Assembly (NCBI RefSeq): GCF_046119375.1
Contig: NW_027362786.1
Span: 14,632,001 to 14,696,000, forward strand
Reading direction: 5' to 3'
Origin: Phyllobates terribilis
Taxonomy: Eukaryota
Length of the DNA stretch: 64,000 nt
The notes below the pieces were generated by a model. The model had not been told where the DNA came from. It saw only the letters and a program-made list of their open reading frames with translations, and searched no databases. Both the position numbers and the translations under genes were made by a program. Positions 1 through 64,000 of this stretch are shown here, one piece after another. Position 1 is the stretch's first letter. Every line of letters starts with the position of its first letter.

Positions 1-3000
1 TGTATATATAATGTACTGATAATACAGGGGTGTACTCACTTATGCTGAGAGCTGTATATATAATGTACTGATAATACAATGGGTGTACTCACTTATGTTG
101 AGCGCTGTATATATAATGTACTGATAATACAGGGGTGTACTCACTTATGCAGAGCACTGTATATATAATGTACTGATAATACAGGGGTGTACTCAGTTAT
201 GCTGAGCACTGTATATATAATGTACTGATAATAACAGTGGTGTACTCACTTATGCTGAGCCCTGTATATATAATGCACTGATAATACAGTGGTGTACTCA
301 CTTATGCTGAGCCCTATATATATATAATGTACTGATAATACAGGGGTGTACTCACTTATGCTGAGCCCTGTATATATAATGTACTGATAATACAGGGGTG
401 TACACACTTATACTGAGCCCTGTATATATTATGTACTGATAATACAGGGGGTGTACTCACTTATGCAGAGCACTGTATATATAATGTACTGATAATACAG
501 GGGTGTACTCACTTATGCTGAGCCCTGTATATATAATGTACTGATAATACAGGGGTGTACTCACTTATGCTGAGCACTGTATATATAATGTACTGAGAAT
601 ACAGGGGTGTACTCACTTATGCTGAGCCCTGTATATATAATGTACTGATAATACAGGGGTGTACACACTTATACTGAGCCCTGTATATATTATGTACTGA
701 TAATACAGGGGTGTACTCACTAATGCTGAGCCCTGTATATATAATGTACTGATAATACAGGGGTGTACTCACTTATGCTGAGCCCTGTATATATAATGTA
801 CTGATAATACAGGGGTGTACACACTTATACTGAGCCCTGTATATATTATGTACTGATAATACAGGGGGTGTACTCACTTATACTGAGCACTGTATATATA
901 ATGTACTGATAATACAGGGGGTGTACTCACTTATACTGAGCACTGTATATATAATGTACTGATAATACAATGGGTGTACTCACTTATGCAGAGCACTGTA
1001 TATATAATGTACTGATAATACAATGGGTGTACTCACTTATGCAGAGCACTGTATATATAATGTACTGATAATACAGGGGTGTACTCACTTATACTGAGCG
1101 CTGTATATATAATGTACTGATAATACAGGGGTGTACTCTGTTATACTGAGCGCTGTATATATAATGAACTGATAATACAGGGGTGTACTCACTTATGCTA
1201 AGCACTGTATATATAATGTACTGATAATACAGGGGTGTACTCACTTATGCTAAGCACTGTATATATAATGTACTGATAATACAGGGGGTGTACTCACTTA
1301 TACTGAGCTCTGTATATATAATGTACTGAGAATACAGGAGTGTACTCAGTTATGTTGAGCGCTGTATATATAATGTACTGATAATACAGGGGTGTACTCA
1401 CTTATGCTAAGCGCTGTATATATAATGTACTGATAATACAGGGGGTGTACTCACTTATGCTGAGCCCTATATATAATGTACTGATAATACAGGAGTGTAC
1501 TCACTTATGCTGAGCACTGTATATATAATGTACTGAGAATACAGGGGTGTACTCACTTATGCTGAGCACTGTATATATAATGTACTGATAATACAGGGGG
1601 TGTACTCACTTATGCTGAGCCCTGTATATATAATGTACTGATAATACAGGGTGTACTTACTTATGCTGAGCGCTGTATATATAATGTACTGATAATACGG
1701 GGGGTGTACTCACTTATGCAGAGCGCTGTATATATAATGTACTGATAATACAGAGGTGTACTCACTTATGCAGAGCGCTGTATATATAATGTACTGAGAA
1801 TACAGGAGTGTACTCACTTATGCTGAGTCCTGTATATATAATGTACTGATAATACAGGGGGTGTACTCACTTATGCTGAGCCCTGTATATATAATGTACT
1901 GACAATACAGGGGTGTATTCACTTATGGTGAGCCCTGTATATATAATGTACTGATAATACAGGGTGTACTCACTTATACTGAGTCCTGTATATATAATGT
2001 ACTGATAATACAGGGGTGTACTCACTTATGCTGAGCCTTGTATATATAATGTACTGATAATACAGGTGGTGTACTCAGTTATGTTGAGCGCTGTATATAT
2101 AATGTACTGATAATACAGGGGTGTACTCACTTATGCTAAGCGCTGTATATATAATGTACTGATAATACAGGGGTGTACTCACTTATACTGAGCACTGTAT
2201 ATATAATGTACTGAAAATACAGGGGATGTACTCACTTATACTGAGCACTGTATATATAATGTACTGATAATACAGGGGTGTACTCACTTATGCTGAGCAC
2301 TGTATATATAATGTACTGAGAATACAGGGGTGTACTCACTTATGCTGAGCCCTATATATAATGTACAGATAATACAGGGGGTGCACTCAGTTATGTTGAG
2401 CGCTGTATATATAATGTACTGATAATACAGGGGTGTACTCACTTATGCTGAGCCCTGTATATATACGGTTCTGATAATACAGGGGGTGTACTCACTTATG
2501 CTGAGCTATGCATATATAATGAACTGATAATACAGGGGTGTACTCACTTATGCTGAGCGCTGTATATATAATATACTGATAATACAGGGGTGTACTCACT
2601 TATGCTGAGTGCTGTATATATAATGTACTGATAATACAGGGGTGTACTCACTTATGCTGAGCTATGCATATATAATGTACTGATAATACAATGGGTGTAC
2701 TCACTTATGTTGAGCGCTGTATATATAATACACTGATAATACAGGGGTGTACTCACTTATGCTGAGCCCTGTATATATAATGTACTGATAATACAGGGGT
2801 GTACTCACTTATGCTGAGCCCTGTATATATAATGTACTGATAATACAGGGGTGTACTCACTTATGCTGAGCACTGTATATATAATATACTGAGAATACAG
2901 GGGTGTACTCACTTATGCTGAGCCCTATATATAATGTACTGATAATACAGGGGGTGTACTCACTTATGCTGAGCCCTATATATAATGTACTGATAATACA

Positions 3001-3584
3001 GGAGTGTACTCAGTTATGTTGAGCGCTGTATATATAATGTACTGATAATACAGGGGTGTACTCACTTATGCTAAGCGCTGTATATATAATGTACTGATAA
3101 TACAGGGGTGTACTCACTTATGCTGAGCCCTGTATATATAATGTACTGATAATACAGGGGTGTACTCACTTATACTGAGCACTGTATATATAATGTACTG
3201 ATAATACAGGGGATGTACTCACTTATACTGAGCACTGTATATATAATGTACTGATAATACAGGGGATGTACTCACTTATACTGAGCACTGTATATATAAT
3301 GTACTGATAATACAGGGGTGTACTCACTTATGCTGAGCACTGTATATATAATGTACTGAGAATACAGGGGTGTACTCACTTATGCTGAGCCCTATATATA
3401 ATGTACAGATAATACAGGGGGTGCACTCAGTTATGTTGAGCGCTGTATATATAATGTACTGATAATACAGGGGTGTACTCACTTATGCTGAGCGCTGTAT
3501 ATATAATGTACTGATAATACAGGGGTGTACTCACTTATGCTGAGCCCTGTATATATACGGTTCTGATAATACAGGGGGTGTACT
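1..3584. repeat. 52-bp tandem satellite/minisatellite (~69 units), left part
   Basis: Unit ctgtatatataatgtactgataatacaggggtgtactcacttatgctgagc(a/c/g) recurs with period 52 (e.g. positions 1 and 53). The array continues off the left edge. Confidence 0.98.
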
Positions 3585-4561
3585 TGTGGCACCCCAGGGG
3601 TCTGGTTTCCACAGTAATGCAATATTATGTCTGAGAGCAGGTGGGAGGTCTCTTGGTCAGGAATCCTATGCATGCCACACCTCCTGCCCAGTCCTGGGAG
3701 GGGAAGAACTTCCCCTATATAAACCGGGGGCTGAGGCAGGGTTAGAGAGAAAGAGTAGAGAACAAGAAGAGAAGCAGCTATAGGAAGAAACAACAGGAGC
3801 TCTGTGGGAGCAGTGCTACAAGGAGTCAGGGGCTGGCAGCTGCAGAGCTCGCCCTGACTGAGAAGTTATCACCGGACCCGGAGTCCGAGGCTGTGGGGAC
3901 TAACCCTTACCCAGCAGCAGAAACCGACCGGCAGGGGATTTCAAGTCCTCTGGCCCAGAAACCCGAAGGCACGGTCACACGCGTGGGACCAGCACCGCCG
4001 TCGTGGAGCGGAAGCCATTAGAAGGCCCCGAGTCACCGGCCATACGGGTGAGCACCACACGGTACACTCAGGGACGTGGGCTACTTTTACCCGCCTCTAG
4101 CAAGGTAGCCAGAAGAGTACAGTTAGTTGGGAAGGCCTACAACTCTGCCTGGCCAGGGGAGTTCCCATCTGCTCAAGGACTGACCAGGCCCCGATCGCTA
4201 GCAAGTACTCCGGGAGGGTCTATCTTTGTCACCAGTAAAGACCCTGAACTACACCGCATCGTCTCTGAGTGGTTCCTGCTACCCCCATCATCCACGTCGG
4301 CTGCCCTGAGGCCATACCCCTCCCGTTGGGGGTTATACCATCCACGCTGCACCATCCTTCCACCGGCCTCAGCGGTCTGCCCTGCAGCGGCAGCTCCATA
4401 GCTGCATTCAACGGGTGGCGTAGTCATCCAACATCTACTGCTAATACTAAGCCACACAGTTTGACACCCTGGGCACGGACCGGGTCACCGCCACAAGGAC
4501 TACTACCCCTGTCCATATCCGGCTCCGGGTATCCCCTGAACATGGCCCAGGGGGCGCGTCA
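3585..4561 (+). repeat. 5' LTR (977 bp)
   Basis: Direct repeat of 10434-11410 with 3 substitutions noticed by eye; TATATAAA at 3716-3723; AGTAAA putative poly(A) signal at 4234-4239. Confidence 0.97.
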
Positions 4562-4566
4562 ACTTT

Positions 4567-4584
4567 TGGCGTAGTCGGCAGGAT
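4567..4584 (+). promoter_or_regulatory. Primer-binding site complementary to tRNA-Ser 3' end
   Basis: TGGCGTAGTCGGCAGGAT, 5 nt after the LTR, is the reverse complement of the vertebrate tRNA-Ser(AGA/TGA) 3' end ATCCTGCCGACTACGCCA (recalled sequence). Confidence 0.9.
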
Positions 4585-4990
4585 TTCGTGCCCGCAACCA
4601 CCGGGTACTGCGTGCCTGAAAAAGACTGTTCAAACTTACCAGTGGTGAAGATTCCCGCCATCTGTGAAGATTCCCGCCATCCGTGGAGTTTTCCCGCCAT
4701 CCGGCGCCATCTTCTGCCTTCTTCCCGCCATCCGTGGAGTTTTCCCGCCATTCGGCGCCATCTTAAAGACGCCGCGCGGGAAGAAGAGGGGCGTGGACTC
4801 CGAAAGCGCGCGAGAACTGAAGCCCCGCCTCACGTCCGGACGTTGCGTAAGGTCCTGGAAGGAGCCCAGCAGACGCCGACGTCACAGGAGCGCGACGGAA
4901 GGTCCTCAACCCTGACGATCCACTGCGGAGCCGCGGCCTACGGAAGAGGATCATCGCAAGGTAGGCCACGGTCCACTAGGGGGGAGGAAG

Positions 4991-5971
4991 ATGTCGGATA
5001 CGGAGGAGAGCTTCACTGCCTCAACCCCCGCCAGCGCCACCGCTGCTGCAGTCATGCCTTTCACCATGCCCTATATCCCGGGAGCAGCCTGGCTACCCCA
5101 GTACTCAGGGGAGTCACATACCCTGAATGACTTTAGAGAAAAGCTGGATAGCCTCTTCCAGGTGTACCCCCTCACAGAAGAGCAAAAAGTGAGCATCCTG
5201 GTGGCCCAACTAACCGGGGCAGCCCAAAGGGAGGTAAAGTCCTGGCCACCTGGGAGGAGGACTGTCGCAGGGATACTAACCCGGCTGAAGGACACCTTTG
5301 ATACCCGCACCTCAGCCGAGATTAAGCTTAGATTCTACGGGTGCAAGCAGCGAGCCCATGAGAGTATAAGGGACTATGCACTAAACCTACAAGAGGCCCT
5401 GAGAGCCATTAAGCAGACCGACCCTGACAGCGTGGGAAACGAGGACAGGCTGTTGACCGAACAATTTATAGAGGGACTATATTGCAATGTCCACCGAACC
5501 CAGTTGCGGGCCATAGCCTTACAGGATCCTCATCTAGACTTTGCACAGTTCAAGGGCAGAGCCATCCGGGTGCTCCGAGAACCGGCACCGGGTGGCGTTG
5601 TGGCCCACAGGCGCCCTGCTACCGCTTACCACCAGGAGGCGGCGCCCTTGTCGGCAGGGCCTGTGGGAGCTGATGCGCAGGCTTTGAACAATGACCCGGC
5701 TCCAGACCTGCACCATCAGGTCCAAGAGCTAGCTAAAAGCGTTGCTGCGCTAACCCGAACTGTGCAGTCTTTACAGGTTTCCACTCCGGGGAAGATCCAG
5801 CTGGCATCCGGACCGGAGGACATCCCGTGGCGTAGACCAAGGAGGACCCCACCGGCCAGAGGAAGACCCAGCGACCGATACAACGAGGACGGACAACCCA
5901 TCTGCCGCCGCTGCAATCAACCCGGACATATGGCAAGGTACTGTCCTTTAAACTGGCACAACCTGGGGTAG
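4991..5971 (+). CDS. gag: Gag (capsid plus CCHC zinc knuckle), 326 aa
   Basis: Intact ORF after the PBS; C-terminal CRRCNQPGHMARYC (CX2CX4HX4C). Confidence 0.93.
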   Translation: MSDTEESFTASTPASATAAAVMPFTMPYIPGAAWLPQYSGESHTLNDFREKLDSLFQVYPLTEEQKVSILVAQLTGAAQREVKSWPPGRRTVAGILTRLKDTFDTRTSAEIKLRFYGCKQRAHESIRDYALNLQEALRAIKQTDPDSVGNEDRLLTEQFIEGLYCNVHRTQLRAIALQDPHLDFAQFKGRAIRVLREPAPGGVVAHRRPATAYHQEAAPLSAGPVGADAQALNNDPAPDLHHQVQELAKSVAALTRTVQSLQVSTPGKIQLASGPEDIPWRRPRRTPPARGRPSDRYNEDGQPICRRCNQPGHMARYCPLNWHNLG

Positions 5972-6005
5972 AGGGCCAACCCCCAGGAAAAAGATCACCA
6001 GGCCC
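5947..6005 (+). promoter_or_regulatory. -1 ribosomal frameshift signal (slippery TTTAAAC plus predicted H-type pseudoknot)
   Basis: T TTA AAC in gag phase at 5947-5953; the -1 frame is open into pol; stems CCTGGGG/CCCCAGG and GGGCC/GGCCC lie downstream. Confidence 0.8.
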
Positions 6006-9000
6006 ATCGAACTGGCGCGACAAATATGTGGGAGGACGTCCAGTCTTGCCTGTGGTACTGGATGGCATCCCTATGAGTGCCCTACTGGACACCGGGTCAC
6101 AGGTCACCACCATCCCGTACGTGCTCTTCAAGCAGTACTGGAATGACTCGGATATCACCCGCTACCCAGACGACGACTTGAGTATCATCGCCAGCAATGG
6201 TCAACCCGTGCCACAGATCGGATTTAAAGAGATGACCATTAAAATCGGTAGAGTCGAACTGGCAGCACAGGGACTGATCATTGTAGACATTGACAAGCGC
6301 GAGAGTCACCCAAAGATAACTCTAGGGACTAATGTGATTGAAAATTGTCTTGCAGAGGTGATTTTCATTTTACAGCAGGTTGCCAAAAACGCCAGCTCCG
6401 GCCAGCAGCGAGTGCTCCAGAAAGAGATCCGGGCACTGATGCGACGGCAACAGGTGGAACTCTCCGGTGGTGAGATTGGTAGCGTAAGAATGTGTGACCC
6501 TTTCCCTATTGCCATGCCCCCGAAAAGTGAAATGATGATTTGGTGCCGGGCAGCTATTGGTCTGAGAGGTAGAGATTACCAGGCCATGGTAGAACCAGTC
6601 TACTCAGACAGTAGGCCCACCATTTTGACAGCCCGGGGGGTAGTTGATGTACGCCATGGGAGGGTGCCCGTTCGCATAATAAATATTGGGAAAAGGGAAG
6701 TATACCTGCCCCGGTATGCTACGCTAGCCAAATTATATACTATCAACCAAAATTCTATACAGTCTGTGGAACCCTTGCCTCCATCTCACCCGGAGGAAGG
6801 TAACGGCTCTAAGAAAATAATGGAGGATTGGTGTCAGCAACTACATTTGGGTACTGACTCCACTCCCTCCCACCAGAAACAGGGAGTCTACCGGGTGGTT
6901 CAAGAGTACGAGAGAGTGTTTAGTAAACACCCGTTAGACTTCGGGCGAGTCAAGGGGGTAGAACACCACATCCCCACGGGAGACCATCCTCCCATAAAAG
7001 AGAGGTATCGACCCGTACCTCCTGCACACTACCAACACGCCAAGGGGATGCTTAGAGACATGAAGGAGGCTGGGGTAATCAGGGATAGCTGTAGCCCCTG
7101 GGCAGCTCCACTAGTCTTGGTCAAAAAGAAAGACAACACCATGAGAATGTGTTTAGATTACCGGAAAATTAACCGTATCACACACAAAGATGCGTACCCC
7201 TTACCAAGAATAGAGGAGTCGTTGGCTGCTTTAAAATCTGCTAACTTCTTCTCCACCTTGGATCTCACTAGCGGGTACTGGCAGGTTCCTGTAGCAGAGG
7301 CGGACCGGGAGAAGACTGCATTCACCACCCCGATGGGACTTAGCGAGTTTACCTGCATGCCGTTCGGACTCTGCAATGCACCAGGAACCTTCCAACGATT
7401 AATGGAGTGCTGTCTGGGACACAGAAACTTCGAGACGGTCCTGTTGTACCTGGACGATGTCATCGTATATTCCAAGACTTATGAGGACCACCTGAAACAT
7501 CTGGCGGAAGTGTTCGAAGCTCTGGCAAGTTACGGCCTAAAGGTGAAACCCTCCAAGTGTCACCTCCTGAAGCCAAAGGTGCAGTACCTGGGACACGTGG
7601 TGAGTGCTGACGGAGTGGCTCCCGACCCTGATAAGATCACCGCAATTAAGGAATGGCCAAGCCCCTCCAGCGTAAAAGAAGTGCGGCAGTTCTATAGGCT
7701 ACTACCGAAGGTTTATTCCCGGTTTCACCAAAAAGGCAGCTCCTATGCAGGACCTCCTGATAGGCCAGTCCAGGAAGGCCAAGAACCAGAAGCCACCCTT
7801 CAGATGGGAGAAGCCGGAAGAAGAGTCCTTCCGCCAGCTGAAGATGGCCCTCACGGGGGATGAAATCCTGGCGTACCCTGATTATAGCCAGCCCTTTATC
7901 CTCTACACCGACGCCAGTAACATCGGGCTAGGAGCCGTACTGTCCCAGATCCAGCAGGGGAAAGAACGGGTAATTGCTTACGCTAGCCGAAAACTGTGAC
8001 CCACCGAAAGAAACCCTGAGAATTACAGCTCATTTAAGCTAGAGTTCCTGGCAGTGGTGTGGGCAGTCACCGAACGCTTTAAGCACTACCTCGCTTCTTC
8101 CCGGTTCACCGTGTACACGGATAACAACCCGTTGACACACCTGGACACAGCAAGACTCGGTGCCCTAGAGCAGAGATGGATGGCCCGCTTGTCCAACTAT
8201 GAGTTCACCATCAAATACCGGGCAGGACGCTCCAATACCAACGCGGACGCCCTGTCCAGGATGCCAAATCTACCGGACGTAGGGGAAGATTCAGAGGGAC
8301 TGGAAGAAGTTGAACTCCCCGCATTCCACCGTCATGGGACTATCCAGTATTCCCACCGTGTAAGGAGTAAATCCGCTACGTTCAACCCCTTACCCCATTA
8401 TAACTGGGTGGAGACGCAAGACAGTGACCCTGCCGTCCGACTGGTAAAGGAGATGCTGACTCGGCCAGATGCACGCCTTGACTCAGACGCTCCGGAGGAA
8501 GCCAAGCAACTGTGGGCTGAGAAGAGTCGTCTGTTCCTTTACAAGGGGAAGTTATGCCGCAGAGTGGTTAACTCCCGGACGCATGAACTAATCTGGCAAG
8601 TAGTGGTGCCAAGAAGAGACGCAGCTATGGTGATGGAGGCATACCACGACGGAGCTGGGCACTTCGGATGGAAGAAGCTGGAGTTCCTGCTGCGCGGGCG
8701 GTTCCATTGGGTAGGCATGAGAGGAACCATCGAGAGGTGGTGCAGAGACTGTGGCCCGTGCAACCTAAGAAGGAAGGACCGTGCCAGCCAGAAGGCTCCC
8801 CTGCAGTCCATCGTCACCCGGCAGCCGTTGGAACTGGTAGCCTTGGATCATGTAAAACTGACCCCAAGCAGAAGTGGCTACGTCTATGCGCTGACCATCG
8901 TGGATCACTACTCCCGGTTCTTGGTTGTCGTCCCCGTCAAGGACTTAACAGCTCAAACAGCAGCTAGAGCCTTCCAGCAGCATTTCTGCCGTCCACACGG

Positions 9001-10072
9001 GTACCCGGACCAAGTGTTGACGGACCAGGGACCTGCCTTTGAAGCGGAGGTCTTCCAAGAATTCTGCACTCTGTATGGCTGCCGGAAGATAAGGACGACA
9101 CCCTATCATCCGCAAACTAATGGACTTTGTGAGAAAATGAACCAGGTGGTGATAGATCTTCTGAAAACATTGCCCCTGGAAGAACGCAGTCTGTGGCCCG
9201 AGAAGCTGCCCGACCTAGTGGACCTATACAACCACATCCCGGTAGGTTCCACCAACTGTACCCCGGCTTACCTGATGAGGGCAAGACCTGGTAAGCTACC
9301 TGTTGACCTGGAGATGGGAGTCCTGACACCCGAGGACACTTCACCAGAAACAGACTGGGACACAGAGAGGCAGCAGCAGTACCGGAAAGTACAGGAGAGC
9401 GTGGAGCGAAGTCTCTGTCAAGCTAGGGAAAGACAAGAGAAAATTTACAACCAATATGCTCCCGCTGTTCCCCTGGTGCCCGGAGAGCAGGTCTTGAAGC
9501 GGAAAAGACGGCTCCACAAGTTGGACGACCAGTGGGAGAAGGACCCGTACACCGTACTGCCCTCAAGCCACGAGAACCCGAAGGTCTGTACCATCAGCAA
9601 AGACGGAGGGGAAACCACAGCCATTGTTTCCCGGGATCACCTGAAGAAGTGTCCCGAACAGCTACGGGACCCTGAAGAGGAACAAGAAGACCCTCGACCC
9701 GTAGAGGAAAGGGAAGATATGGTTAGTACTGTGCTCGGAGACTTCCCTCGGTCTTGGACTCAAGTCAATGGCGCTGTTGTGGTACCCGTCCTCACGTTCC
9801 TCCAACCAGCATCCCAAGTGCCTACGGAGACACGGGTAGAGCTGGAAGAACAGCCGGCCCAGGAGGCAGAAGACCCCACACAAGCAGACCAGGAAAATCA
9901 ACCCTCTGCCTATAGTGAGCCTGCCATACCCCTAGTGAGCCAAAGAGTCCGTAGACGGCTGCCCAGTTTACCCTTGACAGCTCCTATACCCTGTAGCTCA
10001 GGACCAGTCAGCCAGCTCCGTAGGTCCACTAGGGTCACTAGAGGCCAGTTGCCCATACGGTGGAGGATCTAA
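5947..10072 (+). pseudogene. pol: Pol (protease, dUTPase-like insert, RT, RNase H, integrase), disrupted
   Basis: Motifs LLDTGS, YLDDVI, LYTDAS, GHFG..C..C, ALDH/LTDQG/LCE. Frameshifting deletion near 7693 (QF|IGYYRRFI) and in-frame TGA at 7997-7999. Confidence 0.95.
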
Positions 10073-10424
10073 ATGTTTAAGCTGTCTTATTAATGTTTAC
10101 CTGTTTATTGTTGCTTGTGTATAATTTTGTGTTTCTAGTTATTTATAGGAGTCTTTGGTGGATTTACCGGGAATCCTTTGTACATTTAATTGGAGCGTAA
10201 CCCAGGACGGACTAAAAGACTGCTAAGGACTCGGGGCAGGACAGACCCCTACCTGGTTACGTCTCCCTGTTTTGGTGAAATGGACACCTTTGTTTTCTTC
10301 AAAGACTGCACCCGGTTGCGGACACGCCGTGACCATCTTTATGTGTTTCCTTATTGTAATGTTATTGTTTATATCTTGTTATGTTTACAAAAGTATGTTT
10401 AGTCCCGGAGTACTAAATTTCACT

Positions 10425-10433
10425 AGGGGGGAA
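10425..10433 (+). promoter_or_regulatory. Polypurine tract
   Basis: AGGGGGGAA immediately before the 3' LTR TG. Confidence 0.85.
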
Positions 10434-11410
10434 TGTGGCACCCCAGGGGTCTGGTTTCCACAGTAATGCAATATTATGTCTGAGAGCAGGTGGGAGGTCT
10501 CTTGGTCAGGAATCCTATGCATGCCACACCTCCTGCCCAGTCCTGGGAGGGGAAGAACTTCCCCTATATAAACCGGGGGCTGAGGCAGGGTTAGAGAGAA
10601 AGAGTAGAGAACAAGAAGAGAAGCAGCTATAGGAAGAAACAACAGGAGCTCTGTGGGAGCAGTGCTACAAGGAGTCAGGGGCTGGCAGCTGCAGAGCTCG
10701 CCCTGACTGAGAAGTTATCACCGGACCCGGAGTCCGAGGCTGTGGGGACTAACCCTTACCCAGCAGCAGAAACCGACCGGCAGGGGATTTCAAGTCCTCT
10801 GGCCCAGAAACCCGAAGGCACGGTCACACGCGTGGGACCAGCACCGCCGTCGTGGAGCGGAAGCCATTAGAAGGCCCCGAGTCACCGGCCATACGGGTGA
10901 GCACCACACGGTACACTCAGGGACGTGGGCTACTTTTACCCGCCTCTAGCAAGGTAGCCAGAAGAGTACAGTTAGTTGGGAAGGCCTACAACTCTGCCTG
11001 GCCAGGGGAGTTCCCATCTGCTCAAGGACTGACCAGGCCCCGATCGCTAGCAAGTACTCTGGGAGGGTCTATCTTTGTCACCAGTAAAGACCCTGAACTA
11101 CACCGCATCGTCTCTGAGTGGTTCCTGCTACCCCCATCATCCACGTCGGCTGCCCTGAGGCCATACCCCTCCCGTTGGGGGTTATACCATCCACGCTGCA
11201 CCATCCTTCCACCGGCCTCAGCGGTCTGCCCTGCAGCGGCAGCTCCATAGCTGCATTCAACGGGTGGCGTAGTCATCCAACATCTACTGCTAATACTAAA
11301 CCACACAGTTTGACACCCTGGGCACGGACCGGGTCACCGCCACAAGGACTACTACCCCTGTCCAGATCCGGCTCCGGGTATCCCCTGAACATGGCCCAGG
11401 GGGCGCGTCA
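10434..11410 (+). repeat. 3' LTR (977 bp)
   Basis: Copy of 3585-4561, followed by TSD TACT and resumption of the satellite. Confidence 0.97.
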
Positions 11411-11846
11411 TACTCACCTATACTGAGCACTGTATATATAATGTACTGATAATACAGAGGTGTACTCACTTATGCTGAGCACTGTATATATAAAATGTAC
11501 TGATAATACAGGGGGTGTACTCACTTATGCTGAGCACTGTATATATAATGTACTGTTAATACAGGGGTGTACTCACTTATACTGAGCACTGTATATATAA
11601 TGTACTGATAATACAGGGGTGTACTTACTTATGCTGAGCACTGTATATATAATGTACTGAGAATACAGGGGGTGTACTCACTTATGCTGAGCACTGTATA
11701 TATAATGTACTGTTAATACAGGGGTGTACTCACTTATACTGAGCACTGTATATATAATGTACTGATAATACAGGGGTGTACTCACTTATGCTGAGCTCTG
11801 TATATATAATGTACTGATAATACAATGGGTGTACTCACTTATGCTG
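11411..11846. repeat. 52-bp satellite, right part (~8 units)
   Basis: Same unit as 1-3584, resuming in register after the TSD. Confidence 0.97.
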
Positions 11847-12675
11847 AGGATTGGGGGGTGAGGGTCCCACACATACCATGATTGGAGGATGAGGGGACCA
11901 TACATACCAGGATTGTGGGGTGAGGGGACCACGCATACCAGGATTGGGGGGGGGAGGGGGCCGCACATACCAGGATTGGGGGATGAGGGGTACCAAGCAT
12001 ACAAGGATTGGGGGTGAGGGGACCATGCATACCAGGATTGTGGGGTGAGGGGACCATGCATATCAGGATGAGGGGTACCACACATACCAGGATTGGGGAA
12101 TGAGGGGACCATGCATACCAGGGTTGGGGGATGAGGGGACCATACATACCAGGATTGGGGGATGAGGGGACCATGCATACCAGGATTGGGGGGTGAGGGG
12201 ACCATACATACCAGGTCTGGGGGGTGAGGGGACCATACATACCAGGTCTGGGGGGTGAGGGGACCATACATACCAGGATTGGGGGACGAAGGATACCATA
12301 CATACCAGGATTGGGGGTGAGGGGACCATGCATACAAGGATTGGGGGTGAGGGGACCATGAATACCAGGATTGGGGGTGAGGGGACCATGCATACCAGGA
12401 TTGGGGGTGAGGGGACCATGCATACCAGGATTGGGGCGTGATGGGTGCCATGTATCATGCATACCATTATGTGGGGTACCATGCATACCAGGATTGGGGA
12501 TGAGGGGTGCCATACATACCAGGATTGAGATGAGGGCTACCATGCATACCAGAATAGGGATGAGGGGACCATGCATACCAGGATCCTGGTATGCATGGTT
12601 CCCTCACCCCCCAATCCTGTTATGTGTGGCCCCCTCACCTCCCAATCCTGGTATGTGTGGCCCCCTCATCTCCCA
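11847..12675. repeat. 30-bp G-rich minisatellite with inverted terminal copies
   Basis: Unit ccaggattgggggtgaggggaccatgcata repeated to 12583, then reverse-complement units from 12584. Confidence 0.93.
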
Positions 12676-12974
12676 CACTGCAAATGTGTCTTCAGTAAAA
12701 TGGCGCCGGATAGCAATATGCGCATGCACTGATTCCAACGCCTTCACTCCGCCCCCGGCCAGAATTGAGGCGCTGCGGCAACGCTCCTCCCTGTCAGGTA
12801 AGTATGTAAGTATGGTATGCGTTCAGTGTCCACACATACCGCGATTTCCGGCGCCATACACACTCCTCTTACCTGTAACGGCTCCATGCGTGCCTCTGTC
12901 TGGAGCCAGACTGCGCAGGCATGTCACGCTTGCGCAGTCTATAGAGGCTTCAGACAGAGGGATGCTTGTAGTGT

Positions 12975-13012
<38 letters not shown>
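12975..13012. repeat. (TA)n(CA)n microsatellite
   Basis: Direct reading of the sequence. Confidence 0.95.
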
Positions 13013-13015
<3 letters not shown>

Positions 13016-13308
13016 TCAAAATTGTTGGTACCCCTCGTTTAATGAAAGAAAAACCCACAATGGTCACAGAAATAACTTGAATCTGACAAAAGTCATAATA
13101 AATTAAAAGTCAATGAAAATGAACAAATGAAAGTCAGACATTGCTTTTCAACCCTGCTTCCACAGAATTTAAAAAAAAAAATAAACTCATGAAATAGACC
13201 TGGACAGAAATGATGGTACTCTTAACTTAATATTTTGTTGAACAACCTTTTGAGGCAATCACTGCAATCAAACAATTCCTATAACTGTCAATGAGACTTC
13301 TGCACCTC
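12985..13308 (-). mobile_element. Tc1-like transposon, 3' end fragment (IR/DR-type terminus)
   Basis: Terminal ~220 bp match 53430-53640; the minus strand encodes the transposase tail CRSLIDSYRNCLIAVIASKGCSTKY*. Confidence 0.85.
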
Positions 13309-13830
13309 CACGTATAGCACACAGTATATAGTCAAATCCCCCTGCTTCACATATAGCCAAGTCTCCCTCCCCCACATAGAGCATACAGTATATAGACAAG
13401 CCTCCCTCCCTCCCCCACAGATAGTATACAGTAAATAGACAAGTCCCCCTCCACCAAAATTGATACATTTAGATCTATTATTCTATCACACATCTCAATT
13501 GCACTTAAAATAATATTTAATAATGTTAACTAAGCTGCTTCCACTTACAGTTTTCTGCGCTCACAGGAGTCACTGTCTTCTTGAGGAGGTCCGGGCAGCT
13601 GCTGCACTCTGGGTAATGACTCAGCACCAATCTCAGCACAGTCTGATCCAGCTGCTACTCTCAGGTGCCAGAGAGGAATGAGGGGCCTGCTGCTGTGGTG
13701 ACCTCCCCCTGCCCCACGCCACAAGATCTCATTGTGCTGGGAGGGGGACGGGGAGGTACAATTAAAGCTGGTCGGACTGACACCTCTGCAGGAGAGCAGT
13801 CATTTACCACACTAATTAGCTCTGCACTGA

Positions 13831-14043
13831 TTGCTGGGCTAATACTCATCCATAGTGGCACATTCACCCCTTCAACTGCTGTGCTTGTGATTGGTGTTGG
13901 AGTCAGGCTCACACCTGTGTAGGAGATGTGTCACCGTTAGTAGCACCTCTACTGCACTGATGTCAGTCAGACTCTGATTCCTAGCGTGAGCACAGCAGGG
14001 GAACAAGGGAATGTGCCTCTATGGATGGGGATTAGCCCAGCAG
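13831..14043. repeat. Degenerate inverted repeat (~75-bp arms), probable MITE relic
   Basis: tgctgggctaatactcatccatagtggcacattc... is mirrored by ...gaatgtgcctctatggatggggattagcccagca. Confidence 0.6.
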
Positions 14044-15175
14044 AGCAACACTGACACACCCAAAACCTAGGCTGCAGGTATTTAAATGAAAACTGTGGAC
14101 ATGAGCCACATGCAAGACCCGGGCTGGAGGGAGTGCACCTCCCCACTGCCATCCTGTAGTTCACTCCAAAAATAAAAAATAAAATCCCATGCCATGTTTT
14201 CTTAAATCCAACATAGCCAAATAGTTTGACCAAGTCCAAACTTTACTTTTATTTTGCACTGCAACCACAGCTGTGCCTGTGACTGCAATGCACTCCTGCG
14301 GGTTCAATATGCTTCTATGCGCATCCTGGGGGATACATACTGTCCCTCGCATATGATCCCCCTCACTGTCTCACAATATATATGTGTAACACCTGTTGTG
14401 AGGCCCATGTGTGTAATTTCAGCAGAGTCAGTCTCTACACAGACATTCACAGCAGCAGACTTTAATGAACCTCTTCCTGCACTAACTTGGACTACAACTC
14501 CCAGTAGACATTGCTTCTCTCTACATCACATAGGAGGAGGAGCAACAGAGGAAGAGATGGATTGGATTAGCTGGGCAAGCTGAAGAAGGAGGGAGGAGTC
14601 GAGGCCAGTGAACATGAGGGCTGTCAGCCATTGGTAAGAACAGACAAGACCATTACAGAGTAGTCTTGAGCCACCCCCGTAGTGTTCGAGTTCGGTTCGG
14701 TTCGTCAAACACCCGTATGTTCGACGAACTGTTCGTCGAACTGTAAGACGAACACCTTCGGACACCGTTAAAACCATTGGCAGGCAAACAAAAACACATA
14801 GCAACACATAGAAAACACATAGAAAACACTTCAATGGTTTCCAAAAGCTGACATACTGCTCAGAAGACACAACTAACACATGGAAAAGTAACAAGTACAT
14901 ATAGTCATGCGAAAAGAAAAGAGGTGGAGGAGTTAAAGGAGGGGGAGACACAGATATAGGCATGTCATGCCCTTCTAAAACCAAAAAAGTGCGAAGCCGA
15001 CACGGCCAGTCCGTTCCTGCCCGTGCGACCTCGGTGTCGCCATGTTTGTGCCATAGCTGCTTTGGACCCTGACGGCCAGCCCCCCTCTCCAAATACTGGT
15101 GCCTGTCCGCTGGTGGGTCGAGCGAGCCCCCCTGCGGTGGAGGCAGGTCTAAGCTTTTTCATTTAAATTGTCTCT

Positions 15176-15442
15176 CTAATTTGAATGAGTACACTTTAAA
15201 TACTTTTACAAGGATCTATTGGAGGGCAAGTCTGATGCCAGCAGCTGCGGGAATTCCAGCTCCAGTAGCGTCCACTAATGCTGCTGCAGTTAAAAAGCTT
15301 TTATAAGGATCGAGCTCGGCAGTCCACCGCAAGGCGTCCTACCGCCAGTCCCAGCCCCTGTGCCTTGGGGTGCCTCCCGATGCTCTTCACTGAGTATCCC
15401 GGGGGCCCGAAGCATTTCCTTTGACAAAATTAAGTGTCCAAA
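15176..15442 (+). pseudogene. 18S rRNA gene fragment (helix-18 region into V4), diverged, non-functional
   Basis: GAATGAGTACACTTTAAAT..GGATCTATTGGAGGGCAAGTCTG.TGCCAGCAGC.GCGG.AATTCCAGCTCCA..GCTGCAGTTAAAAAGCT..GGGGGCCCGAAGC.TTT.CTTTGA.AAAATTA matches vertebrate 18S recalled from memory. Only ~270 bp is present. Confidence 0.93.
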
Positions 15443-15557
15443 CTACAGGTGGTGTAGCTTGCTTAACAGCTGGGATAATCCGCTGACTAGCAGACACTGC
15501 TACTAGGCACAAAGTATTTCCTGGGCTAGATGCAGTTAAAAATTTGTAATTAGATAC

Positions 15558-17385
15558 TCTCATGGATGCTGAGAAAGCATTCCATAGAGTATTCTGGCAC
15601 GCCATATATTATTCTCTTAAAAAGCTTGGGGTAGGGGTCTAGGGGACCCTTTTATAGCCAAAATCACGGCCCTGTATCGCAATACGTCACCTAGGCTGAA
15701 GATAAATGGAACTGTAGCACCCCGAGGGCTCGGTTGCTTCAGAGGTATTGCACCTCGCCCAGAGGTGTGATGTCTCACTCTCAGGTAAGGATGGAGTGTG
15801 GATCAGGACCGCGACACCTGCATGCATTACACCACATTGCCGTGGGGCAGGGCGACCAATATGCCTCTGAGATGGGCACGACAGTCCCTGTCCCTGGCTG
15901 GAATGGGGGGAGGGAACACCGAGGAAGGGGAACCCTGTAGTGCAGGAGCAGGGAGGAAGCAGTTCCTGGGTGCATTGAGAAGGGAGTATAAAAGGTGGGC
16001 ACCATCTTAGTTCAGTGCAGAGAAGTCTGAGCAGAAGTGACAGGGAGCAGGAGCTCTGCATGAGCTCTGCTCCGGAGGCGGGCCTAGAAACAGAGGCTCA
16101 GGCCTGGAAGAGGGAGAAGGAAGAGGAGCAGAGAAGGCTCCAGGAACGAGGAACGAATGGATCCCAGGGGTGCGGACGGGCGAGTCGCCACCGCACGCCC
16201 GAATCCACCTGCGTGGAGGGGTCAGGCCAAAGGGGGAGACCGGTCCCCGAAACTAGTGGAGGCGGGAAACGACCCTCAGCTAGAAACCGGAGGCTGTGAC
16301 ATTTTATGTGGCGCAGCCCCTCGCTACACCCGCTAGGAAGGCACCACATTGGGTCAGGGAAACTGGCGCCAAGTTTACCAAGAGGAGGCCCGAGGCAGCC
16401 GGACAGAAGCGTGGTCACTGGTGGGGTAAGAAAGGCCAGAGAAAGGACACACAAAGGGGGTCCTGTGAAGCGCTCCAAAGTTATCTGGGAGTTGGCTGAG
16501 CCCCTCACCTGCTGAGCACAGTACGACGTGGGCAGCCGTTACCTGCAGAAGTGATCTGGATAATAAGAACTGTGAGTAAAGGCCCTGGACTGCATCACTG
16601 ACTCCGTGTCGTTACTGCTGCTGCCCTGCACCATCACCCCCATCCTCCGCATACACTGCCCTGAGGCTATACTCCTCCCGTGGGGAGTTATACTACGCTC
16701 TGCTGCACCCACAACACCAGCCTCAGCGGTCTGCCCTGCAGCGGCGGTTCACTCTGACCGCAATCCACGGGTGGCGTAGTCGGACATTTAAACATCAAAA
16801 CCACATAAATAGTTTCGCCACTGGTTTGACCGCCCTGAGCCACGGAACCGGGTCGCCGCCACGGAGACTACAACCCCCAGCATCCACCAAAAAGGGTCCG
16901 ACTCCGGGTGTCCCAAGGCCCAGGGGGCGCGTCAGAACATTTTCATCACCTTTCATAATCACCAATGGGACAAGGCAGGGATGTCCTCTGTCCCCTCTCT
17001 TATACATCCTAGTGACGGAGCACCTGCTCTCATCAATTCGCCATAACCCCAATATTAGGTGGATTGAGGTGGGAGGCACCGAGTACAAGTGCTCTGCATT
17101 TGCTGATGATGTCCTAGTATATATCACTCAATAACATATATCCATCCCTGCTGTTATGGCTGAAATAGATCACTTTGTTACATGGTCAAATTTTAAAATC
17201 AATGCAGCGAAGTCTGAGGCCCTCGATGTTTCCCTCCCCAAATCCATACAGGATTCCATCAAGTCCAACTTTCCCTTTGCCTGGCCCTCACAGGGTATCA
17301 AATACTTAGGAATTCCTATTCATAGAGACCTCTCCCGTCTATGTTATCTTAATTTTGGACCCTTTATTGAACAACTCCATACAGA
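15558..17385 (+). mobile_element. L1/Tx1-clade LINE reverse transcriptase fragment, truncated at both ends and split by a solo LTR
   Basis: LSMDAEKAFHRVFW ... KINGT | TFSSPFIITNGTRQGCPLSPLL ... FADDVLVYI; no poly(A) tail. Confidence 0.9.
15713..16934 (+). mobile_element. Solo LTR (1222 bp), related to the 3585 Gypsy LTR
   Basis: TGTAGCACCCC...GGGGCGCGTCA; 4-bp TSD GAAC (15709-15712 / 16935-16938). Confidence 0.95.
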
Positions 17386-17501
17386 CCACGGTTGGCAAGT
17401 TAGAACTGTAAGATTCAATACATGAACCACTGGTGTTTTGTGATTAGTAATTTGAAAGCTTAAAATGGTTGGTGAGGTGATTTTAACAAATCATCAAGCT
17501 T

Positions 17502-20500
17502 TTACTCTCCCCAGGATGACACAGGGGTAGAAAAGTCGTTTCGGATCCATGATTTGTTCATCTTTATGAACGTGAGTCTGTCTACATTATCAGTGGAGAG
17601 CCGCGTGCGCTTATCCGTCAGCACACCACCAGCAGCGCTGAACACACGTTCAGACATAACGCTGGCTGCGGGGCATGACAAGATCTCCAAGGCGTAAGTG
17701 GCGAGCTCTGGCTATTTATCCAAATTGGAAGCCCAAAAAGAGCAAGGGTCCAGTGACACAGTCATGGCTTCAATGTTTACTTGGAGATACTCCTGTACCA
17801 TCGTCTCTAGGCGTTGACTATGTGTCAGACTTCTTGTCTCCTGTGGCCTTGCAAAGGATAGGCTAAAAAAGTGGTGAAATGATTCCGCAAAATTGATGTT
17901 ACCAGCAGATACTGTGGTTCTGTTACGGTTTGAGTGCTGAACACTCGACGGTCCCACGGTTGGCAAGTTGGAACTGTGAGATTCATTACATGCACCACTG
18001 GTGTTTTGTGGAAAAGCACATGTAAGATTCTGCAACAGTCTCTGCTGATACTCCTGCATGCGTGCATCCCTTTCTATGGCAGGAATAATTTCTGCAAATT
18101 TACTTTTGTACTGGGGATCTAACAGTGTGGCAACCCAGTAGCCAGGATTCTTTCTAATTCTCACAATTCGAGGGTCATGTTGCAGGTAGTGCAGCAAGAA
18201 GGCACTCATGTGTCTTGCGCATCCAGGAGCACCAAGTCCCTGTTGTGTTGGTGGCGAGGTAACAATCATGCTTCCTTCCTCTGTCCTCTCCCCCCAACCT
18301 CGCACAACAGAAATGTGATCAAGGTCTCCCTCATCTGATGAGTCTTCCATCAGTTCGTCCTCCACTTCTTCCTGGGCTCCTGCACCTTCCTCACTAGTTT
18401 GGCTGCTACCATGCACCCTGGTAAAACCATCTCCCCCACCCTCACATGCCTGCCGCCTTGGTGCTGCCGACCGTCTGGACCTTGCAGATGTTAGCCCTTC
18501 CGCATACAACTTCTCCTCCTCTACTTCCTCCACCTCCTCTTGTGCCACCACCTGACTCCGAATTCTGTTTAACATGTGCTCCAGCATGTAAATCACCAGA
18601 ATAGTCATGCTGATAATGGCATCGTCAGCACTAAACATCTTCGTCGCCATTTCAAAACTGTGCAGAAGGGTGCATAGGTCCCTGATCTGAGACCACTCCT
18701 CCAGCTTGATATGCCCCACCTCTGGATCTCGTTGGCCCAGGCTATACGTCAGAACGTATTGCACCAGAGTTTGTCTGTGCTGCCACAGTCGCTGCAACAT
18801 GTGCAGAGTTGAATTCCACCAGGTAGGCACATCGCATTTTAGCCGGTGAAGTGGCAGGCCCAACGACTTCTGTAGAGATGTAAGTCGCTGAGCTGCGGGA
18901 TGCGAATGGCGGAAGTGAGCACACAGAGAAAGTGCCCTCTGCAGAAGGCCATCTAGTCCGGGATAGTGGGCTAAAAATTGCTGGACAACCAGGTTCAACA
19001 CGTGAGCCATACAAGGCACGTGTGTGACATTGCCCCGGCGAAGGGCCGCACCCAGGTTTGCAGCATTGTCGCACACGGCCTTCCCTGGTTTCAGGTCCAG
19101 TGGAGACAACCATTCATGAAACTGGTTCTCCAGAGTTGACCACAACTCCTCAGCTGTGTGACTCACATTTCCCAGACATTTCAAAGTAAAAACCACCTGA
19201 TGACGTTGAGCCCTGCTGCCAGCATAGTAAGGAGGTGTGCAGGATCCCTTCTGCGCAGTTAGAAAACTTGTGGCATGACCAGACAGGCTTTGGGTGCAGG
19301 TGGAGGACCGAGAGGAGGTTGAGGAGGCAGAAGCAGTGGAGGAACTTTGAGATAAAGAGGATTGACGCACAACTCGTGGGGACGGCAAGACTTGGACAGC
19401 AGCCCCTTGTCCTGCTGTCACCATAGTTACCCAGTGCCCAGTCAGCGACATGTAACACCCCTGTCCATGCCTACTCGTCCAAGTGTCTGTGGTTAAATGC
19501 ACCCTGTCACACACAGAGTTTCTCAAAGAAGAGGTGATGTTGTGTGCGACATGCTGGTGGAGCGCAGGCACACCTTTCTTTGAGAAGTAGTGCCGACTGG
19601 GCATCTGGTACTGGGCCACTGCGACGGACATAAGGTCTCGAAAATCCTCTGTGTCCACCAGGCGGAAAGGCAGCATTTCTGTAGCCAAGAGCTTGCAGAT
19701 GGTGAAATTCAACCTCTTAGCTTTCTCATGGCTAGGAGGAAATGGTCTTTTACTTGTCCACATCTGACGGACCGAGGGCTGGCTGTTGTGCTTAGACGGG
19801 GTTGAGAAGGGTGTCCCCGGCAAACTGCCGGTCTGTGAGGAAGATGCAGGCGGACATGTTAGGTTGCCTTGATCTAAAGGTGGATCTATCGATGTCGGAC
19901 AGCGCTGAACACCAGCTGGTATTTCCACCTCCAAAGAAAATGATGACCTGCCGCTGGCTGTTGCGGGTAAAGAGGGGGCAGGTCTGCGTCCCAAAACAGG
20001 TGTGACTGCTGTCCCCCCAGTCACAGAGGATGAAGAGGCCGCGGATGCACAAGATGTGGCAGACGGTGGTTGGCCAGGCCAGGTAGGCCGCATTGTAGCA
20101 CAGTGAGCGTCCCACTGCAACTTATGCTTCATATCCATGTGCCAGTTCATGCATGAAGTACTCAAACTATGGATATTTTGGCCTCTACTTAGCTTTTGCT
20201 GACAAATGTTACAGATAACACGAGTTGGGTCATCTTTATCGATCTGAAAAAATGCCCAGGCTATGCAAGGCTTAGCACCCATGTGACCTGAAGAGCCACC
20301 ACGACTTGTGGTCAGAGGCAGAGTTTTGTTTGAGGATGCAGTTGTTGACGTGCTTCCAGTACTACGTCTCTGTCCAGGAAGGCGCAACCTGACCTCGTCG
20401 TCACTAGCATCCTCCTCCACCTCCTCTGCTGACCTCATCGACTGGCTGACTGTGGGTTGACAGTAAGTGGGATCTCCAACCTCGTCATCATCACCCTGTG

Positions 20501-21198
20501 TGTTATCACACCCGTCGTCCTCAGAGCCAACCTCTTCCTGCCCTGACAAAAAAACTAAAGTTGTCGCTCCAATCAGGTATTTGAGTCTCATCATCGTCTT
20601 CCTCATTGTCTCCACCAACAGGAGTTACAGTTTGGGAACTTGGGTCGACATTATGTTCAGAACGTTCTGCGTCTGGTCCTGGATCCGACTCATAAAGATT
20701 CTGGGCATTAGTGCAGATCATTTCCTCATCTGGATTCACAGAAGCTCTGGAGCCGACCTCTGATTCCCAGGCTATAGTATGAGTAAACAGCTCTGCAGAC
20801 TCAACCATCTGTTCTACCCCATACTCAGACGGGCAGCTGGAGACTTGGGAGCTGTGAGGAAGCAAGTGAAATTGGGGTGACACCTCTGAGGACTGGAGTA
20901 TTTGTGATGTTGAAGTTGAGGTGGAGGAGAGCCCACTTAAAGGAGCACTTGATATCCGTTGAAGCACCTGCTGTTTTTGTGCCTCATCTGGAATTTGTAG
21001 CGATTGGCGTGGCCGTAAGAAAGGGATCTTATCATATTGTCCGCTAAAAGACGTAGACATCTTAGTTTGGCTGGAAGATGGTCTTTCTTCTGCAGATGTT
21101 ACTGTTGCTTTAACACCTACCCCACGGACACAACCTTTTTTTCTCTTCCCAACATGCCTATTCCCCTTTCCACCAGCAGCAGGCCCTTTTCCACTCAT
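17502..21198 (-). pseudogene. hAT transposase (BED finger, DDE/RNase H core, hATC dimerisation domain)
   Basis: WAFF..C..C..H..H BED finger, TTDTWTS, CDNAANL, CMAHVLNL, SERVFS. Frameshift at the homopolymer near 20550 and TAG at 17712-17714 (likely TGG). Confidence 0.93.
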
Positions 21199-21289
21199 TT
21201 TGGTGGTTAACTAATTCACAACTCTGGAGTTGTTTGCACAAAAAACAATGGATAGGAACTGAGCAGAGCTGAGTGGCCAAACTGTGGTA

Positions 21290-21710
21290 TTAGCCCAAAA
21301 GTATTGGCTGGGTTAGATGCAGATAAAAATTATTTTGAATTTGCAACCTGGTGGAGGTTAGTATAGATGGACTAATAGAACAAGTCCCACACACTGCTAC
21401 AAGCCAAAATATTTTTTCAGAGCTAGATGCAGAAAAAAATTATATTCAATTTGCAATCTGGTGGAGGTTAGTATAGATGGACTAATAGAACAAGTCCCAC
21501 ACACTGCTACAAGCCGAAATATTTTTTCAGAGCTAGATGCAGAAAAAAATTATATTGAATTTGCAACCTGGTGGAGGTTAGTATAGATGGACTAATAGAA
21601 CAAGTCCCACACACTGCTACAAGCCCAAATATTTTTTCAGAGCTAGATGAGGTTAAAAATTATATTGAATTTGCAACCTGGTGGAGGTTAGTATAGATGG
21701 ACTAATAGAA
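21290..21710. repeat. 110-bp tandem repeat (~4 copies) upstream of the hAT transposase
   Basis: agctagatgc at 21421, 21531 and (agctagatga) 21641. Confidence 0.9.
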
Positions 21711-22956
21711 TGATGCTATGCCCAAAAGGTTTTACTTCACTAGGTGCAGTAAAAAAATTGGTATTCTATACACAGGTGGTGTAGCTTGCAACACAGATAG
21801 GCTACTCCACTGACTAACACACACTGCAAGAGGACAAAAAGGATTTGCTTTGCTAGATTTAGCCAAATGCTGTGAAAAAAACTTGCACAGCACTAAAACA
21901 GACCTGCCTGGCAAAAAGTGATAGGAACTGATGTAACCTAGCCCTCAAAAGGACTGCAATTACAATTAGTCTTTACTCCCAACCTATCTAAGAGCACAGA
22001 CCTGCCTGATAAAAGTCATAGGAAATGATGTAACCTAGTCCTTAAAAGGACTGCAATCACAACTATTCCCTACTCCCAAGCTATCTGCAGATTTGTGCGA
22101 AAATTGGCTTGAAATTAACAAAGTATAGCGCACACAGCAACAGCGGTTCCGTCTAACACGCAGCTGCAGCAGTGAGAAAATGGTGGCGACGGGGAAAATG
22201 GCTGGGTCTTATAGGGCAAGGACATGTGACATACACTGCCACTGACACATGCCCTTGCTTGTGTGAAAAAAAGCAGTTCGCTCCGTGTGTGCGCTGCTGA
22301 TAGGCTGACAGATTGCACCTCCCCACTGTAAATGCGGGAAAGAGAAAAAAAAATGGAGATCTTCATTATTTCTGCAGAGATCCATCCCCTGCCCCTCCCC
22401 CCGCCCCGCTGTACACTCAAACTGCGTATTAACATTAATTTTCAGCATTACTGAGAAAAAATCCAGTTATGATTTTGGTGCACGAACAGTTATCGAACAT
22501 AACCTCGAACAGCCGAATTTTTCTCAAATCGTTCGTGTTCGCCGAACGGCTCGAACACCGCCCAAAACAGCTCGAATTTGAGATTGGCGAACAGTTCGAT
22601 TCGAACACCGATCATCTCTGCTACAGAGCAGAGCTTGGGGTGCAGACTTATGATTTTGATAAACTCTGTGAAAGGACTGTGAGCTTTCTAATTGCACCAG
22701 AACCCCAGACTAGCCAGAGGATCCTGGAATGCCCTTCTCCTCCTGGCTCCACAGAAAGAAGGAGAATTCTGCCTCCCATCACTAAAGGATTGAATCCTGA
22801 AACCCCAGACTGGAAGACTGTGGGTCTTCAGAACAGCTACTTCAAAGAGTGAGTAGCTTGCTGGGGTGTATGGTTCCACTGTGGACCAATGTATAAAAAC
22901 CTGTCTGTAAGGGAACCTTGCTGATACTTGTGGTTCCACACCAATTGAAGCTATAA

Positions 22957-23190
22957 GGGTATGTGCACACGATCAGTGTCCACAGCGGATTGGATGCAGC
23001 GCAAGTGCGCTGCGTGCAATCCGCAGCGGCCAGATATTCAGCATAGTGGATGGGATTTATACAAACCCCATGCCCACTATGTGTCTGCAGCCCACCCGCG
23101 GAAATTGACATGCAATGCGTCTTTCCAGACCGCAGCATGTAAATTTCTCCTGTGGGTCTGCATGCGGGCTTTCCCCATAGACCTAATCTC
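22957..23190. mobile_element. Probable Harbinger-type MITE fragment
   Basis: taa followed by GGGTATGTGCACAC terminal-like sequence; the other end was not found. Confidence 0.4.
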
Positions 23191-23284
23191 TGTAGGTTGT
23201 CTGCATGTGAGAAAGAAAAAAAAGGTCAGCGCTCATTTACATAATGAGCTGAAGCCGGAGGCTGCTCCTCCGCAGCCGACGCCG

Positions 23285-23805
23285 GATAGTACAGGAGGAG
23301 CGAGGACCCTGCCCGCGAGGGCTCACAATCTACAGGGGATGGGTGAGGATACAGTAGTTGAGGGTAGAGCTGGTCGTGCAATGAATGGTGGAGTGAGGGT
23401 TACTGCAGGTTGTAGGCTTGTCGGAAGAGGTGGGTCTTCAGGTTCTTTTTGAAGGTCTCCATGGTAGGCGAGATGTTTTGGGGTAGAGAGTTAAAGAGTA
23501 GGGGGGATGCATGGGTGAAATCTTGTATACGATTGTGAGAAGAGGAGATAAGAGGGTAAGAGGGGAGTAGAGAAGGAGATCTTGTGAGGATCGGAGGTTG
23601 CGTGTAGGTAAGTACCGGAGACTAGGTCACAGATGTATGGGGGAAGGTTTCCATGGTAGGCAAGAGCCTGATATGTTGGGGTAGAGAGTTGCAGAGTAGG
23701 GGGGATGCATGGGAGAAATCTTGTATGTGATTGGAGGAAGAGGAGGAGATCTTGTGAGGATCGGAGTTTGCGTGTAGGTAAGTACTGGGGGACTAGGTCA
23801 CAGAA
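23285..23805 (-). mobile_element. L2-clade LINE 3' fragment with internal duplication
   Basis: Reverse complement matches the L2 3' end at ~56440-56775; the block gtagagagtt...gactaggtcacaga is present twice. Confidence 0.8.
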
Positions 23806-24954
23806 GTATTGGTGAAATAGCTTTTGTCAGATCAGTGGTAATATCCATGTTTCAAAATAACCCATTGTAAATGGTTAATTGCTAAATCCCCATTAGTGTT
23901 GCTGAAGGAAAGTGTAATTTTCTACTATAAATTCTCTTTCCTTTAGCCATAAGCAGCAGCATTATCCCTCCTAATAAGCTATTTTCAATCAGGTAGGCAC
24001 TTGGTCCATAGCCCCTCTAATAGAAGTAGAAGTGATTGTCAGGGAAGCAGTCAAACCATAGCCGTTCTAATAGAAGTGGAACCGATCATCAAGGAGGCAC
24101 AGAGAGAAGTGGAACCGATTGTTTCTTGGCTCTCATCAGCATACCTTGTGATGTTTTTCTGCTTAGTTTTTATAAGTACACGATGTGTCTGCACAGTAGT
24201 AGGGCTATATAGGCTGACAATTCATTTGATTCAAAGTTATCACCCGTTCTATCATTTCAGGAGGACAGAATCCCCCATTGGTGCTGCTGCTTTGGACTAA
24301 GGGAAAGGGAATTAATGGTAAGAAATGTAACTTTACTTACCACTGGAATCCCCTGCTGTTTCAGTGCTGTTGCTCTGCTTGTCTCTGTCAGAATCAGAAA
24401 TTATGGCAGTCTTTGCTTCCGGCACCAACTGAGACCATCAGAAGAGCAACAGAGAAGTGGTGGAGGATTCCAGTTGTTATCTATATATATAATCGTCTAA
24501 TTCTGTTTGTCTGTAACAGAAATCCTGCGTCGCTGATTGGTCGCGCCAGCCGCCCGTGACCAATCAGCGACAGGCGCAGTCCGGCCGCGAATTGGCGAAG
24601 AATTTGAACCACGCTTTGCTGATCGGCCGGCCGGGCGCGACCAATCAGCGATATTGGAGTGGCTACTTTAAATTAACCCCCCAATGTATCCCCCCGGGGC
24701 CCATAATGAATTTCGTAAATACCTCATGTTGCCAATACTGCCTGTGCGCGGCACTATCGCTGACCGCGCACAGGCAGCACACGACCCCCTGCTGCTGCCG
24801 GCTCTTGCTTTCGCTTATGTCACGACTATTTGCGGCTGCAGCTAGGGGTCTCCTGTTCCGCATTCCATGGTGAGTGACGGGTTGTGGGCGGGGTTATCCC
24901 CATCGAGTCACACCCGGCATTCATCGCGCGCTCTCTCAATGAATGGGCGCGCGG

Positions 24955-26110
24955 TTACTTCTGGGCTGACGAGAGGGTCTCCGCTATTGTGACATTTTCC
25001 ACCTGGCCTTCGGGAGTGGCTCCCAGGCAAGGAGTTCCCACAAGTTCCCGATCTCGCCACGGCTTGAGCAGGTTTACATGGTACACCTGGTGTTGCTTTT
25101 TTCCACAAGACTGGTGGACTCTGTAGTTCACTTCACCGAGCTTCTCCACCACCTCATACGGGCCTTGCCACTTGGCCAGAAACTTACTTTCAATGGTGGG
25201 AATGAGAACCAGGACGCAATTCCCAGGTTGGAACTGTCGCAGTCTTGCCGACCGGTTATGCACCCTAGCCTGGGCTTCCTGTGCCTGGAGGAGATATTCC
25301 TTCACGATGGGCATCACCTTCGCCATTCTCTCCTGTAACCTGGCAACAGGCTCGATGATGCTCTGAAGGGATGTGACCTCGGCCTCCCAGGTTTCCTTGG
25401 CGATGTCTAGGAGACCTCTTGGATGCTGTCCATACAGGAGCTTAAGTGGAGAGAAGCCAGTGGAGGCTTGAGGAACTTCTCTGACAGAGAAAAGCAGAAA
25501 TGGGAGCAGGTAGTCCCAGTCTCGCCCATCCTTTTCAACGACCTTCCTGAGCATCGCCTTTAAGGTCTTATTGAAATGTTCCACTAGGACGTCTGTCTGC
25601 GGATGATAAACTGAGGTCCGAATCTGGGCAATCTGAAGGACTCTGCATAGCTCCATCATCACCTTGCTCATGAAGGGGGTTCCTTTGTCTGTCAAAATCT
25701 CTTTTGGCAGACCTGTCTGAGCAAAAATATGAACTAGCTCTCGGGCTATACTTTTACTGGATGAGTTCCTTAGGGGCACCGCTTCAGGGTACCGGGTCGC
25801 AAAGTCCATGACCACCAGGATGTATTGGTGGCCCCGGGCCAATTTAACTAAGGGACTCATGAGGTCCATGGCAATAATCTCAAAAGGAACCTCTATGGCA
25901 GGTAGTGGAACTAAGGGACTACTGAAGTGGGAGGTGGCGTGGTTATCTGGCAGGTGGGGCAGGACCTACAATAGGTTAAGATTTCCCGATAACATCCTAG
26001 CCAATAAAACCTCCTCATTATTCTCTCCTGGGTTTTCTCAACCTCTAGGTGTCCCCCAGAATATGCGAGTGTGCCATGTTTAATACCCTCCGACGGTATG
26101 AACCAGGAAC
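24955..26110 (-). pseudogene. Integrase (zinc-binding region plus DDE core)
   Basis: AHSHILG, IIAMDL, ILTDKGTPF, YHPQTDVLVEHFNKTLK; frameshifts in the N-terminal part. Confidence 0.9.
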
Positions 26111-26659
26111 TAAAAGCTGTTCCACTACCTGTTCACTTTTTAGTTTGGTCACCCAGTATAATAGCTTAAGCTGAACTGCAAAGTGTGGGTACCTGGTGTC
26201 CGCCCCCGGCTCTAGAGCAACACCATTACAAACAGTAACATCCCACGCCCCTTTTAAGGTCAAGTCCCGAACTTGAGCTGACCCAAAGTTCTCTCCGGGC
26301 ACCTCTAATTCAGGGAGGTCTGCCACACAGTCTCGTCCTCGTCGCAAACAAGGACACATAATGGGAACTCATCCACTTGCGATGTTGACCGGGGTATTTC
26401 TCTAGGGTCCTGGCTTTTTTCCACAGGACTCAGTCTGGATCCCTTCCCCCACAAGTCACAGAACAAGGGAAAATCGCGCCCCAAAAGAAGGGATGTATCA
26501 GGTCCCTGACCACCCCGACCTCGTGGGATTGGGTGCCAGAGTCTGTTCCGATTATCACTCTGGCAACTGGCTAGTTCTTGGCGGCCCTCGCTGGGTTGAC
26601 AGTCCACACTGCAGGCTGGGTAAACATAATAAGAACATTGTCTGCCTAGGCTGCAATCC

Positions 26660-27636
26660 ATTGGCTCAGCAGACGTATGACACTGGGCAGCTACGTGTCC
26701 CGGATTGTGACACCGCCAACAGATCACATCCTTAACAACAGTCCTTGCGGCACCTTCAGTGGAAGTGGGACGCCCCCCAATTGTGGTTCTGAACCCCTTC
26801 CGAGGTGAACCCTCCCCCTTTTGGGCACTCCAATACGGGGAGGTGATTATATCGGGTTTCCCTAGGGATTTTTTGACCACTTGGTACCTCTCTACCAGGC
26901 CCATGAGGTCGTCCACGTTCCGAGGGTTGCCCTGGGCAACCCAGGTCTGCACCGGCGGCCTGGATATGGAATGGATGAACCTGTCCATCACCACACGCTC
27001 AACCATCTGGGCAGGAGTGGAAGACTTTGGCTGCAGCCATTTCTGGACTAGATGTAACAAGTCGAACATCTTTGAGCGTGGAGGTTTGTCACCAGCATAC
27101 GCCCAGGGGTGGACCCTTTGCACTCTGACAGACATAGTCACTCCTGAGTGTGCCAATATCTCTGTTTTTAATTTTGAGTACTCCTTTGTGTCTTGTAAAT
27201 TCAGATCATAATAGGTCTTCTGTGGCTCCCCGGTCAAATATGGCGCCAGATATCCGCCTACTGCTCCTGAGGCAATCTCTCCTGTTCTGCCACCCTTTCA
27301 AAAACAGTCACGAACGCCTCAACGTCATCCCCCGAGGTCATCTTCTGTAAGGTTCTCCTTACCGTTTTCCTGATGTGTGAGTCATCACCTGGATCTGGGG
27401 GTGGAGCCGATGTCCTGCCACGGAGCTCCCCTGCTAGGAGTTCCATCTGTTGTTGCTGCTGCTGGATTTGCTGTATCAGGAGTTTGTCTCCTGTTGCTGC
27501 TCCCGTTGCTGATGTAGCTGCTCTTGGTGCTGCTGCTGATGCTCTGCTGGGTCTGCTGCATGCTCTGCTGGGTCTGCAAGTGCAGTTGCTGCATGCTCTG
27601 CTGGCTCTGGACCAGGTGCTTAATGAGCTCCTCCAT
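26660..27636 (-). pseudogene. gag: Gag with SCAN-like capsid domain and CCHC knuckle
   Basis: VEAFVTVFERVA; MVERVVMDRFIHSI..VQTWVAQGNPRNVDDLMGLVERY; CWRCHNPGHVAAQC; stops and frameshifts present. Confidence 0.8.
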
Positions 27637-28088
27637 GCTGCCGGACTTTTCTGGCTAGCTGGTGGCCTTTACCCAGGACATCCACCGGTCTCTGTGGCAG
27701 GTACACGTGTTCCTGGAATCTTGCACGCACTCTCGCACCAACTGTGGTAAGAAGCCTCACTTGGCCACTTCTGGAAGTAGACTCAGGAACCATGTTTTCT
27801 CTGCAGGCTTTTTTATGTGGCATAAAGCTCTGCCTGCAGCAAAAATAAACACAGCCTTACTGGCAAAACAACAAAACAAAAAGATAAACGATAACACAGT
27901 CCATTAGCAGTGTGGGATTAGCCACACTGTAGTTCTAGGTTTCAGCTCCTCTCTGAGCTGTGGCCTTCCAGTCTGGAGTCCTTGCCACTCCAAACTCAAC
28001 AACAGAAAAAAAAAGGTTACTGAGCATTTAAATGTTGCTCAGCCACACCCACACCCTGAGGCGGAGGTATGGGGAATGACTTCCCTCC

Positions 28089-29233
28089 TGTAATGGGTCT
28101 GGGAGGCGGAACCTCTGAGCTACTATACAAGGGGGCGGTCCTTGTAAGGGAGCGGGTGGCGACCAGGCAGGCAGTCACAGCAGGTGACCGGGACAGTCTC
28201 TGGATGAACGGGCAGGAGGTCACGGCAAGTGACCGGGGCAGTCTCTGGATGAACGGGCAGGAGGTCACGGCAAGTGACCGGGGCAGTCTCTGGATGAACG
28301 GGCAGGAGGTCACGGCAAGTGACCGGGGCAGTCTCTGGGTAAAGGGTTGGTACGACCTGTGGCGGCTGATGGTAGACGTGAGCTCCCAGGTGAGTAGGCG
28401 AGAGTCTCTGGATAAACGGGTGGTCACAGCATGTGACGGCGGAGCCTCCAGGAAGACCAACAGACAGGCAGCAGATGAGCGCTCCCAGGTGAGCGGGCAG
28501 AAGTCTCTGGACAGGCGGGTGGTCACAGCATGTGACGGCGGATCCTCCAGGTAGGCTAGCAGACAGGCAGCAGATGAGCGCTCCCAGGTGAGCGGGCAGG
28601 AGTCTCTGGACAGGCAGGTGGTCACAGCACGTGACGGCGGAGCCTCCAGGTAGGCTAGCAGGCAGGTAGCAGATGTGCGCTCCCAGGTGAGCGGGCAAGC
28701 TGGTCCATAGACAGACTGACAGGAGTTGGAAGGCAGACCGTCGGACCTCAGGCAAGCAGGCAGGTAGCTGATGTGCGCTCCCAGGTGAGCGGGCAAGTTG
28801 GTCCTTAGACAGACTGACAGGAGTTGGAAGGCAGACCGTCGGACCTCAGGCTAGCAGGCAAGTAGCAGAATATCAGGCAGGAATAAGACAGCAAGCTGGC
28901 AGGAATCTGGCAGGTAACTGGCAGGTAACTGGCAACGGGACCTGAGGGCTGAAGCAGAGTAGTGAACAGTGCAACAACATTGCTCGGGCACCTCCATTTT
29001 GGAGGAGGTGCCTTATATATGGTGAAGTCCTCCGGCCATTGGCCGGGAACTCCTTAGGACGGTGCGCGCGGCCCCTTTAAGAGGGAGGGAGCGCGCGCGC
29101 GCGCGCCCTAAGCACAGTGGCCGGGAAGGAGCGCGCGCTGCCAGCAGAGCGGGAGGAGGACGCCGGGCTCAGAGCAGAGAGGTGAGGGGAACAGCGTCCC
29201 TGCCTAGCAGAGGGCAGGGACGCCGGCGCTACA
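28089..29233 (-). mobile_element. Solo LTR (1145 bp) of the chromodomain Gypsy family, nested in the Gmr1 LTR
   Basis: TG...CA; 5-bp TSD CCTCC (28084-28088 / 29234-29238); highly similar to 60003-61183. Confidence 0.95.
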
Positions 29234-29540
29234 CCTCCCATCTCTACGTCATTCCCATAAAACCACACCCTTTAAAAGAGTTAACCTCTAGCATATAACA
29301 TGCTGTCAGAAAGTCTATTGGTTTCAGTTCACACAGGCTAGCAACTTGCGTGACACATACCTCCCCTCATATGCCATGCCAGTGACTGTCACAGCTTTTA
29401 CCAAATATTTTCCACCTTTGGGCCATGTTCAAATGTTCAGTATTTGGTCAGTATTTACATTGGTATTTGTAAGGCAAAATAACAAGTGGGTGAAAAGTGC
29501 AGAATTGTTGCACGTGTTTCTATTATGCTTTTTGTCTGAT

Positions 29541-29823
29541 TATAATAATAATCTTTTTATTTATATAGCGCCAACATATTGCACAGCGCTTTACAATTCA
29601 GACAATTTACAGACATTATCGGCACTGTCCCCATTAGGGCTCACAATCTACATTCCCTATCAGTATGTCTTTGGAGTCTGTGAGGAAACCGGAGAACCTG
29701 GAGGAAACCCACGCAAACATGGGGAGAACATACAAACTCCTTGCAAATGTTGTCCTTGGTGGGATTTGAACTCAGGATCCCAGTACTGCAAGGCTGCACT
29801 GCTAACCACTGAGCCACTGTGCT
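29541..29823 (-). mobile_element. tRNA-derived V-SINE
   Basis: Reverse-complement copy of 30172-30447, with A/B boxes, V core and (TAA)n tail. Confidence 0.85.
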
Positions 29824-30171
29824 GATGTTAAATACTGACCACATGTAAACGAGGTCTTAGAATAGTACATGGAGCCTTACTATTGCCATCAAAATTAAGT
29901 ATTTACTGCTTCTATTATTATACAACAGTTAACATATCCAAAACTTTACAGAGCTGTAGTATAGGGTTAGTGACTCACTTTTAGCTAGAATTTCTGTGTC
30001 CCCCGGCAAAGATTCAGGTCACATCCCTAGCCCTGTCTTGAAACTAATTTGATCAAAGCAGACCAACACCTTGCATTATGGTCCAGGAGAATATGGATTC
30101 AAACATATTTGAAGGATGCTATAAAATTTACAAATGCTTCATCTCAAAACTGATGCAAGTAGGCATCATCA

Positions 30172-30447
30172 GGGTGGCATGGTGGCACAGTGGTTAGCAC
30201 TGCAGCCTTGCAGTGCTAGGGTCCTGGGTTCAAATCCCACCAAGGACAACATCTGCAAGGAGTTTGTATGCTCTTCCCATGTTTGCGTGGGTTTCCTCCG
30301 GGTTCTCTGGTTTCCTCCCACATTCCAAAGACCTACTGATAGGGAATCTAGATTGTGAGCACCAATGGGGACAGCAACAATAATGTATGTAAAGTGCTGC
30401 AGAATATGTTAGCACTATATAAAAATAAAGATTATTACTATTATTAT
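30172..30447 (+). mobile_element. tRNA-derived V-SINE
   Basis: A box TGGCACAGTGG, B box GGTTCAAATCC, V-domain TTTGCGTGGGTTTCCTCCGGGTTCTCTGGTTTCCTCCCACA, L2-like 3' part, AT-rich tail. Confidence 0.87.
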
Positions 30448-30809
30448 CATGGAAAATATATCCTATGGCTACTGAAGTATACAGTATATGCACAATATAT
30501 TTCAAGAATAGTTGAAATATGAATTAAAATCAAAGACTGTGATATTCTAGCAAGTAGCCTCCAATTTGTTTATAACACACAAGAAAGTTTGCAAATTAAT
30601 ATTTCAAGTTTTTTTCCTTATTTATTTGTTATATACAATTGTGCTTGGAACAAAAAAAATCTTTCAAAAATCCTGTATAGATAAAAGTTTGCTATCACGC
30701 AGGGAGATATCAGTTTCTGGACTTTACTCCCAAAGTGTACTCGTGTCTCATGCAGATGATTAACACAGGGTCCAAAGGAGAAGGAATGAAAATGCAAATG
30801 TTTAATTAA

Positions 30810-31273
30810 GGAGGTTGTCCAACTCTTGGGACATTATTTTTTAATTAAATGTGTATATTTAGGGTTGAAAATCATGTTGGCAATTGGGTTTTGGTCTCAT
30901 AGTGAGAATTAAATTACTAGACATGACATTCATTTTATCCAAAAATTTCTTTAAAAATATAAATAGATCTTCATTAGAAAACATGGATCCCAGAGCGAGG
31001 TGTTCCCGTGTACATTCCCCTTTGATGTAATCTGTGGTCATAAGTCAGCTGAAAGGAGTTTAAAAAAAGACCTGATAAAAGTGTTATAAACTCTACCATT
31101 GGACCATCAGAATGAGCTCGCTGATGGATTCTGTAGCCAGCAATAGGCAGTGCAACACAGAGGCAATAGCAAATTTGTTAATGAAACACAATTACAAAAA
31201 ATTATTTTTTGGGGGGCCAAAAGTACATGCATTTAATTAAGAAAAAAAATGTCCACAAAAATGGACAACCCTT
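30810..31273. mobile_element. T2/Kolobok-type MITE
   Basis: TTAA on both sides; TIR GGAGGTTGTCCA / (rc) AAGGGTTGTCCA, with imperfect inverted similarity extending ~60 bp. Confidence 0.65.
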
Positions 31274-32645
31274 TTAAGCATATATAGTGCATTAAACTAA
31301 AATAACTGGGTAAAAAACAATGTTTTTTTGCTAAAATCTGTTTATCAGATACGCTTATATAAATTACTCACAGATAGAAATATACACCTAGCAATTCCCA
31401 GCACGTCCATGCACCTAAGCTGTGGAATCCACCTTTTTGTGACTATAAATCTGTCTACAAAAGTTTGAATAGGGAAATCAGAATTTGTATTCAAGCATAG
31501 TGATACAGAAGAGTACGGTATTTCTTTTTTATTATAAAGTAGAAACGAATGGAATTAAATATCAACACATAAAGCATAACAATAAGACATTTACTGTTAT
31601 TTCCTGAAATACAATTTATGTCTATGAATTCCAATACTTAAAGCCTCACTTTAAGAGGTTGTCTGGTTTAGGCAAATCCTTATTTATTTATTTTTTTCAT
31701 TTTGCCAAAACAATAAGCAGGTCAAGAGAACTCTCTCTGTAGGGAACCTTTGTGTTAAGCTGGGCAGACAGTGAAGCTGATGGGTGTGCTAGGTTCCATC
31801 TGAAATTATTTACGATGTACAAAAACAGCAAGAACAGGACACAATCACTATACTATGTTTCTTTTTCTGCCTAATACCTTTAAAGGAGAGAAAGATTTTT
31901 GTGCATTAATTAAAGGTCTTAAATATAATACAGCTGAATTGCACATACTTAAATTTAGATTAGAGAAACAAAATAAGCCTAGTTTAAAAATCTTGACGTG
32001 CCAGTCTGTCTTTGCTGAGATTTACTGCAACGTATCTAAAGTTTACCTACCATGTTAAAAAGCCATCATCTAAACATCAGTGGTATTTTGGGGCTGAAAC
32101 CCTTAACAATTGCTAAAATATCAAAATGGCAACATTCAGTTGAGAAGTTGTACTCCATTGGGTCTGATCAGCTCTGAGACTTAAGATTTTCACGGTTGAT
32201 ATTACCATAGTTAAAGGTAGACTGCAGCCTTAACTGACACTGCAAAAGCTGAACAAAAAATGACTAAATGACTGAAAACATACCTGGGTCTTGAACTCCA
32301 TGTCTCTCGCAGTCTATTATTATCTTCCAAAAAATTTCTCAAAGTGTGTTAGTTTCCCTGTCTAAACAGTTCATGTACACACTCAGTGCCAATGTTGTAG
32401 CTTTCTCCAAAACACCTTCCTTCTTCTGTTTTTCTTCTCCTCTTTCCCTCAAGTATATGTCCCCAGGCTGGATTAGAGTAACAGAGTGTTTGTGAAACAA
32501 GGGATCAAAGTCCTTTTAGATCATTTTACTTTGACCTTTATCATATATTACTGTACTACACTGAAGACAGACATACTTTATACGGAAATGTAGGTAAAAA
32601 ATATGAAAATAATTCTATTTGGAGATATTTTTGTTTCTATATTAA

Positions 32646-33861
32646 CCCCTTTATGACCTTGAACGCATATGTACTTCCAAGATCGCCTCCCCCTGTTTGA
32701 TGTGGGCTCAGGCAGTGAGCCCGCATCTTTTCTGTCACATGACGGCTGATCTGATCAGCCGTCATGTGCCCCTAACAGATGAGGGTGGAATCGCGATCCA
32801 CCTGCTTCTGTTAACATGTTAAATGCTTCTGTCAAAGTCCGACAGCAGCATTTAACATTGTTGCGCTGGAAGCGTGTCATAAGACTTGCCGATCAGCACT
32901 CCCATCACATGATCGTGGGTTGCCGATTGGTTGGCATGACAACCTGGTTGTCATAATCAATCTTGCCAAGCGGTCAGTGCTCATAGCAGATGAGCATTTC
33001 TGCAACACATAGCAGGGTTGAAGTCCTGCTATGTGTTGCACAGGCGATCAGATGATCGCAGCTTCTAGTCTCCCATGGAGACTATTGAAGCAAGTGAAAA
33101 GTACAAACATTTTTTGGAAAATATAAAAAAATATAAAAGTTCAAATCAACCCACTTTCGCCCCATTCAAATTAAAACAATTCAAAAAAATTCAAAAATAC
33201 ACATATTTGATATTGCAGCGTTCAGAATCGCCTGATCTATCAATATAAAAAATAATAATCCGATCGATATAAGTCATAACAAGAGGAAAAATCAAAACGC
33301 CAAAATTACGTTTTTTGGTCACTGCAACATTGCAATAAAATGCAATAACAGGCGATCAAAACATCGGATCTACACCATAATGGTATAAAAATAAAAAAAA
33401 GTCAGCTCAGCACACAAAAAATAAGCTCTTACCCAGCCCCAGATCGCGAAAAATGGAAACGCTACGCCTTTTTTTTTTTTTTTTTTAACAAACGTTGGAT
33501 TTTTTTTCACTACTTAAATAAAAAGAACCTATACATGTTTGGTGTCTATGAACTCATAATGACCAGGAGAATCGTAATCGCAGGTCAGTTTTAGCATCCA
33601 GTGAACGTGGAAAGAAAAAAAAAAACAATTGTGGGATTGCACTTGTTTTGCAATTTCACCACACTTGGAATTTTTTTTTCCCGTTTTCCAGTACACGATA
33701 TGGTAAAAACAATGGTCTCTTTCAAAAAGTTCAACTCGTCCCACAAAAAACAACCCCTCACACGGCCATATTGACCGAAAAATAAAAAAATGATGGCTTT
33801 GGGAAGAACAGGAACAAAAAAAGAAAACGCAAAAACTGAAAAACCCAAAGTGGTAAAGGGG
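32646..33861. mobile_element. Non-autonomous piggyBac element (1216 bp)
   Basis: TTAA at 32642-32645 and 33862-33865; TIR CCCCTTTA/TAAAGGGG; no transposase. Confidence 0.85.
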
Positions 33862-33957
33862 TTAATAGTTGAAATGTGCATTGTCCGATAGTGTTTGTAA
33901 AAACAAGCACTTTTGCAATTTACTAATTAAAATTTTCAGCTGTTTTGGACATATTAA

Positions 33958-35253
33958 TGTAGCACCCCAAGGGCTCGGTTGCTACAGGGGTATTGCACCT
34001 CGACCCAGAGGTGTGATATTCCACTCCCGGGTAAGGATGGAGTGTGGACCAGGACTCGTTTAGCTGCATGCACCACACACACCCCATTTCCGAGGGACAG
34101 CTCAACGGTGCTCCCACAGAAGTGCAGGCACGACAGTTTCTGTCCCTGGCTGGAGTGGGGAGGGGGAGGAAAACCCAGTGGTGTAGGAGCAGATAGGGGT
34201 GGGTCTCTGGGCATAGGTAGGAGCATATTGGTTGCTAGTCACCTGGGCTCACACATAGAGGGAGGTATATAAGGTGGGCACCATCTTAGAACAGTGTTCA
34301 GTCCGGGGAGTCTGTTCAGGGAGAAGGGAAGTCTGTGCAGTCTGAGGAGGAGTGACAAGGAGCAGAGCTGCTGCATGGGCTCTGCTCCCAGGCAGGCCTT
34401 GTCAGGAGGCCGGGGCCTGAGAGAGAGAGAGAGAGAAGAAGGAACAGAAAGGAAAGTAAGAAAGGAACAAGAACATCAAGAAAGGCCCAGAGACACGAGG
34501 ACAGAGGGAACCCTAAGGACCCAGGAGATTGCGGGTGACGGGTTGGCAGAGCAGGGTACCGGAACCCAAATTGGTGGAGGCAACAAATTCCTCAGCCAAA
34601 GACCGGAGGTTGTGACCACATCTTGGTGCGACCCCTCACTACATCCACCAGGAAAGCATACCATATAGGGTCAGGGAAACCGGAGAGAGGTTTCGCCAAT
34701 AGAAGGCCCGAGGAAGCTGGACAAAGGTGAGTCACTGGTGGGGACGGCCAGAGAAAGGAAAAGAAGGGAGCCCTGTGCCACGCTCTGGAATTGCCTGGGA
34801 GTTGGTCGAGTCCCCTGCCTGGTGGACGCAGCACGGCTTGGGCAGTCATCGCCTGCAGGATTGACACGAATAACAACTGTGAGTAAAGCATTGGAAACTG
34901 CAACCCCACGTCTCTGTGCTTCTTCACCGCACCAGCACAACTGGTGCTGGGACACTCGCGCACCATCACTCCCATCATCTCCACACTAACTGCCCTGAGG
35001 CTATACTGCTCCTGTGGGGAGTCATCCCATTCTAAGCTGCACACATAATACCAGCCTCAGCGGTCTGCCCTGCAGCGGCGGTCCCCATTGACCGCAATCC
35101 ACGGGTGGCGTAGTCGGACATTTGTTATTACACTAAGACAGCCACTGAATTGACCACCCTGGGCATGGACCGGGTCAGCGCCACGGAGACTACAACCCCC
35201 AGCGATCCGGCTCCGGGTGTCCCCTGCACAACACAGGCCCAGGGGGTGCGTCA
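33958..35253 (+). mobile_element. Solo LTR (1296 bp), related to the 3585 and 15713 LTRs
   Basis: TGTAGCACCCC...GGGGTGCGTCA; 4-bp TSD TTAA (33954-33957 / 35254-35257). Confidence 0.95.
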
Positions 35254-35791
35254 TTAACACAATTCTGTTGTTTTTATATTGAAAAAGTTCCAGTATAACA
35301 TCATAGCTGATACATACTTATATTGTTAATTATGCCCACAAAAATGTAGCAACTCAATCAAATATGAAAATATGGAGAACAGAGTTCATGCTACTTGATA
35401 AAAAATACAGTTTATTGAACAAATATTTAAAAACAGATAACAGGCAATTTGTAGAAGAACAAGTGAAGAAAAAACAGTGTTAGGGCTAGGAGTGTTTACT
35501 ATTCTGTTGTTTCCAGCTCATTGCCTAGGAAGCCGAACACCGCTGCTGTCTAGCTTCTAAGCATTGTGATGAAGCTGGCTAGCATTTGGAGGTAACAATT
35601 GTGCTCCAGCGATCCTGGCTAAGTTCAAAAGGGTGCTTACAATTTCAATATCAAAAAAGCTGAGGCATAAAAAAAAAGCACAATATGGTTTTTGAATAAC
35701 TTCGAAATGCTCCACCAGCAGCGCAGTAAAACCTTTTAATTTTTCCACTGCAGTGTAAGTTCAATAGAAAAGAGCTGGTAAGCACAACATA

Positions 35792-36700
35792 TAGGTGCTT
35801 CTCACAAAATTAGAATATCATCAAAGTTAATTTATTTCAATTCTTTAATACAAAAAGTGAAACTCATATTATATAGAGTCATTACAAACAGAGTGATCTA
35901 TTTCAAGTGTTTATTTCTGTTAATGCTGATGATTATGGCTTACAGCCAATGAAAAAACAAAAGTCATTATCTCAGTAAATTAGAATACTTTATATCAACA
36001 GCTTGAAAAATTATTTTAAAATCTGAAATGTTGGCCTACTGAAATGTATGTTCAGTAAATGCACTCAATACTTGGTCGGGGCTCTTTTTGCATCAATTAC
36101 TGCTCAGTGCGGCAATGTGGCATGGAAGCGATCAGCCTGTGGCACTGCTGAGGTGTTATGGAAGCCCAGATTGCTTTAATAGCAGCCTTCAGCTCGTCTG
36201 CATTGTTGGGTCTGGAGTCTCTCATCTTCCTCTAGACAATACCCCATAGATTCTCTATGGGGTTAAGGTCAGGGGAGTTTGCTGGCCAATCAAGCACAGT
36301 GATACTGTTGTGTGTAAACCAGGTATTGGTACTTTTGGCAGTGTGGACAGGGGCCAAGTCCTGCTGGAGAATGACATTTCCATCTCCAAAAAGCTTGTCG
36401 GCAGAGGGAAGCATGAAGTGCTATAAAATTACCTGGTAGACGGCTGAACTGACTTTGGTCTTGATAAAACACAATGGACCTACACCAGCAGATGACATGG
36501 ATCCTCAAACCATCACAGATTGTGGAAACTTCACACTAGACCTCAAGCAGCTTGGATTGTGGCCTCTCCACTCTTCCTCCAGACTCTGGGACCTTGATTT
36601 CCAAATGAAATGCAAAATTTACTTTGCATTTACTTAGTGTTAATGACTGCCTTCTGGACATCTGTCCAGTCAGCAGTCTTCCCCATGATTGAGGAGCATA
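35792..36700 (-). mobile_element. Tc1 (DD34E) transposon remnant, 3' half
   Basis: TA followed by TIR-like AGGTGCTTCTCACAAAATTAGAATATC; QQDLAP...WPANSPDLNPIENLW with 34 residues between D and E. Confidence 0.85.
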
Positions 36701-36786
36701 CTGAAACTGACTAAGGGACTGTTTTAAATGCTTAGGAAGCCTTTCCAGGTGTTTTTTTTGTTAATTATACTAATTTACTGAGTTAA

Positions 36787-36935
36787 AGGGGTATTCCTAT
36801 CTCCAAGATCCTATCCCAATATGTAGTAGGTGTAATAATAATATTAGAAAATACCTCCAATTAGAAATGTAGTATAGTATTTTTGATTCGCTATGTCTCT
36901 TTCCTCATGTGCAGACATTGCAGGACCTTAGGTAT
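36787..36935. mobile_element. T2/Kolobok-type MITE end fragment
   Basis: TTAA followed by AGGGGTATTCC; the other end was not found. Confidence 0.4.
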
Positions 36936-38811
36936 AGGTATATATAGGTATAATGACTTTTGTGTTCTCATTGGCTGTAATGCATAATCATCAACATTAA
37001 CAGAAATAGACACTTGAAATAGATCACTCTGTAATGACTCTACAGTATATAATATGCACCTGTATGTGCTGCAGTCTTGCCAAGGTAGTTGATCTCCAAG
37101 GCAATGAGCTGTAAACAAAAGAAAAGCGTTAATACCTAAAGTATGGCTAAAAATTTTAATAAGTGGTAAATTGCAAAGTTGCTTAAACCTCTTCCCGACC
37201 TTGGACGTACCCAGTATGTCATGGTTGGTAAGTATGTCATGGCTAAATACGGTACCACGACCGCAGAATTACTATCAGTAGGCTTCCTATAAGTTGTACT
37301 GATTACTGTGTATGTATCTACTTCTCCTATCAATGTTATATCCAAAAAGTTGATGATTCTGAGAGTCAAAGAAAAGGTAAAAGTGAAATTAAATTCATTA
37401 TTATTGATGTATGCTGCAAAATTGATTGCTTCTTCTTCCGAACCTTTCCCAATCAGTATCAAATCATCTATATAATGCCCATAAAAATAATTTATACTAG
37501 AAAATGGATTATTGTTATTGAACAGAAATTCCTGTTCCTAAACAAACCAAGTTTGCTAAAGAAGGGGAGAACTTCCCCCCATACTTACTCCCTGTTTCTG
37601 TAAATAAAAATTGTCATCACATGAAAATAATTGAAGCTTAATAAAAAAGAAACCGGTAGTACTGAAGATTGTTGTATTGTTTCTATGTAAGTACTTCTGT
37701 ATATTTTTTTAGAAAAAATTCCAAACAATATAAAGTCACTTTGTGGGAAATTGAGGGATAAAAACTGACCACATCACAACCTAGCCATCTAAAGGAGGGA
37801 TACCAATGGTAATTCTGGAGAGTTGCAAGTAACACTTTGTTATCTTTGATATGTCCTGGCAATGGTTGTAAGTAGTGGTCCACTCAGTCACCCAATTTCT
37901 CTCCCAGAGAGCCTGTACCCGAGATGATTGGTCTGAAAAGGGGAGGATCCCCATTATCCCTCGATTCCCCACAAAATGGCTTTAAATTGTTTGTATTTTT
38001 TTCTAAAAAAAATAAAGTACTTACACAGAAACAATACAACAATTTTCAGTACTACTGGTTTATTTTTTATTAAGCCACAATTATTTTTCATTTGACAGGT
38101 TATTTATTTTTAAAAGAAACAGGGAGTAAGTATGGGGGGGGAAGTTCTCCCCTTCTTTAGCAAACTTGGTTTGTTTGGGAAGAAGAATTTCTGTTCAATG
38201 ACAATAATCCATTTTCTAGTATAAATTATTTTTATGGGCATTATATAGATCATTTGATACTGATTGGGAAAGGTTCGGAAGAAGAAGCAATCAATTTTGC
38301 AGCATACATCAATAATAATGAATTTAATTTCACTTTTACCTTTTCTTTGACTCTCAGAATCATCAACTATTTGGATATAACATTGATAGGAGATGTAGAT
38401 ACATACACAGTAATCAGTACAACTTATAGGAAGCCTACTGATAGTAATTCAGTTTTGCAAGCACAATCATGCCATTTGCCACATATAATCAAAAACATCC
38501 CAGTGGGGGAACTAATGTGAATGAAAAGAAACTGTTACTCCAAAAATAGCTTTGACAAAGAAGCAGCTGCGGTCCATACCTGATTAAAACAGAGGGGTTT
38601 TCCAGACTGGACCTTACAACAGGCAGAAACTATAGTAGGCAACACTAGTAGGAATAATTTATTACTTGATCATCATAAACAATCTCTGACCAAAATAAAC
38701 AATCAATGCATTACTTTTTCAACCCAATACAGCCCCAAGTAGCAGAAAATTGTTGGTATCATCAAGAAATATCTCCCAATTCTCAATCAGGATCCTAAGC
38801 TATCCAATATC

Positions 38812-39345
38812 ATGCAGAATTTTGATGTGACATTCGTGGCTAAAAAGGCTCCCACCTTAGGCAGTATTCTATCACCTAGCCTTTTTCAAACCAGTATTAA
38901 ACAAAAACCTACTTGGCTTTCGTTGAAAGGTTTTTATAAGTGTGGACACACTCATTGTAAATCATGCAGTCATGCGAATATTAATACTACATTTAGTTCT
39001 AATATTAATAAACAGCAATATGCTATACATAGTTTTATTAATTGTAATACTACGCGGGTTATATACCTTATAGAATGTGCAGAATATCAAATTCAGTATG
39101 TGGGATGTACATCAGGCCCTCTAAAAAAACGCATTCGCAGACATCTTTCTAATGTGGTCAGCCCCACAGCAATAAACATTTCAGCTGTGTCCAACCGCTT
39201 TTGCGATAAACACAATGGTGATACAAAATACATTAAATTTATGGGTATTGAAAAAGTTTTTAAACCTTTTAGAGGAGGTGGTTTAAGAAGGAAAATTCTA
39301 AATAGGGAGTCATTCTACATCTTTATGGTACAGACCAGAGTTTAA
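38812..39345 (+). CDS. Zn-linker plus GIY-YIG endonuclease portion of the PLE ORF (upstream RT part has stops)
   Basis: KCGHTHCKSC...CNTTRVIYLIEC..QYVGCTSGPLKKRIRRH...RES. Confidence 0.88.
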   Translation: MQNFDVTFVAKKAPTLGSILSPSLFQTSIKQKPTWLSLKGFYKCGHTHCKSCSHANINTTFSSNINKQQYAIHSFINCNTTRVIYLIECAEYQIQYVGCTSGPLKKRIRRHLSNVVSPTAINISAVSNRFCDKHNGDTKYIKFMGIEKVFKPFRGGGLRRKILNRESFYIFMVQTRV

Positions 39346-39595
39346 ATGTGAGACAGGATTTGATCTTGCAATACAATTGATCCAATTGTCAGTATGTTTT
39401 ATATGTATCATGGTATTTTCTACCAAAATGTATTTTAATGTGTTGTATCATTCTGTTTTTCATTTGTTTTTCTATTTCACACAATGTTCCCACATAGGAT
39501 TAATGAGGATCTCCGAGCTGGTAATCAAACTGGTGTTTTTGTGATCAAGTAGGAGGGAACTATTATTACTATAAGAGTAACGCAGATGCCTGTCA

Positions 39596-39644
39596 GGTTA
39601 GATCATGACTAAGGCTCTCTAAGCCGAAACGCGTTGATCCAGCC
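39596..39644 (+). ncRNA. Minimal type I hammerhead ribozyme (PLE type), A3:U8 core variant
   Basis: Helix I GGTTaGATC/GATCcAGCC; core ATGACTA; extra A; helix II GGCT/AGCC; GAAA; palindromic ACGCGT; GUU cleavage triplet. Confidence 0.75.
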
Positions 39645-39779
39645 AGGGGCCACTGTGTGCTTTGCTTGGTTTGTTTGTTTTTTAATTGATGAATAAAATT
39701 GATCTTTTACTTACCTTTCATCGCTGGAGAATTTCCTCTTTCTATTTTTTCTCCCCCGCCCCCCTTTGCACCACCTCAG

Positions 39780-40985
39780 TGTGTGCATCCTACAACCGCC
39801 GAGTTGCTGATCAGACTCACTGATTAGCGTCCGTGCTCGCTTTTGGCAAGGACTTTTATTTTTATTCCTGTCTATTCTTTTTTTTATCCTTTTTTTGCAC
39901 CACATTCATGCATGCGTCCTACAGCCGTCGAGCGCTGACGTTCATCAGTGATTGGCCTCCAGTTGTTGTTTTTTTGCATGAAAAACTAATTAATAAATAA
40001 TCATTTAGACTACTTGATAGGACTAGATTAGGAACAGTAAAAATATTATATCTTTTTTACGGGATATAATCGGGGTTAGTGTCAGATAGTTGCGGGCACT
40101 CAGTAATTTTTTTTTTGCTGATGTCCGTTTAGTAAGTTTGTTTTTTATTTTACCAAATTTTTTATATATTTTTTTTATCTTTTTCTTTCTAGATTATTTT
40201 TTTTCTCCTCTTAATAAAAAAAAAGTTTACACCAAACACTCACACACACACACAGAAACACTGTATATGTGAAAAAATGTCATCCCGCTCGTCCCAAACA
40301 AAGTATTCAGCAGAGGAGGCATATGCTTTCCTTGCCTCCTACACTGATGGTGAGGAAGAGGATGCCACTTTCCTTTATTTTTCATCCTCCTCCTCAAGTG
40401 ATACTGAACCGCCACGCAGACGCCTCAGGAGAAAAAAAATGAACCAGCACCCATCGTCACTGACCCTGTATGGACCTCAACACCCCCACCCCTCTCCCCC
40501 ACCAAAATTATGAGCCACAGATTCCTAATTTTGTGGCACAATCGGGAATCGAACTTGACACCACTGGCCTTACAAAAATAGACTTTTTCAAAGTCTTTTT
40601 CTCTGAGGATTTTGTGAACCTTATGGTGGCCGAAACAAATTTGTACACCCAGCAATTTTTGGCCCAAAACACCACAACTTCATTTTCTAACAGGACCCCT
40701 GTAAACGCACGGTGTCCTCCCTGAGATTACCCCAATTTTGACAGTCTTTTCAAAGTTTGGCCGGTCATTGAGCACTTCAACAACAATTTTGCTAAGGTGT
40801 ACGTCCCCCCAAAGGGACATCTGCATGGATGAGTCCCTAATATATTTCAAGGAGAGGCTCAGATTCTGACAGTATCTGCCCAGGAAGAGGGTCAGGTACA
40901 GAATTATGCTCTACAAACTGTGCTAGAATACCTCCGGGTACACCCACAGGTTTAGCGTTTAGGAAGGGAAGGAAGGGTACATAAA
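39780..40985 (+). mobile_element. Degenerate piggyBac relic related to 46403-51376
   Basis: MSSRSSQTKYSAEEAYAFLAS..., IDFFKVFFSEDFVNLMVAETNLY, DICMDESL, with deletions and stops; termini not identified. Confidence 0.8.
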
Positions 40986-42584
40986 CTGTAAAGAAAGGAC
41001 TCAAAGGGCCAGATTCAACAAAGTATTCTGGCATATAAAGCATTAAAAATTTGCATTATTTTGTTACAACTCAAGGCTGCACTAAAATATTGCAACGTTT
41101 TGCATTCTCTGCCATTTTCGCCTGGGCCGGGACAGGTGCGTGCCGACCACTGCTTGTCAAGTTCAGGATTCATTTGCTACATCACAAATCTTATTCTAGC
41201 AGGAACTGAAGTAGGATTTGTGGCGAGGCACACACAGTGGTGCGCGCCACTTGTCCAAAGTTCCTGGCATACACCTCTTCATGAATCAGAAGCATCTGAT
41301 TCCAACTCATCTCATCGAGAGCAGCATGAACAACACCAGTCTTGATTAATATGGCCAGTGGACTCTACTGTATTGATGGCTATACTCAGTGGCAGGCTGG
41401 GCCATGGGGCAGAGAGGCATATGCCCCCCGGGCCAGTCACTAAGCAGCTGATTAAGGCCGCTGGTGGACTGGTGCTGTTGTATATGTGCAGGCCGGCCGC
41501 ATCACAGTGAAGCAAACATGCCCACTGCATCCTGTGTGTGGCCATCTGCTGAAGTAGAGGAAGCATGGCTGCATCTTCTTACTGCCAGAGAGGAGCCTGT
41601 GGGCGGGACAGACAGGAGGCATCTGTAATTACAAGAGTATGAGCTTCAGCTCTCTGTGTGGTGAGGAGATGGCTAGCGATGAGCGAACTTGCTCGCCACT
41701 GCTCAGTACTCGCCTGAGCATCACGGTGCTCGACAAGCTCGGCGAATATTTCCGTGTTGCTCGGGCGGGAACTCTGGTCCCCACCCTGCATGTTTGGCGC
41801 TCTTTAGAACATGCAATGATTGCTTATCATTCACTGTAATGCCGTAGCCATGTTGGTTGTGGGCATTACAGTGATTGGCTGGCCGCACAGCATCATCAGG
41901 TCTATATAAGATCTGGCGCCACTATGCTCATCACAGTCTACCCTGGAACCAGGCAGAGTAGGGAGAGCTGCTGCTGAGTCAGGGAGAGATTTGCTTGTTT
42001 ATAGTTAGTAAAAGTATTACACAGCATATCTATATATCCATCTGAACTAACAGTCCTTCTGAGAACTAACCAGCAGCATATATTCAGTGGTGATAGCAGT
42101 AGTTAGTCAGGCAGACAGTGTATGTGGCAGACTGCAGTGCATATAGTGTAAGAGGGTCCATAGCACGAACATGCTGTTCTCTTATTGTTCTGATATTTGT
42201 AAACATAACCCCATATATCAGGGGTCAGGGCAATTTTTTTTTTTTTTTATCTTAATCCTGGTTATTTGCTTAAAGCAATCCAGAGTACACAATTTTTCTG
42301 CTCCATTTGCTTGTTAGCAGTGTATAATTCAGCCAGATCTGTTCCATAGATCAGCGATAAAAATCCAGAAATTTGAACTGAACGTGGAAGATATTGGCCT
42401 CCTTTACCATTCTGTTGCAGTGTGTCGGTCAAGCTATTCACACTAGGTCTCTGTGAAGAATAGTATTAGTACATTACAGGCCTGCTATTTAAAACCGTGG
42501 TTCTCTGTCAGATTTATCATATATAAGTGTATTCCAAAATCAGCCATTTCTCGTGAACGTGGAAAATATTGTCCTCAATTTAAA

Positions 42585-45500
42585 ATGGGCAAGGTGCGTG
42601 GCAAGGGACGGGGAAGTGGATGTGATGGTGATGGTGCATGCAGAGGCTGAGGATGTGGCCACGGGGAAGCTGAAATTGTGCCACAACAAACACCCACATC
42701 TTTTCGCTCGACCTTCCTGTCCCAATTACTAGGGGACCACAGCACACCACTATTGAACCCAGAGCAGTGTCAAAAGGTTGTTGGTTGGATAGCAGATAAT
42801 GCTTAGAGTCACCAACACCACCCTGTCTTCCACATGGTCAAGTCTCAGTAGCCGTGAGTCTGGACCGCATATTCCTCACCCTGATCCTCCTTTCTCCTAC
42901 CATGCCGAGTGCCCGGAGATCTTGGATTTCACACTTGGACACTCAAAAGAGCTGTTCACGTTTCCATTTGTAAATTCGGGCCTTTTGCTCGGCCAGCTTC
43001 AAGTGAGTCAAGAGGAGAACATGTGTAGTGATGCCCAAATATTTGAGAAGCCACGGTGACACAAAGGCGACGGTGGAAAAGTGCAATTACTGTCGCAAGA
43101 GGTGGATGATGATGGTGAGACACAATTGCCAGAAAGTCAGGAGGAGGACCAGGGTAACTGACCCAACCTGGCAGGGGGACATGCAGAGCGAGGACAGCAG
43201 AACACAAGGGGAGGGAGGCGTAGCACCACAACAGGCAGGAAGAAGCAGTGTTTGTGGCCGCAGACACAAGGCGGGAAAGCGTTCCCCGTAATGCCAACAC
43301 AACGGAAGTTGCCAGTACAACTGTTAGGTCTTCCCAAGTCTGGTTCTTTTTTAAAAACTCTGCAGATAACCCCAAAAAGGCCATTTGCACCACCTGCCAG
43401 GCCAGCATCAGCAGGGGTAGCAAAACTAACAGCCTGACCACCACCAGCATGATCAGGCACATGGCAGCAAAGCACCCGACTAAGTGGGACGAACCCCAGA
43501 GTCCAAAAACAGTGTCTGCGGGTGACACCACTGCTTCTTCCACTGTTGTACGTGCATGCCAATCCCCTGTCCATGGCACATGCTAAAATGCCTCCCGCCC
43601 TGCACCTGTCGTTGCACACTCTCAACTAGCACCATCAGCAGCACGTCCACATCCTTGTCCCACCATAGCGTTCAGTTGTCCCTACCCCAGTCCTTGGAAC
43701 GCAAGCGCAAACACGCAGCCAACGTACCACAGGCCATACTACTAAATTCACACATTTCGCGAATGCTTGCACTTGAACTGTTGCCTTTTAGGCTCGTGGA
43801 GACGGAAGCTTTCCGAAACCTAATGGCGGTGGCTGTCCCTCGGTATTCAATCCCTAGCCGCCACTATTTCTCCTGGTGTGCCGTCCCCACATTACACGAG
43901 CACGTGTCCACAACATTAACTGTGCCCTCAATAACGCAGTTACTGGGAAAGTCCATCTAACCTCGGACAGGTGGATAAGTGCTTGTGGGCAGGGACGGTA
44001 GATCTCGCTGACTGCACACTGGGTTAATACAGTGGAAGCCGGGACCCAGTTGGACCTTGGGATGGAACACGACCTCCCGACGCCGAGGATTGCGGGCCCT
44101 GGGTCAATCAGGATTGCCCCCACATTCTACAGCTTCTGCACCTCCTCCTCCTCTTCAGCTTCCATCTCCAAAATTACCACATATGTCGCAAGCTGGAAGC
44201 ACTGCAGCACTGCCACGGCCAAATGGCAACAGGCTGTGCTGAAGCTAATAAGCTTAGGTGACAAACCGCACAAGGCTGAAGAGTTGTGGACAGCTCTGAA
44301 AGAGCAGGCAGATCTGTGGCTGACACCGCTGATCCTACAGCCAGGCATGGTCATGTGTGACAATGGCTGGAACCTGGTGGCGGCTCTGAGGCAAGGTGAG
44401 CTCACACAAGTACCAAGTACAAGTAAGCTTGTGGGCAGGGACTATGCATCTCGCTGATGGCACACTGGGTTAATATAGTGGAAGCCAGGATCCAGTCAGA
44501 CCTTGGGACAGAACACGTCCTCCTGACGCAGAGGATTGTGGGCCCTGGGTCAATCAGGGATGCCCCCACATTCTACATCTCCTGCACCTCCTTCTCTTCA
44601 TCATCCATCTCCAAAATGGCCACATCAGTCAAAAGCAGGAAGCACTGCAGCACTGCCTCAGCCAAGCGGCAACAGGCTGTGCTGAAGCTAATATGCTTAG
44701 GTGACAAAACCCACAACGCTGAAGAGTTGTGGACAGCTCTGAAAGAGCAGACAGATCTATGGCTGACACCGCTAACCCTACAGCCAGGCATGGCCAGAAC
44801 CTGGTGGCAGCTCAGAAGCGAGGTGAGCTCACACACGTACCATACCTGACACATGTGCTTAACCTCGTGGTCAAGCATCAACAGCATCAACAAGGCCATC
44901 GGTATTCAGGTCAGACTCCACATATAAGACCTCAGGAGTGGACATGGATGTCAGACATCTGTACCATCCTCCAAAACTTTGAGGACTGCACCAAGATGGT
45001 GAGCGGCGATGATGCCATAATTAGCATCACCATCCTGCTTCTCTGTCTTCTGAAGCGCTCTCTGCTCACAATTAAAGAGGATGCATTGCAGGCAGAACAC
45101 GATGAGATGGAGCAAGGAACCATACAGGGTGATTCCACACAGCCCAGCCTAATCTCATCCAATCGTGGATTGGGTGAAAATGAGGAGGAGGAAGAACAGG
45201 AGCTAGTTTCCTGCACTATTGTTCAGCGTGGATGGGCTGAGGACAGGGAGGAGGAAGATGAGGAGGAGAGCATGGTCAGTCGTCCTCTTGGTGAGGACAT
45301 GGAAGTCTTTCCTGTTAGCAGTCAGGCACACATGGCTGAGTTTATGTTACGCTGCCTTTCCCGTGACCCTCGTGTTGTCCAAATTTTGGGTGACAGACAT
45401 TACTGGTTGGTGACACTTCTAGACCCACGCAACAAGGAGAACTTTTTGTGTCTTACTCCCATGCCGGACAGGCCTAATAAAATGGGGCAGTATCAGAATG

Positions 45501-46022
45501 GCCTTGTTGCGGAATTATTTAAAAAATTCCCATCGGAAAACGCTGGTGGCAGAGGTCACAGTTCAATTGACAACCAAGGAGTACAGGCGACAGACAAAAA
45601 TGCAATCCAGCAGAGGAAGGGGAACGCTGTCAAAGTTCTAGGACAGTTTACTCAGACCCTACCATTGCACAGGCCCTGAGGCGCGGGGTACTCTCACAAG
45701 GAGGGAAACGTGTCGGAAGATGGTGAGGGAGTACCTTGTTGACCGTACCAACGTCCTCCGTGATTCCTCTGCGCCTTATAATTATTGGGTATCCAAGCTG
45801 GACACGTGGCATGAAGTGGCTCTCTACGCCTTGGAGGTCCTGGCCTGCCCTGCTGCTAGCGTTTTGCCATAGCAGGTTTTTAGTGCCGCTAGGGGAATTA
45901 TAACCGATAGGCGCATCTGCCTGTCAACTGAAAATGCTGACAGGCTGACTCATATAAAAATGAACAAGGGCTGAATTGGGTCAGGCTTCTCAACACCACC
46001 GAATGATAGCAGCGTAACATAA
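42585..46022 (+). pseudogene. hAT transposase, heavily disrupted, with internal duplication
   Basis: BED finger VWFFF..CTTC..RH...H, LELLPFRLVE, CDNG, ACPAASV..QVFSAA..RLTHIKMN; many stops and frameshifts. Confidence 0.9.
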
Positions 46023-48201
46023 ACTGAAATACAGTGTCTTTTTTTGGGGAGGTCTAACTCTATTCCCATGCACCTCTGTCTTCACACCCACATATGGGTA
46101 TACGCTTCCTGATTTTGTCTATTTGCTCTTGTCCTCCTCCTTCTCCTCATCTTCCACCACCATATCACCACCATATCTATGTGTAAGAGACATTAGAGTT
46201 ACTCCAAATTTTGGGCAGCCGTTGCATTCACTGCATAGGCAAACAGTATGGGAGACTCACTTCCTAATAATGGGAACATTGTTTTCAGGAGGCCCTCCGA
46301 CCTCTTCGTCTCTTGCAAGGGACATTGGAGTTCCTCCAAATTTTTGGCAAACGTTGCATTCACTGCATAGGCAAACAGTATGGGAGACCCACTCCTTTTT
46401 AACCCCTTTACCCCCGAGGGTGGTTTGCTCATTAATGACCAGGCCAATTTTTACGATTCTGACCACTGTCATTTTATGAGGTAATTACTCTGGAACGCTT
46501 CAACGGATCCCCCTGATTCTGAGACTGTTTTTTCATGACATATTGTGCTTCATGATTGTGGTAAAATTTCTTCAATATCACTTGCGTTTATTTGTGAAAA
46601 AAATGGAAATTTGGCGAAAATTTTGAAAATTTTGCAATTTTCAAAATTTGATTTTTTTATGCCTTTAAATCAGAGAGATATGTCACACAAAATAGTTAAT
46701 AAATAACATTTCCCACATGTCTACTTTACATCAGCACAATCATGGAACCAAATTTTTTTTTTGTTAGGGAGCTATAATGGTTAAAAGTTGACCAGCAATT
46801 TCTCATTTTTCCAACAAAATTTGCAAAACCATTTTTTTAGGGACCACATCACATTTGAAGTCACTTTGAGAGGTCTTTATGACAGAAAATACCCAAAAGT
46901 GACACCATTCTAAAAACTGCACCCCTCAAGGTGCTCAAAACCACATTGAAGACGTTTATTAACCCTTCAGGTGCTTCACAGGAATTTTTGGACTGTGGAA
47001 GAAAAAAATTAACATTTAACTTTTTTTCACAAAAATGTTACTTTAGACCCATTTTTTTTTATTTTCGCAGGGGTTACCAGAAAAAATGGACTCCAAAATT
47101 TGTTGTGCAATTTCCCCTGGGCACGCAGATACCCCATATGTGGGGAAAAAACACTGTTTGGGCGCACGGCAGGGCTCTGAAGGGAAGGATCGCCATTTGA
47201 CTTTTTGATTGTTTAATTTGCTTGAATAATTAGCGGACGCCATGTTGCGTTTAGAGAGCCCCTGTGTGCCTAAACATTGGAGCTCCCCCACAAGTGACCC
47301 CATTTTGGAAACTAGACCCCCCAAGGCACCTATCTAGATGCATATTGAGCACTTGGAACCCCCAGGTGCTTCACAAATTGATTTGTAAAAATGAAAAAGT
47401 GGAAAAAAACCACTTTATATTTTTACGGATTAATTTGTGAAGCACCTGGGGGTTCCAAGTGCTCACTATGCATCTAGATAGGTGCCTTGGGGGGTCTAGT
47501 TTCCAAAATGGGGTCACTTTTGGGGGAGCTCTAATGTTTAGGCACGCAGGGGCTCTCCAAACTCGACATGGTTCCAATTTGTTAGCGGACACCATGTCGC
47601 GTTTGGAGAGCCCCTGTGTGCCTAAACATTGAAGCTCCCCCATAAGTGACCCCATTTTGGAAACTAGACCCCCCTCAGGGAACTTATCTAGATGTGTGGT
47701 GAGCACTTTGAACCCTCAACTGTTTTGCAAAGGTTTATGACGTAGAGCCGTGAAAAAAAAAAATTTTTTTTTCCACAAAAACGCTTTTTAGCCGCAATAT
47801 TTTTATTTTCACGAGGGTACTAGGATAAATTGGACCCCAAAAGTTGTTGTTCAATTTCTCCTGAGTACGCTGATACCCCATGTGTTGGAGAAAACTACTG
47901 TTTGGGCGCATGTCAGGGCTCGGAAGGTAAGGAGTGACACTTTGGAATGCAGACTTTGATGGAATGGTCTGCGGGCGTCATGTCACGTTCTCAGAGCCCC
48001 TGATGTGCCTAAACAGTGGAAATGCCCAACAAGTGCCCCCTTTTTGGAACGGATACCTGATTTGTCAATTTTATAATGTAGTGTTATACGCCAGTTGTGT
48101 AGGACAACCTGACAAACACTACACAACTGAAGTATGACAACCTGACGAACACTACGTAAGCTGTGTAGTGTTAGTCAGGTTGTCATACGTCAGAAATTAA
48201 T

Positions 48202-49939
48202 TCAATAGTCCATGGAAGTATGGTACCTTTTGAAGCAGTCTTTCATGCAGAGGCCAGGTTTGTCGGGGCAGGTGTCACATTGGTAAATGGTGTCCTTGCG
48301 TATTCCCCTTCGGTAACACACTCGGCACTTCTTTTGTGACTTAACTTTTTTTCCGCTGTGAGGGATCTGCCCCGGGAAATGCTGGCCCAGTACAATTCGA
48401 GGTCCTTCAATTCCAGAAGTAGTGGGGCCCGCTCCGCCACCACTGCCAAATATCAGGGCCTTGATAATTGTCTCCTGGAAGTGAAGGTACGACGCAGAAG
48501 TCTGGCCTGCACATTTTGACAGAAGGAAAGCGTTGTGCATTGCCATCTGAACAATGTGCACGGCCAGCTTCTTATACCATACCTTGGCCTTTCTCAAAGC
48601 ACTGTACGGCTGGAGGACTTGATCGGGGAGATCAACTCCCCCCATGTACTTGTTGTACCTCACTACACAGTCTGGTTTGGCGACCTGTGTAGTGGAACCT
48701 CTTACAGTGCTGAGGGTGCTGCCATCACCATGTATGGTGGTCAAGAGAAGGACATCCCTCTTGTCCTTGTACTTGACCACCAATAGGTGGTCGCTACATT
48801 GGGCTCTGCTCTCACCCCTTCTGAGCAGCTGCCCAATTAGCGTCTTTGGGATTTTTGCGGACAGTACCACAAGCTGGGGTATGTCGCGCAGAGAGGGACT
48901 TGAAGAGCGGGATACTTGTATAAAAGTTATCCACGTACAGGTGATAACCTTTATCCAGCAGTGGGTGCACCAAGTCCCACACAATTTTCCCACTCACTCC
49001 CAGAACAGGGGGGCATTCAGGGGGTTCAATCCGGGAGTCCTTCCCTTCATAAACTCTAAACTTGTGAGTGTACCCTGAGGTACTCTCACAAAGTTTATAC
49101 AGCTTGATCCCATACCTGGCCCTCTTACTGGGCAGGTACTGCCGAAATCCAAGCCGCCTCTTAAAATGAACTAGGGACTCATCCACGCAGATGTCCCTTT
49201 GTGGCACATACACTTCAGCAAACTTATTGTTGAAGTGCTCGATGACCGGCCGAACTTTGAAAAGACGATCAAATTTCGGGTCATCGCGTGCAGGACACCT
49301 TGCATTATCTTGGTAATGCAAGAACTTGTGGATGGCCTCAAAACGTGTCCGGGTCATGACCATTCAGAACACTGGAGTGTTATACAAAACGTCAACACTC
49401 CAGTATTGCCGAACCTCTGTTTTTTTCAGGATGCCCATATGAAGGACCAGGCCCCAAAACTTTATCATTTCTTCTGTGTCTACAGGAGACCAGTTAGAAA
49501 ATGATGAAGAGGGGTTTTGTTCCAAAAATTGATGAGCATACAAATTAGTTTGGCCCACCATGAGGTTTATAAAATCCTCAGAGAAAAAGACTTTGAAAAA
49601 GTCTATTTCTGTGAGGCCGGTGGTGTCAAACTTGATTCCTGATTCTGCCACGAAATCAGGAATCAGTGGCTCAAAATTTTCGGGGGGCGATGTCCATATG
49701 GGTTCAGTAGTGGGGGGCGCTGGAACATCTTCTCTCTTGCGACGACTGCGGGGAGGTCCAGCAGCACCTGAGGAGGAAGAGGAGGAAGAGGAGGAAGAAG
49801 AGGAGGAAGAGGAGGATGATGAGGCATCGGAAAAGTAAAGAAATGTGGGATCCTCGCCCTCGGTGTCAGTCTCAGTGTCGGAAGCAACAATAGCGTATGC
49901 CTCCTCCGCTGAATAGTGAGTTGGGGATGAGCCGGACAT
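48202..49939 (-). pseudogene. piggyBac transposase (PGBD4-like) with two lesions
   Basis: CVDESL, YVDNFYTS, GGVDLPDQ catalytic Asp motifs; C-terminal CRVC..CDTC..C..C..H. In-frame TGA at 49364-49366 and a frameshift near 48850. Confidence 0.93.
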
Positions 49940-50369
49940 TTTTTTTTTCTTGTGTATGTGGTGCGTGTGTATCAGTACTTTATTTAGAGTGTGTGTGTGT
50001 CAGTGTGCTTGGTGTGAACTTTTTTTTTCTGAAAAAAAAAAGAGAAAAAAAGGAACTACAGTAGGTGGTGCAAACAGCGAGCATGATTGCGGAACAGTGA
50101 AAAAGTCCTGAAAAGCAGCGAGCACGTACGTTGATCAGTGACGTAGACACTGCTCAGCGCTTGGCCGCTGCAGGACGCACGAAAAAAAACAAAATTTGGG
50201 GGGGGGGACTGGGGGTAAAAGGAGGAGGGGAGAGGAGGAGGGGGGAGAGGAGTGGATGAGGGGAGAACAGAGATTGGTTTACCAAAGTCTTCTCTGTTCT
50301 TCTTTCAGCAGGATCAGCAGCAGGTTCTGGAAGAGGCTCTGGAGCAGGATCTGCAGTAGCAGGATAAGG

Positions 50370-50715
50370 AACTGGAGACCCAGCAAACTGGAGACAGCAG
50401 CAGGACGCCGGAGCAGGAGATCCAGGACCCTGGAGACAGCAGCAGGACGCCGGAGCAGGAGATCCAGGACCCTGGAAACAGCAGCAGGACGCCGGAGCAG
50501 GAGACCCAGGACCCTGGAGACAGCAGCAGGATGCCGAAGCAGGAGATCCAGGACCCTGGAGACAGCAGCAGGACACCGGAGCAGGAGATGCAGGACCCTG
50601 GAGACAGCAGCAGGACGCCAGAGCAGGAGATGCAGGACCCTGGAGACCGCAGCAGGATGCCGGAGCAGGAGATCCAGGACCCTGGAGAGCGCAGCAGGAT
50701 GCCGGAGCAGCAGCA
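50370..50715. repeat. 42-bp tandem repeat (~8 copies) inside the piggyBac 5' region
   Basis: ggagcaggagatccaggaccctggagacagcagcaggacgcc, period 42 (50410, 50452). Confidence 0.92.
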
Positions 50716-51831
50716 GCGACAGGAGCAGGTAGGAGAAAGGTCTTGTAGTGTAACAGAAGATTCTGTGGCACTACAAGGCCCAGCACAGCGCAGATAAGAC
50801 ATAACCGCTCTGTAGAAATCCTCACCAAGTGTGAGGATCTGCAGGGCGGTCACAGGGGTGTGACAGGGTGGTCACAGGCCGGTCACAACCCGGTCAGGTA
50901 CTCTGATTGGTGCGATGATGATGAAATCGTTCGCACCACTCAGAGATGGCTGGGGCCTGGGCAGCATCACTGGGGGTCACAGGGAGGTGACAGGCAGGTC
51001 ACAAGCCAATCACCAGGCCGTGACTGCCCTGTTAGCGCGCGGTCCCGCTGTGATCGGTGCGATCGATTAAATCGGCGATCGCACCGATCCTAGCAGTTTG
51101 GGGAGAGGGCTGGGGTTACAAGGCGACATCACTGTGAGAAATGCTGTGATTGGCTGTTCAGAACTGAACAACCAATCACAGCGATCGTGGGTGGGAAGGG
51201 GCGGCGACACCCCTCGAGATGCCGGCGCCATCTACCCTAAGGTAAGACGGCACCGGAATCTTAATGCTGTCACCGCGACTTCGGTGCCGCATTAAAGATA
51301 GGGTGTATTAATACGTATCTGGTCCATAAGGCCCAGGGCACAGATACGTACTAATACGCCCTATGTCATAAAGGGGTTAATGGGAACATGTCGTTACTGT
51401 GACCCAGCTCTATGTGTCTTTAAATTGTTAGTGGGGTTTTTCCTAAATTTTGGCAGCCGTTGCACTCACTGCATACCCTATAACTGTATAGCAGACCCTC
51501 TCCTTTCTAATGGAAACATGTCGTTACTGTGGCCCAGCTCTATGTGTCTTTAAATTGTTATTATTTTTTTTTCAAATATTGGCAGCCTTTGCAGTCACTG
51601 CATGGGCATTACCACTGTAGGAGACCCACTCCTTTATAATGGGAACATTTTTTTTTACTGAGACCCTCCTCTATTTCTCTTCAAAGCGTTATTGGGGTGC
51701 GTCCAAATTTTTGGCACCCATTCCAGTCACTGCATATGCAATAACAGTATGGCAGACCCATTCTTTAATAATAGGAACAACAAAGCCGACAGCTGGCTCT
51801 TTAAGAATAGTAAGGGCCGCCTGATGGCCCT

Positions 51832-52336
51832 TGAGGTAAGACGACTTGCTCGGCCGCTTCCGGAAGTAGACTCAGGGACCGGGTTTTATCTGCAGGCTTT
51901 ATTATATGGCAAAAAGCCCTGCAAGTCCAGCATAAATAAACATGGCCTTACTGGCAAAACAACAAAGCAAAAGATAAATAATAGCACAGTCCATATGTAT
52001 GTGGAATTCGCCCACACAGGTTGTAGTCCCAACCTTCAGCTCCGTCCTGAGCTGAAGCTTTCTGAGTCTGGAGATCTTGCCACTTCAGACCACAACACAA
52101 AAACAAAACAAAACAGGACTTAACATTTAAACCATGCTCAGCCACACCCTGAGGGGAGGTATTGTGAATGACGCCCCTCCCATCTCTATGTCATTCACAT
52201 AAAACCACACCCTTTTAAAAGAATTAACCCCCAGCATATAACATGCTGACAGAAATTCAGTAGGTCTCAGTTCACACAAGAGAAAAACCTGAGTGACACA
52301 ACTCCCCTAGTAATACACACCAGTGACTCTGTCACA
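51832..52336 (-). mobile_element. Gmr1-like solo LTR (505 bp)
   Basis: TG...CA; 4-bp TSD CCCT (51828-51831 / 52337-52340); similar to 27743-29393. Confidence 0.9.
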
Positions 52337-53426
52337 CCCTATAAAAGTAGTCTGTGACTTTCAGATTCCCTCCTTCATAAATTAAACAGGATGTGTCTGA
52401 TCATGTCTCACACACCACATGGCCAGATAAGGTTGTAAAATGTTAAAATGACATTTCCTGGTGAATGGATTTTTCACTGTTGAAAGCAATGCAAAAGTGC
52501 AGAAACGCATCAAAAACGTTACGTGTGAACATAGCTCAAGGTGTGGAGGAGCATTTTTGTTTTTGTTTATTTATTTTGCCTTATATACAAGTCATTATGT
52601 TACTTAACATATTTCCCAGGAAAATCCATTTTGGTATGTTTTATTGTGAGTCAGTAAAAGTGGCATAATACTCTGACAACGTTGTTGACAGCTGTGACCT
52701 GGGAGTCAGAAATGCTTCCAGGGGTCTTCCCCATGCTGTTTCCATGTCATTTGAGCACTGTTCCCATCGATTTGGGCAATTTTTAGGCCCTCTGCAGACC
52801 GCCAAGGGGAGCCGCCGGAAAAATGCTCGAGTTTGCCATAGAATTACATTGAGCTTGTTAATCGGACCGAGCACTCAAGCATTCCAATTTGCTCGACCCG
52901 AGGAACAAGTAGCCAAGCATTTTAGTGCTCGCTCATCACTAGAGATGGCAGGACGCTGCTCACCTGCTGATAAATCCAGGACCGGGTCCTGTATAGTGTC
53001 AGTGACTGCTCTGCTGATTTTTCCACTGAGATTTATTGCAAGAGTTTGAACTTTCAGGGTCTCCTTGTCAGTGCCAAGTCATCATTAGCTCCAGCATTAC
53101 CAGATGCACAGGAAAGTTCAGTCTGCTGCAATAAATCTCTGTCCCTATTTCTCAGAGTGACCAGAGACACTATACATAATCCTGCACTGGACTGATCAGC
53201 CCTGAACCTGGGGACAGGACATCACATGTTTTATACATGGTCCTGTATATACAGTATATCCTGTGCCAGGTGCAGGATTGATCCATCCAGTGCATATTAA
53301 ATTGTATATCTGTGCACATTTTATAACACTATAGTATAAAGAATAATACAGACATCATCTGTTTTGGGAGCGTGCCAGATACTACACTCCATTTAAAGTC
53401 TGCCAGTTGTGTGTTGTTCAAACCTA

Positions 53427-54487
<1,061 letters not shown>

Positions 54488-54988
54488 TAGGTGTGAAACC
54501 TATATAGGGATGATAAGGTAGGCAGGGTGATATTAGATCTTGCCTAGGGGTCTCCACTTCTCCTTTCCCTAATGTTTGGGCTTCCTCCCCCTCTTCCCTT
54601 CGTGTTGCACTTAGTCTTTCCCTCACCTTGCGTGACAGAAGGTTTCCGGACACTCTATGGCTGCTTTTTTATTGTGGACTGGCTCCAGCAATCTATAAGA
54701 CTTAAGAGCAATCTGGCACCTTGGCAAAGCCCAATTCTGTTCTCCCTCTGATATCTAACAAACAGGTCATGCTGGAGAAACGTGCACCTACTGCCACTCA
54801 GTCTCTTCAGCTCCTTTGTGAGAAACTAATGTTTGGGCAGCCATTCTACCAAATAAAATTCCTGAGATGGAAATTGTGGATGGCTTCGCTTCTGGTACTG
54901 GGTGCTAATACCAAACCATGGCGTGCCATAATTCACTGGCTATTCCTGGCTGGTTGGAGACTAGCTCATTCCCACAGAAAAGTACCAG

Positions 54989-55592
54989 TGTCACGGAACG
55001 ACAAGGGGACGTCCGGCGGACAGCACAGCTCACGGATGAAATGGGAGATAGAGGGGGAAAGAGAGCCCTAGAGGTAGGGAACAAGGGAAGGGACACCTCC
55101 TAACACCAACCTGTGTGTGTCCTTAAGCTCTCGTATCGTCCCTAGATGGGTCCCCCCCCCCTGTGCGCGATCACATGCTTAAGCCCTTGCTGGCCCTGGA
55201 CTTAACCTGGCTAGTTCTAAGGCCAGCAAGACATCTCACCTCGACAATGGGACAACACAAGGAAGGGAAGACAAACATTGGGAATATAACCACATAAAAT
55301 ACACATCTCTCCAACAGAAAGCTTCAATGCTGCAATAGCAAAAAACACCACAGCTTCTCCAGCGACTGGCTCCTTCAAAGAGGTCAACATAGAATGAACT
55401 ATAATCAGAAGTCAGCTGATGGTTCATGTGGTTATTTAAAGGGAGGTGCGAGTGGCACCAACCAACATCAGCTGACCGCGAAAGGCTGTCAGCAAGAGAC
55501 TAATATTAACCCTTGCTGGACCAAAAGGAAAAAAATACATTTAAATTACAGCATAACCAGAGTTGCCACGAATCTCCAAATTATTCCTGACA
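54989..55592. mobile_element. Solo LTR (604 bp), family unassigned
   Basis: TGTCA...TGACA ends; 5-bp TSD ACCAG (54984-54988 / 55593-55597). Confidence 0.8.
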
Positions 55593-55679
55593 ACCAGCAA
55601 GCTAAGGAGATGGTGGCCTCTATCATCATGGAGTTTTCTCGCTGTCTAGGAGACCGACCACCGCTGCTGTCTACCTTAT

Positions 55680-56128
55680 GAACATTGTGTTGAAACTTGA
55701 TTGACCCTCTGCGTTGGGAAGACGTTTTCCGTCCTAGGGTCCGACTGGGTCCCGGCTTCCATAATATTAACCCAGCGTGCCGTCAGTGAGATGTACTGTC
55801 CCTGGCCACAAGCACTTGTCCACGTGTCTGTGGTTAGGTGGTCCTTCCAATTAACTGCGTTGGTGAGGGTACGGGTAATGTTCTGGGACCCATGCTTGTA
55901 TAAGGCGGGGACGGCACACCGGGAGAAATAGTGGCGGCAGTACCGAGGGACAGCCGCCACCAGGAGGTTGCGAAAAGCTTCCGCCTCCACGAGCCTAAAA
56001 GGCAAAATTTCTAGTGCAAGTAGTCGAGAAATCTGGCAGTTTAGTATTGTGGCCTGTGGGTGGATGACTGCGTATTTGCGCTTGCGTTCCAAGGACTGGG
56101 GTAGGGACAACTGAACGCTGAGGGACAA
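55680..56128 (-). mobile_element. Internal hAT transposase fragment related to 42585-46022
   Basis: VQLSLPQSLERKRKY...LEILPFRLVEAEAF...TTDTWTS. Confidence 0.85.
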
Positions 56129-56134
56129 CTGAGG

Positions 56135-56847
56135 AATATGCCGACTTCAAGTACAAAAAATCTCCCGGATCCGCACATTCCTCAAACAAGAATCTGCAAA
56201 AACAATTGTGCATGCTCTCATCATCTCCCGCCTCGACTACTGCAACCTCCTGCTCTGTGGCCTCCCTTCTCGCACCCCTCCAATCAATCCTAAACTCTGG
56301 TGCCCGACTAATCCACCTGTCACCCCGCTATTCCCCGGCCTTTCCTCTCTGTCAATCCCTTCACTGGCTGCCCATTGAACAGAGACTCCAGTTCAAACCC
56401 TAACCTTGGCATGCAAAGCCATTCACAACCTGTCTCCTCTATACTTCTGTGACCTAGTCCCCTGGTACTTGCCTACACGCAAATTCCGATCCTCACAAGA
56501 CCTCCTCCTCTTCTTCCAATCACATACAAGATTTCTTCCGTGCATCCCCCCAACTCTGCAACTCTCTACCACAACATATCAGGCGCTTGCCTACCATGGA
56601 AACCTTCAAAAGTAACATGAAGACCTACCTCTTCCGACAAGCCTAAAACCTGCAGAAACCAGCGCTCCACCACATCGCTGCACGACCAGCTCTACCCTCA
56701 CCTACTGTATCCTCACCCATCCCTTGTAGACTGTGAGCCCTCATGGGCAGGGTCCTCTCTCCTCCTGTACCAGTCACCGTCACGTTTTTGTTCAAGATTA
56801 TTGTAATTTTTTGCTATGTATACCCCTTTTTCACATGTAAGGCACTA
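56135..56847 (+). mobile_element. L2-clade LINE 3' end
   Basis: ALIISRLDYCNLLLCGLP, LQSILNSGARLIH, LHWLPIEQRLQFK; (AAT)n tail. Confidence 0.85.
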
Positions 56848-56951
56848 TAATAAAAAATAATAATAATGTGGTCCAGACTCACAGCTACTGAGACTGGATA
56901 GTGTGGAAGACAGGGTGGTGGTGGTTGCAAACTGACTGGAAGCATTATTTA

Positions 56952-57567
56952 CACTGTGTTCCAAATTATTATGCAAATAATATTTTCTCAAATTTTCCCA
57001 AATTACCTATATGAATTGCAGTCATTGTAATTTTCCAGTCAAATAACTATTATAGTACAATTGAAAGGTTTTTGTACAAACTGCCTATGATAACAGTATA
57101 TTTTTAAAAAAAATAAAACACTCAAACTGCACTCAAAATGCATGTTCCAAATTATTATGCACAGCAGAGTTTTCAACCTTTTCATTTTAATAAAGAACAA
57201 AAAAATGGTCATTTTTGCAATTATAAGCATTAGCAGGTTATTACAAACTGAAATCAAACAGTTTTCACCTCAAAACTTTATTCTAGGTGATGTTACATTT
57301 GCACATAGGACCCCTTGTCCGAAAGGAGCTTCTGAACTCTCTTGTCCATTGAATTTGTCTGGTTTTGGATGGTTTCTGCTTCAATTGTTTTGCATGAGGA
57401 CAGAATACCCTCCCAGAGCTGTTGCTTAGATGTGAACTGCCTCCCGCCATCATAGACACTCCTTTTGATGATGCTCCAGAGGTTCTCAATGGGGTTGAGG
57501 TCAGGGGAGCATGGGGGCCACACCATAAGTTTGTCCCCTTTTATGCCCATAGCAGCCAGAGATGCAG
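56952..57567 (-). mobile_element. Tc1-like transposon 3' fragment
   Basis: TA followed by CACTGTGTTCCAAATTATTATGCA, with an inner direct repeat near 57143; WPPCSPDLNPIENLW. Confidence 0.85.
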
Positions 57568-58652
57568 ATGTGTGGATCGAGGGGATTTCTCACGGTGATA
57601 CTCCCAGCGATGGACCCGCTGCGCCCTGACAGTCATTGTCACCCCCAGGCACGCCAAAATTTCTATTTTTAGCTTCTCATATTCCTTGGCGTCTTGCAAG
57701 GCCAAGTCACAGTAAACCTTCTGGGGTTCCCCCGTCAAGTATGGTGCCAGCACCTCTGCCCATTGCTCTGGTGGCAATTTCTCCCGCTCTGCCACCTTCT
57801 CAAAAACAGTCAGGAACACCCCAACAACATCACCCGGGGTAATCTTTAGCAAAGCTCTTCTTGCCGTCTTCCTGACGTGTGAGTCATCACCTGCAATTGG
57901 GGGAGGGATGGTTTCTCTACTGCTGACTTCCCCTGCTAGGAGTTCCATCTGGCATTGCTGCTGTTGGTTCTGCAGCATCAGGAGTTTATTTGTCTCCTGC
58001 TGTACCTGATACTGCTGCTGCTCTCGGTGCTCCTTCTGGAACTTTGCCTGCTGTTGCTGTAGCTGCTGCTGGTGCTGCGCTTGCAACAGATGTTTGAGCA
58101 GTCACACGTGTTTGCTGGGAGTGTTGCCCACAATTCTAACACCACCTGTGTTAAAACGGCTTGCTGGGCTGTACACTGAAGTAGACACGAAACACTGTCT
58201 CTTTAAATTTTCAGGTTAGTTTATTAAGCGTCATAAGCTAACCTGGAGTCCATAAAGTAAACATAGCCCATTCAGCATAAAGGCAAAACAAAAATAGAAA
58301 TATGCAGGACAGTCCGTATGTCAGCCGGGTCCGGCCACTGAGGGTAATTCACATGTCAGCACAACACCTGCGAGCTCCTTTCTGGAGCATGTTTTCTCTT
58401 GAAACTGACCACCTCCTGAGTCAAAAGGCTGGCTCTTTATAGCCCCAAACCACACCCTGGAGTGGAGATATGGTGGATGGAGTCCCTCCCAGAACTTAGC
58501 CATCCACCTGTAAAGCATGCCCTTGTAAACCTGGCTATTAACCCTCTCTGCACCTAATGTGTAGGAGAAACTTCCATGCTTCACATCACTGAAGCCAATC
58601 GTCTCAGTGAAACATATCTCCTCTCCAGTATTCTGACAGTGACTTTGTCATA
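57565..58652 (-). mobile_element. Gmr1-like element fragment: LTR (58147-58652), degenerate tRNA-Leu-like PBS, gag N-terminus
   Basis: Gag matches the 27k copy (FLTVFEKVAEREKLPPEQW..LTGEPQK); minus-strand TGGTGTTAGAA follows the LTR. Confidence 0.85.
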
Positions 58653-59185
58653 CCACATATATCAATATATTATGTAATACTTTATTAACACCTACCTTTG
58701 GGCGAATTTGGATGTTTGGTTACAGTGTGTACACACATATAAACTAACAGCACAACATGGCCCCATATGCACACACTCTTACATATTACACTGTTGGTTG
58801 ATCTGGGTCCAAACTTTTGGGGCTAATGCTCCATCTATATGTATGTTTGTTTGAACTTCATCTGGTCATTCTTGGCCTTCGATATGCACACAGGCACTTT
58901 AAATCTAATGTGACTTCCTTGTATGGTGTGAGCGCATGCGCGCTGATCCCTCTTCTGCCGTGCACCCACCTCCCTGTCTGTTCTCCTGTCCCGGTCACGT
59001 GCTTTGTGGCCTGGCGCCGGCCACCCCACGTGGCCTTAATGGTGGTGTGGCGGGCCGATGGATGTGCCGCAGGATTGGGCAATTGGCGTGCATATTCCAA
59101 ATGAACCATTTGTTATTGAACCAAGGCGATCACGTGACCGCAAGGTCCTGTTACTTAAATGGGACATTTTCCACCTTTGGCCACG

Positions 59186-59224
59186 CCCCCTGAGGAAGCT
59201 ATTATAGCAAAATGTGAGTTGGGG
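59186..59224 (+). ncRNA. Decayed hammerhead ribozyme motif (probable PLE pLTR relic)
   Basis: CCCC-CTGAGGA-A-GCTA/TAGC-AAAA (GAAA expected)-TGTGAGTT-GGGG. Confidence 0.5.
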
Positions 59225-59827
59225 ATCGGGAGTCTGAACTGCCACCGCTTTGGACCATGGGTACTTACTGTATTTATACACTTATACAGTTTTTTCATCC
59301 CTGTATGGTTTCATATTAATGTGAGTGGGCTACCAGTGATAGATGCCAGCACACACTGTTGTGATATTGAGTGCATGGTTGCATCATACTGCCCTCTCTT
59401 TGTATGCCCAACACGGATTCTGATTTACTGTACCCCTGCCCTTTATATGGTCATGCATAGCACTATCCTCACTTGAGTAGTGGTTGGCACATCCAGACCC
59501 ATTTTCTGGGTTTTACTTCTACTTTGTAATATTATTGATACTTTTTCTGCCCTCCCTTTCTTGTTCTTACTTTGTGAATAATGATCAATTTTATCTATTA
59601 TGAAATAAACTATACTTTCTACTTGAAATAACATTTACTCACTGTCCTACTCTGTCTAATATATATCCTGTATACTATATGTGTAATACTGGCATATACA
59701 GCATAATAAGTAACTCACATATAATATACTTTTACCCGTTTCATGTTGTGGAGTTCAATTGTGACCTGCTTGAGTGAGTAGAGTTGCAAAAAAAACCACA
59801 AGCAAAAAAATCGACATTCCTAGGTAA

Positions 59828-60002
59828 TAGTGATGAGCGAGAATGCTCGGTACTCGCCCGAGGATCTCACTGCTCGAGATGCTCGGCGCTCGGCTAGTAT
59901 TTCCGGGGTTGCTCGGTGGGAGCTCGGGTCTCCTCCCTGCATGTTTGGTGCTCTTTACTGAGCCAATCAACATGCAGGGATTGTCTGACACACACTCTAA
60001 TG
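59828..60002 (+). mobile_element. hAT terminus interrupted by the LTR element
   Basis: TAGTGATGAGCGA TIR and subterminal sequence similar to 41674-41830. Confidence 0.8.
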
Positions 60003-63000
60003 TGTAACGGGTCTGGGAGGCGGAACCTCTGAGCTACTATACAAGGGGGCGGTCCTTGTAAGGGAGCAGGTGGCGACCAGGGAAGACGGGCAGGCAGTCA
60101 CAGCAGGTGACCGGGACAGTCTCTGAGTGAACGGGCAGGAGGTCACGGCAAGTGACCGGAGCAGTCTCTGGAAGAACGGGCTGGAGGTCACGGCAAGTAA
60201 CCGGGGCAGTCTCTGGGTGAACGGGCTGGAGGTCACGGCAAGTGACTGGGGCAGTCTCTGGGTGAAGGGTAGGTACGACCTGTGATGGCAGAGCCTCCTA
60301 GCAGGCAGATGGTTGATGTATGCTCCCAGGTGAGCAAGCGAGAGTCTCTGGAGTGGCAGGTGGTCACAGCACGTGACGGCGGAGCCTCCAGGTAGGCTAG
60401 CAGGCAGGTAACAGGTGTGCGCTCCCAGGTGAGCGGGCAGGAGTCTCTGGAATGGCAGATGGTCACAGCACGTGACGGCGGAGCCTCCAGGTAGGCTAGC
60501 AGGCAGGTAACAGGTGTGCGCTCCCAGGTGAGCGGGCAGGAGTCTCTGGAATGGCAGATGGTCACAGCACGTGACGGCGGAGCCTCCAGGTAGGCTAGCA
60601 GGCAGGTAACTGGTGTGCGCTCCCAGGTGAGCGGGCGAGCTGGTCCATAGACAGACTGACCGGAGTAGTAAGGCAGACCGTCGGACCTCAGGCAAGCAGG
60701 CAGGTAGCTGACGTGCGCTCCCAGGTGAGCGGGCAGACTGGTCCTTAGACAGACTGACCGGAGTAGTAAGGCAGACCGTCGGACCTCAGGCAAGCAGGCA
60801 GGTAGCAGGAATGTCAGGCAGGAAACAGGCAGCAAACTGGCAGGACTCTGGCAGGAATCAGGCAGATAACTGACAGGAAACTGGCAACGGGACCTGAGGG
60901 CTGAAGCAGAGTAGAACAGTGCAACAACATTGCTCGGGCACCTCCATTTTGGAGGAGGTGCCTTATATATGATGAAGTCCTCCGGCCATTGGCCGGGGAC
61001 TCCTTAGGACGGCGCGCGCGGCCCCTTTAAGAGGAGGGGAGCGCGCGCGCGCGCGCCCTAAGCACAGGGGCCGGGAAGGAGCGCGCGCTACCAGCAGAGC
61101 GGGAGGAGGACGCCGGGCTCGGAGCAGAGAGGTGAGGGGAACAGCGTCCCTGCCTAGCAGAGGGCAGGGACGCCGACGCTACAGTACCCCCCCCTTTAGG
61201 CCCCCCCTTTTTTAGGCCAGACAGAAATTTAGCAAGGATGAGAGGGGCATGGATATTCTCCCGGGGCTCCCACGTTCTCTCCTCAGGACCAAACCCCTTC
61301 CAATCTACCAGAAAAAAGGTTTTTCCTCTTACCCTTTTGGTGGCCAGAATGTTCTCTACCTCAAACTCGTTTTCAGCGGAAACCGGAGCAGGAGGCGTAC
61401 CTGTAGACTTGGAAAAAGAGTTAAGTACCACGGGCTTGAGGAGAGATACATGGAAGGAGTTAGGGATCCGCAAGTTGGCCGGGAGTTTCAATTTATAGGC
61501 CACCGGGTTGATCTGACTGATAACCTCCAGAGGACCGATGAACCGAGGCCCTAACTTATAGGAAGGAATCTTGAGCCGGACATACTTGGACGAGAGCCAG
61601 ACTTTATCCCCAGGACGGAATTGAGGAGGATCCAGACGTTTTTTGTCAGCATGTCTTTTCATACGCTCGGATGACAGAAGGAGTGCGGACCGGGTACTCT
61701 CCCATATGGAGGAAAATTTGTTAACAAGAGATTCCGCAGCCGGATTGTCCACCGAGGTGGAGACGGGAAACGGGATCCGAGGATGCTGACCGAAGACTAC
61801 AAAAAACGGGGATTTGGAGGAAGATTCGCTCTCGTGATTGTTGTACGAGAATTCGGCCCATGACAGGAGATCCACCCAGTCAGAATGGTGGGCATTAACG
61901 AAGTGCCGGAGGTAACTGGTCAGGTTCTGATTGATCCGCTCCACTTGACCATTAGACTGTGGGTGGTAAGCGGAGGAGAAGTCCAGGGTGACGTCTAGCA
62001 ATTTACAAGTGGCTCTCCAGAAACGAGAAGTGAACTGTACCCCTCGATCCGACACGATGTGACGGGGCAGGCCATGAAGACGGAAGATGTGGCGGATAAA
62101 GTCTTTAGCCAGCTCGGGTGCAGACGGGAGGCCTGGCAGGGGAATGAAGTGAGCCATCTTGGAAAAGCGGTCAGCGACCACCCAAATGACCGTACAACCG
62201 GCAGAGACGGGCAGATCAGTTATGAAGTCCATCACTATATGCTGCCAGGGGGCAGCAGGTACTGGCAGAGGAAGAAGGCGGCTGGCTGGCAGGTGTCTCG
62301 GAACTTTGTTGCGGGCGCAGGACACACAGGCAGAAACAAAGTCTATTACATCCTTGTGCAGGTTAGGCCACCAGTAGTGCCGGGTAATAAGCTGGAGGGT
62401 CTTTTTCTGACCGGCGTGGCCAGCTAGTTTAGACGAATGACCCCAGTGTAGGATCTTCTCCCGATCAGGTACTGATACGAACGTCTTACCGGGAGGAAGA
62501 CGATTTAGACTCACGGGAGCCACCTGCATTACTCTGGCGGGATCAATGATATGTTTAGGTTCTTCCTCGAGGTCAGATACCAGAAAGGATCGGGACAAGG
62601 CGTCCGCTTTGATGTTCTTGTCAGCCGGGCGAAAATGTAGAACAAAATCAAAGCGAGCAAAATACAAGGACCACCGGGCTTGGCGCGGGTTAAGTCTCTG
62701 GGCATGCTGGAGATAAGCCAAGTTCTTGTGGTCAGTGTAAATTATTACCGGATGAAGAGCCCCCTCGAGCAGGTAACGCCACTCCTCCAATGCCAGTTTG
62801 ATGGCCAACAACTCTCGGTCTCCTATGGAATAATTGCGCTCTGAGGAGGAGAAGAGTTTAGAGAAGAAGCCGCAAGTTACCATCCTCCCGGAAGATGATT
62901 TTTGAGTAAGTACCGCTCCGGCTCCAGAGGAGGAGGCGTCAACTTCCAGGAAGAACTGCTTGTTGCCGTCCGGGCGATGCAGTACCGGGGCGGAAGAGAA

Positions 63001-64000
63001 GGCCTGTTTTAAGGAAAGAAAGGCCTCCTCTGCTTCGGGCGGCCACTCTTTGGGATTAGTACCCTTACGGGTGAGCGCGGAATTTGGGGCAGTCCGGGAA
63101 GAGAAGTGTGGTATGAAGAGGCGGTAGTAGTTGGCGAAGCCCAGGAACCGCTGAATGGCCTTCAACCCCTCCGGTCGGGGCCATTTCTCGATGGCAGACA
63201 GTTTCTCTGGATCCATTCGTAGGCCGGTCTGAGAAATAATGTAGCCCAAAAACGGAAGCGAGGTCTGCTCAAAGAGGCACTTCTCATATTTAGTGAAGAG
63301 GTGATTCTGCCTGAGCCTGAGCAGGACCTGACGAACGTCCCTCTGGTGAGTTTGGAGATCCAGAGAGAAGACCAAGATGTCGTCCAGGTACACCACAACG
63401 CAGGAGTAGAGAAGGTCCCGGAAGATGTCATTGACCAACTCTTGAAAAACGGCAGGAGCGTTACAGAGACCAAAGGGCATTACCAGATATTCATAGTGGC
63501 CTTCCCGGGTGTTGAATGCAGTCTTCCATTCATCCCCTTGACGGATACGGACCAGGTTGTATGCCCCACGGAGGTCCAGTTTGGTGAAGACTCTAGCCCC
63601 CCTCAGGCGATCAAATAATTCTGGAATGAGCGGAAGGGGGTACTTATTCTTCACCGTGATCTGGTTAAGACCTCTATAGTCTATACAGGGACGGAGAGAG
63701 CCGTCCTTCTTTTTTACGAAGAAGAAGCCTGCTCCCGCCGGGGAGGTAGATTTCCGGATGAATCCCCTGGCCAAATTCTCCTCAATATATTCGGACATCG
63801 ACCGGGTCTCAGCAGCGGACAATGGGTAAATACGCCCACGGGGAGGAGTAGTACCGGGTAACAGGTCGATAGGACAGTCGTATGGTCTATGAGGGGGTAA
63901 TGTCTCTGCCTCCTTTTTATTAAAGACATCAGCAAATGACCAATAGGGAATCGGAAGTCCAGGTAGATTAGTTGGGGTAGGAGAAGGACGGACGGGATGA
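60003..64000 (-). mobile_element. Chromodomain-bearing Ty3/Gypsy (chromovirus, Sushi-like), 3' part; continues beyond the window
   Basis: 3' LTR 60003-61183; PPT AAAGGGGGGGG at 61187-61197; pol RT-RH-IN-chromodomain. Confidence 0.96.
61027..63999 (-). CDS. pol: Pol (RT, RNase H, integrase, chromodomain), uninterrupted within the window
   Basis: YLDDILV, EVDAS, HSSKLAGH..CVSC, MDFITD/SDRG/GQVE, EFEVENIL..FLVDWKGFGPEERTWEP. The frame is also open upstream of 63822 to the window edge. Confidence 0.95.
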   Translation of the reverse strand, partial: HPVRPSPTPTNLPGLPIPYWSFADVFNKKEAETLPPHRPYDCPIDLLPGTTPPRGRIYPLSAAETRSMSEYIEENLARGFIRKSTSPAGAGFFFVKKKDGSLRPCIDYRGLNQITVKNKYPLPLIPELFDRLRGARVFTKLDLRGAYNLVRIRQGDEWKTAFNTREGHYEYLVMPFGLCNAPAVFQELVNDIFRDLLYSCVVVYLDDILVFSLDLQTHQRDVRQVLLRLRQNHLFTKYEKCLFEQTSLPFLGYIISQTGLRMDPEKLSAIEKWPRPEGLKAIQRFLGFANYYRLFIPHFSSRTAPNSALTRKGTNPKEWPPEAEEAFLSLKQAFSSAPVLHRPDGNKQFFLEVDASSSGAGAVLTQKSSSGRMVTCGFFSKLFSSSERNYSIGDRELLAIKLALEEWRYLLEGALHPVIIYTDHKNLAYLQHAQRLNPRQARWSLYFARFDFVLHFRPADKNIKADALSRSFLVSDLEEEPKHIIDPARVMQVAPVSLNRLPPGKTFVSVPDREKILHWGHSSKLAGHAGQKKTLQLITRHYWWPNLHKDVIDFVSACVSCARNKVPRHLPASRLLPLPVPAAPWQHIVMDFITDLPVSAGCTVIWVVADRFSKMAHFIPLPGLPSAPELAKDFIRHIFRLHGLPRHIVSDRGVQFTSRFWRATCKLLDVTLDFSSAYHPQSNGQVERINQNLTSYLRHFVNAHHSDWVDLLSWAEFSYNNHESESSSKSPFFVVFGQHPRIPFPVSTSVDNPAAESLVNKFSSIWESTRSALLLSSERMKRHADKKRLDPPQFRPGDKVWLSSKYVRLKIPSYKLGPRFIGPLEVISQINPVAYKLKLPANLRIPNSFHVSLLKPVVLNSFSKSTGTPPAPVSAENEFEVENILATKRVRGKTFFLVDWKGFGPEERTWEPRENIHAPLILAKFLSGLKKGGPKGGGTVASASLPSARQGRCSPHLSAPSPASSSRSAGSARSFPAPVLRARARALPSS

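What the first reader, a model, noticed from the sequence alone, without database searches (positions are those of the whole stretch)
39596..39644. Hammerhead ribozyme with a compensatory A3:U8 catalytic-core variant
In the PLE 3' region the sequence folds as a minimal type I hammerhead. Helix I is GGUUaGAUC/GAUCcAGCC; the core is AUGACUA instead of CUGANGA, so the C3:G8 tertiary pair becomes A3:U8 with pairing preserved; there is an extra A, helix II GGCU/AGCC, then GAAA. The palindrome ACGCGU allows helix III to form only between two molecules (dimeric cleavage, as described for PLE hammerheads). Predicted cleavage is after GUU (39635). Standard CUGANGA searches would miss it, so a class of amphibian ribozymes could be under-counted.
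Basis: partly seen in the sequence, partly recalled or inferred. Interest (0 to 1): 0.75.

Follow-up and report, generated by a model that had tools for sequence, protein, structure and literature searches.

The report
Frog Penelope hammerhead with A3:U8 core
A small self-cleaving-RNA (hammerhead) motif sits at the tail of a dead Penelope-like jumping gene in a frog. Its odd but pairing-preserving core swap is inherited by a whole group of related frog elements, so it is a natural variant of a known ribozyme kind and not random decay.

Summary
Window 39596-39644 (+) has every part of a minimal type I hammerhead of the kind carried by Penelope-like elements (PLEs). It lies 250 nt after a GIY-YIG endonuclease ORF remnant on the same strand. 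A relaxed descriptor finds it once in the window and never in 300 shuffles.

The core AUGACUA (A3:U8 in place of C3:G8) is not a private decay. Related PLE tails fetched through their endonuclease proteins (39-54% identical; several from the alpine tree frog) carry ATGANTA in three more cases. One has GTGAATA, one a broken ATGACAA and one TTGATGA. Helices I and II covary, and the other catalytic nucleotides are unchanged in all but one decayed copy. Distant PLEs from metagenomes keep CUGANGA.

The "extra A", G10.1-C11.1 and the palindromic ACGCGU are published hallmarks of PLE hammerheads (Cervera & de la Pena 2014). That paper also reports a natural U3-A8 swap. I found no paper reporting A3-U8.

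Catalysis is untested. One deep mutational study found only the G3:C8 swap active. This copy is a 5'-truncated pseudogene with no partner hammerhead within 64 kb. Rfam does not detect it.

The scan has flagged the same A3-U8 motif at least 16 times elsewhere in this genome. Verdict: real; a new variant of a known kind; moderate interest.

The parts
39596..39604 (+). Helix I, 5' strand (GGUUAGAUC)
   Evidence: It pairs with 39636-39644 in 8 of 9 positions. The four pairs nearest the core covary in relatives.
39605..39611 (+). Catalytic core positions 3-9: A3 U4 G5 A6 C7 U8 A9 (AUGACUA in place of CUGANGA)
   Evidence: The same ATGANTA core occurs in L005, L006 and L009.
39612..39612 (+). Unpaired A between positions 9 and 10.1
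   Evidence: It is present in all 7 aligned relatives. Cervera & de la Pena 2014 describe it as a conserved feature of PLE min-HHRs.
39613..39625 (+). Helix II (GGCU/AGCC, closed by G10.1-C11.1) with the 5-nt loop CUCUA
   Evidence: 96% of cells are paired and 3 of 4 pairs show changes on both sides in relatives. Paralog contigs differ by indels at 39616 and 39621, at the two edges of loop 2.
39626..39629 (+). G12 A13 A14 A15.1 (GAAA)
   Evidence: A13, A14 and A15.1 are invariant in the 7 relatives; only L004 has G12 changed to A.
39629..39634 (+). Palindrome ACGCGU: helix III can form only between two molecules
   Evidence: Relatives have ACRYGT. RNAcofold puts the dimer at -32.9 kcal/mol against 2 x -14.1 for monomers, with an intermolecular AACGCGUU duplex.
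39635..39636 (+). U17 and G1.1: the predicted self-cleavage site lies between these two bases
   Evidence: Inferred from hammerhead numbering. The site reads GUH in all relatives. No read evidence for RNA ends exists, because only contigs were available.
39636..39644 (+). Helix I, 3' strand (GAUCCAGCC)
38017..39345 (+). 5'-truncated PLE ORF remnant in a single frame with 5 in-frame stops: RT C-terminal part, linker, CCHH zinc finger and GIY-YIG endonuclease
   Evidence: Translation. Pfam GIY-YIG E = 1.2e-5 on 38812-39345. Homologues are 39-54% identical.
37266..37696 (-). Inverted PLE fragment abutting the + copy, with arms 98% and 92% complementary to 38015-38450
   Evidence: I1, I19. Craig et al. 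2021 describe this arrangement as typical of PLE insertions.
39598..39733 (+). Hammerhead-bearing tail module of about 136 nt that also occurs elsewhere in the genome without the ORF
   Evidence: Paralog contigs in two DNA runs align from 39598/39600 to 39733/39734. Summed contig depth rises about tenfold at 39574-39707.
39692..39697 (+). AATAAA, 56 nt after the predicted cut
   Evidence: An AATAAA also follows the hammerhead in L011. Use as a poly(A) signal is inferred only.

Best explanation
This is a genuine Penelope-like-element (PLE) minimal type I hammerhead motif. It lies in the 3' untranslated tail (pseudo-LTR region) of a 5'-truncated, stop-riddled PLE copy. Its A3:U8 core pair is an inherited trait of a group of frog PLE lineages and is not damage private to this copy. 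By analogy with other PLE hammerheads, two copies of the RNA pair through the palindrome ACGCGU to build a shared helix III. Each core then cuts its own strand after U17 (39635|39636), which would trim PLE transcripts to unit length. What is shown: the motif, its PLE context, its recurrence in relatives, and covariation of helices I and II with conservation of the catalytic nucleotides. What is inferred: that the A3:U8 core is catalytically competent, that it works as a dimer, and what cleavage does for the element. This particular copy is a fossil. Its ORF is broken and no second hammerhead lies within 64 kb.
For: The motif is unique in the window and absent from 300 shuffles. It lies 250 nt after a GIY-YIG ORF on the same strand, and the inverted 5'-truncated partner typical of PLEs is present. 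In relatives found through the endonuclease protein, a hammerhead sits 138-373 nt after the ORF stop. The cores are ATGACTA (L006), ATGAGTA (L009), ATGAATA (L005), GTGAATA (L004), ATGACAA (L007) and TTGATGA (L011). None has C3:G8. On the 7-sequence alignment, 77.8% of cells pair against 24-37% when the partners are slid. No shuffle in 500 reaches the observed pairing or covariation score, and 14 of 17 pairs change on both sides. U4, G5, A6, A9, A13, A14, A15.1 and U16.1 are invariant. On the endonuclease tree the A:U type falls in two groups separated by long branches, while the G8 type falls in a third group and in the outgroup. Going from C:G to A:U needs two transversions, which is not the usual transition decay. 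The unpaired nucleotide after A9, G10.1-C11.1 and the palindromic helix III match the published PLE min-HHR signature. The dimer is predicted to be more stable than two monomers. [quoted passage not shown]
Against: No cleavage data exist for any A3:U8 hammerhead that I could read. In comprehensive pairwise mutagenesis of a type III hammerhead, only the G3:C8 swap rescued activity. All other double mutants at these positions were poorly active (PMC9901934). PLE min-HHRs cleave poorly in vitro even with canonical cores. Rfam hammerhead models give no hit at E<=10. There is no partner hammerhead in the window. No RNA ends could be examined because all runs are kept as contigs. Only 7 relatives were sampled, two of them visibly decayed. 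The endonuclease tree is weakly resolved, with several open forks.
Confidence: 0.75

Rival explanations
1. The motif descends from a hammerhead but the A3:U8 form is catalytically dead. It would be kept in this PLE clade for some other reason, for example as a structured 3' tag recognised by the element's reverse transcriptase, or as a dimerisation signal.
For: Only the G3:C8 swap was tolerated in deep mutagenesis of a hammerhead. PLE min-HHRs have very low activity in vitro, and their authors leave open functions other than cleavage. Naiad PLEs thrive without hammerheads.
Against: All catalytic nucleotides other than 3 and 8 stay invariant across lineages whose endonucleases differ by about half their residues, apart from G12 to A in the decayed L004. 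A purely structural role would not require that. Natural U3-A8 hammerheads exist, and covariants at these positions are reported to be active in vitro.
Confidence: 0.2
2. ATGACTA is a private decay of a canonical CTGANGA core in this one dead copy.
For: The copy is a pseudogene with 5 in-frame stops.
Against: The same ATGANTA core occurs in three further diverged relatives, and G3:U8 occurs in a fourth. Two independent transversions that restore pairing are not expected from decay. No A>C at 39605 or T>G at 39610 appears among the differences listed for paralog contigs, although 96 rows were hidden.
Confidence: 0.03
3. The match is a chance resemblance to a hammerhead.
For: The monomer folding energy is not better than that of shuffles (z = -0.49). 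There is no Rfam hit.
Against: 0 of 300 shuffles match the descriptor. The position in a PLE tail is as expected. Homologous motifs with covarying helices occur in relatives.
Confidence: 0.01

Closest known systems
Minimal type I hammerheads of metazoan Penelope-like elements (min-HHR; Cervera & de la Pena 2014, PMC4209133). From memory only, Lunse, Weinberg & Breaker 2017 is also relevant; it is not held in the library.
   Same: It lies in the PLE tail / pseudo-LTR on the ORF strand. Helix I is open. There is an unpaired nucleotide between 9 and 10.1 and a G10.1-C11.1 closing pair. There is no intramolecular helix III, and the palindromic 15.x-16.x segment implies a dimeric active form. Helices vary widely between families.
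   Different: The core pair is A3:U8 instead of C3:G8. Helix II here is 4 bp, whereas 7-8 bp are described for Schistosoma. Descriptors with a fixed CUGANGA box would not retrieve it.
Natural U3-A8 hammerhead covariants (Perreault et al. 2011, PMC3088659; Schistosoma Cercyon PLE, about 1,300 motifs, Cervera & de la Pena 2014)
   Same: The tertiary 3:8 Watson-Crick pair is replaced by another Watson-Crick pair while the rest of the core is kept. In Schistosoma this also occurs inside a PLE family.
   Different: The orientation is reversed (purine at 3, pyrimidine at 8). I found no report of this in the papers I could search. It cannot be reached from U3-A8 or C3-G8 through wobble intermediates. 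A route through G3:C8 and G3:U8 is conceivable, and L004 has G3:U8.
Amphibian satellite-2 / non-LTR retrozyme hammerheads (Epstein & Gall 1987; de la Pena's group 2020, PMC7229834; Li, Clavereau & Pollet 2026 preprint)
   Same: They are amphibian type I hammerheads with a weak palindromic helix III that act as dimers. They are proposed to be non-autonomous derivatives of PLE pseudo-LTRs.
   Different: Those have a canonical CUGANGA core and loop 1-loop 2 tertiary contacts, and they sit in tandem units of about 330 nt. This one is a single copy in a PLE tail with an A3:U8 core and no loop 1.

Membership tests
Hammerhead ribozyme (general) | Conserved core nucleotides C3 U4 G5 A6 N7 G8 A9 / G12 A13 A14 / A15.1-U16.1 / H17 | tested here: inconclusive
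   All are present except C3 and G8, which are A and U. The 3:8 pair is preserved as a Watson-Crick pair. The same state recurs in relatives.
Hammerhead ribozyme (general) | Three helices around the core, supported by covariation | tested here: met
   Helices I and II: 77.8% of cells paired against 24-37% in slid controls, and 14 of 17 pairs change on both sides. Helix III exists only as an intermolecular palindrome.
Hammerhead ribozyme (general) | Match to the Rfam hammerhead covariance models | tested here: not met
   There is no hammerhead hit at gathering score or at E<=10. This is expected for motifs without helix III and with a changed core, so it weighs little.
Hammerhead ribozyme (general) | Site-specific self-cleavage giving a 2',3'-cyclic phosphate and a 5'-OH | not testable with these tools
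   Only contigs were available, so RNA ends cannot be seen. Mutagenesis in another hammerhead argues that A3:U8 is weak.
PLE minimal hammerhead (min-HHR) | Located in the pseudo-LTR / 3' tail of a PLE, on the ORF strand | tested here: met
   It starts 250 nt after the stop of the GIY-YIG ORF on the + strand. Relatives have it 138-373 nt after the stop.
PLE minimal hammerhead (min-HHR) | Nucleotide between 9 and 10.1, G10.1-C11.1, and palindromic 15.2-16.2 (features listed in PMC4209133) | tested here: met
   A at 39612, G39613-C39625 and ACGCGU at 39629-39634. These are shared by relatives.
PLE minimal hammerhead (min-HHR) | A second copy nearby (tandem or second pseudo-LTR) to allow dimeric cleavage | tested here: not met
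   The descriptor scan and a covariance model with filters off find no second motif in the 64-kb window. This copy could pair only in trans with RNA from other loci.

The most novel reading that the evidence does not exclude
A3:U8 is a catalytically competent, selectively maintained natural hammerhead core that defines a clade of anuran Penelope-like elements and their short derivatives. In that case many motifs per frog genome are invisible to CUGANGA-based descriptors and to Rfam. It would also mean the 3:8 pair can evolve to a purine-pyrimidine orientation, perhaps through G3:C8 and G3:U8, although laboratory mutagenesis scores it as poorly active.
Probability: 0.45. Interest if true: 0.55.

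Novelty: new variant of a known kind. Interest (0 to 1): 0.42.

Why it matters
Hammerhead censuses in animal genomes rely on a fixed CUGANGA box or on models trained on it. A whole PLE lineage with an A3:U8 core would therefore be left out of counts of ribozymes and of PLE-derived elements in amphibians. It also offers a natural test of how much the C3:G8 tertiary pair can change. Laboratory mutagenesis says almost only G:C works, whereas evolution here has kept A:U together with an otherwise intact catalytic core. If active, it widens the accepted hammerhead consensus. If inactive, it shows that a hammerhead scaffold can be retained for a non-catalytic role.

Tried and rejected
Rfam scans at gathering score and at E<=10 gave no hammerhead hit.

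The monomer folding z-score was uninformative.

A canonical CTGANGA...GAAA pattern gave 9 window hits, not clearly above chance and none at a PLE.

A 3-mismatch search, the descriptor scan and a covariance model with filters off found no second copy of the motif in the window.

Laying runs on the stretch returned only contigs, so there was no information on RNA ends, strand or expression. Most per-position differences were hidden, so same-family copies could not be read base by base.

Several relatives' contigs showed no hammerhead: L001, L002/L003, L008, L012, L013 and L026. Some of them end too soon after the ORF (L008, L013, L026).

The 14-protein alignment was too diverse for the locus search. 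A 6-protein alignment found 12 distant PLE loci in metagenomes, of which only L015 and L022 showed clear hammerheads, both canonical.

Papers by Lunse et al. 2017 and Przybilski & Hammann 2007b, which could settle whether A3-U8 has been reported or assayed, are not held. No supplement of the 2014 paper is held.

Full report
WHAT IS THERE

The stretch 39596-39644 (+) reads, in hammerhead order, as follows:
- helix I 5' strand GGTTAGATC
- core ATGACTA (positions 3-9)
- one unpaired A
- helix II GGCT / AGCC with loop CTCTA
- GAAA
- the palindrome ACGCGT, which includes A15.1 and U16.1
- U17
- helix I 3' strand GATCCAGCC

The predicted cut lies between 39635 and 39636.

IS IT MORE THAN CHANCE?

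I wrote a descriptor that accepts any Watson-Crick 3:8 pair. It also requires 0-1 extra nucleotide after A9, a helix II of at least 4 bp closed by G-C, GAAA, a palindromic helix III, a non-G at 17 and a helix I of at least 4 bp. It hits once on both strands of the window, at this place, and never in 300 dinucleotide-preserving shuffles.

Folding energy alone is not informative (z = -0.49). Rfam's hammerhead models do not see the motif even at E<=10. That is expected for a motif with no intramolecular helix III and a changed core.

CONTEXT

The motif lies 250 nt after the stop of an ORF (38812-39345, +) that matches the GIY-YIG endonuclease domain (Pfam E = 1.2e-5). This ORF is preceded by the CCHH zinc finger typical of Penelope-like elements (PLEs).

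Read in one frame from 38017 to 39345, the + strand gives the C-terminal part of a PLE protein: RT end, linker, zinc finger and GIY-YIG. It has five in-frame stops and no frameshift.

An inverted fragment of the same element abuts it. Arms 37266-37580 / 38136-38450 are 98% complementary and arms 37624-37696 / 38015-38087 are 92% complementary. Craig et al. 2021 describe this 'inverted 5'-truncated copy' arrangement as typical of PLE insertions (PMC8557442).

So the element is a dead, 5'-truncated PLE and the motif is in its 3' tail, where PLE hammerheads are expected. No second hammerhead exists in the window.

IS THE A3:U8 CORE PRIVATE DECAY OR A FAMILY TRAIT?

A protein search with the endonuclease ORF found 13 relatives at 39-54% identity, all from Logan assemblies. 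I fetched their contigs.

Six of them carry a hammerhead 138-373 nt after the ORF stop:

| Locus | Core | 3:8 state | Note |
|---|---|---|---|
| L006 | ATGACTA | A:U | |
| L009 | ATGAGTA | A:U | |
| L005 | ATGAATA | A:U | |
| L004 | GTGAATA | G:U wobble | also G12 to A |
| L007 | ATGACAA | A:A | helix II also decayed |
| L011 | TTGATGA | U:G | one transition from canonical |

None has CTGANGA. All have the unpaired A after A9, helix II closed by G-C or G-U (except the decayed L007), the palindrome ACRYGT, and GUH at the cut.

Two distant PLEs recovered from metagenomes (26-31% identical) carry canonical CTGAAGA (L015) and CTGATGA (L022).

On a 7-sequence alignment, U4, G5, A6, A9, A13, A14, A15.1 and U16.1 are invariant, while the helices change. 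The pairing counts are:
- 77.8% of cells pair, against 24-37% when partners are slid by 1-3 columns.
- No shuffle in 500 reaches the observed pairing or covariation score.
- 14 of 17 pairs change on both sides.
- Helix II is 96% paired, with three of four pairs compensated.

A quick maximum-likelihood tree of the endonucleases places the A:U-type elements in two groups. One holds the window, L005, L004 and L007. The other holds L006 and L009. They are separated by end branches of about 0.1-0.9 changes per site. The G8-type L011 sits in a third group and the canonical ones in the outgroup. Several forks are open, so a single origin is likely but not shown.

C:G to A:U needs two transversions that restore pairing, which is not what transition-dominated decay produces. 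I conclude that A3:U8 is inherited within a frog PLE clade.

[quoted passage not shown] The organisms behind the other runs are unknown to me.

SAME-GENOME COPIES

Laying contigs of two DNA runs on 38100-40100 at 80% likeness shows summed contig depth rising about tenfold over 39574-39707. Paralog contigs align from 39598/39600 to 39733/39734, that is, from the 5' edge of the hammerhead to the end of the PLE tail. The few listed indels fall at the edges of loop 2 (39616, 39621).

No A>C at 39605 or T>G at 39610 is listed, but 96 rows were hidden, so this is weak support.

Earlier notes of this scan report the same A3-U8 motif at least 16 times elsewhere in this genome. They include a 148-nt module, TSD-flanked inserts and a decayed 70-bp tandem array. 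These are unchecked leads that agree with what I see. They are not independent evidence.

HOW IT PROBABLY WORKS

The architecture is that of the published PLE minimal hammerhead. Cervera & de la Pena 2014 list the nucleotide between 9 and 10.1, G10.1-C11.1 and the palindromic 15.2-16.2 as recurrent features. They propose dimeric cleavage of PLE precursor RNAs, with low activity in vitro (PMC4209133).

RNAcofold predicts that two copies of the window motif pair through AACGCGUU. The dimer energy is -32.9 kcal/mol against 2 x -14.1 for monomers.

The mechanism is therefore inferred as follows. Two hammerhead-bearing RNAs, or two units of a tandem transcript, form a shared helix III. Each core then cuts after U17.

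Conservation of the general-base G12 and the rest of the core across diverged lineages argues that cleavage, and not mere structure, is under selection.

There is evidence against. Comprehensive pairwise mutagenesis of a type III hammerhead found that only the G3:C8 swap rescues activity, and all other double mutants there were poorly active (PMC9901934). On the other hand, natural U3-A8 hammerheads exist, and covariants at 3:8 are stated to be active in vitro (PMC3088659). From memory, Przybilski & Hammann 2007b found that tolerance depends on context, but I could not read it.

I put the chance that A3:U8 dimers cleave at roughly 0.5-0.6. This particular copy has no partner within 64 kb and sits in a pseudogene, so it is a fossil whatever the family does.

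COMPARISON AND NOVELTY

PLE hammerheads, their dimeric mode, the extra nucleotide and a 3:8 covariation (U3-A8) are all published. What I could not find in the searchable literature is the A3:U8 state. Published PLE searches use 'cuganga' descriptors, and Rfam misses the motif, so under-counting is plausible.

Lunse et al. 2017 reported very many PLE-associated variants (from memory, about 150,000) and may already include such cores. It is not held.

I file this as a new variant of a known kind, of moderate interest.

The covariance model R1 was built only from the natural 47-55-nt motifs.

Noticed in passing
window 39598-39733: The hammerhead plus the PLE tail (about 136 nt) recurs elsewhere in the genome as a unit that starts right at the 5' edge of the hammerhead, without the ORF. 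Paralog contigs in two DNA runs show this. It may be a short non-autonomous PLE derivative or a favoured 5'-truncation point.
   Followed up: partly
window 39760-40100: A very abundant dispersed repeat lies immediately after the PLE tail, with summed contig depth of 1000-4000 against about 10 for unique DNA. It has two sub-repeats of about 128 nt beginning TGCACCAC and many rearranged paralogs. The family was not identified.
   Followed up: no
window 35888-37032: A short element bounded by 83-nt inverted repeats (93% complementary) encloses a Tc1/mariner-like transposase fragment (ORF 36232-36414, minus strand). It lies just left of the inverted PLE fragment.
   Followed up: no
window 15161-15265: A fragment of eukaryotic 18S rRNA (Rfam RF01960, 77.6 bits) sits in non-ribosomal surroundings.
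   Followed up: no
window 3-2500 and 11832-12675: There is a 52-bp satellite array of at least 47 copies at the start of the window, and a G-rich 31-bp minisatellite with an inverted section.
   Followed up: no
window 28121-29233 and 60044-61183: Two copies of a region of about 1.1 kb are 88-97% identical and lie about 31.9 kb apart. The region contains 45-bp and 99-bp internal tandem repeats.
   Followed up: no
L004:1272-1326: A related frog PLE tail has a G3:U8 wobble in the hammerhead core, together with G12 changed to A. It could be a transition away from A3:U8, or a relic of a G3:C8 to G3:U8 to A3:U8 route.
   Followed up: partly
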